Below, piece by piece: positions 1 through 64,000 of a stretch of DNA of 64,000 bases. A model generated the notes under the pieces. That model was not told where the DNA came from. It saw only the letters and a program-made list of their open reading frames with translations, and made no database searches. How positions within the stretch are numbered: position 1 is the stretch's first letter; every line of letters starts with the position of its first letter. Origin of the DNA: an uncultured candidatus Porisulfidus sp. (GTDB lineage: Bacteria; Pseudomonadota; Gammaproteobacteria; Poriferisulfidales; Poriferisulfidaceae); the NCBI GenBank assembly GCA_965204575.1, contig OZ241993.1, positions 288,001-352,000 on the forward strand. The letters are read 5' to 3'. The translations under genes and the position numbers were made by a program.

Positions 1-54
1 ATGCTTGCAGAAGCCACCGCCCCCGGAAAACTCCATGGCCCCGCAATGCCGTGA
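1..54 (+). CDS. 3' end of an upstream gene, probably the antitoxin partner of the following PIN toxin (truncated by window edge)
   Basis: Open frame 1-54 ends in TGA overlapping the GTG start of the PIN gene (GTGA at 51-54), a typical TA coupling; identity is inferred from position only. Confidence 0.3.
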   Translation: MLAEATAPGKLHGPAMP

Positions 55-464
55 GCATCTTTGTGGACAGTTCGGCATGGTTTGCCGCTGCCGCCCGCGG
101 TGACCGGCATAACAGCCGCGCCAAGCAGCTTCTGGCAACAGACGAACCACTTGTCACCAGCGACCATGTGCTGGTTGAAACCTGGCGCCTGATCCACCAT
201 TTCATCTCAGCGAATGCGGCAGAGGCCTTTTGGAGCGGCCTTCGAAACGGTATCGCGATTGTTGAACAGACGACCAGCGCCGACCTCGAGGCCGCGTGGG
301 CAATTGGAGAGCATTTCCCTGATCAGAATTTCTCCCTTGTAGACCGCACTTCCTTTGCACTTATGGAACGACTTGGTATCACGTGCGTCATTGCATTCGA
401 TGATGATTTTTCGATCTTCAGGTACGGTCGCGGGCGTAAAACCGCATTCGAGGTATTAAGGTAA
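51..464 (+). CDS. vapC: PIN-domain (VapC-family) ribonuclease toxin
   Basis: N-terminal IFVDSSAW, LVET, FSLVDRTSFALM and AFDDDF acidic PIN motifs; 137 aa. Confidence 0.88.
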   Translation: MSIFVDSSAWFAAAARGDRHNSRAKQLLATDEPLVTSDHVLVETWRLIHHFISANAAEAFWSGLRNGIAIVEQTTSADLEAAWAIGEHFPDQNFSLVDRTSFALMERLGITCVIAFDDDFSIFRYGRGRKTAFEVLR

Positions 465-481
465 GACCTAGGGCTTTATAG

Positions 482-499
482 GATATACTGTGGCATATC
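482..499 (+). promoter_or_regulatory. -10 box and operator-like palindrome of vapBC
   Basis: TATACT at 484-489 nested in the inverted repeat GATAT-N8-ATATC (482-499); GGGAGGAG Shine-Dalgarno before ATG 515. Confidence 0.5.
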
Positions 500-514
500 A
501 CACGGGAGGAGATT

Positions 515-754
515 ATGCGTACCGCGAAGATTTTCAAAAACGGCCGCAGCCAAGCCGTCCGAATTCCCAAGGATTACGCTTTCGAGGGCGTAACCGAATT
601 GTCTGTGCGTAAGATTGGAGAAAAGCTGGTCCTGGAGCCTGCGAGGAAATCCTGGCTGACGCTGAATGACGACAGTGAACCGGTGGGCGATGATTTCCTG
701 GCTGACCGCCCGGATATTTTCGCTATCGAAGAAGACCGGGTGAAATTCAAATGA
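515..754 (+). CDS. vapB: AbrB/MazE-fold antitoxin (VapB/VagC type)
   Basis: MRTAKIFKNGRSQAVRIPK is the classic VapB N-terminus; ATGA overlap with the downstream toxin. Confidence 0.92.
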   Translation: MRTAKIFKNGRSQAVRIPKDYAFEGVTELSVRKIGEKLVLEPARKSWLTLNDDSEPVGDDFLADRPDIFAIEEDRVKFK

Positions 755-1164
755 TGTATATGCTGGATACCGACACCTGCAGCTACATCATGCGCCAGCA
801 CTCGCAATCGGTCGCAGAGACCCTGGAAGACAAAGCGAACCAGGGTCACCGTTTCTGCATCTCTGTCATCACCTACCAAGAGTTGAGGTTCGGCGCCGAA
901 TGCGTCGGTTCTTCGAAATACCACGCCCGGATTGATCAAGTCTGCAGGCGGCTGGACTCTGTGGCGGATTGGACGGTTGAGTGCGCAGACCAATTTGCCG
1001 TCATACAGGCATCATTGATGGCCAAAGGCGAATCGATCGGATTCGCTGATGCGATGGTTGCTTCTCATGCCTTGGTGCTTGATTCGATACTGGTCACCAA
1101 CAACCAACGTCATTTTTCCCGAGTGGAAGAGTTGCAACTGGAAAACTGGATTAGCCGCCATTAG
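751..1164 (+). CDS. vapC: VapC PIN-domain toxin
   Basis: YMLDTDTCSY, ISVITYQEL, DAMVASHA and LVTNNQRHFSRV motifs. Confidence 0.92.
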   Translation: MMYMLDTDTCSYIMRQHSQSVAETLEDKANQGHRFCISVITYQELRFGAECVGSSKYHARIDQVCRRLDSVADWTVECADQFAVIQASLMAKGESIGFADAMVASHALVLDSILVTNNQRHFSRVEELQLENWISRH

Positions 1165-1230
1165 ATTGCAACACAAGTGATGATTCCAGCACACCCAAAG
1201 TATAATTTGGGGTAGCCTCTCTTTTGAAAC

Positions 1231-1776
1231 ATGGCAAAACTTGAAGTCCTCCACTTCCCGGATCCGCGCCTGCGCACGGTGGCCGAGCCTGTTGCACAAG
1301 TGACGGATAAGACCCGGGAAATCGTCTCCGACATGCTGGAGACCATGTACGACGAATTCGGAATCGGCTTGGCGGCCGTGCAGGTCAACATTCCCCAACG
1401 CATCGTGGTGATCGATATGAGCGAGGATGGAAGCGAGCCGATGTGCTTGATTAACCCGGAGATAATCGAGGCCGAAGGCACCGAAGAGATGGAAGAGGGT
1501 TGTTTGTCTGTCCCGGAGTTCCGGGCACTGGTGCAGCGCGCCGAGAGAATCCGCTGCCGCGCCCTGAACGAGAACGGCGAAGAATTCGAAATCGAGACCG
1601 ACGGCCTTCTTGCGGTCTGCATCCAGCACGAAATCGACCACCTAAACGGAAAACTGTTCGTCGATTACCTCTCGCCGCTCAAGCGCGAACGCGTCGCTGA
1701 AAAACTGCGCAAAATGGCACGCGCCGGAGAGATCCCGAAACGGACCCGGCGGCCGGAGTCCTACGTTCACGCCTGA
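1231..1776 (+). CDS. def: peptide deformylase
   Basis: [14 protein letters not shown] and QHEIDHLNG motifs. Confidence 0.97.
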
Positions 1777-2719
1777 TTCCCCTGCTGCTGCACCCCTGCG
1801 GCTGATTTTCGCCGGCAGCGGATCGTTCGCCGCCATCGCACTTGAACGCTTGCAAGCCAGCGGCCACACCCTCTGCGCGGTACTGTCGCAGCCGGACCGG
1901 CCAGCGGGCCGACGCCTGCAGTTGCGCCCCACTCCCGTCTCGGAAATCGCCCTGGCTTCGCACCTGCCGCTGCTGCGGCCGGACTCATTGGACTCTTCGG
2001 TACGCGATGAACTGGCATTGCACCGTGCCGATGCCCTGGTGGTGGCGGATTTCGGGCGGCTGATCCCCGAGTCCTGGCTCTGGCTGTGTCCGGGCGGCAG
2101 CCTGAACATCCACGCGTCACTGCTGCCCCGATGGCGCGGAGCGGCCCCGATTGCGCGCGCGATCGAAGCCGGCGATCCCGCTGGCGGCTGTACGCTCATG
2201 CTCATGGATGCGGGTCTGGACACCGGCGACATCCTGGCCCAGGAATCTTTTTCTTTCGCTCCCGACGAAACCGCAGCCTCGGCCCAGGACCGGCTGGCCC
2301 CGTTGGGTACCGAGCTGCTGCTGCGGTACTTGTCCGATTTCGACCCAAAACACCCATCACGACAGCCGCAGGACGAGACACGAGCCTGCTACGCACCGGC
2401 GCTGCGCAAGGACGAAGCTCCCATCGGCTGGCACGACCCGGCCGACCGGATCGCCGCCAAGATCCGCGCCTTCAATCCCCGTCCGGTTGCCACCACGCGG
2501 TGCGGTGACGAAACCCTGCGCCTGTGGCAAGCCCAGGCCCATGCAATGCAAACCGCCGAACCGGCAGGCAAGGTGCTGCGTTGTGACCGGACCGGCCTGT
2601 GGGTTGCATGCGGCGAAGGGCAAGTGCAGGTCGCCGAACTGCAGCGGGCCGGGGGTCGGAGAATGTCCGCGCAGGACTTCTGCAATGCCCGCCCCCTGGC
2701 CGGCTCGCAACTTGCATGA
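1769..2719 (+). CDS. fmt: methionyl-tRNA formyltransferase (start uncertain: ACG 1769 or CTG 1796; first standard codon is TTG 1850)
   Basis: [25 protein letters not shown] and MDAGLDTGD motifs; conserved N-terminal LRLIFAGS lies in frame at 1796, upstream of the ORF-track start; follows def. Confidence 0.93.
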
Positions 2720-2768
2720 CAGAATCCCACAGTTAAACTACTGGAAGTTTAGACCTCGAGAAATCCCC

Positions 2769-3320
2769 ATGCGCGCATTCTGGCTCTCGCTGCCGCTGTT
2801 CGGCATGCTGCTGTGCATCAGCCCGGCCCAGGCAGAGCTGACCCTGATCTCCGCCAAAAGCCATCAGTCTGCGCAAACCGTGCTGCTGGACCTCGAGGTG
2901 AAAATCGACGATGCCGACTCCGAAATCCCGCGCGCGCTTCTGCGCGGCGAAGTCTGGCTGGAGGTCGAGATCACCCTGATGCAGAAACGCCGCCTGCTCG
3001 GCCACCAGCCGGTCGGCCGCCTCCACCTCCTCCAACGCCTCTCGTACGATCCTCTGCACAACGTCTACCATGTCACCCGCGTCAATCAGCAGGAGGAGCA
3101 GGCATTCACGAGTCTGGCCGAAGCCCTGGCCCGGCTTCGGGTGCTGGATGCCATCCCGGTCACGCGTCTCGACTGGCTTCTGCCGGAACTTGAGCAGTAC
3201 CAGGGCGAAGTGCGCGCGCGTCTCTATGCCAACCCGATGCCGATGGCGCCTTCGGTCGGGCTGGCACGAAGCGAGCCCTTGGACTGGCAAAGCGGAACGG
3301 TTCCATGGCTCCTGCCCTGA
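2769..3320 (+). CDS. DUF4390-like exported protein
   Basis: Signal peptide MRAFWLSLPLFGMLLCISPAQA; LSYDPL...YHV and SLAEAL segments; usual position immediately upstream of the ntrY-like kinase. Confidence 0.72.
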   Translation: MRAFWLSLPLFGMLLCISPAQAELTLISAKSHQSAQTVLLDLEVKIDDADSEIPRALLRGEVWLEVEITLMQKRRLLGHQPVGRLHLLQRLSYDPLHNVYHVTRVNQQEEQAFTSLAEALARLRVLDAIPVTRLDWLLPELEQYQGEVRARLYANPMPMAPSVGLARSEPLDWQSGTVPWLLP

Positions 3321-5572
3321 GATGGTTCCTGACCGGCCCTTGGCCGGTCATCGGCATGTTCCTGCTGCTGGCCGGTTCATTGGCCATCATGGCCGAGGCC
3401 ACGCAGAGTTCGGGCCATTTCCACCGGTGGCAATGGTGGGTGGCCAGCTTCAACGGCGTGCTGGCCTTGGCGCTCCTGGCATTGATTGGTCTCAGCCTTT
3501 CCCGTCTGATTCGGAGACTGCACCGCCGCGAGGCTGGATCGCGCCTGTCGCTGCGCATGACGGCCATGTTCGCCAGCTTCACATTGATTCCGACCGCCAT
3601 GGTGTTCTTGTTTTCGGTGTGGCTGATCTCCAGCGGCATCGACAGCTGGTTCGACGTGGGAGTCGATGACACCCTGAGCAAGGCATTGGAATTAAGCCGG
3701 ACCTCGGTCGACATGCAAATGCGGGAGCGACGCTCGCAAGTGGAGCGTCTATTGCAGGAGCCCATTGATGTCAGCGACCCCGAAGCCATGGTCGTACGCA
3801 TGCATGACCTGGTGGTCCAGACGGGCGCGCTGGAAGCGACGTTGCTGGATTCCAGCAACAAAATCATCGCCTCCCAGGGAGAAGTGCCGGACATCCTGCC
3901 GGATCTGCCGGGCGAAGCCCAGCTCCAATTGCTGCAGGAAAGCGAGGAAAGCGGCTTTTACATGGCTCAGGAAGAACACCCGGATCACGGCACCATTGTC
4001 CGCATCCTGATGCAGGTTCCAGCATTGCGTCGGGAGCTGCCTTTCACGGATCAGGAGCTGCCCCTGACCCTGAACCAGGAGCTGCCCCTGACCCTGGACC
4101 GGGAGATGCCCCTGACGACTCAGGAACTGTCCCTGACCCTGCAGATCCTGTACCCGGTGTCCGAGTACATGCTCGGCCTGACCGGCAGCGTCGAAAAAGC
4201 CTCCGTCACCTACCAATCACTCCTGGAACAGCGCACCCCCCTGAAATACAACCTCACCTTCGTGATGGCCCTGGCGGTCCTGTTGGGGCTCCTGTTCGCG
4301 ATGTGGGCCGCCCTGTTCTCGGCACAGCGGATCCTGTCGCCGATCTCGGAACTCGCACGCGGCATCGAGGCCGTGGCGGTCGGCGAATACAGCCAGCGCC
4401 TCCCGGCCGGGCGGCGCGATGAACTGGGCCAACTGGTGCATTCCTACAATGACATGATCGAGCGCCTCGCCAACGCCCGATACGTGGCGGAGACCCAGCG
4501 CCTGACCATCGAGGAGCAACATACCTACCTGCATACGGTCCTGGAGCACTTGTCCTCCGGAGTCATCAGCGTGGATGACCGCAACGAGGTGATTACCGCC
4601 AACCATGCCGCTGGCTCCATCCTGGATCTGGACATCGAACGCTATCTCCGACAGCCCCTCTCGGCTCTGCGCGAGGAGCATCCCCAGCTTGAACCGCTGT
4701 GGAACCTGATGGACCACCAGCAGTACAGCATTACCGAACTCAGGCGGCAATTGCAGATCAACGACGAACTGAAGGTGCTCCACTGCCATGGCGCACAGTT
4801 GCCGAAGGGTGCGGGCTACGTGGTGGTATTCGAGGACATTACGGACCTGCAGCAAGCGCAACGCCAGGCCGCCTGGGGCGAGGTGGCCCGGCGGCTGGCC
4901 CACGAAATCAAGAACCCGTTGACCCCCATCCGCCTGTCGGCGGAACGAATGCAACACCGCATCCAGCCCAGTCTCGCCGCGGAGGATTCCGAGATCCTGC
5001 AACGTGCCACGCAAACCATCGTGCGGCAGGTGGAGTCGATGAAAACCATGATCGACGAATTCAGCGAGTATTCTGCCGACCGCTTCACGCCGGAGTTGTT
5101 GGACCTGAATGCCCTGAGTATGGAGGTGCTTGGTTTATATGAAGAGGATCGACCGAAAATTTCCATCCGGACCGAGTTGAGCGAAGTCCCTTCCTGGATC
5201 CAGGGAGACCCGGACCGCATACGCCAGCTGCTGCACAACCTCATCAAAAATGCACTGGAAGCACAAGAGGAACAGGCGGAAGGAACCATCATCCTGAGTA
5301 CGGGAATACAGGAGAACACGGTGACACTGAAAGTGCGGGATACCGGACCCGGCTTTGCCCCAGAGATCATCGCCCGGGCATTCGAACCGTATGTCACCAC
5401 CAAACCCACCGGAAACGGGCTCGGGCTTGCCGTCGTGTACCGGATTACAGAGGATCATCAGGGGCGGATTCGCGTATACAATGACCCAACGGGAGGCGGG
5501 TGCGTAGAAGTCGAGTTCAACGCATCCCCGCAGCCTCCGCAAGAAGTTCAGAGTCCAGCAGCCGTGGCATGA
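3305..5572 (+). CDS. ntrY: NtrY-like sensor histidine kinase (TM, HAMP, PAS, HisKA, HATPase)
   Basis: SSGIDSWFD, HAMP (DELGQLVHSYNDM), AWGEVARRLAHEIKNPLTPIRLSAER, NLIKNA, DTGPG and GNGLGL motifs. Confidence 0.9.
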   Translation: MAPALRWFLTGPWPVIGMFLLLAGSLAIMAEATQSSGHFHRWQWWVASFNGVLALALLALIGLSLSRLIRRLHRREAGSRLSLRMTAMFASFTLIPTAMVFLFSVWLISSGIDSWFDVGVDDTLSKALELSRTSVDMQMRERRSQVERLLQEPIDVSDPEAMVVRMHDLVVQTGALEATLLDSSNKIIASQGEVPDILPDLPGEAQLQLLQESEESGFYMAQEEHPDHGTIVRILMQVPALRRELPFTDQELPLTLNQELPLTLDREMPLTTQELSLTLQILYPVSEYMLGLTGSVEKASVTYQSLLEQRTPLKYNLTFVMALAVLLGLLFAMWAALFSAQRILSPISELARGIEAVAVGEYSQRLPAGRRDELGQLVHSYNDMIERLANARYVAETQRLTIEEQHTYLHTVLEHLSSGVISVDDRNEVITANHAAGSILDLDIERYLRQPLSALREEHPQLEPLWNLMDHQQYSITELRRQLQINDELKVLHCHGAQLPKGAGYVVVFEDITDLQQAQRQAAWGEVARRLAHEIKNPLTPIRLSAERMQHRIQPSLAAEDSEILQRATQTIVRQVESMKTMIDEFSEYSADRFTPELLDLNALSMEVLGLYEEDRPKISIRTELSEVPSWIQGDPDRIRQLLHNLIKNALEAQEEQAEGTIILSTGIQENTVTLKVRDTGPGFAPEIIARAFEPYVTTKPTGNGLGLAVVYRITEDHQGRIRVYNDPTGGGCVEVEFNASPQPPQEVQSPAAVA
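4031..4144 (+). repeat. in-frame tandem repeat of five 21/24-nt units in ntrY
   Basis: Units cgggagctgcctttcacggat / caggagctgcccctgaccctgaac / caggagctgcccctgaccctggac / cgggagatgcccctgacgact / caggaactgtccctgaccctgcag, encoding (R/Q)ELPLT(L)x. Confidence 0.9.
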
Positions 5573-6918
5573 GTCGTGAAACCATCCTGATCATCGACGA
5601 CGAGTCCGATATCCGGGCTCAGATCCGGGACATTCTGTCCGACCACGGTTATCGGATCCTGCAAGCCGACTCCGCTTCTGTCGCCCGCAAGCTCGTGCGC
5701 CAACAATCCGTGGACCTGGCATTGCTGGACATCTGGATGCCGGGCGAAGACGGGATGAGTTTGCTCAGGTCGTGGCGCCACGACGACACCCCGGAGTTCC
5801 CGATCCTGATGATGTCCGGGCACGGCAACGTCGAAACCGCGTTGGAAGCCACCCGACTGGGGGCCTGGCATTACCTGGAAAAGCCTTTCGCGATGGACAA
5901 ACTATTGCTCAGCGTTTCGCGGGCACTGGAAACCTACCGCCTGCGCCGGCAAAACCGGGCCCTGTCCAAGGATTCTGCGGCGACCGAGCAGTTGGTCGGC
6001 GACAGCCCAGAAATCCGGCGACTTCGGGAACAAGCACAGGCGTTCGGCGACGACGGCAACCCGGTCCTGATCCTCGGCGAGCCGGGCTGCGAATTTCTGG
6101 CGCTCGCCAACCACATTCACTACAACGGCGTTCGCCATCACTGGCAGCTCGTCATCGGCAGCGGACAGAACCTGAATCAGCGCCTGCTGGAAGAGACCGC
6201 CGGCAACGGCACCTGCCTGCTGCTCGAAGCGCACGGGGGCACGCTGTTCATGAATCCACTGGACCAATTGACGATCAAAACGCAGAGGCGCTTGCTGTCA
6301 GTGCTTGAAAACCACCATCTCCTCCAAGCAAATGGCACCGCCACGCCGATTGACGTACAGCTCATCGCCACCCTGCACCAGAGGCCCGAAGCCGCGCTGG
6401 CCTCGAACATCCTGGATCCCTCGCTGTATGCCCAGTTGGCGCCCTACACCTTGACTCTTCCGCCCTTGCGCGAACGGACCCAAGATATCCCGGAACTGGT
6501 CGAGCACTATGCCGCCCGTTACTGCACGCGTGAAAACCTGCCCATGCGCAGTTTTCCGCCCAGCGTGATGGAAACGCTGCGCAAATACGACTGGCCGGAC
6601 AACGTGCACGAGTTGCGCCGCCTGGTCTATCAACTCCTGATCAGCGGCGACGGGGCCAAGGTCGGACTGACGGAAATCAATCACCTGCTCCATCCGGTGC
6701 CGCAGGCCGATGCTCCCCCCGGAGGACTGGAAAACCTGATGGCCTTGCCGTACCGGGAAGCCCGCACCCGGTTCGAGCAGATGTATTACCAGTTTCAGAT
6801 CGAGCAAAGCGGCGGCAGCATGAAACGGCTGTCCGACAGCACCCACATGGAGCGGACCTACCTCTACAGGAAGTTGCGCGATCTTGGCATCGAACGCCCG
6901 CGGGAATCCTCTTCTTGA
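5569..6918 (+). CDS. ntrX: NtrX-like response regulator (REC, degenerate AAA+, Fis-type HTH)
   Basis: ILIIDDE, LLDIWMPGEDG, MMSGHG, LEKP, WPDNVHEL and MERTYLYRKL motifs; ATG 5569 overlaps the ntrY stop. Confidence 0.88.
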   Translation: MSRETILIIDDESDIRAQIRDILSDHGYRILQADSASVARKLVRQQSVDLALLDIWMPGEDGMSLLRSWRHDDTPEFPILMMSGHGNVETALEATRLGAWHYLEKPFAMDKLLLSVSRALETYRLRRQNRALSKDSAATEQLVGDSPEIRRLREQAQAFGDDGNPVLILGEPGCEFLALANHIHYNGVRHHWQLVIGSGQNLNQRLLEETAGNGTCLLLEAHGGTLFMNPLDQLTIKTQRRLLSVLENHHLLQANGTATPIDVQLIATLHQRPEAALASNILDPSLYAQLAPYTLTLPPLRERTQDIPELVEHYAARYCTRENLPMRSFPPSVMETLRKYDWPDNVHELRRLVYQLLISGDGAKVGLTEINHLLHPVPQADAPPGGLENLMALPYREARTRFEQMYYQFQIEQSGGSMKRLSDSTHMERTYLYRKLRDLGIERPRESSS

Positions 6919-6943
6919 GCGGGGCCCGGACTTTTCCTGACAC

Positions 6944-8305
6944 ATGAAGATCATCATCCTCGGGGCAGGCCGGATCGGCAGTTCGCTGGCGATCGGGCTG
7001 GCGCAGGAAAACAACGAGATCACGCTGATCGACCTGGAAGAGCAGAACCTGAGACACGTCAGTAGCCGCGTGGACCTGCGAACCCTGTCCGGCAACGGCG
7101 CGCATCCCAATATCCTGCAGCAGGCCGGCGCCGAAGATGCCGACATGCTGGTGGCGCTGACCAAGAGCGACGAAGTCAACATGATCGCCTGCCAAGTCGC
7201 CTACAGCCTGTTCAACACGCCCCAGCGGATCGCCCGGGTGCGGGCCGCGGAATACCTGACGCAAGGCAACCTGTTCATGACGGAGGCCCTGCCGATCGAT
7301 GTCCTGATCAGCCCGGAGCAGATTGCCGCACGCAACGTCGAACGGCTGATCCGCCGCCCCGGCGCATTGCAGGTGCTGGAGTTCGCGGACGGCCTGGTGC
7401 AACTCGCCGTGGTGCGCATCTCGCCCGGCGCCCCTGCTGCCGGGCGGAACCTGCTTGACCTGCAACACAGCGTCCCCGACGTCCAGTTGCATGTCGCCGC
7501 CATCTACCGCGACCAGCAGGTCCTGAAGCCGGAGCCCGAACTGCGCCTCAAGGCCCATGACGAAATCGTCATGCTCACTCGCACGGATCAACTCAACACC
7601 GTCGTGGAGAAACTGAGAGCCCAGCCCGGCCGGAGCCGTCACATCCTGATCGCAGGCGGGGGGAATGTCGGCCACGGCATCGCGGCACAACTGGAATCGG
7701 ACTGCCACGTCAAGGTCATCGAGCACAATGAGTACCGTGCACGTTACCTGTCGGAGCAGTTGGCCCGGACGACCGTGCTGCAGGGAGATGCGACTGATGA
7801 CAAGTTGCTGCTGGACGAGAATATCCGGGACATGGACGTGTTCTGCGCGGTGACCAACAACGAGGAGGCCAACATCCTGTCGGCCATGCAGGCCAAGCGC
7901 ATGGGGGTCTCCACCACGATCGCCCTGATCAACCGCCCTTCCTACATCGACCTGATCGAACGTTCCATCGACATCGCGGTCTCCCCCCAGCAGGCCACGC
8001 TGAGCGAATTGCTGACGCACATTCGGCGCGGCGACGTCCTGGCCGTGCATTCGCTGCGGCGCGGGCGCGCGGAAGCGCTGGAAGCCAAGGCCCACCAAAC
8101 GGCCGCAGCGATCGGGCAACCGATCGGCCAACTCAATTTGCCCACGAGTGTCGACATCGCCGCGCTGGTCCGCAATGGCGAAATGATCCTGCCGAACACG
8201 CTCACCACGATCCAGCCCGACGACCACGTCATCCTGTTCATCAGCGACAAGCGGTACCTTAAGGATGTCGAACGGCTGTTCCAGGTCAGCGCCACGTTCT
8301 TCTAA
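6944..8305 (+). CDS. trkA: Trk potassium uptake NAD-binding subunit
   Basis: MKIIILGAGRIG, second Rossmann motif IAGGGNVG, VHSLRRGRAEALE and the LFQVSATFF C-terminus. Confidence 0.96.
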   Translation: MKIIILGAGRIGSSLAIGLAQENNEITLIDLEEQNLRHVSSRVDLRTLSGNGAHPNILQQAGAEDADMLVALTKSDEVNMIACQVAYSLFNTPQRIARVRAAEYLTQGNLFMTEALPIDVLISPEQIAARNVERLIRRPGALQVLEFADGLVQLAVVRISPGAPAAGRNLLDLQHSVPDVQLHVAAIYRDQQVLKPEPELRLKAHDEIVMLTRTDQLNTVVEKLRAQPGRSRHILIAGGGNVGHGIAAQLESDCHVKVIEHNEYRARYLSEQLARTTVLQGDATDDKLLLDENIRDMDVFCAVTNNEEANILSAMQAKRMGVSTTIALINRPSYIDLIERSIDIAVSPQQATLSELLTHIRRGDVLAVHSLRRGRAEALEAKAHQTAAAIGQPIGQLNLPTSVDIAALVRNGEMILPNTLTTIQPDDHVILFISDKRYLKDVERLFQVSATFF

Positions 8306-8308
8306 TCC

Positions 8309-9775
8309 ATGCCTGTCCAATACCGGGTTGTCCAGCGCCTGCTTGGCTACCTGCTGACTTTCTTCAGCCTCGGCATGCTGCCGCCCTTGGCCCTGAGCCT
8401 GATCCTGGGCGACGGCGAGGCCTTTTCGTTCCTGTACGCATTCTTCCTGCTGTTCCTCCTTGGCACCGCCTTGTGGGTCCAGGCGGCGCACCGTGCGCAC
8501 CGCCGGCAGCCACTGCGGCTGCGCGACGGATTCGTTGTGGTCTCGTTGTTCTGGATCGGCTTGGGACTGGCCGGCTCCATCCCCCTGTATATCTCGCCTT
8601 CCCTCCAACTCAGCGGAACCGATGCCGTGTTCGAGGCAGTCTCGGGACTGACCACGACCGGTGCAACCGTGCTGACAGGCCTGGACGACATGTCTCCCTC
8701 CATCCTGTTCTACCGCCAATTCCTGCAGTGGGCCGGCGGTCTCGGCATCATCGTGCTGGCCGTCGCGATCCTGCCCCTAGTCGGCATGGGCGGCGTGCAA
8801 CTGTACCAGGCCGAGGCACCGCATTCCCTGACCGAGCGGCGCCTGACCCCGCGCATCACCGAAACGGCCAAGGTCCTGTGGTATCTGTACTTCGCGCTGA
8901 CCGCCGCCTGCGGGCTCGCATACTGGGCCGCCGGCATGAGCCCGCTGGATGCCGCCGGCCACGCATTCTCCACCATCGCCATCGGTGGGTTTTCCACCCA
9001 CGACGCGAATTTCGGCTATTTCGACAGCGCCCTGATCGAGATGATCGCGGTTGTCTTCATGATCCTCGCGGGGGCGAACTTCGGCCTGCACTACCTCGCC
9101 CTGAGCCGGCGCAGCCTGCAGCCGTACCGCCAGAACGGCGAATTCCGGGGCTACGTCACGGTCCTGGCTTCCGTGGGAGTCATCTGCATTGGCTACCTGT
9201 GGGCCACCTCCTTCTATGGCGATTCCGTCGAAACCCTGCGCCATGGGCTATTCCAGGCCGTGTCAATCGCCACCACCACCGGCTATACCACCACCGGCTA
9301 CGATCACTGGCCCGTGTTCGCCTCCACGTTGCTGTTGCTTGCCAGCTTCATCGGCGGCTGTGCCGGCTCGACCGGCGGCGGCATGAAAGTCATTCGCTTC
9401 CTGTTGATGGTCAAGCATGGCGGAAAGGAACTGTACCGGATCATTCATCCAACCGCGCAGGTCACGGTTCGAGTCGGCGACCGTGTGATATCGCAAAGCG
9501 CCCTGCAATCGGTTTGGGGGTTTTTCGCCGCCTACATCACCACGTTCACCGTTCTCTTCCTGTTGCTGACGATGACCGGCCTGGATCAGGTCAGCGCATT
9601 CTCGGCAGTTGCCGCGACCCTCAACAACCTGGGCCCCGGACTCGGGGAAGTCAGCCAGAACTACGCTTCCGTCAGCGACTTCGGCAAGTGGCTGTTGTGC
9701 GCCAGCATGGTCTTCGGCCGCCTGGAGGTCTTCACTCTGCTGGTGATCCTGACTCCGGGCTTCTGGCGCCGCTAG
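8309..9775 (+). CDS. trkH: Trk potassium uptake membrane subunit
   Basis: FEAVSGLTTTGAT, STIAIGGFS, TTTGY, GSTGGG, NNLGPG and GRLE pore motifs. Confidence 0.96.
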   Translation: MPVQYRVVQRLLGYLLTFFSLGMLPPLALSLILGDGEAFSFLYAFFLLFLLGTALWVQAAHRAHRRQPLRLRDGFVVVSLFWIGLGLAGSIPLYISPSLQLSGTDAVFEAVSGLTTTGATVLTGLDDMSPSILFYRQFLQWAGGLGIIVLAVAILPLVGMGGVQLYQAEAPHSLTERRLTPRITETAKVLWYLYFALTAACGLAYWAAGMSPLDAAGHAFSTIAIGGFSTHDANFGYFDSALIEMIAVVFMILAGANFGLHYLALSRRSLQPYRQNGEFRGYVTVLASVGVICIGYLWATSFYGDSVETLRHGLFQAVSIATTTGYTTTGYDHWPVFASTLLLLASFIGGCAGSTGGGMKVIRFLLMVKHGGKELYRIIHPTAQVTVRVGDRVISQSALQSVWGFFAAYITTFTVLFLLLTMTGLDQVSAFSAVAATLNNLGPGLGEVSQNYASVSDFGKWLLCASMVFGRLEVFTLLVILTPGFWRR

Positions 9776-10308
9776 TGAGTTCGCCGGAACTCTGGGATTC
9801 CCGGTACCGCGAAGCCGCACACGAGCCGCAAGCCTGCGCGGTTTTACAGCAACACCCTTCCCATCTGCCACAACAGGGGCTGGCCCTGGATCTGGCTTGC
9901 GGGCGAGGCGGCAATGCGCTGTGGCTGGCACGCCGGGGGCTGAACGTCCATGCCTGGGACTACTCCGAGGCCGCAATTAGGCATCTGCGCGCGGAAGCCG
10001 AACGACACCGCCTTGCCGTTCAGGCCGAAGTCCGGGACGTCGTGCTCAAGCCTCCGGAACCGGTCCAATATGACCTGCTGGTCGTCAGCCATTTCCTGGA
10101 TCGCGGCCTGATGCCGGCCTTGCTTGCTGCAGTGCGCCCCGGCGGACTGCTGTATTACCAGACCTTCTTGGTCGGCCATCCGGGGCCGGGGCCTCGCAAT
10201 CCCGACTTTCTGCTGCGCCCCGGAGAACTGCCGGAATACTGTGCAGGTTGGGAGATTCTCCACTCTCTGGAGCAGGACGGGCAGGCGCAACTGATTGCGC
10301 GCCGGTAA
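9775..10308 (+). CDS. class I SAM-dependent methyltransferase (TehB-like)
   Basis: GTG 9775; WDSRY, ALDLACGRGGNALWLA, HFLDR and LLRPGEL motifs (3' part of ORF 8473..10308). Confidence 0.85.
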   Translation: MSSPELWDSRYREAAHEPQACAVLQQHPSHLPQQGLALDLACGRGGNALWLARRGLNVHAWDYSEAAIRHLRAEAERHRLAVQAEVRDVVLKPPEPVQYDLLVVSHFLDRGLMPALLAAVRPGGLLYYQTFLVGHPGPGPRNPDFLLRPGELPEYCAGWEILHSLEQDGQAQLIARR

Positions 10309-10312
10309 ACGC

Positions 10313-11200
10313 CTACGAGTACAGGGATTCGGGCTGGATCAACCGCTTGCGGAAACGCGGATAGCTCCACCAATACTGTGCCACATCCTCGGCAATCGCC
10401 GTCTCCACCATGGCGTTGATGCCGGTTGCGGCTTCCACCCGGTCATGAGCATAAACGCGCGGATCCGCCACATGGAACGAAACATGGAAACCGCCACGGC
10501 AACGGCGCGACTGGATCAGGAGCACCACAACATCCTGCCTCCGGGCCAAGCGGGAGACCAACGCGCCTGTGTTCGCCGGAATTCCAAAGAATGGCGCCAT
10601 GACGCCATCCTCTTTCCTGCGCGGAACATGATCCGGCAGGATACCGACCGCATGATGCTCCCGAAGTGCACGCAGGAGCAGGCGCACGCCAGTCATGTCC
10701 GCGGGGGCTAGAATCGCTCCGGTATGCTGGCGGCCTCGCCGTACAAAATCATCGATGAGGCGGTGCTTCAGCGGGCGGTACATGCTGTATATGGTGACGT
10801 GTCCGGTCAGGTACAGGCCGCTGAACTCCCAACTCCCGAAGTGCGGCGTGACCAGAATGACGCCCTTGCCTTGAGCCTTCGCCTGCTCCAGCAGGTCAAG
10901 CCCCGACACCCGGACTGCCAAGGACTTAATCTGGCTTGGCGACAGACGCCATAGACGTGCCATCTCCAGCATGGTGCGGGCTTCATGGATCAGGCTCTTG
11001 CGGGCCACGCTCTGATGCCAGACATCGTCTTTTTCCGGGTAGCACAGCCTCAAATTCGTCAGACAAGTCTCGAATCGGCGACCCGGTACGTAGCCGATCC
11101 AAAGTCCGACAAGGCTGCCCAGAAGACGCAGCAGGGGCAGCGGCATCCACGAAAGGAACTGCAGCGACCACAGGGAAAAACGGGAATCGAATATGGACAT
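10313..11200 (-). CDS. lpxL: lipid A late acyltransferase (LpxL/HtrB family)
   Basis: PHFGSWE, ILPDH, APFFG and QYWWSYPRFR motifs. Confidence 0.85.
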   Translation of the reverse strand: MSIFDSRFSLWSLQFLSWMPLPLLRLLGSLVGLWIGYVPGRRFETCLTNLRLCYPEKDDVWHQSVARKSLIHEARTMLEMARLWRLSPSQIKSLAVRVSGLDLLEQAKAQGKGVILVTPHFGSWEFSGLYLTGHVTIYSMYRPLKHRLIDDFVRRGRQHTGAILAPADMTGVRLLLRALREHHAVGILPDHVPRRKEDGVMAPFFGIPANTGALVSRLARRQDVVVLLIQSRRCRGGFHVSFHVADPRVYAHDRVEAATGINAMVETAIAEDVAQYWWSYPRFRKRLIQPESLYS

Positions 11201-11252
11201 CTGGCCAGCCTCACGGCGAAGTATAGAATGAACGCAGTTCCCTATAGTCTTA

Positions 11253-12203
11253 ATGCTCTATCCCGCCATCCGACCCTACGCAACCCGCCGCCTGCAGGTT
11301 GACGCCCAGCATGAACTGCATATCGAGGAATGCGGCAGCCCGGACGGATTGCCCGCGGTATTTTTGCACGGCGGCCCCGGTGCCGGCTGCGAGGATTATC
11401 ACCGCCAGTTCTTCGACCCGGAGAACTACCGGGTGGTCCTGTTCGACCAACGCGGCTCCGGCCGCTCGACTCCTCATGCGGACCTGACCGACAACACGAC
11501 CGCTCACCTGGTCGACGATATCGAAAAAATCCGCGAGGAACTAGGAATCGATCAATGGCTGGTGTTCGGGGGTTCCTGGGGCTCGACCTTGGGGCTGGCC
11601 TATGCCGAGGCCCATCCCAAGCGGGTGCTGGGCCTGATCCTGCGCGGCATCTTCCTGTGCCGGCGCCACGATCTCTCGTGGTTCTACCAGGAAGGCGCAG
11701 ACAAGATATTCCCGGATTACTGGCAGGACTTCCTGGAACCCATCCCGGAAGCGGAACGCGACGATCTGATGCAGGCCTACCACAGCCGTCTGACCGGACC
11801 CGACGAATTGATACGCATGAAAGCAGCCAAGGCCTGGTCCATCTGGGAGGCACGCTGCTCAAACCTGCAGCACAACGCCAAGGTCTTGGAAACGTTTAGC
11901 GACCCGCACACTGCGCTCAGCCTGGCGCGCATCGAGTGCCACTATTTCGTCAACCAGATTTTCCTGCCGGAGAATCACTTGCTGGAACAGGTCGGGAAAC
12001 TGGCCGGAATCCCTGGCATCCTGGTGCATGGCCGCTACGACGTTGTCTGCCCCATCGATCAGGCTTTCGCCTTGCATCATGCTTGGCCGGACTCGCGTTT
12101 GGATCTGGTCGCCGAAGCGGGGCATTCAGCGCTGGAGCAAGGGATCACCACTGCTCTGGTTGCCGCGACAAAGGAGATGCACCTGCGCTTGACCAAGGCA
12201 TAA
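11253..12203 (+). CDS. pip: prolyl aminopeptidase
   Basis: HGGPG, FDQRGSGRS, FGGSWGSTL, HGRYDVVCP and AGHS catalytic motifs. Confidence 0.96.
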   Translation: MLYPAIRPYATRRLQVDAQHELHIEECGSPDGLPAVFLHGGPGAGCEDYHRQFFDPENYRVVLFDQRGSGRSTPHADLTDNTTAHLVDDIEKIREELGIDQWLVFGGSWGSTLGLAYAEAHPKRVLGLILRGIFLCRRHDLSWFYQEGADKIFPDYWQDFLEPIPEAERDDLMQAYHSRLTGPDELIRMKAAKAWSIWEARCSNLQHNAKVLETFSDPHTALSLARIECHYFVNQIFLPENHLLEQVGKLAGIPGILVHGRYDVVCPIDQAFALHHAWPDSRLDLVAEAGHSALEQGITTALVAATKEMHLRLTKA

Positions 12204-12222
12204 CAAAGAACACGCCCCCTTG

Positions 12223-12238
12223 TATAATGCCCCGCGCC
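12223..12238 (+). promoter_or_regulatory. probable -10 box with GC-rich discriminator for tRNA-Phe
   Basis: TATAAT at 12223-12228 followed by gccccgcgcc, 32 nt before the tRNA. Confidence 0.55.
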
Positions 12239-12260
12239 TGCTCGCAGGTTTTCAGATCAA

Positions 12261-12336
12261 GGCCAGGTAGCTCAGTCGGTAGAGCAGGGGACTGAAAATC
12301 CCCGTGTCGGCGGTTCGATTCCGTCCCTGGCCACCA
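12261..12336 (+). tRNA. tRNA-Phe (GAA)
   Basis: 76 nt; acceptor stem GGCCAGG/CCTGGCC, D arm AGCTCAGTCGGTAGAGC, anticodon arm GGGGA-CTGAAAA-TCCCC, GGTTCGATT T loop, encoded CCA. Confidence 0.98.
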
Positions 12337-12443
12337 CATTCTTTCCCTCTAGATTCTGGAGCATACCTGAAACTTTATAGGCTAGCTTGTACACATCAGT
12401 TTTAAATGGTTGCCTCCAGACAAAATTGACCCTTTGTTTCAGA

Positions 12444-13805
12444 CTAAAACCTTTTTGAGAAACTTATTTCAAAGTCGTACTGATAGATTTCAATTTCAAT
12501 CGTTTGTGTCGAATCAAACGGGTTCGGGCCCTCTTGTTTTTCTGTCGGGGAATACATCACGGCCATATTGACTTCCCGGTCACCGGACAGTTTCTTGGTC
12601 AATCCCAGCGTGTAGTGGTTTTCCACGACAGCCGGAGCCAGTATGTTGAACAACACTTCGCTCCGATCGATGGGATGCTCGGCAAAACTGGCGCCCGCAC
12701 GCAGTTCCAGGTCTGGGGCAATCGGGTACTGTACGCCGATTCTGTACACTTCCATGTCCTCCCAGCCGAAACCCGCCCCATTACTGCCGCCTAGGCAACT
12801 CTCCGGATCGGTTCCACCCGCCGCAGGACAATCGAATATGTTTGAGATCGGATTGGCGACCGAATCAACTTTGCTGTACCAGATTTTTTGAAAGTCAAAC
12901 ACGAACGTCAAATCATTATTCGGTTTCAGGGCGAAACCCGCCGTCATGGAAGGCGGAATATCGAAATCACCCTCTTCTGCGAACAAATTGTCGTAGTCAT
13001 CGAACTCGGTCATGAAAATCCGCGATTGATAGGCCAAGCCAATATCTAAATAAGATGTCGGGCTCCAGAGAACTCCAACCCTTGCTCCGTAACCGAACGA
13101 AAAATCCCTGCCATTGTCGGTCAGGTCGTTGGGAGGCATTTCCCCCTCGCTTCGTACAAATTCCTCGGTATACCCCGCAAATGAAGACAACCCTTTCACC
13201 CGAAAAGCCTGGACGGCCAATACCGGACTGATGCCAACCGAAAGCTGTTCATTGACCTTCCGCGAATAAGTGATCGCCAGGAAAAGCTGAGCCAGGTCAA
13301 CACCGGAAACACCCGCCCCATAGGTTCCCGGAAAGGTTCCAGTCGGATTCGGACCGGGTCCATCCGGATCGAAGGTAGAAGACCCTTCGTTCCATACCGT
13401 GTTCATTCCCCCATTTGCGTACAGCGTGATTCCCAGTGAGCTTTGCGAGTCGAGCGGATAGTTATAGCCAACATGAGGAACAGGAAAATAATTTCGGTCG
13501 CTTCGAATATCGTCGGGACCAAGCGTAAACGCACCCCCCGTGCCATTTGCCTGGCTAGCACTACTTTCGTAGTCTCGCCGCGGGCTGAAAATGGCCAGCC
13601 CCCCATCAAATCTTTCTCCAAGATGAACCATTCCTGCGGGGTTTGTCGCCGCGGCGATCGTATCTTGTGGCAGAGCTACCCCCGCACCTGCCATGCCCTT
13701 ATTTTTTGTTCCATACCCGTGAGCAAAATAACCGTTTGTCGCCATTGCATTCGGAATAACCAACACACAAGTCACGCACACCCAAAAAGCAACAAACCTC
13801 TTCAC
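12444..13805 (-). CDS. FadL/TodX-family outer-membrane channel for hydrophobic compounds
   Basis: Signal peptide, then NGYFAHGYG...GMAGAGVA...NPAGM (FadL hatch with NPA motif); C-terminal Phe. Confidence 0.88.
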   Translation of the reverse strand: MKRFVAFWVCVTCVLVIPNAMATNGYFAHGYGTKNKGMAGAGVALPQDTIAAATNPAGMVHLGERFDGGLAIFSPRRDYESSASQANGTGGAFTLGPDDIRSDRNYFPVPHVGYNYPLDSQSSLGITLYANGGMNTVWNEGSSTFDPDGPGPNPTGTFPGTYGAGVSGVDLAQLFLAITYSRKVNEQLSVGISPVLAVQAFRVKGLSSFAGYTEEFVRSEGEMPPNDLTDNGRDFSFGYGARVGVLWSPTSYLDIGLAYQSRIFMTEFDDYDNLFAEEGDFDIPPSMTAGFALKPNNDLTFVFDFQKIWYSKVDSVANPISNIFDCPAAGGTDPESCLGGSNGAGFGWEDMEVYRIGVQYPIAPDLELRAGASFAEHPIDRSEVLFNILAPAVVENHYTLGLTKKLSGDREVNMAVMYSPTEKQEGPNPFDSTQTIEIEIYQYDFEISFSKRF

Positions 13806-13905
13806 AGTGGCACCACAAGATTTCCTAAGACCACACAGGGATTTCTCAATCTATCAGAACTGTTGATTTGGTCAATCTCTCTGGCGAAAACCCGTAGGCT
13901 GGGCC

Positions 13906-13934
13906 TTGCCAATCCGTAACCCATAGGTTACAGT
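13906..13934 (+). promoter_or_regulatory. sigma70 promoter with an embedded operator-like palindrome for the PRTase-SLOG operon
   Basis: TTGCCA (13906-13911), 17 bp, TACAGT (13929-13934); perfect inverted repeat GTAACC-CATA-GGTTAC (13916-13931) overlaps the spacer and -10. Confidence 0.62.
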
Positions 13935-13975
13935 AGTCTGTCATAGGGCTAGCGTTTTATTCTGGGGACGTTCTT

Positions 13976-14566
13976 ATGGATGTAACGATCAATCCACAGC
14001 GAATCAAAGGAAACTGGATATCAGGCTACGCTTTGGATATTCATACAATAAGAAGCATTCATCTCGGAATCAATGAACATGGTCATGACGTTTTCGATAC
14101 AGAACGTTCCGAGCTCGGTGAACTGCTATATCAGCTTAAGTACCGCAGTAAGGTTTCAGCCGCAGATAAAATTATTGAAACTGTAGTGGAGTTCTTACAG
14201 CGTTCAAGGAGCAAGTTTGATTTGATCGTTCCAGTTCCGCCTTCTGGGAAACGACCTGTCCAGCCGGTAATCGTTTTGGCTCAGGGGATCGGCGAAAAAC
14301 TTGATTGGCCTGTTGTCGAATGTGTGACGACTACTCGTTCTGCAAGCCCGTTGAAGGGTGTCATGGATAGCAATAGGCGAAAGGAATTGCTGGATGGACT
14401 CTATGATGTCGACCGCACCTGTACACAGGGGAAAAGTATTTTATTATTTGACGACCTCTACCGCTCTGGAGCTACGATGAACGCGGTAACCGATTTACTT
14501 ATCAGCCAAGGTGAAGCAGCGGCCGTTCGCGTCCTGACTGTTACCAAAACGAGGAACATTCAATGA
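13976..14566 (+). CDS. ComF-like type I phosphoribosyltransferase
   Basis: GELLYQLKY, LIVPVPPS and the PRPP-binding loop ILLFDDLYRSGATM; lacks the ComF N-terminal zinc ribbon. Confidence 0.85.
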   Translation: MDVTINPQRIKGNWISGYALDIHTIRSIHLGINEHGHDVFDTERSELGELLYQLKYRSKVSAADKIIETVVEFLQRSRSKFDLIVPVPPSGKRPVQPVIVLAQGIGEKLDWPVVECVTTTRSASPLKGVMDSNRRKELLDGLYDVDRTCTQGKSILLFDDLYRSGATMNAVTDLLISQGEAAAVRVLTVTKTRNIQ

Positions 14567-15390
14567 ATACTGTGTTCATAGGGGGTTCACGTCACATTTC
14601 TCTCTTGCCGAAACCGGCAAAACACTGGCTTAACGATGTAATCGAGAAAAGCTGTTCGATCTTGGTTGGAGACGCCAACGGGATAGATAAAGCTGTCCAG
14701 AAATATCTGGCTAATGAGAATTACGATGATGTGACTGTGTACTGTTCTGGTGAATCCTGCCGTAACAATATCGGTCAATGGGCAACACGTTTCATCGATG
14801 CCTCTGGGAACAAAAAGAAATTCCAGTTCTATGCTGCAAAGGATCGTGAGATGGCACGCGAGGCTGAGTTCGGGTTCATGATATGGGATGGCAAAAGCCC
14901 GGGAACGGTTCTTAACGTTTTGCGCCTAGTACGTGCGTCAAAAAAGGCTGTTTTATTCAACATACAGGAAAAACAGGCCTTGACTTTCAATAGTGAGGCG
15001 GACTGGGATACTTTTCTTATGCAATGTACGGATACTCTGCGTCGGGATCTCGAAAACCGAGCCCTGCCAATCGAATGGTCTCCATCGCTCCATGCACAAA
15101 CGAATCTTGATCTGCCAGAACCGGATCTTGACGATGAAAGACCGGACATCTATATCGATTTGAAACAAGACATGGATGTGGCGCTGCGACACAATGATTC
15201 CAAAACTTTTATTTCGCTGCTGGGAAAGATGGCCCGGGAAAAAGGCATGAGCCAGATTGCCCGGGAAACCGGGCTTGCTCGTGAAGCACTGTACCGTGCA
15301 CTCAGTTCAGAGGGGAATCCTGAACTTACAACTGTGCTAAAGGTCACAAGCGCACTAAAGCTACGCCTGCTTGTCGGGAAAAGTTCATAA
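14563..15390 (+). CDS. SLOG/DprA-like nucleotide-binding domain fused to a C-terminal addiction-module antidote HTH
   Basis: N-terminal VFIGGSR...VGDANGID...KDREMA...MIWDGKSPGT (SLOG-like); C-terminal AREKGMSQIARETGLAREALYRALSSEGNPELTTVLKV (HI1420-type Xre HTH); ATGA overlap with the PRTase gene. Confidence 0.72.
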   Translation: MNTVFIGGSRHISLLPKPAKHWLNDVIEKSCSILVGDANGIDKAVQKYLANENYDDVTVYCSGESCRNNIGQWATRFIDASGNKKKFQFYAAKDREMAREAEFGFMIWDGKSPGTVLNVLRLVRASKKAVLFNIQEKQALTFNSEADWDTFLMQCTDTLRRDLENRALPIEWSPSLHAQTNLDLPEPDLDDERPDIYIDLKQDMDVALRHNDSKTFISLLGKMAREKGMSQIARETGLAREALYRALSSEGNPELTTVLKVTSALKLRLLVGKSS

Positions 15391-15427
15391 TTCTAAGTCT
15401 ACCAATAGTAGGCTTTTCATAACTTGA

Positions 15428-15745
15428 TTAATTGTGCCGCTCGCGCAAGACATACTGCCCGTCATAAAACCCGCTGAAGATCTGGTCGGCCAGCGGATGT
15501 CTGATCGGGCGTGGCTCTTCATCCGGCTCCAGATTCCGCTCCGCCACGTAAGTCTCCAGCGGCTGGCCGTCGACCAGCACCCGATACCAAGGCCGATCCC
15601 GGGGCGGCTTGGATCGTGCATTGTGCTCGTACCATTCATCGCTTCCCTGAAATACCGGATCTACATCGAAAACCACGCCCCGGTATCCGAACAGGCGATG
15701 CGTGACCAGTTGCCCCGGAGCAAATCGCGCTTGACTTTCACTCAT
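15428..15745 (-). CDS. hspQ: heat shock protein HspQ (YccV-like)
   Basis: FAPGQLVTHRLFGYRGVVFDVDP, PWYRVLVD and TYVAERNL motifs. Confidence 0.92.
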   Translation of the reverse strand: MSESQARFAPGQLVTHRLFGYRGVVFDVDPVFQGSDEWYEHNARSKPPRDRPWYRVLVDGQPLETYVAERNLEPDEEPRPIRHPLADQIFSGFYDGQYVLRERHN

Positions 15746-15806
15746 GCTTCTAACTTCATCCCTAGCGCTTACTATATACTGTCAGAAGCCTCCAGGTGCA
15801 CCGCTT

Positions 15807-16082
15807 ATGGAACGTACCGTCGAACAACGAATCCTCGTCATGATGCGCAAGATTCTGGCACAGATCGTGCGGGAAATCACGCCGCCTCCAGGCATGAAAA
15901 ACCCCCTATCTCCACAGACTCTTCAAGACATACGGGAAGCGTTTGAGTTGATTTCCACGCGGGAAAGAGAATTGATGGAGGCCGCGGGAGAATCTGCCCG
16001 GGAACGGCCCCGATATGCGGACGAACCCAAAACCACCCAGGCTGTACAAATGCCCACCACTAAACGCAAGCTGGATTCATGA
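15807..16082 (+). CDS. conserved-looking hypothetical helical protein
   Basis: ATG 15807 (EQRILVMMRKILAQIVREITPPPGMKNPLS...ISTRERELM...RPRYADEP); ATGA-coupled to the next gene. Confidence 0.7.
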   Translation: MERTVEQRILVMMRKILAQIVREITPPPGMKNPLSPQTLQDIREAFELISTRERELMEAAGESARERPRYADEPKTTQAVQMPTTKRKLDS

Positions 16083-16480
16083 GTTCCCCATCGGAGGAGT
16101 CACGAGCAAGAATGGCGCGTCAAACCATGGCAGTTCTTGACCAGTGGCAACTCAATACGGACGAGATCGTGACCCTCTTGGCATTGCCGAAAAAGACCCG
16201 CAGCACACAACTCGAACGTTTTCGTCGTGGTGAAGCCCTGCCGGACGACCCTCCCCTGATCGTACGGGCAGAACACATCGTTGGCATTGCCGACGCCCTG
16301 CGCACTTCATTCCCACGCAACAGCCGTATCGGGGCGCGCTGGCTGGTCACGCCGCACCGCCGGTTCCGGAAACGGACACCCTTATCGCTGATGCTGGAGG
16401 ATGGCGTCAACGGTCTGTGCCGGGTGCGTGCCGAGCTGGATTGCTCTTTCTCCTGGAGGCGGTCACAGGAGAACAATTGA
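16079..16480 (+). CDS. Xre/MbcA/ParS (DUF2384)-like protein
   Basis: C-terminal RWLVTPHRRF..RTPLSLMLEDG..GL.RV..ELD pattern resembles the MbcA/ParS antitoxin C-domain; N-terminal helical/HTH-like part. Confidence 0.62.
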   Translation: MSSPSEESRARMARQTMAVLDQWQLNTDEIVTLLALPKKTRSTQLERFRRGEALPDDPPLIVRAEHIVGIADALRTSFPRNSRIGARWLVTPHRRFRKRTPLSLMLEDGVNGLCRVRAELDCSFSWRRSQENN

Positions 16481-16893
16481 TGCCGGAATCCATTGCCATC
16501 CCGGTAGTCGCCAAAGGCGTCAAGATGACCCCGGAGAACAAGTGCGACTTCTGCACCAACTCCCTGTGTTGCCATTACGTCACGCAGGAAATCGACACGC
16601 CCCGCTCAAAATACGACTACGAACACCTGCTCTGGCAGGTCTCCCACGACCAAGTCAGCGCATACAAGGATTCCGATGGCTGGACCCTGATGTTCGAGAC
16701 CACCTGCAAACACCTGCAGAAAGACGGACGTTGCGGAATTTATGAAATCCGCCCGCAAATCTGCCGCGATCACAGCAACGACTTTTGCGAATACGACCAG
16801 CCGCCCGAAGAAGGATTCGACCTTTACTTCCCGGATTACGAAAGCCTACTCAAATACTGTAAAAAACGATTCAGACGGTGGGACCGAGGTTAA
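16480..16893 (+). CDS. YkgJ-family Cys-cluster (CxxCxxCC) protein
   Basis: CDFCTNSLCC...CKHL...CGIYEIRPQICR motif; ATG 16480 overlaps the upstream stop. Confidence 0.85.
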   Translation: MPESIAIPVVAKGVKMTPENKCDFCTNSLCCHYVTQEIDTPRSKYDYEHLLWQVSHDQVSAYKDSDGWTLMFETTCKHLQKDGRCGIYEIRPQICRDHSNDFCEYDQPPEEGFDLYFPDYESLLKYCKKRFRRWDRG

Positions 16894-17014
16894 AAAGACT
16901 TTTTTAAGGTTTTCGTCAAACAACCATCAAACAATCTATCCTCATAAATATCTTTATTAATCAGTAATTTATTACGATCCCACAATAAAAAAAGAACTTT
17001 TCATAAGTTTCCAA

Positions 17015-17680
17015 TCAAACAACCTCTCTAGGCGGCATGATGTCGGAAAAATCCCGGATCGCCGGGTACGCCAACTGTTCCCGTTCCGGCTGACCACTGT
17101 CGGGCTGCCGGACCGTCAGCAGGCAACCAATGCCCGCGGCTTCCGCATGCTTCAGGACATTCGGGTCGTCGTCCACCATGAGCGTCCGGGCAGGTTCGTG
17201 TTCCACCTCGTCATGCAAGGCTCTCCAGAATTCCGGGCTTTCCTTGGGCACCTGAAACTCATGGGAACTGACGACTTTCTGGAAGTAGGGCCGGATCTGG
17301 GATTCCTCCAACTTGATGTCGATAAACTTGGGGTGGGCATTGGTCACCAAGAAACAAGGCCTGCCGCTGTCGTTGACCCGAACCAGGAATTCCTCGACGT
17401 GGGGCATGCGCGTCACGCGATGGCGGATTTCATGCTTGAGCGCGGCGACGTCTAAGCCCAACTCCTCGCTCCAGTAATCTGCGCAATACCACTGCAAAGT
17501 GCCGCGCATCTCGCGGTAGCGAGCGGTCAAGTCCGCTTTGGCTTCCGAGAATTCCAGCCCGTAAGTCTCCGCAAAACGCTGCGGCAGATGGTGGTACCAG
17601 AAATGGGAGTCGAACCGCAGGTCCAGCAACGTCCCGTCCATGTCCAGGAAGACGGTATCAATGACATTCCAATTGATCAT
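17015..17680 (-). CDS. yrfG: HAD-family GMP/IMP nucleotidase
   Basis: INW..IDTVFLDMDGTLLDLRFD.HFW, LVTNAHP and MVDD motifs. Confidence 0.9.
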   Translation of the reverse strand: MINWNVIDTVFLDMDGTLLDLRFDSHFWYHHLPQRFAETYGLEFSEAKADLTARYREMRGTLQWYCADYWSEELGLDVAALKHEIRHRVTRMPHVEEFLVRVNDSGRPCFLVTNAHPKFIDIKLEESQIRPYFQKVVSSHEFQVPKESPEFWRALHDEVEHEPARTLMVDDDPNVLKHAEAAGIGCLLTVRQPDSGQPEREQLAYPAIRDFSDIMPPREVV

Positions 17681-17741
17681 GTTGCTGCCTGGACCCGTAT
17701 AAATCGAATTTTACACTCCCCTTCTTCGCCAATTTGTTAGG

Positions 17742-18590
17742 ATGGCGCATCCCGCCACACCCCCGATGGACTTCGAACAACTTGCCCGACTCCTGCCCGA
17801 AGTACGGCAGATCGCCATCGACGCCGGGACAAGCATTCTGGAAGTCCGACGCGCAGGCTACGAAGTCTACGAAAAGACCGACCGCTCTCCGGTTACCACG
17901 GCCGACTTGGCGGCACACCAGTGCATTTTCGAACGGCTGGAGGCATTGGATGAGCGCTGGCCGGTACTGTCGGAAGAAAACCCTGCTCCGACCCCTTGGG
18001 AGACCCGCCGAAACTGGGACACTTATTGGCTGGTCGATCCCCTGGACGGCACGCGCGAACTGCTCAGGCAGAGCGATGAATTCACTGTCAACATCGCCCT
18101 GATCCACCGTCAACAGCCCGTGCTGGGCATCATCGGAGCCCCCGCCCTGGATCTCCTCTACTATGCGCACCGCGACGGTGGCGCTTGGCGAGTACAAGGA
18201 GAAAAATCGCCCACCGCCATACACAGCCGTTCCTATCCCACTGATGGAACCTCAGTCGTGGCAGTCAGTTTCAGCCACGCGCGACCCGAAGTGCAGCGAT
18301 TCCTCAGGCGACTGGGACCGCATCAGGAAAAACGGGTCGGAAGTTCGCTCAAGAGCTGCCAGGTGGCCGAAGGGAGCATGGACCTGTATCCGCGTTGCGG
18401 TTCAACTCACGAGTGGGACACGGCAGCTGCCCAATGCATCGTGGAAGAAGCGGGCGGGCAGCTTGTCGACTGGGCACTGCGACCGCTTCGCTACAACCTC
18501 AAGGAAAACCTGATCAACCCTCCCTTCCTGGTGATCGGTGATCCCGGGTACGGCTGGGCCCCGCTACTGGAGGAGTTTTCAGAACAATAA
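17742..18590 (+). CDS. cysQ: 3'(2'),5'-bisphosphate nucleotidase
   Basis: SPVTTADL, LSEE, WLVDPLDGTRE, GSSLK and EWDTAAAQC motifs. Confidence 0.95.
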   Translation: MAHPATPPMDFEQLARLLPEVRQIAIDAGTSILEVRRAGYEVYEKTDRSPVTTADLAAHQCIFERLEALDERWPVLSEENPAPTPWETRRNWDTYWLVDPLDGTRELLRQSDEFTVNIALIHRQQPVLGIIGAPALDLLYYAHRDGGAWRVQGEKSPTAIHSRSYPTDGTSVVAVSFSHARPEVQRFLRRLGPHQEKRVGSSLKSCQVAEGSMDLYPRCGSTHEWDTAAAQCIVEEAGGQLVDWALRPLRYNLKENLINPPFLVIGDPGYGWAPLLEEFSEQ

Positions 18591-18616
18591 GTCGCCATTT
18601 TGGTGGCTCGAGTGCT

Positions 18617-18877
18617 TCAGGCCTGGCTGCTGCTGTCAAGCCATTCGATCAGATAGTACAGGTATTGTCCTTCGGAGGATTTTGACGGCCCTAGAACCTG
18701 GGCCGCGTGGCAATTGGCCTCGGCCTTCGCCTGCCGGACTGCCGCGTCGGAATTCTCCACAATCCGGACGATCCCGGCCGGAAAGCGTCGCCGGTTCCGG
18801 TTCGGGGCCTGAATGACCGCGTAATGAGTGCCTGAGACGGAAGTCTCCGGATCCGGCGGCACGAACCCCCGCATCAC
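18617..18877 (-). CDS. small hypothetical protein coupled to accC
   Basis: ATG overlaps the accC TGA; protein-like sequence ([12 protein letters not shown]...[20 protein letters not shown]). Confidence 0.65.
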
Positions 18878-20223
18878 TCCTCGGCCGAAGCCGCACGATT
18901 CTCAAGGAAATGGATATTCACGCCGCCCTCCTGGAACTGCGGATCCTCCAACAGCTCTTGATGGAGCGGGACATTGGTGCGGATGCCCTCGACCACCAGC
19001 TCCGCCAAGGCGCGGTTCATCCGGCGCAGGGCCACGGTGCGGTCCCGCGCATGCGCGACAACCTTGCCGATCATGGAATCGTAGTTCGGCGGCACGGTGT
19101 AGCCGGTGTACAGGTGCGTGTCCATGCGCACGCCGGGGCCACCGGGACTGTGGAAGTGCGTGACCTTGCCAGGCTGCGGCAGGAAAGTCTTCGGATCTTC
19201 CGCATTGATCCGGCATTCCACAGCATGTCCACGCAAGCGCACTTCGGACTGCCGGATAGACAAGGGCTCGCCCTGTGCAACCAGCAACTGGTGGCGCACC
19301 AGATCAATGCCGGTGACCATCTCGGTCACCGGATGCTCGACCTGAATCCGGGTGTTCATTTCTATGAAGTAGAACTCCCCGTCCTGATACAGGAATTCGA
19401 ATGTTCCTACGCTTCGGTAATTCATCTTCTTGCAGGCCGCGGTCACCCGCTCGCCCAGTTCCATGCGCTGCTCTTCCGTGATGCCGGGTGCTGGAGATTC
19501 CTCGATGACCTTCTGGTGTCTGCGCTGCACCGAGCAATCGCGTTCGGCAAGATGAATGGCTTCACCATGGGCATCGGCCAGGACCTGAAATTCGATATGC
19601 CGAGGGTGATCCAGGAATTTCTCCAGATAGACCGCCCCGTTCCCGAAAGCCGCCTGCGCCTCGGCTCGGGTTAATTCCAAAGATTCTTCCAACTCCGCTT
19701 CCTCCCGAACCACTCGCATGCCGCGCCCGCCTCCACCTGCAGTCGCCTTGATCAGGACCGGGTAACCCACTTCGCGGGCCTGTGCCTTGCTGTCTTCGAG
19801 GGAGTCGGTCAGTTCTCCATCACTGCCCGGCACACACGGGAGACCGGCTGCCGAAGCCGCCTTCCGGGCCGCCGCCTTGTCGCCCATTTCGCGAATGTTC
19901 TGCGCCTGCGGCCCAACGAAGATAAAACCGCTGGACTCCACGCGCTCGGCGAAATCTGCATTTTCCGAAAGAAAACCGTAGCCAGGATGGATGGCATCGG
20001 CATTCGTGACCTCAGCCGCCGAAATGATCGCGGGGATATTCAGGTAGCTCTGCTGGGAATCTGCAGGACCGATGCACACCGACTCATCCGCCAGCCGCAC
20101 ATGCAGGAGATCGCGATCCACTTCGGAGTGCACTGCCACGGTTCGGACTCCAAGATCCCGGCAGGCTCGCAGGATGCGCAGGGCGATTTCCCCGCGGTTG
20201 GCGATCAGGACTTTTTCCAGCAC
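18874..20223 (-). CDS. accC: acetyl-CoA carboxylase biotin carboxylase
   Basis: [36 protein letters not shown] and [14 protein letters not shown] motifs. Confidence 0.98.
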
Positions 20224-20229
20224 CGCCTT

Positions 20230-20697
20230 TCAGCCGATGATGAACAGTGCCTGCCCATATTCCACGGGCGTCGCGTTTTCGACCAGGATGGCCCGAACCG
20301 CTCCCCCCTTGTCGGCCTCAATCCGGTTCAGCATCTTCATGGCCTCCACGATGCACAGAGTGTCGCCTTCCGCAACCTGATCCCCCACGTTGACAAAAGG
20401 CTTCGCGCCCGGAGAAGGAGCGGAATAGAACGTCCCGACCATCGGCGACACAACCCGGTGTCCTGCCGGAAGATCATCCCCGGGCGGTTCCTCCTCGGCA
20501 TCGGGGACAGGCTCGGTGGACGCGGGCGCAGTTGCCGGTGCCGCCGCAGGGACGGGAACCTGAACCTGGGGCATGGGAACGGCGGTCGAACTGGTACGAC
20601 TGATGCGAACCGATTCCTCGCCCTCGGAGATCTCGATCTCCGCAACATCGGATTCCTCCAGCAACTGGATCAGGCTCTTGATCTTTCGCAGATCCAT
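20230..20697 (-). CDS. accB: biotin carboxyl carrier protein
   Basis: [10 protein letters not shown] start at 20697; SPMVGTFY; EAMKM biotinylation motif. Confidence 0.97.
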
Positions 20698-21143
20698 CAG
20701 GCGTTCTTCTCCAGCCAAGCCACGGCGGCCTGCAGCGCCAACACATAACCTTGCGCCCCAAGGCCGGAAATCACGCCGATTGCGATGTCGGACAGGTAGG
20801 ACACCTGCCGAAAATCCTCGCGCGCGAACACATTGGACAAGTGGACTTCGATGAATGGAATCGAAGTCCCCAGCAACGCGTCCCGAAGCGCGATGCTGGT
20901 GTGCGTCAGCGCCCCCGGATTGAACAGGATGAATTCCACCTTGTCCTCGCGCGCCTGGTGGATCCGGTTCACCAGTTCGCTCTCGGAGTTGGACTGCAGG
21001 GTTTCAATGGTGCAATCATGGTGCACCGCATATGACCCGACCTCCTCCATGATCTCTTCCAGGGAATCCGAACCATAGATTTCCGGTTCGCGAGTGCCTA
21101 GAAGGTTGAGGTTGGGACCGTTGAGAACCAGAATGCGCGACAT
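20697..21143 (-). CDS. aroQ: type II 3-dehydroquinate dehydratase
   Basis: [27 protein letters not shown] and EVHLSN motifs. Confidence 0.98.
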
Positions 21144-21253
21144 AGGGGACCTAAATGTATTGCCTGAACGGGCACAAGTTTACCATAAAACAAAGAAACG
21201 GACTTTTACAGTAATTTTGACGTTAAATAGTGAAAAATATCGATAAATAAGGA

Positions 21254-23056
21254 CTACTTGGAAAACTCGAGCACTTCATCAAGCATCATGGCGAACCGGG
21301 GTGCGGGGACATAGCTGACGGTTCTGAACGCGCGCAATTCCTCTCCTTCGGACGTATAAAAAAGGATCGCGGGCGGTCCGAACAGGCCCAGTGATCCGAG
21401 CAATTCCTTGTCATCTTCATCGTTGGCCGTGACGTCGGCCTTCAAAAGCGTGAAGCGACGCATCCGCGCCTGAACCTCGGGATCAGAAAACGTGAATGCG
21501 TCGAGCTCGTGACAGGTGACGCACCAGTCGGCGTAAAAATCAACCAATACCGGCTGTCCTTCCGCACTCGCCAGCTCCCGGTCCAGGTCTGCCACGGTCT
21601 TGATGGGACGGAATTCCACTGACGGCTCGACCGACCCCGGGGGATTCGTGAAATGCGCCCAAGGCCGCACCAGGCTGTCGCCTCCGGTCGCGGCCCCCAC
21701 CAGCAGGACCCCGCCGTAAATGAGAAACGCCAGCCCCACGCCTCTGCCAAGACGGCTCAATGTATTGGCATCCGGGGGCAGGGATTCGACGGCGTGCAGG
21801 ATCATGCCGAGCAACAGCAGCAGCAGCCCGCTCAGTCCCAATGTCACCTGTCCGGGAACCACCCGGTCCAGCATCCAGATCGAAAGCGCCAGCAGCAATA
21901 CGCCGAATACCGCCTTGATCCGTACCATCCAGGGCCCCGAATGCGGCATGAAACGGCCTTCGAAAGTGCCGAATGCCAACAGCGGAAGCCCCAGTCCCAG
22001 CCCCATCCCGAACAGGCTGACTGCACCGCTCACAGGGTTGCCGGTGTCGGCGATGTGAATCAAGGCTCCCACCAAGGGCGGCGACACGCAGGGACTGGCC
22101 ACCAGCGCTCCGAGAAGGCCCATGACCGCGGCGCTCAGGTAACTGCCGCTGCCCACGAACCTCTCCCCCACATGGTGCAGGAAATTATGGAGACCCGCCG
22201 GCATGCGGAAGTCATAGACGCCGAACATCGACAGGGCCATCAGAAGCAGAATCAGCACGAAACCGCCGATCACCCAGACGTTCTGCATATACGCCTGAAG
22301 ATTGGCCCCGGTCAAGCCGATGATGGTCCCGAGCATCGCGTAGGTGGTCGCCATCGCCAGCACGTAGACCAGCGACAGGCGCAACGCGCGGGCCGTACCG
22401 GCATTCGCACCCGCGATCACACCGGCCAGGATCGGAATCATCGGCAACACGCACGGCGTGAACGCCAGCAACAGGCCGAACCCGCCGAACACGATGAAAC
22501 TCCAGATCAGGGTTTCCTCGGACAGGTCTTGGGCGATCTGATCGGCACGCGACAGCAACCCGCCCGATCGATTCTTCGTCCCTGCAGCGGTGGAGGGGGC
22601 CGGATCAGAGCCGTCCAGGCTGACTTTGATGATTTTGGTCTGCGGCGGATAGCAGACACCCTTCTCGGCGCACCCCTGGTAGTTCGCAACCAAAGCAACC
22701 CCGCCGGATTCCGCCGCCTCAGCCAAGCGCAGGTCCACCGCGACGTCGCCCGACCACGTCTGGACCTTCCCGAACAACGGGTCATCCTTGACGACACCCG
22801 ACGGCAACTCGTACGGCATGAGCCCGGCGTCATTCCCCTCGATGGAAAAACTGGTCTTGTCCCGGTACAGGTAGTATCCTTCGGCAACCCTGAAAGATGC
22901 CTGAAATCTCTCCGAATCCTCGGGCATCACGGTCAGGACGAATGCCTCGTCCGGATGCAGGAACTCCTGCTCTCCAGAATCAAACAAGTCCGCAGCCCCG
23001 GCCGGCAGCGCCACCAGCCACGGCAGCAAAAAGATCAGACGGAGCCTTGCAGCCAT
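21254..23056 (-). CDS. dsbD: thiol:disulfide interchange protein DsbD
   Basis: QGCAEKGVCYPP, FTPCVLPMIP, ASPCVSPPL and DFYADWCVTC motifs; signal peptide from ATG 23056. Confidence 0.95.
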   Translation of the reverse strand: MAARLRLIFLLPWLVALPAGAADLFDSGEQEFLHPDEAFVLTVMPEDSERFQASFRVAEGYYLYRDKTSFSIEGNDAGLMPYELPSGVVKDDPLFGKVQTWSGDVAVDLRLAEAAESGGVALVANYQGCAEKGVCYPPQTKIIKVSLDGSDPAPSTAAGTKNRSGGLLSRADQIAQDLSEETLIWSFIVFGGFGLLLAFTPCVLPMIPILAGVIAGANAGTARALRLSLVYVLAMATTYAMLGTIIGLTGANLQAYMQNVWVIGGFVLILLLMALSMFGVYDFRMPAGLHNFLHHVGERFVGSGSYLSAAVMGLLGALVASPCVSPPLVGALIHIADTGNPVSGAVSLFGMGLGLGLPLLAFGTFEGRFMPHSGPWMVRIKAVFGVLLLALSIWMLDRVVPGQVTLGLSGLLLLLLGMILHAVESLPPDANTLSRLGRGVGLAFLIYGGVLLVGAATGGDSLVRPWAHFTNPPGSVEPSVEFRPIKTVADLDRELASAEGQPVLVDFYADWCVTCHELDAFTFSDPEVQARMRRFTLLKADVTANDEDDKELLGSLGLFGPPAILFYTSEGEELRAFRTVSYVPAPRFAMMLDEVLEFSK

Positions 23057-23358
23057 TTCAGATACGGCTCCGAGCCGTCCGTGATCGGAAGAGTGATGAA
23101 TTCCGGCAGTTCGTAGGGGTGGGCTTCCAGCAGGGCGTCCTGAAGATCCGCCTGCCGGGCGCGGGTGGTCTTGATCAGCAACAGGATTTCCGGTTCTTCT
23201 TCCACCGCCCCCTTCCAGCTGTAAGTAGAAGCGACACGGATCTGGTTGACGCAGGCAGCCAGGCGGTTCTCGACCAGTTGGCGTGCAAGATCCCGTGCCT
23301 GCGGCTCGTCGGAAACCGTCGTCAGGGCAAGGATGCATTCGGTGCAGTTCATACGCAT
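23035..23358 (-). CDS. cutA: divalent-cation tolerance protein CutA
   Basis: LVENRLAACVN, STYSWKG, HPYELPE and YLKWL motifs. Confidence 0.95.
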   Translation of the reverse strand: MRMNCTECILALTTVSDEPQARDLARQLVENRLAACVNQIRVASTYSWKGAVEEEPEILLLIKTTRARQADLQDALLEAHPYELPEFITLPITDGSEPYLKWLQGSV

Positions 23359-23410
23359 ATTCTAATTTATGGCCGCCGCCCTCCCCATCGCCGCGCCTCC
23401 CGAGAAAACG

Positions 23411-24886
23411 TCAGCGTACGACTTTGGCCGCCTCTCCGGGAGTCGGTTCACCCGACGGGTACGCCGCATTGAAAAGCCTCAATTGATCTTCAGGATACGG
23501 ATCCCATTCGGCACCCTCGGCATAGGCGGCATAGGTGTCTCCGGCCTTGGCCTCGACGATCTTCAACTGGGGCGGCCGCGCCGCATCGTACTCGGCCTTC
23601 GTCATCGGCCTCAAGCTCTGGAATGTTTCTTGTACCGCCCCGGCATAGCGCCGAAATGCCTCCGGTCGGTCCGATTGTGCAGCGGCGATCAGGAAAATCT
23701 CGGGAGAATGTTCCAGAACCAGGATGTCCGCCGCAGACCGGCTATCCCAAACCCGCGCCTGGCATCCGGAAAATCCTTCCGTCGCGCGAACCCTCAACTG
23801 GGCCACGTTCTCGAACCGTCGGCGTAGAAAGTCGCAGGAAGGTTGCCGGGCATTCCGTTCGATCAAGGTCAATCGGATCTGCATGTCCCGGCCCGGCGCC
23901 TGCGCAATCAAGCGATCCGGGAGGTTTGCGGTTTCCCATCCTTCCGGGAACGCGAGGGTGAAGTCATAGCTTCGATGGTAGAAATAACGCCCGCGCAACA
24001 GGCCTTCGAACTCGGCGGGACCGACCGCCATGCCGTCGACATGGCGCAGGTATTCCCCGCGTCGCACCAGCGCTTCCGAATCGGAACGGTGCTGGTTTGC
24101 CTCCCGGGTCACCTCCTGAGAGCGGTCGTCGTTATCGGGGTGCGTGGCGAAGAGGCCGTGACTGATTTGGGGCTTGCGCCCTTCCTGTCTCGCCATCTTA
24201 ATTTCGTGGGACTCCAGATTCTTCAGGATCCGGATGACCTCAAGCAGCGCTTCGGGGTCGTATCCGGCCAGCGCCGCATAGCGTGCGCCCAACCGGTCCG
24301 CTTCCAGTTCATTCTCGCGCCCGTAGCCGCGAAGATGCACCTCTCCCAGAATGTTCGCCGCGTTGTCAACCAGCGTACTGTCGGTCGCCACGTCCAGCAC
24401 CAGTTTGATAATATCGACCGTCTGCTGTTGCCCGATCCTCTGAGCCGTGTGCCGCGCCGTAATGTGCGCCAGCTCGTGCCCCAGCACGCCAGCCAGTTCC
24501 GCCTCGGAATTGAGCAGGGCCAGCATGCCTCGCGTGATGTAGACGTAGCCGGGCGTGGCCAAGGCATTGACCATCGGGGTGTCGAGCACCGTGAAACGGT
24601 AGCCCAGTTCCGGGCGGTGCGTGTGGGGGACCAGCGCCTGGCCGACTTGCGAGACGTACTCCTGGAGCATGGGGTTGTCGTAGTAGCCATACAGGTTGAG
24701 GATTGCCGGGTGGGCCTCATGCCCGAGTTCCAGTTCCCGCTGCTCGTCGACCACCGTCCAGTCCCGTTCTCCGGTGACCGGGTTCGCGGCGCCCACGCAG
24801 GCGCTGACTGACGCACCCAGCGCCAGCGTCAACAGAGAAGTTCGAAAGAAAGAAAGGGTCGGAAGCCGGCGATGCTCAGCTGCCAT
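23411..24886 (-). CDS. M48-family zinc metalloprotease lipoprotein with C-terminal extension
   Basis: Lipobox [29 protein letters not shown] (HExxH), ELEAD and ATHP motifs. Confidence 0.88.
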
Positions 24887-25076
24887 AACGCTTGCGGAAT
24901 TTGTCGACCTGTTTCGCAGTTTCCAGGATCTTCTGCTTCCCGGTATAAAACGGGTGGCAATTCGAACAGATTTCCACATGCAGTTCGTCTCCGGCATAGG
25001 TCGAGCGCGTCTGAAAGCGATTGCCGCAGGCGCAAACGACCATAATGTCGTGATAGTTGTAGTCTTGAACTGCCAT
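24876..25076 (-). CDS. rpmE: 50S ribosomal protein L31 (Zn-binding type)
   Basis: [27 protein letters not shown] and VDKFRKRYG motifs. Confidence 0.95.
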
Positions 25077-25107
25077 GCTCGTAAAACCGGGGTGAACCGG
25101 GGCGCGT

Positions 25108-25116
25108 AGTATATCA
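25108..25116 (-). promoter_or_regulatory. extended -10 promoter of rpmE
   Basis: Minus strand TGATATACT (TGn-TATACT) followed by a GC-rich discriminator acgcgcccc. Confidence 0.55.
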
Positions 25117-25130
25117 GGAAGCAGCAAAAT

Positions 25131-26273
25131 TCAGGTGCCAGCCGGCAGGAACAGCTCGCAAAGGTCGTTCAGATAGCGCCAACCCCGTGTGCTGGCGCGC
25201 AAGTTCCTCGGCGACTCCGTGACCAGGCCGAGGGCGCGGGCTTTTTCCAGCACGCCGGCCAAGACTTTCCGGGGCTGCCCGGTCCGGGTCTCGAACAGTA
25301 CCCAAGCCGCCCCCGCCTTCAGGCGAAGCGCGCCCAGCATAAATTCGAAGATTCGGTTTTCAGCACCCCGGTGTCGCCGTTCGATTTCCGCCCCTTCTCT
25401 TTCCACCGCTTCCATCCAATCGCCCGGGTTGTATGCCTGCACCGTTCGGAACACTTCCCCGGCCGCATCCGTCAATTTGCCGTGCGCGCCGGCCCCTACA
25501 CCGAGGTAGTCTCCGTACTCCCAGTAGTTCACGTTATGCCGGCAGACCGCTTCACCCCGGCACCAGGCGGAAACTTCGTATTGGGCGTAGCCTGCGCGTT
25601 CCAGTATCCCGGCACCTTCCGCGGACATCTCCCATAAGCGGTCCCCGTCTGGAAGCGGAGGGGGTTTGACGGCAAAGGGCGTGCCGGGTTCCAGCGTCAA
25701 CTGGTACCAGGACAGGTGCTCCGGCTCGAAAGCCAGGGCCGTCTCAAGGTCAGCGCACGCTTGCTCCACCGGCTGATTCGGCAGACCGTACATCAGATCC
25801 AGATTGAGGCGTGAAAAGCCTGCCTGCCTCGCGAAATCGATGGCTGCATGGGCATCCGTCCGGTCATGGGCCCGACCGAGTCGGCGCAGGCATCCGTCGT
25901 CGAAACTCTGTACGCCGATCGACAGGCGGTTGACGCCCGCTTCCCGGTAACCCGCGAAATGGCCCCGGTCGGCCGATTGCGGGTTGGCCTCCAGCGTGAC
26001 TTCCAGCGAAGGGCTGCAATCAAATTCCGCCCGAATCGCGTCCAGCACGCGCCGGATCGCCTCCGGAGAGAACCGGCTGGGCGTGCCCCCGCCAAAAAAC
26101 ACGCTTTCGATGGTTCGCCCTTGAGCGATTCCCGTCGCTCGCCCGAATTCCCGGACCAGGCATTCCACGTATCGTGTTTCCTCGAACGTCGAAGCCGCGT
26201 GGGCATTGAAATCGCAGTATGGGCAGCGCGAGACGCACCAGGGAAAGTGTACGTACAGGGACAGCGGAATCAT
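25131..26273 (-). CDS. hemW: radical SAM heme chaperone HemW
   Basis: LYVHFPWCVSRCPYCDFN, FFGGGTPS, HNVNYW and GAGAHGK motifs; downstream of rdgB. Confidence 0.93.
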   Translation of the reverse strand: MIPLSLYVHFPWCVSRCPYCDFNAHAASTFEETRYVECLVREFGRATGIAQGRTIESVFFGGGTPSRFSPEAIRRVLDAIRAEFDCSPSLEVTLEANPQSADRGHFAGYREAGVNRLSIGVQSFDDGCLRRLGRAHDRTDAHAAIDFARQAGFSRLNLDLMYGLPNQPVEQACADLETALAFEPEHLSWYQLTLEPGTPFAVKPPPLPDGDRLWEMSAEGAGILERAGYAQYEVSAWCRGEAVCRHNVNYWEYGDYLGVGAGAHGKLTDAAGEVFRTVQAYNPGDWMEAVEREGAEIERRHRGAENRIFEFMLGALRLKAGAAWVLFETRTGQPRKVLAGVLEKARALGLVTESPRNLRASTRGWRYLNDLCELFLPAGT

Positions 26274-26863
26274 GTGTTGGCTTGCAGGCGTTCGACCAAG
26301 GCGCGCAGTGCGGCACCGCGGTGGCTGAGGGAATTTTTGACGTCCGGGTCCAGTTCAGCCGAGGCACAGCCATGCGTCGGCACGTAGAACAAGGGATCGT
26401 AGCCAAAACCGTTGTGGCCCTGCGGCGCTTCGAGGATCCGGCCCTCCCAGGCACCGCGGGCAATCAGCGGATCCGGGTCTTCGGCCGTACGCACCAGGGC
26501 GATGACACATTGGTAGCGAGCACTGCGCTGTTCTTCCGGCACTCCTTCAAGCTCTTGCAGCAGGAGCCGATTGTTGGCCTCGTCGTCGCATTGCGGACCC
26601 GCGTAGCGAGCCGAATAAACGCCCGGGCGCCCGTCCAAGGCATCCACTTCGATCCCCGAGTCGTCCGCAAGCGCAGCCAGACCGGTGCAGGCCGCCGCAT
26701 GATGGGCTTTAAGCAACGCGTTCGCTTCGAAAGTTGTTCCTGTCTCTTCCGCTTCCGGGACTCCGAGACCGCCTTGCGCAACCAGTTCCCAGCCCATCGG
26801 GCGGAGCACAGCGTCCAACTCGCGCAACTTTCCCGGATTGTTGCTGGCCAGCACGACTTTCAC
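26270..26863 (-). CDS. rdgB: non-canonical purine NTP pyrophosphatase
   Basis: GTG 26863; [32 protein letters not shown] and SHRG motifs. Confidence 0.96.
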
Positions 26864-27582
26864 TGTGCGCGAACCTGCCTCTGCTGCTGCATGATCTCCC
26901 GGATCCCGGCTTCCGCAAGGTCGAGCATGGCATCCAACTCCTTTCGCTGGAACGCGTGCCCTTCCGCCGTGCCCTGGATTTCGATGATCGAGCCCGCGTC
27001 GTTCATCACGACATTCATGTCGGTCTCCGCCGTGGAATCTTCCGCATAGTCCAGATCCAGCCGGGCTTCGCCATCGACGATCCCGACGGATATCGCTGCA
27101 ATCTGCCCATGCACCGGGTCGGTTTGCAGCACCCCCTTCTCGCGCAAGGCATCCACTGCGTCTTGCAGTGCCATGAACGCACCGTTGATGGCGGCCGTAC
27201 GCGTCCCTCCATCCGCCTGAAGCACGTCGCAATCCAAGGTCAGAGTGTTCTCACCCAGCGCCTCAAGGTCGAGCACGGCGCGCAAGGAACGACCGATCAG
27301 GCGCTGAATTTCCATGGTGCGCCCGCCCTGTCCGCCACTGCGGGCCTCGCGCCGGGTGCGCTCGCTGGTAGCGCGCGGCAGCATGCCGTACTCGGCGGTC
27401 ACCCAGCCGCTTCCCGTGCCCTTGAGCCAGCGCGGCACTCCCGGTTCGAATGTTGCCGTGCACAGCACGCGGGTGGCGCCCTGTTCGTACAGGACGGAGC
27501 CCTCGGCATGCTTCACGTAGTGGCGTTGATGGCGGATCGGACGCAGTTCATCCGGTGCGCGGCCGCTGGGACGTTCGGACAT
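26860..27582 (-). CDS. rph: ribonuclease PH
   Basis: [42 protein letters not shown] and EIQGTAE motifs. Confidence 0.98.
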
Positions 27583-27700
27583 GATGGAGATGGAACAAAT
27601 TGAAAATTGTGGCGGAAAGTCGGGTCGCCCCGAAGCAGCCCCTATTATGGCACCCGGCTTCGCCCGTACAGTCCAGAAGTCCGGAGGGCCTGTTTTTCCA

Positions 27701-27711
27701 GGGGGGGGGGG
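27701..27711. repeat. G11 homopolymer in the divergent rph / DUF1640 intergenic region
   Basis: 11 consecutive G. Confidence 0.85.
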
Positions 27712-28009
27712 CAGGCCCGAATCGCCCTAAACTTACATAAGTCAAAAAACTTTACATTTATAGTTTTTTTACATAGGAAATAATTGTTTTTCAATAGTTT
27801 AAGAGCATGAAAAAATGGTCTAAAAAATCCGACCATTTTTCCTTCCATTTCGAGACCCTATGCGGTACAACAGGGGTTCGAAACCAGCCCCACAGGAGTG
27901 CTATATTATGGGCATCGCCGACCCGACCCCCGAAGGAAGACCCTCCCAATCACGAACTTCCCCTGCCTCGACCAGACGGGCGGGCAGACCAGTGAAAGAG
28001 GAACACCCC

Positions 28010-28525
28010 ATGTTTGACACGCTCCAGGTCACCAAGGAATTGCGGGAATCCGGACTTGCCGAACCTCAGGCCGAGGCGATTGTCGTCGCTTTCGGGGCCA
28101 TTGCCGGGAACGTCTTGACCAAGGATGATCTGGAGGATTTCGCGACTAGGGATGATCTGAAGGATTTCGCGACCAAGGACGACCTGAAAGGTTTCGCGAC
28201 CAAGGATGATTTGAAGAATTTTGCGACCAAGGACGACCTGAAAGGTTTCGCGACCAAGGATGATTTGAAGAATTTTGCGACCAAGGACGACCTGAAGGAC
28301 TTGGAAGCGAGGATGGCAACCAAGGACGACCTGAAAGCCCTGGAAGAAAAGATGGCGACCAAGGACGACCTGAAACATTTTGTAACGGAGGCCGGCATGC
28401 ACAAGGCTTTTGGTGAATTTTCCGAGAAAATCCATCGTTCTCTCTTGCAGGTCGCGATGGGGACTGTCACGGTCAACATCGCCATGGTGACCGCGATCTT
28501 CGTCGTGGCGAAGTACCTGTTCTAG
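28010..28525 (+). CDS. DUF1640/CCDC90-like membrane-anchored coiled-coil protein
   Basis: Head FDTLQVTKELRESGLAEPQAEAIV, ATKDDL repeats and a C-terminal TM helix; GAGG SD before ATG 28010. Confidence 0.82.
   Translation: MFDTLQVTKELRESGLAEPQAEAIVVAFGAIAGNVLTKDDLEDFATRDDLKDFATKDDLKGFATKDDLKNFATKDDLKGFATKDDLKNFATKDDLKDLEARMATKDDLKALEEKMATKDDLKHFVTEAGMHKAFGEFSEKIHRSLLQVAMGTVTVNIAMVTAIFVVAKYLF
28118..28384 (+). repeat. in-frame tandem repeat: six 27-nt units, two 39-nt units and one 27-nt unit
   Basis: Each unit begins acYaRggaYgaYYtg and encodes TKDDLKxFA; includes an exact 54-nt duplication. Confidence 0.93.
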
Positions 28526-28683
28526 ATTCTTCGGGCCTCCACCCGAGCCAGGCGGGCGCCACGTCGCGCAAACTCCAATCTGGTGCGATAATGGTAGACC
28601 GTGATGCACGCCCTTTCGCATCCGGCCCCTGAAACCCGTTGCGGCTTCCGCCTCCGGCTGGCGGAAGGTTGCGGATTTATTGA

Positions 28684-30561
<1,878 letters not shown>

Positions 30562-30564
30562 ACC

Positions 30565-32832
30565 ATGGCTCAAACCTCGCTGTTCGAACTCCAAGAAACG
30601 GATGCCGGCACTCGGCCTCTCGCCACATTCGTGGAGGAAGCCTATCTCAACTACTCCATGTACGTCATCCTGGATCGGGCTCTCCCGCACCTTGCCGATG
30701 GCCTGAAGCCGGTGCAACGGCGTATCGTGTACGCCATGTCGGAGCTGGGCCTGAAAGCCACCAGCAAACCCAAGAAGTCCGCCCGCACCATCGGCGATGT
30801 CATCGGCAAATACCACCCTCACGGCGACCAAGCCTGTTACGAAGCCATGGTCCTGATGGCCCAGGATTTCGCCTACCGTTATCCCCTGGTCGCAGGCCAA
30901 GGCAACTGGGGTTCGGCGGACGATCCCAAGTCCTTCGCCGCCATGCGCTACACGGAAGCGCGCCTGACTCCTTATGCGCAAGCGCTACTGGCGGAACTTG
31001 ATCAGGCCACCGTCGACTGGCAGCCCAATTTCGACGGCACCCTGGAAGAACCCCAACTGCTGCCCGCCCGCCTGCCCAATGTCCTGCTAAATGGTACGAC
31101 CGGCATCGCGGTCGGCCTGTCCACCGACATTCCGCCGCATAACTTGCGCGAGGTCGCCAGCGCCTGCATCCGGCTCTTGGAACGCCCCGGATCCTCCGTG
31201 GCCGAACTGTGCGAGCACGTGAAGGGACCGGACTACCCGACCGGAGGTGAGATTCTCTCTTCGTCCGAGGAATTGCGCGAACTGTACGAGACCGGAACCG
31301 GGACCGTCCGAATCCGGGCCAGCATCGTCAACGAAAAGGAAGGGCTGATCGTCACGGCCTTGCCCTACCAGGTTTCCGGCGCACGCGTCATGACGCAAAT
31401 CGCCCAGCAAATGCGGGACAAGAAACTGCCCATGGTCGAGGATCTGCGCGACGAATCCGACCACGAGACCCCGACTCGGCTGGTGATCGTCCCCCGCAGC
31501 AAGCGGGTGGACCGGGAAGCGCTGCTGCTGCACCTGTTCGCCACAACCGACCTGGAGCGATCGGCACGCGTCAACCTCAACGTCATTGATCTGGATCGCC
31601 GCCCCAGGGTCATGAACTTGCGCAACCTCCTGCGTGCCTGGCTGGAGTTCCGCAAGCAGACCGTCACCCGCCGGCTGCAATACCGACTGGAAGCGGTCAA
31701 CAAGCGGTTGCATCTGTTGGACGGCCTGCTGACCGCGCATGCCAACCTGGACGAAGTCATCAAGATTATCCGGAACGAGGACGAACCCAAACCCGTCCTG
31801 ATGAAAAAATTCAAGCTGAGCCAGGAGCAGGCCGAGGCGATCCTGGAGATCCGTCTGCGGCAATTGGCGAAGCTGGAGCGGGAAAAGCTGGAACAGGAAC
31901 AACAGGACCTGAGCGCCGAGAAGAAAGAAATCGAGAAGATCCTCGGCTCGGCTGCCCGCTTGAAAACCCTGATCAAAAAAGAACTCCAGGAAGACGCGGA
32001 GCGTTACGGCGACGACCGCCGCAGCCAACTCGTGGAGGCCGCGCCGCAGGCGCAAGCCTTGGACCCGTCACAACTCATGCCTGCAGAACCTGTCACCGTC
32101 GTGCTGTCTCGCAGCGGCCTCGTACGTTCCGCCAAGGGCCACGAGATCGATCCCGCCTCGCTGACCTACAAGACCGACGATGCCCTGAAAGCCAGTGTGC
32201 GTACCCGGAGCAACCGGACCGTGCGGTTCCTCGACAGCCACGGCCGGGTGTACACCATGGCCGCCGCACAAATGCCCTCCGCCCGCAATCTTGGCGAGCC
32301 GTTGGCACGACATTTCAACCCCCCTGCAGGGGCACAGTTCATCGGGGTGATGGCCAACGAGGAGAATCCCCACTGGCTGATGGGCACCAGTCTCGGCTAT
32401 GGCTTCCTCGCGCCCTACGACCGCCTGGAGACCCGCAGCAAGGCCGGTCGGGCCACCCTGACCGTACCGGACGGTGCCGTCGTGCTGCAACCCTACCCGG
32501 TGCCGGATCTGGACCAGACCTATGTCGTCGCCGCGACCAGTGCCGGGAACCTGTTGATGGTCAAGGCATCGGAATTACCGACTCTCGGCCGCGGACGCGG
32601 CAACAAGATCATCAACATTGCCGGCCCTCAACTGAAAGATGCTCAAGGCGAGCGAGTCACGCTGCTGGCCGCCCTGACGGAGAAGCAGGCATTGGTGCTC
32701 TACACCCAGGCGGCTCACCGGGTCATGCGTTTCCGGGATCTGTGCGAACACCAGGGCGCACGCGGCGGGCGCGGCACCAAACTGTCCAAGAGCTGGCGGA
32801 ATTTCCAGCGCTTCGAAGTGCGGGATTTATAA
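30565..32832 (+). CDS. parC: DNA topoisomerase IV subunit A
   Basis: [40 protein letters not shown] and AAMRYTE motifs. Confidence 0.97.
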
Positions 32833-32841
32833 TTCCGAATC

Positions 32842-33735
32842 ATGCGGATCCTTCTCTTCCTCGGCGTCAATTTCGCGATCCTTCTGGTCCTCGGCATCGT
32901 CTTTTCGGTGCTCGGCATCGACGGCCTGCTGGATGCCCAGGGCATGCATCTGGACCTGTACGCACTGCTGGTCTATTCGCTGGTCCTCGGCTTCGCCGGC
33001 TCTTTCATTTCGCTGGCCCTGTCGAAGTGGATCGCCAAGCGGACCATGCGCGTGCGGGTGATCGAACAACCCGCCAACCGTACGGAACAATGGCTCGTCG
33101 ACACGGTCCAGCGCTATTCCGAGGTCTGCCACATCCAACCTCCCGAGTTTGGAATCTTCGACGCTTCGCAGCCGAATGCCTTTGCGACCGGGATGAACAA
33201 AAACAATGCCCTGGTCGCGGTCAGCACCGGCCTGCTGAAACAAATGAGCCAGGACGAAGTGGAAGCGGTGGTCGGCCATGAAATGGCGCACGTCGCCAAC
33301 GGCGACATGGTGACCATGGCCCTGCTTCAGGGCGTGCTCAACACGTTTGTCGTGTTCCTGTCGCGGGTGATCGGATTCCTAGTCGACCGGCTCGTGTTCC
33401 GGGTGCAGCGCGGATTCGGGCCTGGATATTTCATCGTCTCGATCGTCGCCCAAATCCTGCTGTCGATTTTGGCCACCATCGTGGTGATGTGGTTCTCGCG
33501 GCGCCGGGAGTTCCGTGCGGACGCCGGCGGGGCCTACCTAGCCGGACGCGACAAGATGATCTCTGCGCTGCAACGCCTGCGCGAAGTCAGCCAACCCCGG
33601 GACCTCCCGGACACGATGGCGGCTTTTGGTATTTCCGGAGCCCGGCCGGCCTCGCGGATGCGTCAATTATTCCTGTCGCACCCTCCGCTGGAAGAACGGA
33701 TTCGGGCGTTGCAAAACAATGAGGTCCAGCCCTGA
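32842..33735 (+). CDS. htpX: membrane zinc protease HtpX
   Basis: PNAFATG, GHEMAHVANGDMVT, FSRRREFRAD and SHPPLEERI motifs. Confidence 0.96.
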   Translation: MRILLFLGVNFAILLVLGIVFSVLGIDGLLDAQGMHLDLYALLVYSLVLGFAGSFISLALSKWIAKRTMRVRVIEQPANRTEQWLVDTVQRYSEVCHIQPPEFGIFDASQPNAFATGMNKNNALVAVSTGLLKQMSQDEVEAVVGHEMAHVANGDMVTMALLQGVLNTFVVFLSRVIGFLVDRLVFRVQRGFGPGYFIVSIVAQILLSILATIVVMWFSRRREFRADAGGAYLAGRDKMISALQRLREVSQPRDLPDTMAAFGISGARPASRMRQLFLSHPPLEERIRALQNNEVQP

Positions 33736-33819
33736 CCCCGGTCACGGCAAAAAATCCACCTCTATCACACGTCTCAAAACGAACCAAGCATAGACACGTG
33801 TTTTAATGTATGTTACTAT

Positions 33820-33834
33820 TTACGTAAGTCGTAA
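33820..33834 (+). promoter_or_regulatory. palindrome upstream of higBA (candidate HigA operator)
   Basis: TTACG-TAAGT-CGTAA in an AT-rich stretch 20 bp before higB. Confidence 0.4.
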
Positions 33835-33854
33835 CGAATCCATCGCGATGTTCG

Positions 33855-34133
33855 ATGATACAGGGTTTCAAGGATCGAAACACTCAGCGTTTTTTTGAGG
33901 GTTATCGAATTGCGGCATTTCAGGGATTCGCCAGACAGGCCGTACGCCGTCTTGCTTCTCTGAATAATGCAACATCCCTCAGAGACCTTGCGGTATTATC
34001 GGGTAACCGACTGAAAGTTTTGGGAGGAAATCGACGAGGCCAGTACAGCATACGAATCAACGCGCAGTGGCGGATTTGCTTTCGTTGGGAAGACAGGGGA
34101 CCGTGCGAGGTGGAAATTGTCGATTATCATTGA
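33855..34133 (+). CDS. higB: HigB (RelE-like plasmid-killer) toxin
   Basis: MIQGFKD..., GNRL, GQYSIRINAQWRICFRW and EIVDYH motifs. Confidence 0.93.
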   Translation: MIQGFKDRNTQRFFEGYRIAAFQGFARQAVRRLASLNNATSLRDLAVLSGNRLKVLGGNRRGQYSIRINAQWRICFRWEDRGPCEVEIVDYH

Positions 34134-34145
34134 GGAGGAGAAACT

Positions 34146-34451
34146 ATGAGCATAAAAAATGGAATGAGGCCGGTGCATCCAGGCGAGATTCTGTGTGATG
34201 AACTGGAGGAGCTAGGCCTGTCGGCCAGTGCATTGGCGAAAGCGTTGGACATTCCAGTGAACCGGATTACCGCGATCTTGAATAGCCAGAGAGGCGTGAC
34301 GGCTGATACGGCGCTACGTCTTGCGTATTATTTCGGGACCTCTCCGCAGTTCTGGATGAATCTGCAGAAGTCCTACGAGCTTCGCAAAGCCGAAATCAAG
34401 GTAGGCCGACAGATTGAAAAGCGCGTCAAACCCTTGCACCGGGCAGCGTAA
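34146..34451 (+). CDS. higA: HigA antitoxin (Xre HTH)
   Basis: RPVHPGEIL, TADTALRLA and FWMNLQ..YEL motifs. Confidence 0.93.
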   Translation: MSIKNGMRPVHPGEILCDELEELGLSASALAKALDIPVNRITAILNSQRGVTADTALRLAYYFGTSPQFWMNLQKSYELRKAEIKVGRQIEKRVKPLHRAA

Positions 34452-34484
34452 GGACAGCAGGCGGAGAATGCCTCTCCTGCGGAT

Positions 34485-35084
34485 TCAGTACTGAGTCCGC
34501 CCTTCGAAGGCTGTCATCAGGGTGCCGGGATCCAGGTATTCGAGTTCTCCCCCCACCGGCACTCCGCGTGCCAGCCGGGTCACTTTGGCGTTATGGCGTT
34601 GCGCCATTTCGCCCAGCACGTGTGCCGTGACGTCGCTCTCGACCGTCGTGCCGATGGCCAGAATCATCTCTTCTATCGGTTCGGACTGAAGCCGGGCCTC
34701 CAATTGCGACAGGCCGATCTCCTCCGGCCCGATCCCATCCAGCGGGGATAGCCGCCCCATCAGCACGAAATAGCGTCCCCGGTAATCGGTATTGGCTTCC
34801 AACAGCCGTACATCGGCCGGCCCCTCCACGATGCACAACTGGCTCTCGGACCTTGACGCATCCGCGCAAATTGAACACAGTTCGTTTTCCGTGAAGTTCC
34901 GGCAACGTGCGCAGTGCCGAATGTTGTCCAATGCTTCCTTCAACACGGACGCCAGTACGCGACCGCGCGGTCGATTCCGCTCCAGCAGGTTGAAGGCCAT
35001 GCGCTGCGCCGTCTTTACACCGACGCCAGGCAGGCATTGCAAGGCTTCGACCAGTTGATCCAGAAGGCTGTCCGAAGCCGACAT
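34485..35084 (-). CDS. recR: recombination mediator RecR
   Basis: LPGVGVKTAQR, C4 zinc finger, LSPLDGIGP and GVPVGGELEYLD motifs. Confidence 0.97.
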   Translation of the reverse strand: MSASDSLLDQLVEALQCLPGVGVKTAQRMAFNLLERNRPRGRVLASVLKEALDNIRHCARCRNFTENELCSICADASRSESQLCIVEGPADVRLLEANTDYRGRYFVLMGRLSPLDGIGPEEIGLSQLEARLQSEPIEEMILAIGTTVESDVTAHVLGEMAQRHNAKVTRLARGVPVGGELEYLDPGTLMTAFEGRTQY

Positions 35085-36686
35085 TCAGGATTCCGAGTTC
35101 GCGGATGTGACGCCGTTCATCGGGCCGATAACTTGTTGCGCCCCGAGCTCCTCCTGCAGGGCCCGAACCGTCGGAGATTCTTCGATTTCGCGCTGGGCTT
35201 GCTCGGCCCGTTCCTTGCGGGCGTGGGCATCCTTTTGAGCCTTGGTTTCCTGCTTCGGAACACCAGGGCGAACATGCAGGGAAACCTCTCGTTTGAAGTA
35301 TTCGCTTAACGCCTCGCCCAAGGTTTTTTCAACTCCGGACGGGACCGGATACGCTTTGTCGCAAACCAAATGCAGCGCATCGTCTTCCATGCGCTCTATC
35401 TCACAATTTCTTGCAAAGACCCGGGTATTCCCAAAAATCCCGAGCTGTTCGATCAACTCTCCCCATGCAATTTCCTCACCCCATTCGATCGCTTCCGTTG
35501 ATGTGGGGGGTCCTGCTGCGACCGCAGGCGCGCTTTGGGCCTGCGCGGGGGCATCCTCATCCGAAATCGCAGATCTTGAGGGGGGAGGCGCGTCTTCTTG
35601 CCAACCATCCGGCATGAAGCACAAAAGACGCAACAGGGTCATCTCCAGCCCCGTCTGCTCATCGGGCGCATACTGCAGGTCGCGCTTGCCCTGCAACAGT
35701 ATTTGATAAGCCAACTGGAGGTCGGCCGGGCTGTACGCCGCATTGATCGCACGCGCCCAATCTTGCATTTCTTCCGGGACGTCGGCCTTCACACCTTCGG
35801 ATGCCATTGCGCAGGTATGGAACACTCGGGTCAAATCGTCCAGGATGTCCTGGAATGAAGGGGACAGTTCCCGCAGACCCGCGACCGCCTGCATCACCGC
35901 TTCCGGTTCGCGGCCTGCAAGCGCCATCACCAGCGCTCCAAAGTTCTCGCGTGGCAACAGCCCCAGCATCCGGCCCACTTCGGACTGGGTCAGGCCGTCG
36001 GCACAATAATTGATGGCCTGATCCAAAAGACTCAATCCATCCCGCATGCTGCCGTCCGCCGCACGCGCCAACTGAATCACCGCGTCCGGCTCGGATTCCA
36101 ATTTTTCATGCTCGAGAATCTTGGTCAGTTGTTCTCCGATCTGGGGCTCGTTCAGGCGCTTCAGATGAAACTGAAGGCACCGGGACAACACCGTGGCTGG
36201 AAGTTTCTGCGGATCGGTCGTGGCAAAAAGAAACTTGAGGTGCTCGGGGGGTTCTTCCAGGGTCTTGAGCAAAGCATTGAAGCTGTGCGTCGACAGCATA
36301 TGCACTTCGTCAATCAGGTACACCTTGAAACGGCCCTGCGTAGGGACGTAAGAGGAATCCGAAAGCAGTTCGCGCATTTCCTCCACGCGGGTGCGGGAGG
36401 CCGCATCGATCTCCAAGAGATCCGGGAATTTCCCTTCGTCGATGCCGCGGCAGGCTTCGCACACGCCGCAGGGTTCCGCGCTGACTCCCTGCTCGCAGTT
36501 CAGGCACTTGGCGACGATGCGCGCCAGGGTGGTCTTGCCGACGCCCCGGGTTCCCGTGAACAGGTACGCGTGATGCAACCGGTTGTTTTCGAACGCCTTG
36601 GTCAGAACCTGAAGTACATGCTGCTGGCCGACCACTTCGGCAAACGTGCGGGGCCGCCACCTGCGGGCCAGGACTTCATACGCCAT
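35085..36686 (-). CDS. dnaX: DNA polymerase III subunit gamma/tau
   Basis: LARRWRP, GTRGVGKTT, IDEVHMLS, LKTLEEPP and SRC motifs. Confidence 0.97.
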   Translation of the reverse strand: MAYEVLARRWRPRTFAEVVGQQHVLQVLTKAFENNRLHHAYLFTGTRGVGKTTLARIVAKCLNCEQGVSAEPCGVCEACRGIDEGKFPDLLEIDAASRTRVEEMRELLSDSSYVPTQGRFKVYLIDEVHMLSTHSFNALLKTLEEPPEHLKFLFATTDPQKLPATVLSRCLQFHLKRLNEPQIGEQLTKILEHEKLESEPDAVIQLARAADGSMRDGLSLLDQAINYCADGLTQSEVGRMLGLLPRENFGALVMALAGREPEAVMQAVAGLRELSPSFQDILDDLTRVFHTCAMASEGVKADVPEEMQDWARAINAAYSPADLQLAYQILLQGKRDLQYAPDEQTGLEMTLLRLLCFMPDGWQEDAPPPSRSAISDEDAPAQAQSAPAVAAGPPTSTEAIEWGEEIAWGELIEQLGIFGNTRVFARNCEIERMEDDALHLVCDKAYPVPSGVEKTLGEALSEYFKREVSLHVRPGVPKQETKAQKDAHARKERAEQAQREIEESPTVRALQEELGAQQVIGPMNGVTSANSES

Positions 36687-36795
36687 GAGGGTCGATGAGG
36701 AGGATAAAACCGGTTCCGATTCGTCTGCAACTCATTATAGTGTCCCGCCGGATTCATTCACCCGACCCGGTTCCAAGCGCGTACAATCTCCTCTG

Positions 36796-38019
36796 ATGCA
36801 CGGCATTTCCCGCAATCTCGCCCAATTCGGGCAACAACTGGCACAGGTCTTTCTGGTCGGCATGACTCTCGGCATGGTGCGCACGGTCGTGCCGGCACTG
36901 GCGGAAAGCGAATTCTCCGTGGAGCGCGGCTCCTACCTCCTGTTGACCGTCTTCGTCGTCGCGTTCGGATTCGTCAAGGGCACCATGAATTTCGTCGCCG
37001 GACGGACGGCAGACCGGTTCGGCCGGAAGCCCGTGCTGTTGACAGGCTGGCTGTTCGCCCTGCCCGCTCCCTGGTTGATCCTGTATGCCACGAGTTGGAA
37101 CGAGGTGGTGCTGGCCACGCTGCTGTTGGGCATCAATCAGGGCCTGTGCTGGTCGGCCACCCAAACCAGCAAACTGGACTTGGCGCATTCCCAGGAACGG
37201 GGTTTTGCGGTCGGGCTGGACGAGTTCTCCGGCTATATGGGAGTGGCGGTCGCCGGAGTCATGACCGGCTACCTTGCAAGCGCCATGGATGCCCGAGAAG
37301 CATTGTGGGGATTCGGCCTCATCTGCATCATGCTGGCCTTAGGGCTTTTGCTTGGATTCGTGCGCGAAACCCTCCCTTGGGCACACCGTGAACAACAGGC
37401 GACCGAGACCCCGGCTGAAGCGATCCCCGCCACCACATGGGAAGCCTTTGCCAAGGTCTCCTGGCGGGACCGGCGCATGTTTGCGGTCAGCCAGGCCGGG
37501 CTGGTCGAGAAATTCGTGGATACCCTGGTCTGGATCTTTTATCCCGTCTATCTGTACACTCACGGTTTCAGCCTTCCCGACATCGGCTGGATCGTGGGCA
37601 TCTACGGAACGGTCTGGGGGGCCAGCCAGTTCCTGACCGGCCGACTGTCCGACCGGATCGGCCGCTTGATCCCCTGCGTGGCCGGCATGTGGCTGTGCGG
37701 AATCGGGGTCCTGGGTTCGCTGTGGAGCCTGCAATTCGAAACCTGGGCGATCAGCGCCGCCGTCACGGGGTTCGGCATGGCCCTGCTGTATCCCAATCTC
37801 AGTGCCGCGATCAGCGACCTCGCGACTCCCGCATGGCGGGGTTCCGCCATTGGAGCATACCGTTTCTGGCGCGACCTCGGCTATGGCATCGGGGCGCTTG
37901 GGCTGGGCATCCTGGCGAACCTCGCCGGATACTTGGAGGCGGGGTTTTACGGGGTGGCGATCAGCATGTTTGCTTCCGGGGCGGTGCTGGCCTGGCTCGG
38001 CCCGAGACGACCTCGCTAA
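36796..38019 (+). CDS. MFS transporter
   Basis: About 12 hydrophobic segments; motif A twice (GRTADRFGRK, GRLSDRIGR); YRFWRDLGY. Confidence 0.88.
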   Translation: MHGISRNLAQFGQQLAQVFLVGMTLGMVRTVVPALAESEFSVERGSYLLLTVFVVAFGFVKGTMNFVAGRTADRFGRKPVLLTGWLFALPAPWLILYATSWNEVVLATLLLGINQGLCWSATQTSKLDLAHSQERGFAVGLDEFSGYMGVAVAGVMTGYLASAMDAREALWGFGLICIMLALGLLLGFVRETLPWAHREQQATETPAEAIPATTWEAFAKVSWRDRRMFAVSQAGLVEKFVDTLVWIFYPVYLYTHGFSLPDIGWIVGIYGTVWGASQFLTGRLSDRIGRLIPCVAGMWLCGIGVLGSLWSLQFETWAISAAVTGFGMALLYPNLSAAISDLATPAWRGSAIGAYRFWRDLGYGIGALGLGILANLAGYLEAGFYGVAISMFASGAVLAWLGPRRPR

Positions 38020-38059
38020 ATTCCTGAAGAACGACCATCGCCTTGTTCCAGCATAGGGG

Positions 38060-38123
38060 TGACTTTTTCCTTATGTATCGTAGAACGGTCATGACTTTTT
38101 TACGATGAAGTAGATTTTGGTCA
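38060..38123. repeat. two 32-bp imperfect direct repeats bounded by TGAC...GTCA
   Basis: tgactttttccttatgtatcgtagaacggtca / tgacttttttacgatgaagtagattttggtca. Confidence 0.6.
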
Positions 38124-38227
38124 TGCGCCGACGCTTGCTCGGCGACTTAACCACCCGGGGACAGGACCGCCAACAAATGATCTCTCTCAGGTCCGAATCG
38201 AAAGGCAAGGCTGTTATCCATATTCGC

Positions 38228-38557
38228 TCACGACCCTCCTTTCCATGGCATACCCGGCAGTAATGCTACCAGTTGTTCCGAAACGTGCCGGGCCGCCTGA
38301 TCAATATCCCAATAGCAATCGTGAGAAAGCAAGGGTTCGATATCAGCGCGAAATCGGGGGTCGCGCAGCTTGCTCGCAAGATTTCGTTCAAACAAGGCGC
38401 GGGTCACGTGGTCACCATTTTTCTCCATGTACGCCATAAAAGCTGTAACCACGTGAAAGGTGTCCACCTTCGCGCTCCCCAATGCACGCGCCAGGTCAAA
38501 CAGGTCTCGCCCTTTCTTCCGCTGGTAACATGCAGTGATATGGTCTCGGGGAATCAC
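38228..38557 (-). pseudogene. abiEii: AbiEii nucleotidyltransferase toxin with a large internal in-frame deletion
   Basis: N-terminal MIPRDHITA is joined directly to the C-terminal YQRKKGRDLFDL motif; only 109 aa; GTGA-coupled to abiEi. Confidence 0.78.
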
Positions 38558-39363
38558 AGATCCGCCTCAATTTCCGCATTGACATAGAGCCGCCAATCCC
38601 GCGCGCGAAGCGTCCGCCCCTTGGGAAGGCCCGGAACAAGCAGCACAGTGCCTTGTGCATGTTGCTTGACATGGGTTTTAAGGGACGACGCCTTGTCCCC
38701 TGAGTCAACGACCTCTAGCAAATAGCCTAATCGTTGCGCCCAAGTAACGGGAGCGGCCAGCGCGGCTGAGACGAGAAGATCCGGAGCAATGTCGTCGGCA
38801 AGTTCGCCGATAATCGTGACCACATGATCCAGCCCGCCGACGCGATGCGCATAGCCGACCAAATCAAGCGCAGTCGCTTCGACGCTTGAGATCAAGAGCG
38901 TCCCCCGAGGAGTATTAACCTCCTGAACCGGCACTTCGGAGATATTCCCACGAGCGATGAAAGCGACCCTTACGGCCCCGCAAGAGATGGGTCGACGATT
39001 CTTGGCAAGAGCGACCTGGAACACCTGTGGCCGCTGGTGAGCCGCACCATAATATTCGGCGGCAGATAAAAGAGCCGTGTAGTACGGCTGCTTCGATTTT
39101 TCCATGAGAGCCGGCACAAACTGGTCTGGCGGCAAACATCCCAAGCGCCGGTATTCGGGCGGCACAATGACGTAGAAGCCGCGGGCAGGGCTTGCAACCA
39201 AGCCTTTTTTCGCCAGACGGGCAAGTGCGAGCCGTGTTGCAGCAGGAGAGGCCCTGAGCGCTGAACCCATTTGGCCTGTAGTGAAATGGTATTGCCCGCT
39301 CGCGGCTAATTCGTCTATGACTGCAGTAGCTCTGGGTCGAGAAGGAGTGTTTTTCATAGTCAT
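38554..39363 (-). CDS. abiEi: AbiEi type IV antitoxin (wHTH plus C-terminal domain)
   Basis: RGFYVIVPPEY, YYTALLSAAEYYGAAHQRPQVFQV, SVEATALDL and QRLGYLL motifs. Confidence 0.88.
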   Translation of the reverse strand: MTMKNTPSRPRATAVIDELAASGQYHFTTGQMGSALRASPAATRLALARLAKKGLVASPARGFYVIVPPEYRRLGCLPPDQFVPALMEKSKQPYYTALLSAAEYYGAAHQRPQVFQVALAKNRRPISCGAVRVAFIARGNISEVPVQEVNTPRGTLLISSVEATALDLVGYAHRVGGLDHVVTIIGELADDIAPDLLVSAALAAPVTWAQRLGYLLEVVDSGDKASSLKTHVKQHAQGTVLLVPGLPKGRTLRARDWRLYVNAEIEADL

Positions 39364-39421
39364 ATAGTATCACTATTAGATGCTTTAAGAAAGTTATAAA
39401 TATTTCTACAGAAATTACAGG

Positions 39422-39450
39422 TTGACTTCAAGGCTTATTCAGACTAGGCT
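39422..39450 (+). promoter_or_regulatory. sigma70 promoter of phd-vapC
   Basis: TTGACT, 17 bp, TAGGCT; AGGAGG SD before GTG 39493. Confidence 0.5.
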
Positions 39451-39492
39451 GATACTGGTTGAAACGTTTGATGCTTTCAGGAGGAAAATTCC

Positions 39493-39735
39493 GTGGCGGA
39501 GATTGGCGCATTCGAAGCGAAGACTCATCTACCACAACTGCTCCAACGCGTGAAAGCAGGTGAACGGTTCATCATCACTAGGCACGGTCGTCCGGTGGCC
39601 GAACTGGTCCCGTTCCAGTCACAGGATTCCGGAAAAGTGCGATCCGCGATCGACGCCTTGAAGGAATTTCAGAAAACGCACAGCCTCGATGGACTTTCTG
39701 TGCGGACAATCGTCGAGAAAGCGCGCAAGTATTGA
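39493..39735 (+). CDS. Phd/YefM-family antitoxin
   Basis: IGAFEAKTHLPQLLQRV..GE..IITRHGRPVAELVP motif. Confidence 0.92.
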   Translation: MAEIGAFEAKTHLPQLLQRVKAGERFIITRHGRPVAELVPFQSQDSGKVRSAIDALKEFQKTHSLDGLSVRTIVEKARKY

Positions 39736-40151
39736 TGACTTTTGTCCTTGATTGCTCGGTGGCCATAGCATGGGTCTTCCCCGACGAAGCCTCCGAGGCG
39801 ACTGATCGGCTACGCGATTCACTTGTCGACGGTCGTGCATTCGTTCCGCCCCTTTGGCCCGTCGAGGTTGGCAGTGTGTTGCTCGTCGCAGCCCAGCGTG
39901 GTCGCATCAGTAGCGGCGAGTGGCCGCACATTTGCTCCAACCTGGATGCTCTGCCCATCGAAATCGAACCGATATCTACATCACGCGTGTGGGGAGCCAC
40001 CCTGGGTCTCGCTCATCAGCATGGGCTCTCGGTCTACGATGCTGCCTACCTTGAACTCGCGTCGCGCATGCGGCTACCGCTCGCCACATTGGATCGGGCG
40101 CTCGCCGCTGCGGCACGGGCGACCGGAGTCGATACACCCGTAACCCTGTAA
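39732..40151 (+). CDS. vapC: VapC PIN-domain toxin
   Basis: FVLDCSVAIAW, LWPVEV, LSVYDAAYLELA and LATLDRAL motifs. Confidence 0.92.
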   Translation: MMTFVLDCSVAIAWVFPDEASEATDRLRDSLVDGRAFVPPLWPVEVGSVLLVAAQRGRISSGEWPHICSNLDALPIEIEPISTSRVWGATLGLAHQHGLSVYDAAYLELASRMRLPLATLDRALAAAARATGVDTPVTL

Positions 40152-40273
40152 CGCCTTCATGCGAACCCACTGAATGGAGAACCATCTTCCAGCGTGCTGC
40201 ATGATTCCACGAAATATCATAAAATCTTCCATGCGAATGGCCCGAAGCGTTGTGCAGAGGAGGTAATGAGACG

Positions 40274-40495
40274 ATGGCACTGGCCAACTGTTCTGCCGTT
40301 GAGCAGGACCCCGGAAAAGTGAGCGGAACCTTGGTTTTCCGGGGTACACGCGTTCCTGTTTCTACTCTGTTCGAAAACCTCCGAGACGGGGCTACGCTTG
40401 AACAATTCCTGGATTGGTTTCCAGGTGTCGAGCGGTGGCAGGTAGAGAGCATTCTTGATCACGAAAGTCAGGAGTTGAGGGATACGGCTTCTTGA
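40274..40495 (+). CDS. DUF433 antitoxin-like protein
   Basis: DPGKVSGTLVFRGTRVPV..LFENL..GATLEQFLDWFP motif. Confidence 0.88.
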   Translation: MALANCSAVEQDPGKVSGTLVFRGTRVPVSTLFENLRDGATLEQFLDWFPGVERWQVESILDHESQELRDTAS

Positions 40496-40811
40496 AGATA
40501 TTGTTCGATCAGGGTGTGCCCGTCCCCTTGCGCCGACATATGCTTGGGCATCTGGTGGATACCGCATATGAACGAGGATGGTCGAAGCTTCGCAACGGTG
40601 CATTACTTGACCGCGCGGAGGCGGAGGGTTATGAACTTAGGGTGACCACCGATCAAAATCTTCGCCATCAGCAAAACCTCGACGACCGAAAATTGGCAAT
40701 CGTAGTGTTGCTGGCTGCATCGTGGCCGCATCTACGGCGACATGCCGATGAGATTTGACCGCAATTGAACAGGCGGAGGTAGGCGCGTACATTGAAGTCG
40801 AGGCTGGATAA
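40492..40811 (+). pseudogene. DUF5615/Mut7-C-like PIN toxin, probably frameshifted near its C-terminus
   Basis: MKILFDQGVP..., WSKLRNGALL and TTDQNLRHQQNL motifs; stop at 40756-40758, while the -1 frame continues LTAIEQAEVGAYIEVEAG to TAA 40811. Confidence 0.65.
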
Positions 40812-40840
40812 CAGCACTGTAAAAAGAGGTTTTCGGACCT

Positions 40841-42322
40841 TCAGAACAACCTCTGAAAACCCAAGCGAAGGGTGAAATTGTCCCGGTCGTAAAGGTCGAT
40901 ATTGGATTTCGTCTCGGTAAGGCCGAACGTGAGTTCCGGGAGATAACCGTTCCATGAATAGGCCCGATTGGAGACGGTGACGTTAAGGTTCCGATGCTGA
41001 TCCTTGCGCCGCCTCTGGAAAAGCGGATCGGCCCCCTGGTACCGGGATTCCGACAGCGTGGCCACCGCTGACACGTGCCAGTTCAGGCCAAAGACGGTCT
41101 CATAAGCGAGCATTCCCTGGTTTGATTTCCAACGCTGCGTGGACAGATCGGGGTGTTCCATGGAAAACGTCCAGCCCGCCGTCACCCGTGCATTCCGAAA
41201 TGAACGTTCCGTATACAAGTTGAGCGCCTGTCCCTTCGGCTCCAGCCGACTTGAACCCTCGCTGTATTGAGTGTCCCAATAGCGGACATAGCCGCCGAGC
41301 GCCCAATGCCCGGGCAGACTCTGCCGTGCAGAAAGCCGTATCCAGGCGCTGCCCGAATAAGGATCACCGCCCCGCCAACGTTTCTCGTAACCGATATCCG
41401 CGCCGGCATAGCCCGGAAGCTTGTGGCCCGCGAATTCCGTCAGGTAGAACCATTGAGGGCCCGTCGACAGATTCAGCCAAGTGCGGTTGTGCGCCTTGGC
41501 GTTTCGGGCCGTGTTGCGCGCAAGCCCGATCCGGGAGTTCAGGCGCAGGCTTCCATCTTCCCGCAAGGGCATGCGATGGAGAAGGTTGACTCCTGTTCGG
41601 ACCACCCATGCTTCGATCGGCTTCTCGTTCACGGTGAACGGCAACCCGCCGAACAGGGGGATTTCCACCTGATCCACTTCGGTTGCGTTGTTGACGTTAT
41701 CGTCCTTCCAGACACTGAAGTCGTAGTCGATCAGCAAGCTCTTACGGCGATGGATGCGCTCCAGAAATTTCTCCACATTGCGCTGTACCGGCTCCGGCAG
41801 GTCCTTCTTCTCGCGGATCTCCCGGAATATCGCATCGGCTTCCTCGTCTCGCCCCGTTGAGTACAGCATGGCGGCATAATCCAACTGGAGCCGGTCGACC
41901 TGCGGGTATTCCTTGGCAAGCCGCCCCAATATCCGTGTCGCCATCTCGCGGTTGCCAAGCCCCATATATGCCTGCGCCGCCAGGAAAAGGATGTCGGCGG
42001 TCGTCCGCCCGCCCAGCATTTGGGTCGCCTGTTCCAGCAGTTTCAGGGTCTGAGCCGGATTGCCCTGCTGGAGTTGCCGACCCGCCGCCATGATCAGTTG
42101 TCGGTACTTCTCCTCCGAAGCGTGCTGTCCGTCGGGCTGCGCGGGCTCGGGCTCGGCTTCAGCCGATTTCACGGGAACCGATGGTGTGGCTTCATCGGCC
42201 CACCCGGCACCGGGACACAAGCCTAAGAGGATCGCCAAGCCGATACAGGCGGGTCGGGGTAATCCGCCGGGCGACAGAACCAAGCTTTCAGTAATAGGCG
42301 AAGATGTCGGAAAAACAGACAT
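40841..42322 (-). CDS. Slam-like (TPR plus DUF560 beta-barrel) outer-membrane protein
   Basis: Signal peptide, TPR helices (RLQLDYAAMLY, LPEPVQRNVEKFL), DDNVNNA barrel start, SNIDLY and C-terminal LGFQRLF. Confidence 0.78.
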   Translation of the reverse strand: MSVFPTSSPITESLVLSPGGLPRPACIGLAILLGLCPGAGWADEATPSVPVKSAEAEPEPAQPDGQHASEEKYRQLIMAAGRQLQQGNPAQTLKLLEQATQMLGGRTTADILFLAAQAYMGLGNREMATRILGRLAKEYPQVDRLQLDYAAMLYSTGRDEEADAIFREIREKKDLPEPVQRNVEKFLERIHRRKSLLIDYDFSVWKDDNVNNATEVDQVEIPLFGGLPFTVNEKPIEAWVVRTGVNLLHRMPLREDGSLRLNSRIGLARNTARNAKAHNRTWLNLSTGPQWFYLTEFAGHKLPGYAGADIGYEKRWRGGDPYSGSAWIRLSARQSLPGHWALGGYVRYWDTQYSEGSSRLEPKGQALNLYTERSFRNARVTAGWTFSMEHPDLSTQRWKSNQGMLAYETVFGLNWHVSAVATLSESRYQGADPLFQRRRKDQHRNLNVTVSNRAYSWNGYLPELTFGLTETKSNIDLYDRDNFTLRLGFQRLF

Positions 42323-42370
42323 TTTATTTCCTTGATGTCTGCGCAATTGTAATCGCAATGCAGGTGGAAA

Positions 42371-43060
42371 CTACCTGTCGCTACCCAATTCCCGCTTCTC
42401 ATAGATGTTCGTAATGTGCCGCCCATCCCAGACGTAGCAGAGATGCCGTTCCTGCCGAGCGTTCGAGAGAACGGACGGACGGAAAACAGCGGCGCATTCA
42501 CCTCCGGCCTGGCGGAGGCTATCGTAAACGATCCCATTGGATCCAGACTCGTGTAACGTCCTGCTTAAGTGTTGGCCTGCTGCATGATCGTCAGGGTGAT
42601 AGATGAGTGGCTGCGTGGTTCCTTGTCCGCGCAGGTCATGGAGTTTGCCCTCAAGGTCAACCAGGTAGACCCGCATGTCCAGTTCCATGTGTGGCTGTGA
42701 GGTAGCGCGCAGGAACCGCTCGCGGTAATGCCGGGTTTCGGCAATGGCCGTATCGAGGTGATTCGCGGAATAGAAGACCCCGTAGGAACCATCGGAGAAC
42801 CGGCTGCCGCTCGGATTCAGGTGGGCGAACGCCGCCATAATGATGCTGGTGCCCGGTCCACTGATGCGGTCTTCGGCGGGAAAAACCTGTATGGCGCCCG
42901 CCTCGTCACGAAGCCTGGGGTTGGTCAGCGCGTCCAATTCGAAGATTGCCTCCAGGTCTTGCGGCTCCGCCACCCTCTCGAAGAGCTGGACCGGCGGGAA
43001 TCGGCTGGGAATGATTCGCCAGGACGGCTTCCACGCGATACGGGCAACCGGCAGCGTCAC
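42371..43060 (-). CDS. RES-domain NAD+-degrading toxin
   Basis: RIIPSRFPP, SRFSDGSYGVFY, AIAETRHY and GIVYDSLR (R-E-S) motifs. Confidence 0.92.
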   Translation of the reverse strand: MTLPVARIAWKPSWRIIPSRFPPVQLFERVAEPQDLEAIFELDALTNPRLRDEAGAIQVFPAEDRISGPGTSIIMAAFAHLNPSGSRFSDGSYGVFYSANHLDTAIAETRHYRERFLRATSQPHMELDMRVYLVDLEGKLHDLRGQGTTQPLIYHPDDHAAGQHLSRTLHESGSNGIVYDSLRQAGGECAAVFRPSVLSNARQERHLCYVWDGRHITNIYEKRELGSDR

Positions 43061-43461
43061 GCCCAGCCGCCACGCTCTGCGTCGAGGTACTGCCGGACGA
43101 GGAACAAGTCTGCCACTTGGCCGGACAGCATCCGGTCAAGCGCTGACTGGCCGCCGAACAGGGGGGCGGCGTTTGGCTTCTTCACCCATTCATCGGCGGC
43201 TTTTTCGTCGGGCAGAAGAATCTGAAGCGCCTTGTAGATTCCTATGATGTAGGAGATGCGCTCCAGGGCGTCCTTGGGCAGAACGACGTTGGCATCCTTC
43301 TTCCATTTGAAGAAAGTCGAGCGGGCGCTGAGCCCGAGAAGGGTGATCTGTTCTTCGGCCGACAGGCCCCAAAGCTCCATGATGCGGAAAAACGCACGTA
43401 GGGCGGGGCCAGACATGGCCTTGCGGTCGGGAACTGTCGCCGGGAGTGTTTGCGTAGCCAT
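43057..43461 (-). CDS. Xre/MbcA/ParS antitoxin (DUF2384)
   Basis: LRAFFRIMELWGLS, LERISYIIGIYKAL and W...PNAAPLFGG....RQYLDAERGG motifs; GTGA-coupled to the RES gene. Confidence 0.92.
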   Translation of the reverse strand: MATQTLPATVPDRKAMSGPALRAFFRIMELWGLSAEEQITLLGLSARSTFFKWKKDANVVLPKDALERISYIIGIYKALQILLPDEKAADEWVKKPNAAPLFGGQSALDRMLSGQVADLFLVRQYLDAERGGWA

Positions 43462-43467
43462 AATAAG

Positions 43468-43510
43468 TACATATATAAATATATGTATTATTATAGTCTA
43501 TTTTTGGACT
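43468..43510 (-). promoter_or_regulatory. promoter/operator region of xre-res
   Basis: Perfect IR TACATATA-TAAA-TATATGTA (43468-43487); minus-strand TATAAT (43490-43495); second IR AGTCTA-TTTT-TGGACT. Confidence 0.55.
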
Positions 43511-43633
43511 TTAAGGGGGTATATATGGGAGTATAAGCGCCAACCCCACCCTCTGCAGTAAACTCCCCCAATCTCTCCCTATCAGGGTTGCACTTCAGAG
43601 TTTGACCGGGGAATCAATCTTCCACCAGTTCCG

Positions 43634-45013
43634 TCAACTTAAAACCTGCAGCATCTCTTCGCGACGGGTGAACTTCTCCCGCGGCTTGCCCTTGGGTTCG
43701 CCCCGGCTGACTTCTTCCGCATCAATCCGCTGCCATTCCGGAAAGTCGATGCTGCGCACACCGCGTTCCTGCAGCAACTTGGCCAACGCGTCCATTCCCG
43801 CGCGGTCCGCGGGGAGGTTATTCAGATCCCCCTTCAGAGATTCGACCGTCTGCACCGCGCAGGCGCGGTTGGTTCCGATGATTCCGGAAGGCCCGCGTTT
43901 GATCCAGCCCGCCGTATAGATGCCTGGCACGACCGCCCCATCCGGGCCATCGGTAATCCGGCCATCCTGATTCGGGAAAACACCCCAGGAATCATGGAAC
44001 GGCACACCCTCGATCGGCACTCCCCGGTAACCAATGGAGCGAAACAGCAGCCCGCACTCCAAGGTTTCGGTCTCGCCCGTACCCGAGGCCCGTTGCGAAA
44101 ACGGTTCGCCGGACAGTTCGTTGCGTTCCAGTACCACCCGTTCGATCCGGCCGTCCCCTTCGATTCGGATTGGGCTCCGGCAGAACATCATGCGGCAGGT
44201 CCGGGCCTTGCTCTGCTCTGCATCCTCCGCCATTCTCTCGAAGATTGCCATGTTCTTGGCAGCCACCACGCCTGCCTTCTTGTCGTCGACCTCGGCCTGG
44301 CTGGCTTCATTGAGCACCAACTCTTCTGAAGCGATCGCCGCTTGGCAATTTTCCAGTTCCAGAAACTCGCGCAGTTCCTTGGTGGTGAACTTCGCCTGCG
44401 TCGGCCCCCGGCGCCCAACGACTGCAATTGTTTTGATCCGGCTTTCGGCCAGCGCATCCAAAGCGTGCTGGCTGATGTCGGTATGCTTGAGCTCATCGAC
44501 AGATTTGGACAGGATGCGGGCGACATCCGCCGCCACGTTCCCTTGCCCGATGATCACGGCGGTTTCATGCGAGAAGTCGAATTCCCGGTCCCGGTAGTCC
44601 GGGTGACCGTTGTACCAGCCGACGAACTCCGTCGCGGTATGACTGCCCGCCAGATCCTCGCCCTCGATCCCGAGACGGCGGTCCGTTTCAGCACCGCAGG
44701 TATAAATCACGGCGTGGTAAGCGTCCCGCAACTCCTGCGGCGTGACGTCCCTTCCGACCGTCACGTTGCCGAAAAAGCGAAAACCCTCAAGTGCGGCGAC
44801 TTTCTTGTAGACTTCGATCGACTGCTTGAGCTTGGGATGGTCCGGCGCGACACCACTGCGCACCAGCCCGTAAGGGGAAGGCAGACGCTCGATCAGGTCG
44901 ACCCGGGCAGCGATCTCGGATTTCAGCAATGCCTCGGTGGCATAGAACCCACTCGGCCCGGCGCCGACCACCGCGACCTGCAAGGGCGCGGCTTCTGTCC
45001 CCAGTTGGCTCAC
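43634..45013 (-). CDS. ferredoxin-NADP+ reductase (adrenodoxin-reductase/FprA type)
   Basis: VVGAGPSGFY, PYGLVRSGVAPDH, FVGWYNGHP, GQGNVAADVAR, GRRGP and GWIKRGPSGIIGTN motifs. Confidence 0.92.
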   Translation of the reverse strand: MSQLGTEAAPLQVAVVGAGPSGFYATEALLKSEIAARVDLIERLPSPYGLVRSGVAPDHPKLKQSIEVYKKVAALEGFRFFGNVTVGRDVTPQELRDAYHAVIYTCGAETDRRLGIEGEDLAGSHTATEFVGWYNGHPDYRDREFDFSHETAVIIGQGNVAADVARILSKSVDELKHTDISQHALDALAESRIKTIAVVGRRGPTQAKFTTKELREFLELENCQAAIASEELVLNEASQAEVDDKKAGVVAAKNMAIFERMAEDAEQSKARTCRMMFCRSPIRIEGDGRIERVVLERNELSGEPFSQRASGTGETETLECGLLFRSIGYRGVPIEGVPFHDSWGVFPNQDGRITDGPDGAVVPGIYTAGWIKRGPSGIIGTNRACAVQTVESLKGDLNNLPADRAGMDALAKLLQERGVRSIDFPEWQRIDAEEVSRGEPKGKPREKFTRREEMLQVLS

Positions 45014-45017
45014 GGAA

Positions 45018-45323
45018 TCAGAACCCTAGTGCGGCCTTGCGCTCGTCCGCTCCCGGCAGCGGGTCCATTTTCTCTTCGATCACCGGAAGTTCGGGGGCTT
45101 TCTCAGCATTGATTTCGAGCCACTCCTGCTTGTCCTCCGGCAGGTCGTCTTCTTCGTAAATCGCCTGAACCGGGCATTCCGGGATGCAGGCGCTGCAGTC
45201 AATGCAGACATCCGGATCGATGTACAGCATTTCATCGTCGTAGTGAAAGCAGGCGACTGGGCAGACCGTTACACAATCCGTATAACGGCAACCCTTACAG
45301 TTATCAGTTACGATCGTGGTCAT
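45018..45323 (-). CDS. fdxA: dicluster (7Fe/8Fe, FdxA-type) ferredoxin
   Basis: CKGCRYTDCVTVCPV and CIDCSACIPECPV motifs. Confidence 0.93.
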   Translation of the reverse strand: MTTIVTDNCKGCRYTDCVTVCPVACFHYDDEMLYIDPDVCIDCSACIPECPVQAIYEEDDLPEDKQEWLEINAEKAPELPVIEEKMDPLPGADERKAALGF

Positions 45324-45375
45324 TCAAGGCTCCTAAGTAAGTGAAGCGGGCGCAGGATTAAATTATAGACGAGGG

Positions 45376-46188
45376 TCAACGCGAGTCGAACACCAGGATT
45401 TCGCCGCGGTTCTCTTCTATGCCGTCCCCGCAGTAGCGGCGATAACGCCCACTCATGTGGTCGTCGTCGATCTCGAAGCCGCTCTGCCCCAGGTGGCACA
45501 GGTAAAACCTGAGAAATGTCGGCCGCAGCCAGCAGGAATAAGTGAAGGTCGGCAGTAACTCGACCGGCCGGAACGAAACGATCGAGCCGCGCACCATGCC
45601 GGCGCCCGGACGGATGCCCATCCCGCCCATGACGACGATGGTCCCGGCGCGCATGTTGACGCCGACGAAATCGCCCGCCTGGCCGCCAACCGCGATCAGG
45701 CCGCGGCGCATGGCCGACCCCAATTCGTTCTTGACATCGCCGTGGATCAGGATCTCTCCACCCATGATGCCCATGCGCTGGCCCCGGTAGGCACTGCCCA
45801 CCATGTGCCCGGCATCGCCCATCACCTCGATCCGCCCCCCGCTCATCTCCGGCCCCACCCAGTCCGAAGCGTCTCCGGAAACACGGATGACCCCTCCGGA
45901 CATGCCGGCGCCGAGGTGCATCCCGGCGGAACCATTCACGCGAATCTCGCCCTCCTTCATCCCGGCCCCGATGTACTTGACCCGCGACAGGTCGCCTTCC
46001 AGGCGCAGTGAAACCTGGCCGTTCCCGGTCACCCGGAAGAAGTCCCCGACCCGCACCTTGCGGTTGCCGTGCATCATCCCGAGGTTTTCGATCCCCGACT
46101 GCGACAACCCCTTGATTTTCGCGGGGCTCAGGCATTCCGCCTCGATCGGCACCTCGGGCGTCGCGATCAGTTCCAGCTCGGTGTGCAT
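45376..46188 (-). CDS. fwdC: formylmethanofuran dehydrogenase subunit C (FwdC/FhcC)
   Basis: GXGXG beta-helix repeats (IGAGMKEGEIRVNGSAG, LGAGMSGG, GVNMRAGTI) and ELLPTF. Confidence 0.92.
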   Translation of the reverse strand: MHTELELIATPEVPIEAECLSPAKIKGLSQSGIENLGMMHGNRKVRVGDFFRVTGNGQVSLRLEGDLSRVKYIGAGMKEGEIRVNGSAGMHLGAGMSGGVIRVSGDASDWVGPEMSGGRIEVMGDAGHMVGSAYRGQRMGIMGGEILIHGDVKNELGSAMRRGLIAVGGQAGDFVGVNMRAGTIVVMGGMGIRPGAGMVRGSIVSFRPVELLPTFTYSCWLRPTFLRFYLCHLGQSGFEIDDDHMSGRYRRYCGDGIEENRGEILVFDSR

Positions 46189-46190
46189 GG

Positions 46191-47084
46191 TCAGCCGCTC
46201 TCCAGCAGTTCGTAGAGGGAAAACTTGTACTGGCCGAGCGTTCCGCCGTAGTTCCCCGCACTGACGTAGTCCACGCCACGCTCCGCCGCAGCCTGGATGC
46301 CCCGCCGCATGGCTTCGCGCAGCACAGCCTCGTCGAGGCCGTTGACCACCACCTCGTAAACCGCCGCGATGCCTTCCGGCAGCGCCGAATTCTCCACTCG
46401 CCCCCGCAGGGTCGGGCAGTAGGCTTCGTTGGTCGAGGCGATCAGGTTCTTGTAGCGGGAACCCACCTTGCTGCCGGAACCGACCACGCCCTGCGGGAAC
46501 GGCAGGAACACGCCCGCCACGTCGCGCATCGCATCGGCCGCGCCGGAGGCGGCGCGCAGAGCGGTTCGCCCGCTTTTCCCCAGCATCAACAGGTTGCCAC
46601 CACCGATGGCGGGCTGGACCCCGAACACATCATCGACCAGGAACTCTCCCCCCATGATCGGGATTCTCCAGAACCTCCGGCCCCCCACCACCTTGGCGAT
46701 CTGGTGGCCGTCGCCGAAGAACCGCAGCCGCTGGCCGACCGGGACAGTGGTTTCGCCGTCCAACCCGTTGTAGCAGGCGGTCGTCGGGCAGGTCATCACG
46801 CACTGCCCGATCCGTTCGACCAGGCGGGCGCTCATGTCCTTCTCGCTCATCGCGAACAGCAGCACGCTGATTCCCGGGCGCAGGTCCGGCGTGTCGGTGT
46901 CGGGAATCTCGCATTCCACCGCCGCCTCGCATTTGCAGCGGATCACGGAAGTGGCGAAGCCGGTGAAGGACTGTGCCGCGGCACGCGCCCAGTTCTTGGT
47001 GTCGGCGGTGATGATGACGCGCGCGCCCCACATGCCGAAGGCCTCGGCGAAGGTGTCGACCACCTCGGTCTTGCCGACCCTCAT
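46191..47084 (-). CDS. ftr: formylmethanofuran:tetrahydromethanopterin formyltransferase (Ftr/FhcD)
   Basis: ATG 47084; DTFAEAF, GFATSVI, TPDLRPG, RIGQCVMTCPTT, GSKVGS and SAGNYGG motifs. Confidence 0.95.
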   Translation of the reverse strand: MRVGKTEVVDTFAEAFGMWGARVIITADTKNWARAAAQSFTGFATSVIRCKCEAAVECEIPDTDTPDLRPGISVLLFAMSEKDMSARLVERIGQCVMTCPTTACYNGLDGETTVPVGQRLRFFGDGHQIAKVVGGRRFWRIPIMGGEFLVDDVFGVQPAIGGGNLLMLGKSGRTALRAASGAADAMRDVAGVFLPFPQGVVGSGSKVGSRYKNLIASTNEAYCPTLRGRVENSALPEGIAAVYEVVVNGLDEAVLREAMRRGIQAAAERGVDYVSAGNYGGTLGQYKFSLYELLESG

Positions 47085-48757
47085 TTGCCCCTCTTCTTCC
47101 GCCCGTTCCCGGAATTGCGCAGCGGGATGACCTCGTGATCGTGGAGATAGGAGGCATCCACCCGGTAGTTGTTGAACTGGATCGAATAGTAGTCCTCGAA
47201 GAACGGCCGGATCTGCTCCTCGATCGTCGGATCGTGCTCGGGCTCCGTATGCAGGAACCGCCCGATGTGGTCTTCGACGAATTCGTGATCCTCGATGATC
47301 AGCTTGCCCGCCTTGATGACGTAGCGCGGCGCGTTGAACATCCTTTCGCGGTTTTCGTCGTCGGTAAAGATCGTGATGTCGGCATCCGCGCCCACCCCCA
47401 GGTGCCCCTTGTTCGCCAGGCCCAGCGCCCGGGCGGGGGCGGCTCGGGTGATGATGGCGATTTCCGACAGGGTGTATTCCCGGTCCAGTTGCGGCAGCAG
47501 GCAGTTGTTGATCGCCTTCTGGTTGACCTGCCCCATCATCTCGGCGCGAAAGCCCCGGTCCATCAGCAGGCGGATCAGCCGGGGATACGTTTGGAAGGAA
47601 GCGCCGTTCGGGCTGTCGGTCGAGAACATCACCCGCCAGGGGTCCTGCGAGAGCAGGAACAGCTCCAGGCCGATCGCCCACTGCATGGTATGCGTGTAAT
47701 TCGTGTTCTGGTAGGAAAACGGCATGACCCCGCAGCCGCTCTCGCACTCGGTGTCCGCATTGACCCACTTGGTGTCCTTGGAGCGCAGCATCCAAGTCAG
47801 CGGCGCATCCGCCGTCATGGCGGTCGCCTTGCCGAACATCACCATGCCGATGTCGGTGGTGATGTTTTCGTGGGTGTTGATGTAGTCGATGATGGCTTCC
47901 GAGCCGGTCTGGACGCGCTTTCCAAGTTCGCCGGCATAACTGTGGAACTGGACGTGCGCGATGTGCGCCCGGTGCCCCTCGGCCGCTTTCATCGTATCCA
48001 GCGTGGTCTGGACATTGCCGCTGTGCCCCAGGTTGTTGCAGTGGATGTGCGCCGGATGCGGCAGGTCCAGTTCGTCCACCGCCTCGATGAAGGCCGCGGT
48101 CGCCTGCAGCGGCGTGAACTCGAACGGATCGACTTCCTCGTTGACGTCCGTGACGTTCTCGTTGCGCTTGCCCTTCCAGAGTTCGTCGCTGCCCGCGTTG
48201 ACCAGCTTGACGCCGGCCGCCCGCGACGCCGTGACCCACCACGCGATGGCCTCCTTGAACTCCTTCCTGCGGCCCTGCTTCAGCAGGTCGTACAGGAACA
48301 TGTTGTTGCCGAGCAGGACGTAGAAGCCCTTGTCGATCACCGGCGTGTCGTGGAATTCCTCGATCACGTGGCGCGCCGCCATCGGCGGCACCGCCGCATC
48401 GAAGGCCGTGGTGTAGCCGAGCGCGGCGTAGCGGTAGCCCGTGGCGAACGTCGAGGGCGCGATCCCGCCGACCCCGGAACGGGTGATCGCGGTGCCCGGA
48501 TGGACGTCCAGGCGATGGTCCTCGGGCTGCAACTTGCGCGCGAGATTGACTTTCGGTCCGGCGATGTGGCTGTGGATATCGACCCCGCCCGGCATCACCA
48601 CCATGCCGCGGGCATTGATGGCCCGCGCTTTCTCGGAGATCTTGTCCACCACGCGCCCGTCGCGCACCAGGATATCGCGGACCTCGCCGTCGATGCCGTT
48701 GGCCGGGTCGTAGACCTTCCCGCCCTTGATGCGCAGTTCCACGCTGTTCTCAGCCAT
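47081..48757 (-). CDS. fwdA: formylmethanofuran dehydrogenase subunit A (amidohydrolase, FwdA/FhcA)
   Basis: VYDPANG, GGVDIHSHIAG, GVKLVN, HIHCNNLG, HVQFHSY, STDSPNG and KGHLGVGADADI motifs. Confidence 0.95.
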   Translation of the reverse strand: MAENSVELRIKGGKVYDPANGIDGEVRDILVRDGRVVDKISEKARAINARGMVVMPGGVDIHSHIAGPKVNLARKLQPEDHRLDVHPGTAITRSGVGGIAPSTFATGYRYAALGYTTAFDAAVPPMAARHVIEEFHDTPVIDKGFYVLLGNNMFLYDLLKQGRRKEFKEAIAWWVTASRAAGVKLVNAGSDELWKGKRNENVTDVNEEVDPFEFTPLQATAAFIEAVDELDLPHPAHIHCNNLGHSGNVQTTLDTMKAAEGHRAHIAHVQFHSYAGELGKRVQTGSEAIIDYINTHENITTDIGMVMFGKATAMTADAPLTWMLRSKDTKWVNADTECESGCGVMPFSYQNTNYTHTMQWAIGLELFLLSQDPWRVMFSTDSPNGASFQTYPRLIRLLMDRGFRAEMMGQVNQKAINNCLLPQLDREYTLSEIAIITRAAPARALGLANKGHLGVGADADITIFTDDENRERMFNAPRYVIKAGKLIIEDHEFVEDHIGRFLHTEPEHDPTIEEQIRPFFEDYYSIQFNNYRVDASYLHDHEVIPLRNSGNGRKKRGK

Positions 48758-48791
48758 GCCGGCCGTCTCCTGCCCTGGCCTGCGATGGGAG

Positions 48792-50150
48792 TCAGGCCGC
48801 CTTCTTGCGGCCGTTCGCCCGGAGTTTCTTCACCCGGTCGAGGATCCCGGTCAGGACCTCCTCGTCAGTCGGAAACGGGGAATCGAAGGCCGGGCGCAGG
48901 GTGATCGGCACGTCGTCCATGCGATAGACGGTGCCGCCCGTGTTGATCCCGTAGGTGGCCACCATGAAGGCAACCCGCGCCTGCCGGCTGGTGTAGGTCG
49001 GCTTGGCATCCAGCGAAATCACCGGAATTTTCTTCAAGTGCTCAATGGCGCGTTTCGGGAAATTCGAGGCCGGGTCGGTGGCGATCATCATGGCCGCGTC
49101 GGCGTCACCGCGCGCCAGCAGGTCCACGGTGGTGTATTCGCCGGGGTTGAAGCGCGGGTAGCCGCGGTGGAAATTGACGCCGAACGGGTAGCCGGTCTGC
49201 CAGGACACCACGTTGTCGGCGCCGGTGACGTTGCCGTGGCCGCGGACCGGCTTGGCGACGAAGTGCGTATACCTGTTGAGGTCGGTGGCCAGCGCCAGCA
49301 GCGCCCCCGAGTTGAAGTGGCGGCCGCGGGTCATGGTCAGGCCCATGCCGAAGAACAGGACCCCGAAGTTGCAATTCTTCATGCGTTCCACCAGTTCGTC
49401 CAGGACTTCCCGCGACACGCCCGTAATTTCCTCGATGTCGGGATCGATATCGCGGCCCCGCACCAGGGCGCGCAACGCCCACAGCAACTCGAAGTCGCGA
49501 CCGGGCTTGACCCGGATGAGCTGATCCGCCACCGGCGCACTCGGCGTCTTGCGGACGTCGATCAACACCACGTGACGGTCTTTCTTGCCGTTCGGGATGT
49601 AGCGCCCCTTCGGCGTCACGGTATAGCGGGTGAAATGCCGCGGATGGGACTCGGCCGGGTTGCCGCCCCAGTAAATGACCAGGTCGGCGCGGTTCTTGAC
49701 CTCTCCCAGGGTCGACGTGCTTTCGCCCACGCCCTGGAACGCGATGCCGGACGGGCCATGGCACACGGAAGTGGTGGTGTCGATGTTGCCGAGCACCAGG
49801 TCATTGATGGCCACCGCCACCCGCTGCGCCTCGCATGGAGAATCGCTCAGGCCGTAGGTGATCGGGAATTTCGCTTCGTGCAGGATGCGCGCGGCTTCGT
49901 CCATCGCTTCTTCCAATGGCACCTCGCGCCCGTCGATCATCGCCTGCGGGTGATCCTCGATGCCGTGCTGGAGGAACCAGGCCCGGCCGAGAACGCAGGC
50001 GTTCTTGGCTTTCGTAATCCGGTTCGCGTCAAGGTCGACGGTCAACTCCATGTCGTCGCAGACACACCCGCAGAATGTGCAGGTGGCATCCTCGACGATG
50101 CGGATATTGGGTTCGTCCTTGGGGGCTTCGGTGGTTTTGGTGTCGCTCAT
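48792..50150 (-). CDS. fwdB: formylmethanofuran dehydrogenase subunit B (Mo/W-bisPGD and [4Fe-4S] catalytic subunit)
   Basis: CTFCGCVCDD plus ACVLG cluster cysteines; TSVCHGPS; TLGEVKNRADL; SHPRH; RGHGNVTG; WQTGYP; GTVYRMD. Confidence 0.93.
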   Translation of the reverse strand: MSDTKTTEAPKDEPNIRIVEDATCTFCGCVCDDMELTVDLDANRITKAKNACVLGRAWFLQHGIEDHPQAMIDGREVPLEEAMDEAARILHEAKFPITYGLSDSPCEAQRVAVAINDLVLGNIDTTTSVCHGPSGIAFQGVGESTSTLGEVKNRADLVIYWGGNPAESHPRHFTRYTVTPKGRYIPNGKKDRHVVLIDVRKTPSAPVADQLIRVKPGRDFELLWALRALVRGRDIDPDIEEITGVSREVLDELVERMKNCNFGVLFFGMGLTMTRGRHFNSGALLALATDLNRYTHFVAKPVRGHGNVTGADNVVSWQTGYPFGVNFHRGYPRFNPGEYTTVDLLARGDADAAMMIATDPASNFPKRAIEHLKKIPVISLDAKPTYTSRQARVAFMVATYGINTGGTVYRMDDVPITLRPAFDSPFPTDEEVLTGILDRVKKLRANGRKKAA

Positions 50151-50175
50151 GGTCTCAACGGGCAAGGCAGGATTT

Positions 50176-50529
50176 TCATTTGGCGTTCAGGCATTCCACT
50201 TCCACCATCATCTGTTTCGACATCGGCATGCCGGAACCTGCGGTGTCGCTTTCCATCAGTTCGCTGGAAGACGGGCCGTACGGGATGAAGATCATCCCGT
50301 CTGGAAGATCCTCATCTTTGCGCGGCTTCCCGCATTCGACTTCCACCTTGCCGGTGGCACAGGACAGGCGTACTCGGTCTCCGGCGGAAAGGCCCAATTT
50401 ACGCATGGTGCTCTCGTTCATCTCGATGGTCGAGGTGACGGTCTGGTACTCTTCCTTGAGTTTCCCGGCATTCAGGGAGGTTCCCTGCTTGCTTGATCGC
50501 CCGGGTATCAGAATCATCTGTTCGGCCAC
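50176..50529 (-). CDS. fwdD: formylmethanofuran dehydrogenase subunit D (molybdopterin-dinucleotide-binding)
   Basis: LIPGRSSKQG...K..EEY, LGLSAGDRVRL, GMIFIPYGP and TAGSGMP..K motifs. Confidence 0.88.
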   Translation of the reverse strand: MAEQMILIPGRSSKQGTSLNAGKLKEEYQTVTSTIEMNESTMRKLGLSAGDRVRLSCATGKVEVECGKPRKDEDLPDGMIFIPYGPSSSELMESDTAGSGMPMSKQMMVEVECLNAK

Positions 50530-50565
50530 TGGCGTATCCTGCCGTGGTTTTTATAGGGAAAGAGG

Positions 50566-50571
50566 ATTATA
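50566..50571 (-). promoter_or_regulatory. -10 box of the fwd operon
   Basis: Minus-strand TATAAT 37 nt upstream of the fwdD GTG; no clear -35. Confidence 0.45.
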
Positions 50572-50703
50572 CCTTAGGGCTTCCGGGCCGGAATGCGCCG
50601 TATCCCGCTTTCCAGGCAGGCCATCCGCCATCAGCGGGGCCGGCGGGCGGTACCCCGCGCCCCGACCGGAACCTGCCTCGTTTTCCTGCCGCGGGGCTCC
50701 GCC

Positions 50704-53700
50704 CTACCAGCGGGAGCTCGACCGCAGCAGCACCGCGTGCTCCGGGGACCCGTCGATGTCCGTCCGGCGCACCATGTCGAGATGCGCCTCGAAGCCCGAA
50801 TCGTCCGGCACCGCCGACGTCAGACGCCAGCCGACCCGGTATTCCCGCATCCCGTCGACCACGCCCACGCCCGCGTTCGGCGTCCCGGTCAGGCCCCCCG
50901 GCATCGCCAGCCCGTAGCCGGCCTCGGCCCGCAGGCCCCGCGACGCCTCGAACTCCGCGCCCCCCGGCGCAACACCGCGCACGTCCCGCGCGCCCCACAG
51001 GCGCTCCGACGCGCTCGACGACGCCCCCAGCGTCGGCTGCAGCGAAAACGCCATCCCCCGACCCTGGGAGCCCGGATCCAGGCGCACCGCCGCGCTCGCA
51101 CCCCATTCCTCGTAGTCCGAGTCCGCATGCACCACCAGCATCCGCGCCTTCGCCTCCACGCTCAGCCCCGACCCCGGGTCCGCATAACTCATCCCCCCCC
51201 CCAACTCCACGCCGGTGCCGCTCTCCGCGTCGCCCCCGTCGTGCCGCAGGCCCAGCTCCAGCGACGGACGCAACGTCGCGCCCGAATCGAACTCCAGCGT
51301 CCGCGCCCCCTCCAGCGCCAGCCGCATCCGCAGGCTCTCCGCCTCCGTGTCCGACTCCCCCGACACCGCGTCCCAGCGGATGTGCGTGAAAAACGCGTCC
51401 GCCTTCAGCGCCAGGTCCAGGCCTCCGGACGCCCCGGCCTCCCGCAGCAGCCCGCGTGCGCCCAGCGCACCCAGCCGCATCGAAAGCCCGCTCCGGCTCA
51501 CCGACTGCACCCGGCCCAGCTCGACCCGCGCATCCTGGCGGATCCGCATCGAACCCACGCCCCAGCCGACCAGCGCCCAGGCTTCCACCTTCTCGCCCAG
51601 CTGCACGCGCGCGTAGGGACTCACCGTGGTCATCGTGCTCTCCATCTCTCCGGAGTCCACCCCCGGAACCGCGAAGCCGCCGCCGCCGTCGCTCCGGCTC
51701 AGCGCCACCCCCGCCAGCAGATGCGTCCACTGCGCGTCCGCCCCGAACACCCCGGTCACCACCTCGCCGTCCAGGCGCAACCGCCCGGCGTCTCCCGCCG
51801 CGCCGTCGAAGTTCCCGTCATGCGCCACCCGGCCCCAAGCCGAAAGCCCCGGGCCGCGACCGTCGCGCGGCACCGAGACATGGAACGCGCTCCCCCGCAA
51901 CAAATCCCGCGCCGACAGGCGCGATGCGCCCGACTGCGCCAGCCCGGCCAGCGCCGAACCCAGTTCCGCGCTCCCCGGCGACAGCGACTGCCCCGCCACC
52001 GTCACGTGCGCCCCCGGCGCCAGGCCCTCGAAGCGCTTCGACACCACCTCCGTCAACTGGCCCGCCACCGTGCGCCCGAAGCGCGACAGCCACGCCTTCT
52101 GCAGCGGGTCCTCGTTCACAATCAGGCCGGTCGCGCGCGCGTCCGCGATGCGCGCCCCCACCGCGTTCGACAGCGTCAGCGAAAACCGCTCCCGGCCCTC
52201 GTCCACCGCGTCGTCCAGGATCGACACCGATACCGTCTTCTCCGTCTCCCCCGGCGCGAAGCGAAGCGCCCCGCGCGCCGCCGCGTAGTCCGACCCCGCC
52301 GACGCCGTGCCGTCCGCCGTCGCGTAGTCCACCGTCACCGCCTCGGGCAACGCCCGGTTCAGCACCACCGAGAACGACACCGCCGCGTCGCGGCCTTCCC
52401 GCGCGCGACCGCCCTTCAGCTTCAGCTTCGCCGGCCCCGGCACCGACACGCTCACCGTGTTCGACAGCGACCGCCCCCCGGCCGTGCACACCGCGCCCGC
52501 CGTGCCGCAGTCGCGTCCGCCCGCCAGCGTCACCTCCACCTGCCGCTTCCAGTTGCGCGGCGCGACCTGCACCTGCCACAGCCCCGGCTCCACCGGATTC
52601 ACCGACTTCACCCGGCCCTTCGACACCGCGAAGGACGCCGCCTCCAGCACCGTCTCCAGCGGCTCGCCGAAACGCACCCGCAGCGAGAACGCCGTGCCGT
52701 CGTGCTCCTCCGGCACCGCCTCGAACGACGCCTCCAGCGCGCCGCCCTGGGCCGCCTCCGGCTCCGGGGGAGGCGTCCGGGTCACGACCTGCTCTTCTGT
52801 CGGCTCCGGCTCCGGCTCCGGCACTGCCACCGGCTCCGGCGCCTCGGTCACGTCGATGCGGTAGGTCGTCATGCCGCCCGCACCGCTCGCCATCACCCAC
52901 AACTCGGTCGCGCCGCCGTCCGGCGCGAGGCCCAGCGCCACCGCCGTCCCCGAGGGCCGCACCCGCACCGGGCGCGTGTAGCTCGCCGCGCCCCGGCGCG
53001 AGCCCGCGAACACGCTCGACTCGCCGCCCCAGCGCGGCGCCAGCGTCACCCCCGTCGTCCCCGCCGGCACCGACGCCCGGTACGACGTCACCCCCGGCGC
53101 AAACGCCGGGCTCAGCGCCACCGCCGACGAACCGGCCGACAGCGCGAGCCCGCACAGCGGCCCCGCCGACGACGCGCACGACAGGGCCGCCTCGACCGAC
53201 GCGTCCGGCGCCGCCGACGCCACGACCTTCGCCTCCGAGGTGTTCGACAGCACCCGCCCGTCCGGCGAGCACACCGCCCCGTCCGCGTCGCAGTCCCGAC
53301 CGCCCGCCAGCGTCACCGATACCGCCTTCTCCGCCGAGGCCGGCGCGATCCGCACCTGCCACAGCCCCGCATCGGTCTGCTCCACCGCCTCCACCCGGCC
53401 CTGCGACACCGTGAACGCCTCCGCCCGGAGCGTGCGGCTGTAACTCGTCCCCAGCACCTCGCTGAGGCGCACCCGGAACGCGAACGCCCCGCCGTCGTGC
53501 TCCTCCGGCACCGCCTCGAACGACGCCGTCAGCGCGTCGCCCTCGACCTCCGGCAGCGGCTCCTCGCCGCCCCGGTACGTATTCGTCTGCGGAACGCTCG
53601 ACGCCATCGTCCGGGCCCGGGATAGCGCCCAAGCTTCGTCGATAATCGTTATCGTCGTCGACGCGGCGGCCCCCACGCTGTAGAGCGGGTAGATGTCTCC

Positions 53701-54711
53701 AGGGTTTTTCACGTGGGCCAGGGTGAGGACGACGGTCTCGTCACTCTCCCTTTGCCGGGCATCTACTGTGGGGGTCAGGGTGAACCCCACCTCCGACACG
53801 CCGTTCGGCAACTTCAGGAAGTACTCGGTGCCTTCCTTCACCAGTCCCCCGATCCTGGCTATGAGGGCAGTGCTACCGCCGACTTCACCGAGTAAATAAT
53901 CATAATTGGGGCTGAGGGTGTAGTCGCTGGCGGTGGCCGTGCCGCCGATGCCGAGCTTGACGCGGGCCGATCTGGGCAGCGGCGGATTGATCGTCACCTT
54001 CACTCTCGCGGCGGGGGGGAACGGGGGGCCGTTCTTGACTCCCTCCTGGATCCGGCCATCCGGAATCCGCGGCCGGGTCTTTAGCGACGGATTCACCATG
54101 TCGCCGAACTGCACGACGCTACCCCCCTGGTACGCGACCGCGTTGGGACAGCTGGCGCGGATGCTCAGGGCCACGGTCTGGCCGCGCCGCCACCCCAGGT
54201 GCGCGAACCCGAAGATGGCGGAATTGCGACCGCCGTACTGCACCGCATCCCTGAACGCCAGCGCCCGGCTCCCGACGCACAGGCTCAGATCATCCAGCGC
54301 GGTCGTCACGTCACGGTTGAAGTTCATCGCGAAGTAGCCGTTGAGCGGGTTGTACCGGATCGCCAGGATCGTATAGGTGACCCCGCCGTGCACGAAGTCG
54401 TCGTCCGACAGCACGCTCGTGCTCGCGCAGTTCTCGTCGGCCTCCGGGACGAACGGGGAACTACTACTGCTAGAAACAGTAGGGTCGGTATATCTAGTGC
54501 TGCAGGCCGAGGCGGAGTCCTTGGTGTTCACCGACACCGTCAGATTCGCCGTCCAGACCTGCGACCAGGCCGGGGCGCCCGGCAGCAGCAGCGCGCCGAA
54601 CAGCGCGGGCAACAGCAGCAGGCGACCGGAAAGGCGCGGCCTCCGGGACGACGGCCCCGTCATGGCCGATTCCGTTTCGGGGGGGGGGGGGGGGCTTGAA
54701 ATCTGGCTCAT
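50704..54711 (-). CDS. autotransporter adhesin with cadherin-like and Calx-beta domains
   Basis: ATG 54711 preceded by AGGAG; signal peptide ending PAWS; cadherin-like (LSPAFAPGVTSYRASV...TTYRIDVT); Calx-beta (VTVDYATADGTASAGSDY...ILDDAVDEGRERFSLTLSN); C-terminal barrel (AWLSRFGRTV, ELGLRHDGGDAE) ending in Trp. Confidence 0.85.
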   Translation of the reverse strand: MSQISSPPPPPETESAMTGPSSRRPRLSGRLLLLPALFGALLLPGAPAWSQVWTANLTVSVNTKDSASACSTRYTDPTVSSSSSSPFVPEADENCASTSVLSDDDFVHGGVTYTILAIRYNPLNGYFAMNFNRDVTTALDDLSLCVGSRALAFRDAVQYGGRNSAIFGFAHLGWRRGQTVALSIRASCPNAVAYQGGSVVQFGDMVNPSLKTRPRIPDGRIQEGVKNGPPFPPAARVKVTINPPLPRSARVKLGIGGTATASDYTLSPNYDYLLGEVGGSTALIARIGGLVKEGTEYFLKLPNGVSEVGFTLTPTVDARQRESDETVVLTLAHVKNPGDIYPLYSVGAAASTTITIIDEAWALSRARTMASSVPQTNTYRGGEEPLPEVEGDALTASFEAVPEEHDGGAFAFRVRLSEVLGTSYSRTLRAEAFTVSQGRVEAVEQTDAGLWQVRIAPASAEKAVSVTLAGGRDCDADGAVCSPDGRVLSNTSEAKVVASAAPDASVEAALSCASSAGPLCGLALSAGSSAVALSPAFAPGVTSYRASVPAGTTGVTLAPRWGGESSVFAGSRRGAASYTRPVRVRPSGTAVALGLAPDGGATELWVMASGAGGMTTYRIDVTEAPEPVAVPEPEPEPTEEQVVTRTPPPEPEAAQGGALEASFEAVPEEHDGTAFSLRVRFGEPLETVLEAASFAVSKGRVKSVNPVEPGLWQVQVAPRNWKRQVEVTLAGGRDCGTAGAVCTAGGRSLSNTVSVSVPGPAKLKLKGGRAREGRDAAVSFSVVLNRALPEAVTVDYATADGTASAGSDYAAARGALRFAPGETEKTVSVSILDDAVDEGRERFSLTLSNAVGARIADARATGLIVNEDPLQKAWLSRFGRTVAGQLTEVVSKRFEGLAPGAHVTVAGQSLSPGSAELGSALAGLAQSGASRLSARDLLRGSAFHVSVPRDGRGPGLSAWGRVAHDGNFDGAAGDAGRLRLDGEVVTGVFGADAQWTHLLAGVALSRSDGGGGFAVPGVDSGEMESTMTTVSPYARVQLGEKVEAWALVGWGVGSMRIRQDARVELGRVQSVSRSGLSMRLGALGARGLLREAGASGGLDLALKADAFFTHIRWDAVSGESDTEAESLRMRLALEGARTLEFDSGATLRPSLELGLRHDGGDAESGTGVELGGGMSYADPGSGLSVEAKARMLVVHADSDYEEWGASAAVRLDPGSQGRGMAFSLQPTLGASSSASERLWGARDVRGVAPGGAEFEASRGLRAEAGYGLAMPGGLTGTPNAGVGVVDGMREYRVGWRLTSAVPDDSGFEAHLDMVRRTDIDGSPEHAVLLRSSSRW
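52445..53536 (-). repeat. two copies of a ~100-aa Cys-pair domain within the autotransporter
   Basis: ASFEAVPEEHDG...LWQV..AP...VTLAGGRDC..AGAVC..GR.LSNT occurs twice; identical nt stretch gccgtcgtgctcctccggcaccgcctcgaacgacgcc near 52696 and 53491. Confidence 0.85.
54679..54694 (-). repeat. C16 homopolymer (G16 on +) in the first codons of the autotransporter
   Basis: 16 consecutive G on the + strand, encoding S-PPPPP at codons 6-11. Confidence 0.88.
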
Positions 54712-54852
54712 TGCGATGTCTCCTGGTCTCAGGTGCTTTGGAATCACTCGAGCGGGACGCGCCCGCGATACCAGATTAGATTGGTTTTTCACGGGCCGCA
54801 TCGCCAAAGCGGCTCTACTGTAGAGTCTATCACAAGTTGATGGACCGTTTAT

Positions 54853-56116
54853 CCCCGATCTCCGAGCTAACGCGATTTTGCAGGATTTTTGCCTGCCGCG
54901 GAGTGACGGCAAGAGGTTTTCAAGCGAGTGATGGCCGTTGCGGGGTGATTTCGCGCTTGACAGCGAAGGGTCCGCCCGGTTTTCGAGTTTTCGGCAGCTT
55001 GTCGCGCAGGGCTCCGCTCGCCGCTCAGGCGGCCCGTGCCAGGGTCGCAGCCGAACCGGTCGTCACGAAGTGTCGTAGGCCAGGAACCCGGCCATTCGGT
55101 CCAGCGCCTGCCGGACCCGCTGCACATGAGCCGTCTGGAACACCAGCCGCCGGTTGCGGGCATGCCGCACCACCTTGGCCACCAGGTGGACCCAGCACAG
55201 GCGCACCTGCTTCATCCGGGTCCACAGCCAGTCGCGTCCGAACGCGGCATGCCGCAGCAGCGCGTTGACGTTGGCCGACAGCACCGCCAGCTGCCACCAG
55301 GCGGCGTTCGCCCCGAACTTCCCCGACGGCATCATGCCGCCGGCCAGGTCCTGCTTGAGCACGGCGTGCACCTCTTCGCCATGCCCGCAGCGCTCGTGCG
55401 CGAAGCGCACCACCTCCGAGGCGGTCATCCCCAGGCCCGCCCCCTCCCCGGAGCGCCCCGGATACGGCAGGTTGGTCAGATAGACCCGGTAGCGGTACGC
55501 CGGACGCCCGGACCTCGCCGGCGTCTCGTCCGGGTTCACCCCCAACACGCCAGGCAAGACACGCCGGGTGCCGACATGGTGCAGCAGCTGCCCCCGCGAC
55601 TGCCGCGCGCCCCACGGCGAGACATAATCCAGGTCGGCGCATTCCAGTTCCGGCTCCGAGGCTCGCACCGGCTCCCACCACGACGCCGGCGCCACCCCCA
55701 GAAGCTCCGGCTCGTAGTCGCGCACCAGCCGGCACAGGCTGCGGTCCGCCTCCAGCGCGTCCACGTCCGAGACCCGCTCGTGACCGATCACGTTGAGCAG
55801 CAGCACGGTCAGCATCATCTGCCCGTCGCGCCAGCCCTGCGCCCCGGCCACCTGCACCGGAAGGGTCCGAAACGCCCCGCTGCGGCGCAGCAGCTCCAGC
55901 CACAGGACGGCCCCGCCACAGGCGCTGGTTCGACTCAGATTGGGGTCGCCCCCGATGGCGACCAAAGAGGAAAAATCAGACATATAATGAGACTCCCGGT
56001 TGGTTGTTTCCGGTTCACCCAATGGGTGAAACTTTTGCACCACCGATTTTAACCGTTTCACTCGGTTAAATAAGCACCAACCGGGACCCCACTCTCATTT
56101 AGCTCGGAGATCGGGG
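54853..56116 (-). mobile_element. IS1380-like insertion sequence, internally deleted (1264 bp)
   Basis: Perfect 18-bp TIRs CCCCGATCTCCGAGCTAA (54853-54870) and TTAGCTCGGAGATCGGGG (56099-56116); 5-bp direct repeat TTTAT on both flanks (54848-54852, 56117-56121); transposase ORF inside. Confidence 0.9.
55063..56061 (-). pseudogene. IS1380-like DDE transposase, shortened
   Basis: C-terminal YLTNL...VVRFAHERCGHGEEVHAVLKQDL...PSGKFGANAAWWQLAVLSAN signature; 332 aa with no recognisable central acidic motifs. Confidence 0.7.
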
Positions 56117-56244
56117 TTTATGAACGGGTTCGCGGGAGGATTGATCCCGCACGCCCGGGCCCGCCCAAAGCGGCCCGAATTCGCCCCTCCCCTGGAAGCG
56201 CGCCGGATTGCCATGCGCGGCAAGCGTCGGTCCCTCCCCGCATC

Positions 56245-56724
56245 TCAAGGCCGGTCCAGGTACTTGAAAACTCCGTATCCCGCCCTGCCGTTGGCCTCGT
56301 CCACCACGTACTCGACAGGAACGATTTGCAGTCCCTCCCATTTCGTGTATTCGGCGAAATGCAGGGTTTTAGCCAGAAAGATGCCGACGGCAATATCGCG
56401 AACCTCTCCCCGGGGCTCCCTCGCTTGAAAATAACAGTCGTATCCCGATGTGAACGTGGAATCCGATGGTTGGAAAATATTTGAAAGGTGCATCAGGACA
56501 TCTGATTTCTTTTCGATCTTTACGGAGGATTCCCGGTAATCCATCGCATGGTTCCTGGAATATTTCCGGGCGAAATTCTCGCAATACCCCAACACGGTTA
56601 AACGGCTTCGCGAATCGACGGATTTTTCCTTTTCGGCCCACACGATGCCCCCGCCGCCGATCCCGTAACCCGCAAGGAGAAGAATCAGGAAGCAACGGTT
56701 CAAACAGGTCTTTCTCATCGGCAT
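56245..56724 (-). CDS. hypothetical exported protein
   Basis: Signal-peptide-like MRKTCLNRCFLILLLAGYGIGGGGIVWA; globular composition; no family recognised. Confidence 0.65.
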   Translation of the reverse strand: MPMRKTCLNRCFLILLLAGYGIGGGGIVWAEKEKSVDSRSRLTVLGYCENFARKYSRNHAMDYRESSVKIEKKSDVLMHLSNIFQPSDSTFTSGYDCYFQAREPRGEVRDIAVGIFLAKTLHFAEYTKWEGLQIVPVEYVVDEANGRAGYGVFKYLDRP

Positions 56725-56801
56725 CGGACACCCTGCTGGTTCAACGGTTTTGCCGACTCGGCACAGCAACAGCCCTCAAGGGCACACCACCGACCCGTGC
56801 A

Positions 56802-57974
56802 TCAGCGATCGAGCGGCGTGGCATGGCGTACCGCGAACCAGCCGATCAGCATGCCGGTCAAGGCGATGGCGGCGGCGGCATGGAACGTCGCGGTCGAACC
56901 CAGGTCGTCCCAGACCAAGCCGCTCAACAAGCTGCCAAGCGCAGCGCCCACGCCGAAATTGAGTGACGAATACAGTGCCTGGCCCCGGCTTTGCAGCCGC
57001 CCGGGGAACAATCGGTGAATCAACTGCACCGACACGGCATGGTAAAGCCCGTAGGTCGCCGCATGCAGGAACTGGGTGGCCAGAATCACGACCCAAAACT
57101 CCGGGAAATTCCCCAACACGACCCAGCGAATGGCCGCGAGGGCAAAAGCCAGCGCGAACAGGTTGCGGGCAGGGTGATGTGCGAGATAACGGCTGAAGAA
57201 CAGGAATACCAGAATCTCTCCGAACACGCCCACCGACCACAGCACGGCCAGGCCCTGGATCGGGTAACCGTGCCCTTCCAGATAGATGGAGAAAAACGTA
57301 TAGAACGGCCCGTGGCTGAGTTGCATCAGGACGAATGCCGCCAAAAGCCCCAGCACGGCCGGATGGCGCAACAGGTTGGCCAAGTTGATGTGCGCCGGGT
57401 GACTTCGCTTCTGCGGCCGGCTCGTCAGCGTCAGGGTGGTCAGCCACAGGCCGAAGTGGCAGATGAACAAACTCAGCGGAACCAGCCACCAGATATCGCC
57501 CTCGACACCGAACAATACCGTCGACAGCGTCAGGCAGGCGAAGACAAAGCCCATGGATCCCCACAGCCGGACCCGCGTGTAGGAATAGCGCCGGTCGGTC
57601 TGGTGCTCGAGGTGGGTCAGCGTAAGGCCTTCGACCAGGGGCAGCGAGGCATACCAGAAGAAGCTGAACAGCATCAGCAACGGGATCATTCCGTAAAAAC
57701 TGGTCACCCATTGCAGGCCCAGCGTTCCCGCCGCGCCCCCCAATGCAGCCAGCTGGATCAGCCAAATCCGCCGTTCCGTGCGATCCGCCAGCCAGCCCCA
57801 GAGATTCGGCGCGACAATGCCGAGCGCCATCACCACCGCCACCAGTTGCCCGATTTCAACCGCGCTGAAGCCGAGGAACTTCAGATACAGCGGCCAAAAC
57901 GGCAGGAAAACGCCCAAGGAGGCGAAATAGAAAAAATAAAAGCCGGAAAACCGGGCAAACAGGAGAGGGGTCAC
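56802..57974 (-). CDS. MFS transporter (HcaT/MFS_1-like)
   Basis: FYFFYFASLGVFLPFW, WGWLADR, YTRVRLWGSMGF and GQALYSS motifs. Confidence 0.88.
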   Translation of the reverse strand: MTPLLFARFSGFYFFYFASLGVFLPFWPLYLKFLGFSAVEIGQLVAVVMALGIVAPNLWGWLADRTERRIWLIQLAALGGAAGTLGLQWVTSFYGMIPLLMLFSFFWYASLPLVEGLTLTHLEHQTDRRYSYTRVRLWGSMGFVFACLTLSTVLFGVEGDIWWLVPLSLFICHFGLWLTTLTLTSRPQKRSHPAHINLANLLRHPAVLGLLAAFVLMQLSHGPFYTFFSIYLEGHGYPIQGLAVLWSVGVFGEILVFLFFSRYLAHHPARNLFALAFALAAIRWVVLGNFPEFWVVILATQFLHAATYGLYHAVSVQLIHRLFPGRLQSRGQALYSSLNFGVGAALGSLLSGLVWDDLGSTATFHAAAAIALTGMLIGWFAVRHATPLDR

Positions 57975-57985
57975 GTGCCGCAGGC

Positions 57986-59065
57986 CTAGGGGGCATCAAC
58001 CTCCACGTCTCCACACTGGGCTCGATGACGCAGGGCCTGATCCATCAGGGTCAGGGCCAGCATGGCCTCGGCAATCGGTACGGCACGCAACCCGACGCAG
58101 GGATCATGGCGCCCCTTGGTCACCACCTCGGTCGCTTCTCCCTGCCGATCGATCGTGCGCCCGGGAATCCGGATGCTCGAGGTGGGCTTGAAAGCCAAGG
58201 CGACCCTCAGATCCTGGCCGGAACTCAGCCCCCCCAGGGTCCCGCCCGAGTGATTGGACAGGAAACCTTCCGGCGTGATCTCGTCACGGTGCTCGCTTCC
58301 GCGCTGTTCGACGACGGCGAAACCATCGCCGATTTCCACCGCCTTGACCGCGTTGATGCTCATCATCGCCTGGGCCACCATGGCATCCAGTCGTTCAAAG
58401 ACCGGCTCTCCCCAGCCGACCGGCAGGCCCGTCGCCTCCACTTCCACCCGGGCTCCGACCGAGTCGCCCGCCTTGCGCAACTCGTCCATGAAGCTCTCCA
58501 GCCCGGCAAGCTTGCCGGGCTCCGGGAAGAAGAACGGGTTGGCCTCGACCGCCTCCCACTCCGTCGTCTCGGCACGAATCGGGCCGACCTGCCGCACGCA
58601 TCCGCGGATCGTGACACCGCAGCGCTCGCGCAGCCATTTCCGGGCCACCGCCCCGGCAGCCACCCGGGTCGCCGTCTCCCGGGCGGAAGCCCGCCCACCG
58701 CCGCAATAGTCGCGGATGCCGTACTTGCGCTGGTAGGTATAGTCCGCATGCCCCGGCCGGAACAGGTCGCGCAACTCCGAATAGTCCTTGGACCGGGCAT
58801 CCTGGTTCTCGATCAGCAGCGCGATGGGAGTCCCGGTCGTCTTGCCTTCGAAGACTCCGGACAGGATCTTTACCTGGTCCGGTTCCCGCCTCTGGCTGGT
58901 ATGGCGGGTCTGGCCGGGCCGGCGGCGGTCCAGGTCGTGCTGCAGGTCCGATTCCTGCAAGGCCAGTTGTGGCGGGCAACCATCGATGATGCAGCCGATG
59001 GCAGGGCCATGGCTTTCACCGAATGAAGTCACGGCAAACAAGGTGCCGAAAGTGTTGCCTGCCAT
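57986..59065 (-). CDS. aroC: chorismate synthase
   Basis: [32 protein letters not shown] and GRHDPC motifs. Confidence 0.98.
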
Positions 59066-59200
59066 GATGGCGTCGGATTGTACACTGCGCCTCCGCAGAC
59101 AGACAGAAAAGGGAATTCAGGAGGAAGTCTGAAACGGGTTTCTTGACATTCGACTTGAAATGTGATTAGTGTACTATGCGCACTCACAACGGAGATTGCT

Positions 59201-59455
59201 ATGACTGATACAAGCGCGGAACTGGAAAAAAATCGTGCGACTTACGAGTCGATGAAAGATGAATTAGAACGTAATCATCTTGGCCGTGTTGCGCTTTTTC
59301 ACGACGGCGAATTGGTCGACATATACAATGATGCGGAAGATGCTTATACAGCAGGCAAGTCAACGTACGGTCTAGGCCACTTCACCACTCAAACCATTGG
59401 GGAACCGCCCATTCATTTGGGGATCCTCACCCTTGGGATGAGTGCAAGAGTTTAA
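59201..59455 (+). CDS. small DUF5678-like protein
   Basis: N...YE.MK.EL...HLGRVALFHDGELVD.Y....DAY..G pattern; GGAG SD before ATG 59201. Confidence 0.6.
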   Translation: MTDTSAELEKNRATYESMKDELERNHLGRVALFHDGELVDIYNDAEDAYTAGKSTYGLGHFTTQTIGEPPIHLGILTLGMSARV

Positions 59456-59464
59456 ACAACACAC

Positions 59465-59908
59465 ATGGCTTCCTTTAGCGCGAGAGTCGTAGACAACCAA
59501 ATCATCCTGAAAGCGAATATTTCGATTCCAGGAGACACCTTTGATCCCCAAAAAACGTATGATTCTTTATTGGACACAGGAGCACAGCGCTCGCTAATTA
59601 GCCAGAAAGTCGTAGATGATGTCGGTCTGGACGCCATTGGAGATGCTTACATAACCCCTGTCAATGGTACGCCCATCCGCTCACTTCGATATCGAATACG
59701 GATTGATATCCCAATTACCACGGTTCAAGCAACAGAGGATGGTAGGCAGCAGGAAATGGAAACTTCCGTTCGGGGAGTAAATAATATTGAAGCCGTTTTA
59801 TTCCCTGACCAGTACCAACCCGCCAATCACGATGTGCTTTTGGGAATGGATTTTTTGAGTGCTCTCCATTTCACGATGTTTAGGGGTCATTTCATCATTA
59901 GTATCTAA
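59465..59908 (+). CDS. retropepsin-like (clan AA) aspartyl protease
   Basis: LLDTGAQRSLIS catalytic DTG motif and C-terminal DVLLGMDFL. Confidence 0.85.
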   Translation: MASFSARVVDNQIILKANISIPGDTFDPQKTYDSLLDTGAQRSLISQKVVDDVGLDAIGDAYITPVNGTPIRSLRYRIRIDIPITTVQATEDGRQQEMETSVRGVNNIEAVLFPDQYQPANHDVLLGMDFLSALHFTMFRGHFIISI

Positions 59909-59990
59909 TCTCACCCGCCGCCCCCAAACCCTCTCCCTAGTTCCTCAACTAATCAATTCCCACAGAAGAACGTCTACTCCGCCTTGCGCG

Positions 59991-60024
59991 CTGTCATATG
60001 CGTGTTACAAAATTTGGCTTTAAT
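59991..60024 (+). promoter_or_regulatory. Pho box and -10 of pstS
   Basis: CTGTCAT-ATGC-GTGTTAC (11-bp period, 59991-60008), then 10 bp, then TTTAAT (60019-60024): canonical PhoB promoter geometry. Confidence 0.75.
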
Positions 60025-60082
60025 TCGCGACACCAAGGGGACACTCCCACCCAATCAACTCGAACGCAAAGAGGTTTAACGA

Positions 60083-61108
60083 ATGAAATTCCGCATTTCC
60101 GCGGTTGTCCTGCTTGCGCTTGCCGCTTCGGCAGCCCAGGCCCGCGACCAAATCAACATAGTGGGCTCCTCCACTGTCTATCCTTTCGCCACCGTCGTGG
60201 CCGAAAAGTTTGGTAAATCCACCACTTTCAAGACCCCGAAGATTGAATCCACGGGGTCCGGCGGCGGCCTGAAGCTGTTCTGTTCCGGTGTCGGTGTCAA
60301 CACTCCGGACATCACGAACTCTTCGCGCAAGATCAAGAACGGGGAAGTCGAGAACTGCTCCAAAAACGGTGTCGGCGACGTCACGGAAGCCAAGATCGGC
60401 TACGACGGCATCGTCCTCGCCAACTCCAAGGCGACGGCCCCGATGGAACTGACCCGCCGCGACGTCTTCCTGGCCCTGGCCCGGGAAGTCCCGGACCCGG
60501 GTGGCGCGGAATCCTTTGTGGCCAACCCGTACACCACCTGGAAGGAAGTCAACCCGGCGCTGCCCGATCTCAAGATCGAAGTGCTCGGCCCGCCTCCGAC
60601 CTCCGGCACCCGGGACGCTTTCGCCGAGCTCGCCCTAGAAGGCGGATGCAAGACCTTCGCCTGGATCAAGGCCATGAAGAAGAAGGACAAGAAGATGTAC
60701 AAGTCCTATTGCCATTCCGTGCGTGAGGACGGCCACTACATCGAAGCCGGCGAGAACGATAATCTCATCGTGCAGAAACTGACCGCCAACCCCAGTGCGC
60801 TGGGTGTCTTCGGGTTCAGCTTCCTGGATCAGAATTCCGACAAGGTTCAGGGCTCGGTCATGGACGGCGTCGCGCCGACGTTTGACGCTATTGCCGATGG
60901 CAGCTACCCGGTCTCGCGGCCGCTGTACTTCTACATCAAGAACGCCCATCTGGATGTCATCCCCGGCATTCGGGAGTTCGTCGCTGAATTCATGAGCGAC
61001 AAGGCTAGCGGTTCAGAGGGTTACCTGACTGAAAAGGGCATGATCCCGATGTCCGCCGAAGAGCGTGGCAATTCGGTGCCCCAGATCACCTCGTTCACTC
61101 CGCTCTAA
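60083..61108 (+). CDS. pstS: phosphate ABC transporter substrate-binding protein
   Basis: Signal peptide; GSSTVYPF, ESTGSGGG, PPPTSGTRD and YPVSRPLYFY motifs. Confidence 0.94.
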   Translation: MKFRISAVVLLALAASAAQARDQINIVGSSTVYPFATVVAEKFGKSTTFKTPKIESTGSGGGLKLFCSGVGVNTPDITNSSRKIKNGEVENCSKNGVGDVTEAKIGYDGIVLANSKATAPMELTRRDVFLALAREVPDPGGAESFVANPYTTWKEVNPALPDLKIEVLGPPPTSGTRDAFAELALEGGCKTFAWIKAMKKKDKKMYKSYCHSVREDGHYIEAGENDNLIVQKLTANPSALGVFGFSFLDQNSDKVQGSVMDGVAPTFDAIADGSYPVSRPLYFYIKNAHLDVIPGIREFVAEFMSDKASGSEGYLTEKGMIPMSAEERGNSVPQITSFTPL

Positions 61109-61130
61109 GCAGAAACTTCCAGAGTTCTGC

Positions 61131-61160
61131 AAAGAGGGCCGCGAATGCGGCCCTCTTTTT
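61131..61160 (+). terminator. Rho-independent terminator after pstS
   Basis: AAAGAGGGCCGC-GAAT-GCGGCCCTCTTTTT. Confidence 0.9.
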
Positions 61161-61448
61161 GTCATAAGTGACTTGATATCACGCGGGCTACAACTCCAAT
61201 TTCGACAGGCTTAAATGTTTAACCAAGGGCAACAATACACCTGATTTTCTCCCATCAGTATTAGAAATCAATTTGAAAGGAAAAGATACTAAACCCGGAT
61301 CACAGAAATAACGGCTAGAAATTTAACGTAAAACAAATTCATTAAAAAATTTGGAGTGGGGACCCAGAATAGAATGCTTTTCATTGCACTGCGTCCAGTA
61401 GTCATTCATCTTTATACTAGATTCCTTATCTCTATGCTATAGGATGGA

Positions 61449-62567
61449 ATGATGACACCAGTCTACTATCACGTGGATCAATTCCCACCCGACAAACTCA
61501 TTGATTGGTCGAGATTGATCCCTCTAATTGGCCCAGCTGCTGCTGCAATTGCGCGGTACGACGGGATGCTTGCAGCAATTCCAGACCCTAACGTCCTTCT
61601 TACCCCTCTTACTACACGCGAAGCAGTGCTCTCTTCTCGCATTGAAGGCACACAAGCCACTATAGGAGAAGTATTGGAATTCGAGGCTGGACAAATGCCA
61701 GACTCTCCTACACGCTATGACGACATCCACGAAATTCTAAATTACCGTGCTGCCATAAGGGAAGCAGAAAAAATGTTGGCGCAATTACCGCTATCTCAAC
61801 GAGTTATACGAAAAGCACACTCAACGTTGTTGTCTGGAGTACGTGGTGCCGGCAAATCGCCTGGAGAATACCGAAAAATTCCTAATTGGATTGGGCCTCC
61901 CGGTTGCCCTATTGAGCAGGCTAAGTTTGTTCCAATTGAGGCAAATAAACTTCCAAGTGCGATAAGTGCTTGGGAGAACTATATCCATCAGGACAGCCCT
62001 GACCGATTAGTCCAACTCGCTATTTTGCACGCCGAATTCGAAGCGTTACATCCATTCCTAGATGGCAATGGTCGCCTAGGACGCATGATGGTGCCTTTGT
62101 TCCTCTGGCAACATAATCTCATTAGGGCGCCCATGTTTTATATTAGTGCTTACTTTGAGGCTCGTCGCGATGAATATTATGAGGCTCTGCTTGCTGTCTC
62201 ACGTGATGACAATTGGACTGGATGGTGTGTATTTTTCTTGGAGGCAGTCAAAGCACAAGCCGAAGAAAATCTCACCAAAACCCAAGGTATCATTGACCTC
62301 TACAGCAACATGAAAACCCGCATGGCGGATCTGACTCGCTCTCGCTATGCCATTCATGCCCTAGACTGGATTTTTGAGCATCCCATCTTCAAAAGTACCG
62401 ATTTCATTACCACGGCTGGCATTCCAGAACAAACGGCAAAACGAATTTTGAGAATTTTGCTTACCGGAGAAATTCTGAAGAATGTTATTGGCAACCAAGG
62501 TCGCCGAGCTAGAATACTTTCATTTCCTCAACTCTTGAATGTGACAGAAGGTGGCGAAGTATTTTAA
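61449..62567 (+). CDS. Fic-family protein (Fic/DOC N-terminal domain, class II-like)
   Basis: HPFLDGNGRLGR catalytic motif; N-terminal SSRIEG inhibitory motif; C-terminal HTH-like region; AT-richer than flanks. Confidence 0.92.
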   Translation: MMTPVYYHVDQFPPDKLIDWSRLIPLIGPAAAAIARYDGMLAAIPDPNVLLTPLTTREAVLSSRIEGTQATIGEVLEFEAGQMPDSPTRYDDIHEILNYRAAIREAEKMLAQLPLSQRVIRKAHSTLLSGVRGAGKSPGEYRKIPNWIGPPGCPIEQAKFVPIEANKLPSAISAWENYIHQDSPDRLVQLAILHAEFEALHPFLDGNGRLGRMMVPLFLWQHNLIRAPMFYISAYFEARRDEYYEALLAVSRDDNWTGWCVFFLEAVKAQAEENLTKTQGIIDLYSNMKTRMADLTRSRYAIHALDWIFEHPIFKSTDFITTAGIPEQTAKRILRILLTGEILKNVIGNQGRRARILSFPQLLNVTEGGEVF

Positions 62568-62568
62568 T

Positions 62569-62766
62569 GATTGCCGATACGTGGAAAAGTTTCAAGCGAT
62601 TGATTATTCTTAGAAAAATGATTTTATTAGAAATCTCAACGATCACTTATGATCCACAAAACATTTTGTCGGTCACTTTTTATGAAAAAATGATCCATTT
62701 AGACGTATTGGCGATCACCGATGATCCGCAAAACATTTTATAGGTCACTTTCCGGCAAAAATGATC
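62569..62766. repeat. about three degenerate 72-bp tandem repeats between fic and glnE
   Basis: Units start at 62569, 62641 and 62713: gatcacttatgatccacaaaacattttgtcggtcacttt... vs gatcaccgatgatccgcaaaacattttataggtcacttt...; aaaaatgat recurs at roughly 72-nt spacing. Confidence 0.75.
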
Positions 62767-62776
62767 GCCTAGGTCT

Positions 62777-64000
62777 ATGAAACCCGCCCCCATCCCAAGT
62801 TGCTTAAGAAAGGAAGCGGAATCAGTCTTGGAGGAAATCCGGCCTGCCCTGGATGGCGAAATACTGGACGCGAATCAACCGGCCCTGCTTAACCTGTTTG
62901 CCGCCAGTCCGTTTGCGGCCCGTCTTGCACGGGCCTACCCGGACCTGCTGGAATCCGCCCTGCGTGACCCGGTTGCCAAGGAACTGGAACTGCCCGACCC
63001 CGAAACTGCGGAAGATGCGGACTTCGCGCGTATCCTGCGCCAGGCCCGAGCCCGGGAAATGCTCCGCATCATGTTCCGGGACATCAACGGGCTGGTGGAA
63101 CTGCCGGATACCTTGCACGACCTGACCGCTTTCGCGGACCGGGCCGTGATGGGGGCTGCCCACTGGCACCGCTCCCGAATGAAAGAACCCAGCCCGACCG
63201 ACGAGAGCGGTGAGCCCGTGCCGTTCGTGGTGCTCGGCATGGGCAAGCTTGGCGGGATGGAACTCAATTTTTCTTCCGACATCGACCTGATCTTCACCTA
63301 CCCGGACCCCGCCTCGGACCGGGAAGAGGCACAATCCTATTTCATCCGGCTGGGGCAGAAAACGATCAAGGCGCTGGACGATGTCACCGCCGACGGCTTC
63401 GTCTTCCGGGTCGACATGAGGTTGCGCCCGTTCGGCTCGACCGGCAGCCTGGCACTGCCGTTCTCCTCCATGGAGGGCTACTATCAGAACCACGGGCGCG
63501 AATGGGAACGTTATGCGCTGATCAAGGCGCGGCCGCTGGGCGCGCCCACCGCTGCCGGGGCAGAACTGACTGAGCTGCTTCGTCCTTTCATCTTTCGACG
63601 CTCCCTGGACTTCCACGTGCTGGAAGAATTGCGCACCATGAAGGCAAAGATGGCACACCATGCTCGGCAGGAGACGCTGGAAGACGACCTCAAGCACGGT
63701 CCCGGCGGAATTCGCGAGGCGGAATTCATTCTGCAGAGCGCACAGTTGATCTTTGGCGGGCGGGAGCCGGTTCTCCAACAAACTTCGTGGATACGGGCGT
63801 TGGAGGCCATGGTCCGGTGCGGGAAGCTGACCGACAGCGATAAGCAGTTGTTGTTCGAGGCGTATTCTTTTCTCCGCACCGTGGAGAATCGCCTGCAGAT
63901 GGTCGACGACCAGCAGACGCACACCCTGCCGCAGAATGAGACAGCGCGGGACCGGCTGCAGTTCCCAATGGGCTACTCGGACTGGCAGGAGTTTGTGGAC
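62777..64000 (+). CDS. glnE: glutamine synthetase adenylyltransferase (5' part, runs off the window)
   Basis: Frame from ATG 62777 (absent from the ORF track because it has no stop): GMGKLGGMELNFSSDIDLIF, GFVFRVDMRLRPFG, GREWERYALIKAR, LKHGPGGIRE. Confidence 0.95.
   Translation, partial: MKPAPIPSCLRKEAESVLEEIRPALDGEILDANQPALLNLFAASPFAARLARAYPDLLESALRDPVAKELELPDPETAEDADFARILRQARAREMLRIMFRDINGLVELPDTLHDLTAFADRAVMGAAHWHRSRMKEPSPTDESGEPVPFVVLGMGKLGGMELNFSSDIDLIFTYPDPASDREEAQSYFIRLGQKTIKALDDVTADGFVFRVDMRLRPFGSTGSLALPFSSMEGYYQNHGREWERYALIKARPLGAPTAAGAELTELLRPFIFRRSLDFHVLEELRTMKAKMAHHARQETLEDDLKHGPGGIREAEFILQSAQLIFGGREPVLQQTSWIRALEAMVRCGKLTDSDKQLLFEAYSFLRTVENRLQMVDDQQTHTLPQNETARDRLQFPMGYSDWQEFVD

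What the first reader, a model, noticed from the sequence alone, without database searches (positions are those of the whole stretch)
48792..50529. Archaeal-type, apparently redox-active FwdB plus FwdD in a gammaproteobacterial C1 operon
Seen: the gene order is fwdD-fwdB-fwdA-ftr-fwdC. FwdB keeps the N-terminal CxxCxxxC plus later Cys for a [4Fe-4S] cluster, the Cys-His pair (SVCHGPS) and the Arg of RGHGNV, and a separate FwdD pterin-binding subunit is present. Established: the characterised methylotroph Fhc (Methylorubrum extorquens FhcABCD) has no D-type pterin subunit, its FhcB lacks the Mo/W-pterin and Fe-S cluster, and it only releases formate; methanogen FwdB/D carry these features and interconvert formate and CO2. 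Inference: this is a hybrid complex with Ftr encoded inside the operon as in bacterial Fhc but an intact formate-dehydrogenase module as in archaeal Fwd, able to take formyl-H4MPT to CO2 (or run in reverse) in one complex. Some other bacteria are reported to have fwdD homologues, so novelty of the gene set itself needs checking.
Basis: partly seen in the sequence, partly recalled or inferred. Interest (0 to 1): 0.85.

Follow-up and report, generated by a model that had tools for sequence, protein, structure and literature searches.

The report
Bacterial formyl-to-CO2 enzyme wired to NADP
This sponge-associated sulfur bacterium encodes an intact, archaeal-type metal enzyme that should burn its one-carbon intermediate straight to CO2, together with a ferredoxin and a reductase that should catch the electrons as NADPH, a route that is predicted from sequence and for which I found no biochemical test in bacteria.

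Summary
Observation confirmed. fwdD-fwdB-fwdA-ftr-fwdC is real; FwdB keeps the four Fe-S cysteines, Cys-His and Arg of archaeal FwdB. They follow fwdC in 61 of 63 loci long enough to tell. The reductase is missing from the three relatives with only ordinary Fhc, and in one lineage it carries FwdD inserted in frame. FwdC has the Fhc-type tail that docks Ftr. This genome has W/Mo-cofactor genes but no recognisable formate dehydrogenase, FtfL, RuBisCO or Rnf. Best reading (0.72): a formyl-H4MPT to CO2 oxidoreductase making NADPH via ferredoxin. Reverse CO2 fixation is unlikely. The five-gene set is already published for an actinobacterium (PMC7325909), and this scan noted it before on other DNA (Gemmatimonadales, Anaerolineae, a marine bacterium). 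I found in print neither its presence in Gammaproteobacteria (PMC5020050 calls fwdD absent from Proteobacteria) nor the ferredoxin-reductase wiring. New variant of a known kind; nothing is shown biochemically.

The parts
50176..50529 (-). fwdD, 117 aa, molybdopterin-dinucleotide-binding domain IV that caps the Mo/W-bisPGD site
   Evidence: PF01568; 5t5i_D E 4e-13; found in 19 of 19 intact-B genomes and 0 of 33 Fhc-only genomes searched
48792..50165 (-). fwdB, formate/CO2 oxidoreductase subunit with C29/C32/C36/C57, C135, H136, R308 (numbering from the TTG start; probable real start ATG 50150)
   Evidence: TIGR03129 504 bits over cut-off 328; model pLDDT 96; TM 0.89-0.90 to archaeal FwdB and 0.67 to FhcB
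47081..48757 (-). fwdA, binuclear-metal formyl-methanofuran hydrolase
   Evidence: TIGR03121; metal-ligand motifs DIHSH, VKLVN, HIHCN, HVQFH, TDSPN in register with archaeal FwdA
46191..47084 (-). ftr/fhcD, formyl-H4MPT:methanofuran formyltransferase; overlaps the fwdA stop by 4 nt
   Evidence: TIGR03119 and NF002554 over cut-off; best PDB hit 6s6y_D, narrowly
45376..46188 (-). fwdC, beta-helix subunit with an Fhc-type C-terminal tail
   Evidence: TIGR03122; aligned to 6s6y_C over residues 19-266; tail shared by 20 Fwd-type and 16 Fhc-type C proteins
   Evidence: Azotobacter-type ferredoxin I E 1e-32; cysteines invariant in 37 copies; after fwdC in 61 of 63 informative loci
43634..45013 (-).
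   Evidence: 1cjc and 1lqt E 1e-108; follows the ferredoxin in 61 of 61 loci; not found in the 3 Fhc-only genomes; carries FwdD in frame in G018

Best explanation
The seven genes encode the last, CO2-forming step of H4MPT-linked formaldehyde oxidation. Ftr, docked on the tail of FwdC as in Fhc, moves the formyl group from formyl-H4MPT to a methanofuran-type carrier. FwdA hydrolyses it to formate. Formate passes to the Mo/W-bisPGD site formed by FwdB and FwdD and is oxidised to CO2. Electrons leave through the FwdB [4Fe-4S] cluster to the 7Fe ferredoxin, and the FprA-type flavoprotein uses them to reduce NADP+. Ferredoxin plus FprA take the place of FwdF/G of methanogens and of FwdI of ethane oxidisers. 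In this genome the likely C1 source is formaldehyde from methanethiol oxidase (MtoX), and this complex replaces the Fhc + formate dehydrogenase pair. Shown: genes, residues, fold, linkage, co-occurrence, purifying selection, fusion. Inferred: complex assembly, cofactor loading, metal (W slightly favoured, since TupA is present and ModA was not found), direction, and NADP+ as acceptor.
For: All catalytic residues are in register and kept in 96 of 96 full-length close homologues (one of the 96 is from unpublished G117). The model matches archaeal FwdB at rmsd 1.7 A. dN/dS is 0.04-0.12 for fwdB and at most 0.30 for any of the seven genes in 7 pairwise comparisons. Ferredoxin and reductase follow in 61 of 63 informative loci. 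The reductase is found in 26 of 27 intact-B genomes of the order (the miss, G029, ends inside fwdC) and in 0 of 3 Fhc-only genomes. FwdD is fused inside the reductase in G018, with 4 full-length and 3 junction-spanning partial records among 9 cluster members from several databases. G000 has no FDH over cut-off; 20 of 27 intact-B genomes lack one while 3 of 3 Fhc-only genomes have one. G000 has mptG, mtdB, mch, fae and mtoX. mtoX lies just upstream of fwdD in 17 of 80 loci and mptG of the H4MPT gene cluster lies divergently upstream in 38 of 80. An ordinary fhcB follows in tandem in 25 of 80 loci, so the two sets are unlikely to be redundant. Oxidation at -530 mV (PMC11493965) to NADP+ (-320 mV, recalled) is about -40 kJ/mol.
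Against: No biochemistry exists in what I could find. FprA-family enzymes are described as passing electrons from NAD(P)H to ferredoxin (abstract start of PMC6208970), the opposite direction. 7 of 27 intact-B genomes also keep a canonical FDH. The reductase is frameshifted in G023 and fwdB is frameshifted in G395; both may be assembly errors. L088 and L092 have no ferredoxin after fwdC within the fetched DNA. The fusion is one evolutionary event. Genomes are related, so the co-occurrence counts are not independent. An unassigned 734-aa Mo/W enzyme in G000 falls far below the FDH cut-off, but its function is unknown.
Confidence: 0.72

Rival explanations
1. B/D is redox-active but loosely coupled: FwdA releases some formate, and B/D works as the cell's general formate dehydrogenase on free formate. 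Or the ferredoxin delivers electrons mainly to sinks other than NADP+.
For: G000 and 19 other intact-B genomes have no canonical FDH. 25 of 80 loci have a formate-releasing Fhc next door, whose formate must go somewhere. The ferredoxin is the most conserved gene of the set, as expected for a protein with several partners.
Against: D-B-A order is kept in 78 of 80 loci; the other two end too early. In archaeal Fwd, formate is tunnelled internally (PMC6926001). The FwdD-in-reductase fusion ties the reductase to this complex.
Confidence: 0.14
2. The complex runs reductively. NADPH to FprA to ferredoxin to FwdB fixes CO2 as formyl-methanofuran. A second Ftr, an ATP-dependent 5-formyl-THF cyclo-ligase and FolD then feed the serine cycle, giving RuBisCO-free autotrophy in a sulfur oxidiser.
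For: FprA enzymes are known in the NADPH-to-ferredoxin direction (abstract start). G000 has no RuBisCO and no FtfL, but has cyclo-ligase-Ftr2-FolD and serine-cycle genes. The archaeal active site is nearly the same in both directions (PMC11493965).
Against: About +40 kJ/mol uphill from NADPH. No Rnf/Nqr found in G000 and no polyferredoxin among its Fe-S-motif proteins. The operon clusters with oxidative genes mtoX, fae, mtdB and mch. The published F420-coupled Fwd is argued to be pulled towards oxidation.
Confidence: 0.06
3. The B/D module is a vestige or scaffold, as in Fhc. The complex only releases formate, and ferredoxin and reductase are unrelated neighbours.
For: Many bacterial B homologues keep the Fe-S motif without catalytic residues: of 116 aligned sequences only 17 have Fe-S, Cys-His and Arg together.
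Against: Catalytic residues are invariant here and branches are short, unlike true FhcB. D and the reductase come and go with the intact B. G000 would have no recognisable way to use formate.
Confidence: 0.05

Closest known systems
Tungsten formyl-methanofuran dehydrogenase FwdABCDFG of Methanothermobacter wolfeii (PDB 5T5I)
   Same: A, B, C, D subunits; B 43% identical in the structural alignment, TM 0.90; Cys118/His119/Arg288 and the Fe-S ligands are kept.
   Different: No fwdF/fwdG in the operon; ftr is inside it; FwdC has the Fhc-type tail; ferredoxin plus FprA follow; predicted direction is oxidation, in a bacterium.
F420-reducing FwdABCDGI of Ca. Ethanoperedens thermophilum (PDB 8RJA; PMC11493965)
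   Same: Best structural match. An oxidative Fwd in which the polyferredoxin is replaced by a flavin reductase that gives a large downhill pull. This is the closest functional analogue.
   Different: The acceptor module there is FwdG + FwdI (F420). Here it is a 7Fe ferredoxin plus an unrelated FprA-type NADP reductase, with Ftr encoded in the operon.
Formyltransferase/hydrolase complex FhcABCD of Methylorubrum extorquens (PDB 6S6Y; PMC6926001)
   Same: Order B-A-ftr-C; C-terminal tail of C that docks FhcD; several shared basic columns in C.
   Different: FhcB has Ser for Cys118, lacks His, Arg and the Fe-S domain, and there is no D; it releases formate. Here all of these are intact.
fwdDBA-ftr-fwdC operon of Hakuba actinobacterium SAG S47 (PMC7325909)
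   Same: Same five-gene order, with Cys118 and the Fe-S domain reported and no fwdFG.
   Different: An acetogen-like anaerobe in which methanopterin synthesis genes were not seen; no ferredoxin or reductase genes described; not assayed. I did not compare its sequences.
Mycobacterial FprA (PDB 1LQT) / adrenodoxin reductase (1CJC) and Azotobacter-type 7Fe ferredoxin I
   Same: Closest solved relatives of the last two genes.
   Different: Described as supplying electrons from NAD(P)H, for example to P450s; no link to C1 oxidation found in my searches.

Membership tests
Fwd/Fmd formyl-methanofuran dehydrogenase | B subunit with Cys/Sec metal ligand, adjacent His and catalytic Arg | tested here: met
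   C135, H136, R308 in register with 5t5i_B and 8rja_B; 96 of 96 close homologues
Fwd/Fmd formyl-methanofuran dehydrogenase | N-terminal [4Fe-4S] domain in B | tested here: met
   C29, C32, C36, C57 invariant in 42 sequences; not diagnostic alone
Fwd/Fmd formyl-methanofuran dehydrogenase | Separate D subunit (domain IV) | tested here: met
Fwd/Fmd formyl-methanofuran dehydrogenase | A subunit with binuclear metal site | tested here: met
   Ligand motifs aligned with five archaeal FwdA
Fwd/Fmd formyl-methanofuran dehydrogenase | FwdF polyferredoxin / FwdG electron-relay subunits | tested here: not met
   None in the operon; no G000 protein has more than two CxxCxxCxxxC motifs. The 8RJA enzyme also lacks FwdF, so this marks a variant, not exclusion.
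Fwd/Fmd formyl-methanofuran dehydrogenase | Bound Mo/W-bisPGD and formyl-MFR/CO2 redox activity | not testable with these tools
   Biosynthesis genes present; needs purification
Fhc formyltransferase/hydrolase | Ftr (FhcD) encoded in the operon, with a C-terminal docking tail on C | tested here: met
   Gene order; alignment to 6s6y_C through residue 266; binding itself not tested
Fhc formyltransferase/hydrolase | Degenerate B without metal ligand, and no D subunit | tested here: not met
Fhc formyltransferase/hydrolase | Basic patch that anchors methylofuran polyglutamate | tested here: inconclusive
   K/R shared by Fwd-type and Fhc-type C at columns 119, 161, 199, 200, 227, 251, 261 (162 in 60% of Fwd-type), but several Fhc-only basic columns are missing; residue numbers in the paper's Fig. 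S13 were not readable

The most novel reading that the evidence does not exclude
The complex runs in the CO2-reducing direction and, with the cyclo-ligase-Ftr2-FolD cluster and the serine cycle, gives this RuBisCO-less sulfur-oxidising sponge symbiont an undescribed carbon-fixation route. A milder novel reading is much likelier (about 0.4): a physically assembled formyl-H4MPT:NADP+ oxidoreductase that had gained the docked Ftr before losing redox activity, the reverse of the order listed for Fhc in PMC6926001.
Probability: 0.06. Interest if true: 0.92.

Novelty: new variant of a known kind. Interest (0 to 1): 0.64.

Why it matters
The textbook view is that bacteria use a redox-dead Fhc that releases formate, while only archaea run the W/Mo enzyme. 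If the reading holds, many uncultured marine, sponge-associated and subsurface Gammaproteobacteria oxidise formyl-H4MPT to CO2 without free formate and bank the electrons as NADPH. In an evenly drawn class sample this was 19 of 400 genomes in 10 families (one of the 19, G117, is unpublished). It would correct the statement that fwdD is absent from Proteobacteria (PMC5020050) and supply a living intermediate between Fwd and Fhc. It would also offer a compact seven-gene Fwd from a probably aerobic host, which can be tested in M. extorquens.

Tried and rejected
Complex prediction of FwdB + FwdD + ferredoxin gave no answer (score 0.27, mark 0.32); it is not used as evidence either way. The first AlphaFold run on 42 close homologues was poor (pLDDT 61); it was repeated with 116 diverse rows. 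RNA: two sponge metatranscriptome runs of one study hold only 0.08-0.09 of the words; their contigs (mostly 90-98% alike where listed) cover parts of six of the seven genes in the pieces listed (none listed on ftr), but contigs cannot show strand or level and no silent control stretch was laid, so expression is not shown. Promoter scan found 1 site against 1.3 expected and 6 terminators against 5.6; a TATAAT at 50566-50571 is a lead only. Recent transfer from archaea was considered: the intact clade is one side of a branch (support 100) and the 6 archaeal-labelled rows lie beyond a branch with support 99, but the trees have no outgroup, most representative rows are unnamed and the IQ-TREE run is the quick one, so no donor or order is claimed. 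No close copy was found among plasmids: all 224 records with a match were under 60% identity and the 20 listed were 24-29%. A phylum-wide sample found FwdD in only 1 other of 401 genomes, so the module is rare overall. I could not name bacterial phyla for most distant representatives. Chistoserdova 2013, Adam 2019 and Bauer 2004 were not read and may already describe bacterial intact Fwd in more detail.

Full report
OBSERVATION. NCBIfam assigns B, A, Ftr and C over their curated cut-offs; D matches the archaeal FwdD model below cut-off and PF01568 above it. FwdB scores E about 1e-112 against archaeal FwdB chains and 7e-11 against M. extorquens FhcB. In those alignments C29/C32/C36/C57, C135-H136 and R308 fall on the archaeal Fe-S ligands, Cys118-His119 and Arg288; the roles of these residues come from PMC6926001 (passages and parts 2-3 of the text read).

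Two more genes follow on the same strand: a 7Fe ferredoxin (45018-45323; Azotobacter-type ferredoxin I, E 1e-32) and a reductase of the FprA/adrenodoxin-reductase type (43634-45013; E 1e-108). Gaps along the seven genes are 10, 34, -4, 2, 52 and 4 nt (from the coordinates). In these, D was found in 79, A in 79, Ftr in 72, C in 67, ferredoxin in 61 and reductase in 62. Of 63 loci that extend past fwdC, 61 have ferredoxin then reductase; L088 and L092 do not, and L092 has the reductase upstream of fwdD. All seven genes are under purifying selection: dN/dS 0.00-0.30 in 7 pairwise comparisons.

HOST. The genome is one 1.82-Mb contig, 98.75% complete. Titles of the closest records name Ca. Porisulfidus and Oxydemutatoraceae, which PMC12625764 lists as sponge- or coral-associated Gammaproteobacteria (passages read). 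G000 encodes mptG, mtdB, mch and fae, methanethiol oxidase over cut-off, and sulfur-oxidation genes recognised by sequence and motif. It has serine-cycle candidates (aminotransferase, malyl-CoA lyase family, PEP carboxylase, glyoxylate reductase, SHMT; glycerate kinase and isocitrate lyase by motif only). MoaA, MobA and MobB pass cut-offs, and a TupA-like binding protein with ABC partners is present below cut-off; ModA was not found. Not found in G000: a canonical Mo/W FDH, NAD-dependent FDH, FtfL, RuBisCO, Rnf/Nqr, PQQ alcohol dehydrogenase and a second, degenerate fhcB.

CO-OCCURRENCE. Among 31 genomes of the order, 27 have the intact B, 3 (G022, G024, G030) have only an FhcB-like copy, and G014 (76% complete) has fwdC-ferredoxin-reductase at a contig end. 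The reductase is found in 27 of 31; it is missing from exactly the three Fhc-only genomes and from G029, whose contig ends inside fwdC. A canonical FDH is over cut-off in 3 of 3 Fhc-only genomes and in 7 of 27 intact-B genomes. FwdD was found in 19 of 19 intact-B and 0 of 33 Fhc-only genomes that I chose; three weak hits in the second group lie inside long FDH-sized ORFs. In an evenly drawn class sample, 19 of 400 scored genomes in 10 families have B at 72% identity or more, and the next best full-length matches are at 33% or less (includes unpublished G117). A phylum sample gave only 2 of 401 with FwdD. In 25 of 80 loci an ordinary fhcB lies directly downstream. These genomes are kin, so the counts show linkage, not independent trials.

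A NATURAL FUSION. In G018, FwdD is not upstream of fwdB. It is inserted in frame in the reductase: residues 1-276 match the reductase, 270-381 FwdD and 385-577 the reductase again. The 90% cluster has 9 members from NCBI, JGI, Logan, ENA and MetaClust; 4 are full-length fusions, 3 partial ones span a junction and 2 cover only the reductase end. This is one lineage and one event. Because D caps the pterin site of B, it would tether the reductase to the complex, which is the most direct sequence evidence that the last two genes belong to the enzyme.

HYBRID ARCHITECTURE. PMC6926001 states that FhcD docks on a helix-loop-helix at FhcC 216-246 that archaeal FwdC lacks. The window's C aligns to FhcC through residue 266, while five archaeal C alignments end at 203-220, and the tail is shared by 20 Fwd-type and 16 Fhc-type C proteins. 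The operon Ftr is marginally closest to FhcD. The methylofuran-binding patch is only partly testable (the supplement was read but its residue numbers did not come through). The paper lists loss of the dehydrogenase as step 1 and Ftr association as step 2; this complex appears to have step 2 without step 1. In trees of B (132 rows FastTree; 52 rows quick IQ-TREE) the intact copies form one short-branched group (support 100) that includes a record labelled Gemmatimonadaceae, apart from the named archaea and from the long-branched FhcB. No root, so no direction is claimed.

MECHANISM. Formyl-H4MPT -> (Ftr) formyl-methanofuran -> (FwdA) formate -> (FwdB/D) CO2 + 2 electrons -> FwdB Fe-S -> ferredoxin -> FprA -> NADPH. 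With E0 of -530 mV for formyl-MFR (PMC11493965, passages read) and -320 mV for NADP+ (recalled) this is about 40 kJ/mol downhill. The same logic is published for the F420-reducing archaeal Fwd. Against it: FprA is known in the opposite direction (abstract start only), some genomes keep an FDH, and two copies are frameshifted (G023 reductase, G395 fwdB). If no formate is released, assimilation needs another entry to folate. G000 has a second Ftr between 5-formyl-THF cyclo-ligase and FolD (genome 578948-581366). Cyclo-ligase-Ftr2 is kept in 30 of 30 loci of the order and FolD in 29. Among 50 other intact-B genomes, 10 have Ftr2 and 42 have FtfL, and the 8 without FtfL all have Ftr2. Ftr2 is also present in the three Fhc-only genomes, so it does not depend on the redox complex.

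NOVELTY. [quoted passage not shown] PMC7331816 still spoke of an absence of bacterial FwdB (passages). Ten literature searches turned up no assay of a bacterial intact Fwd, no description in Gammaproteobacteria and no ferredoxin-FprA module; most hits were seen as listings only, the library lacks most subscription papers, and Adam 2019 and Chistoserdova 2013 were not read. This scan had already noted similar operons on other DNA, one with an NADPH-ferredoxin reductase, and the Ftr2 cluster several times. I had reached both readings before looking (note). I did not see the FwdD-reductase fusion in those notes. Verdict: a real feature and a new variant of a known kind. It works like an oxidative Fwd built on an Fhc chassis, and it is not a member of Fhc as defined. 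Interest 0.64.

Noticed in passing
L103:8948-11366 (G000:C1:578948-581366): 5-formyl-THF cyclo-ligase - second Ftr - FolD cluster near serine-cycle genes; a candidate formate-free formyl bridge into folate that complements FtfL in distribution.
   Followed up: partly
L213:5859-7589 (G018): FwdD inserted in frame inside the FprA-type reductase (577 aa, P0337), seen in several independent assemblies of one lineage.
   Followed up: yes
L105:2370-7255 (G000:C1:1427370-1432255): YeeE-type sulfur transporter, a 734-aa Mo/W-bisPGD enzyme of no assigned family and an FAD/NAD/Fe-S reductase. Similar enzymes appear in most genomes of the order. Possibly an organosulfur-oxidising step that feeds C1 metabolism.
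   Followed up: partly
L042, L045, L053 and 22 other loci: A degenerate fhcB, and where the locus extends fhcA, directly follows the redox operon, giving both complexes in tandem.
   Followed up: partly
L022 and 16 other loci: Methanethiol oxidase cluster (mtoX, SCO, MauG-like, redoxin) directly upstream of fwdD on the same strand.
   Followed up: partly
P0121, P0122 and archaeal P0131 among the representatives: FwdD-FwdB fusion proteins of 570-606 aa; P0121 keeps Cys-His, P0122 does not.
   Followed up: no
window 42371-43461 (-): Two small genes just downstream of the operon that look like an Xre/MbcA antitoxin and RES-domain toxin pair (recalled resemblance; no NCBIfam match).
   Followed up: no
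window 50704-54912 (-): 1402-aa secreted, autotransporter-like protein with a Calx-beta-like segment, ending 175 nt upstream of fwdD.
   Followed up: no
window 55063-56061 (-) and 61449-62567 (+): IS1380-like transposase remnant and a Fic-family protein, both below cut-off.
   Followed up: no
L216 (G023) and L192 (G395): The reductase is split across two frames in G023 and fwdB is split in G395; assembly error or decay.
   Followed up: no
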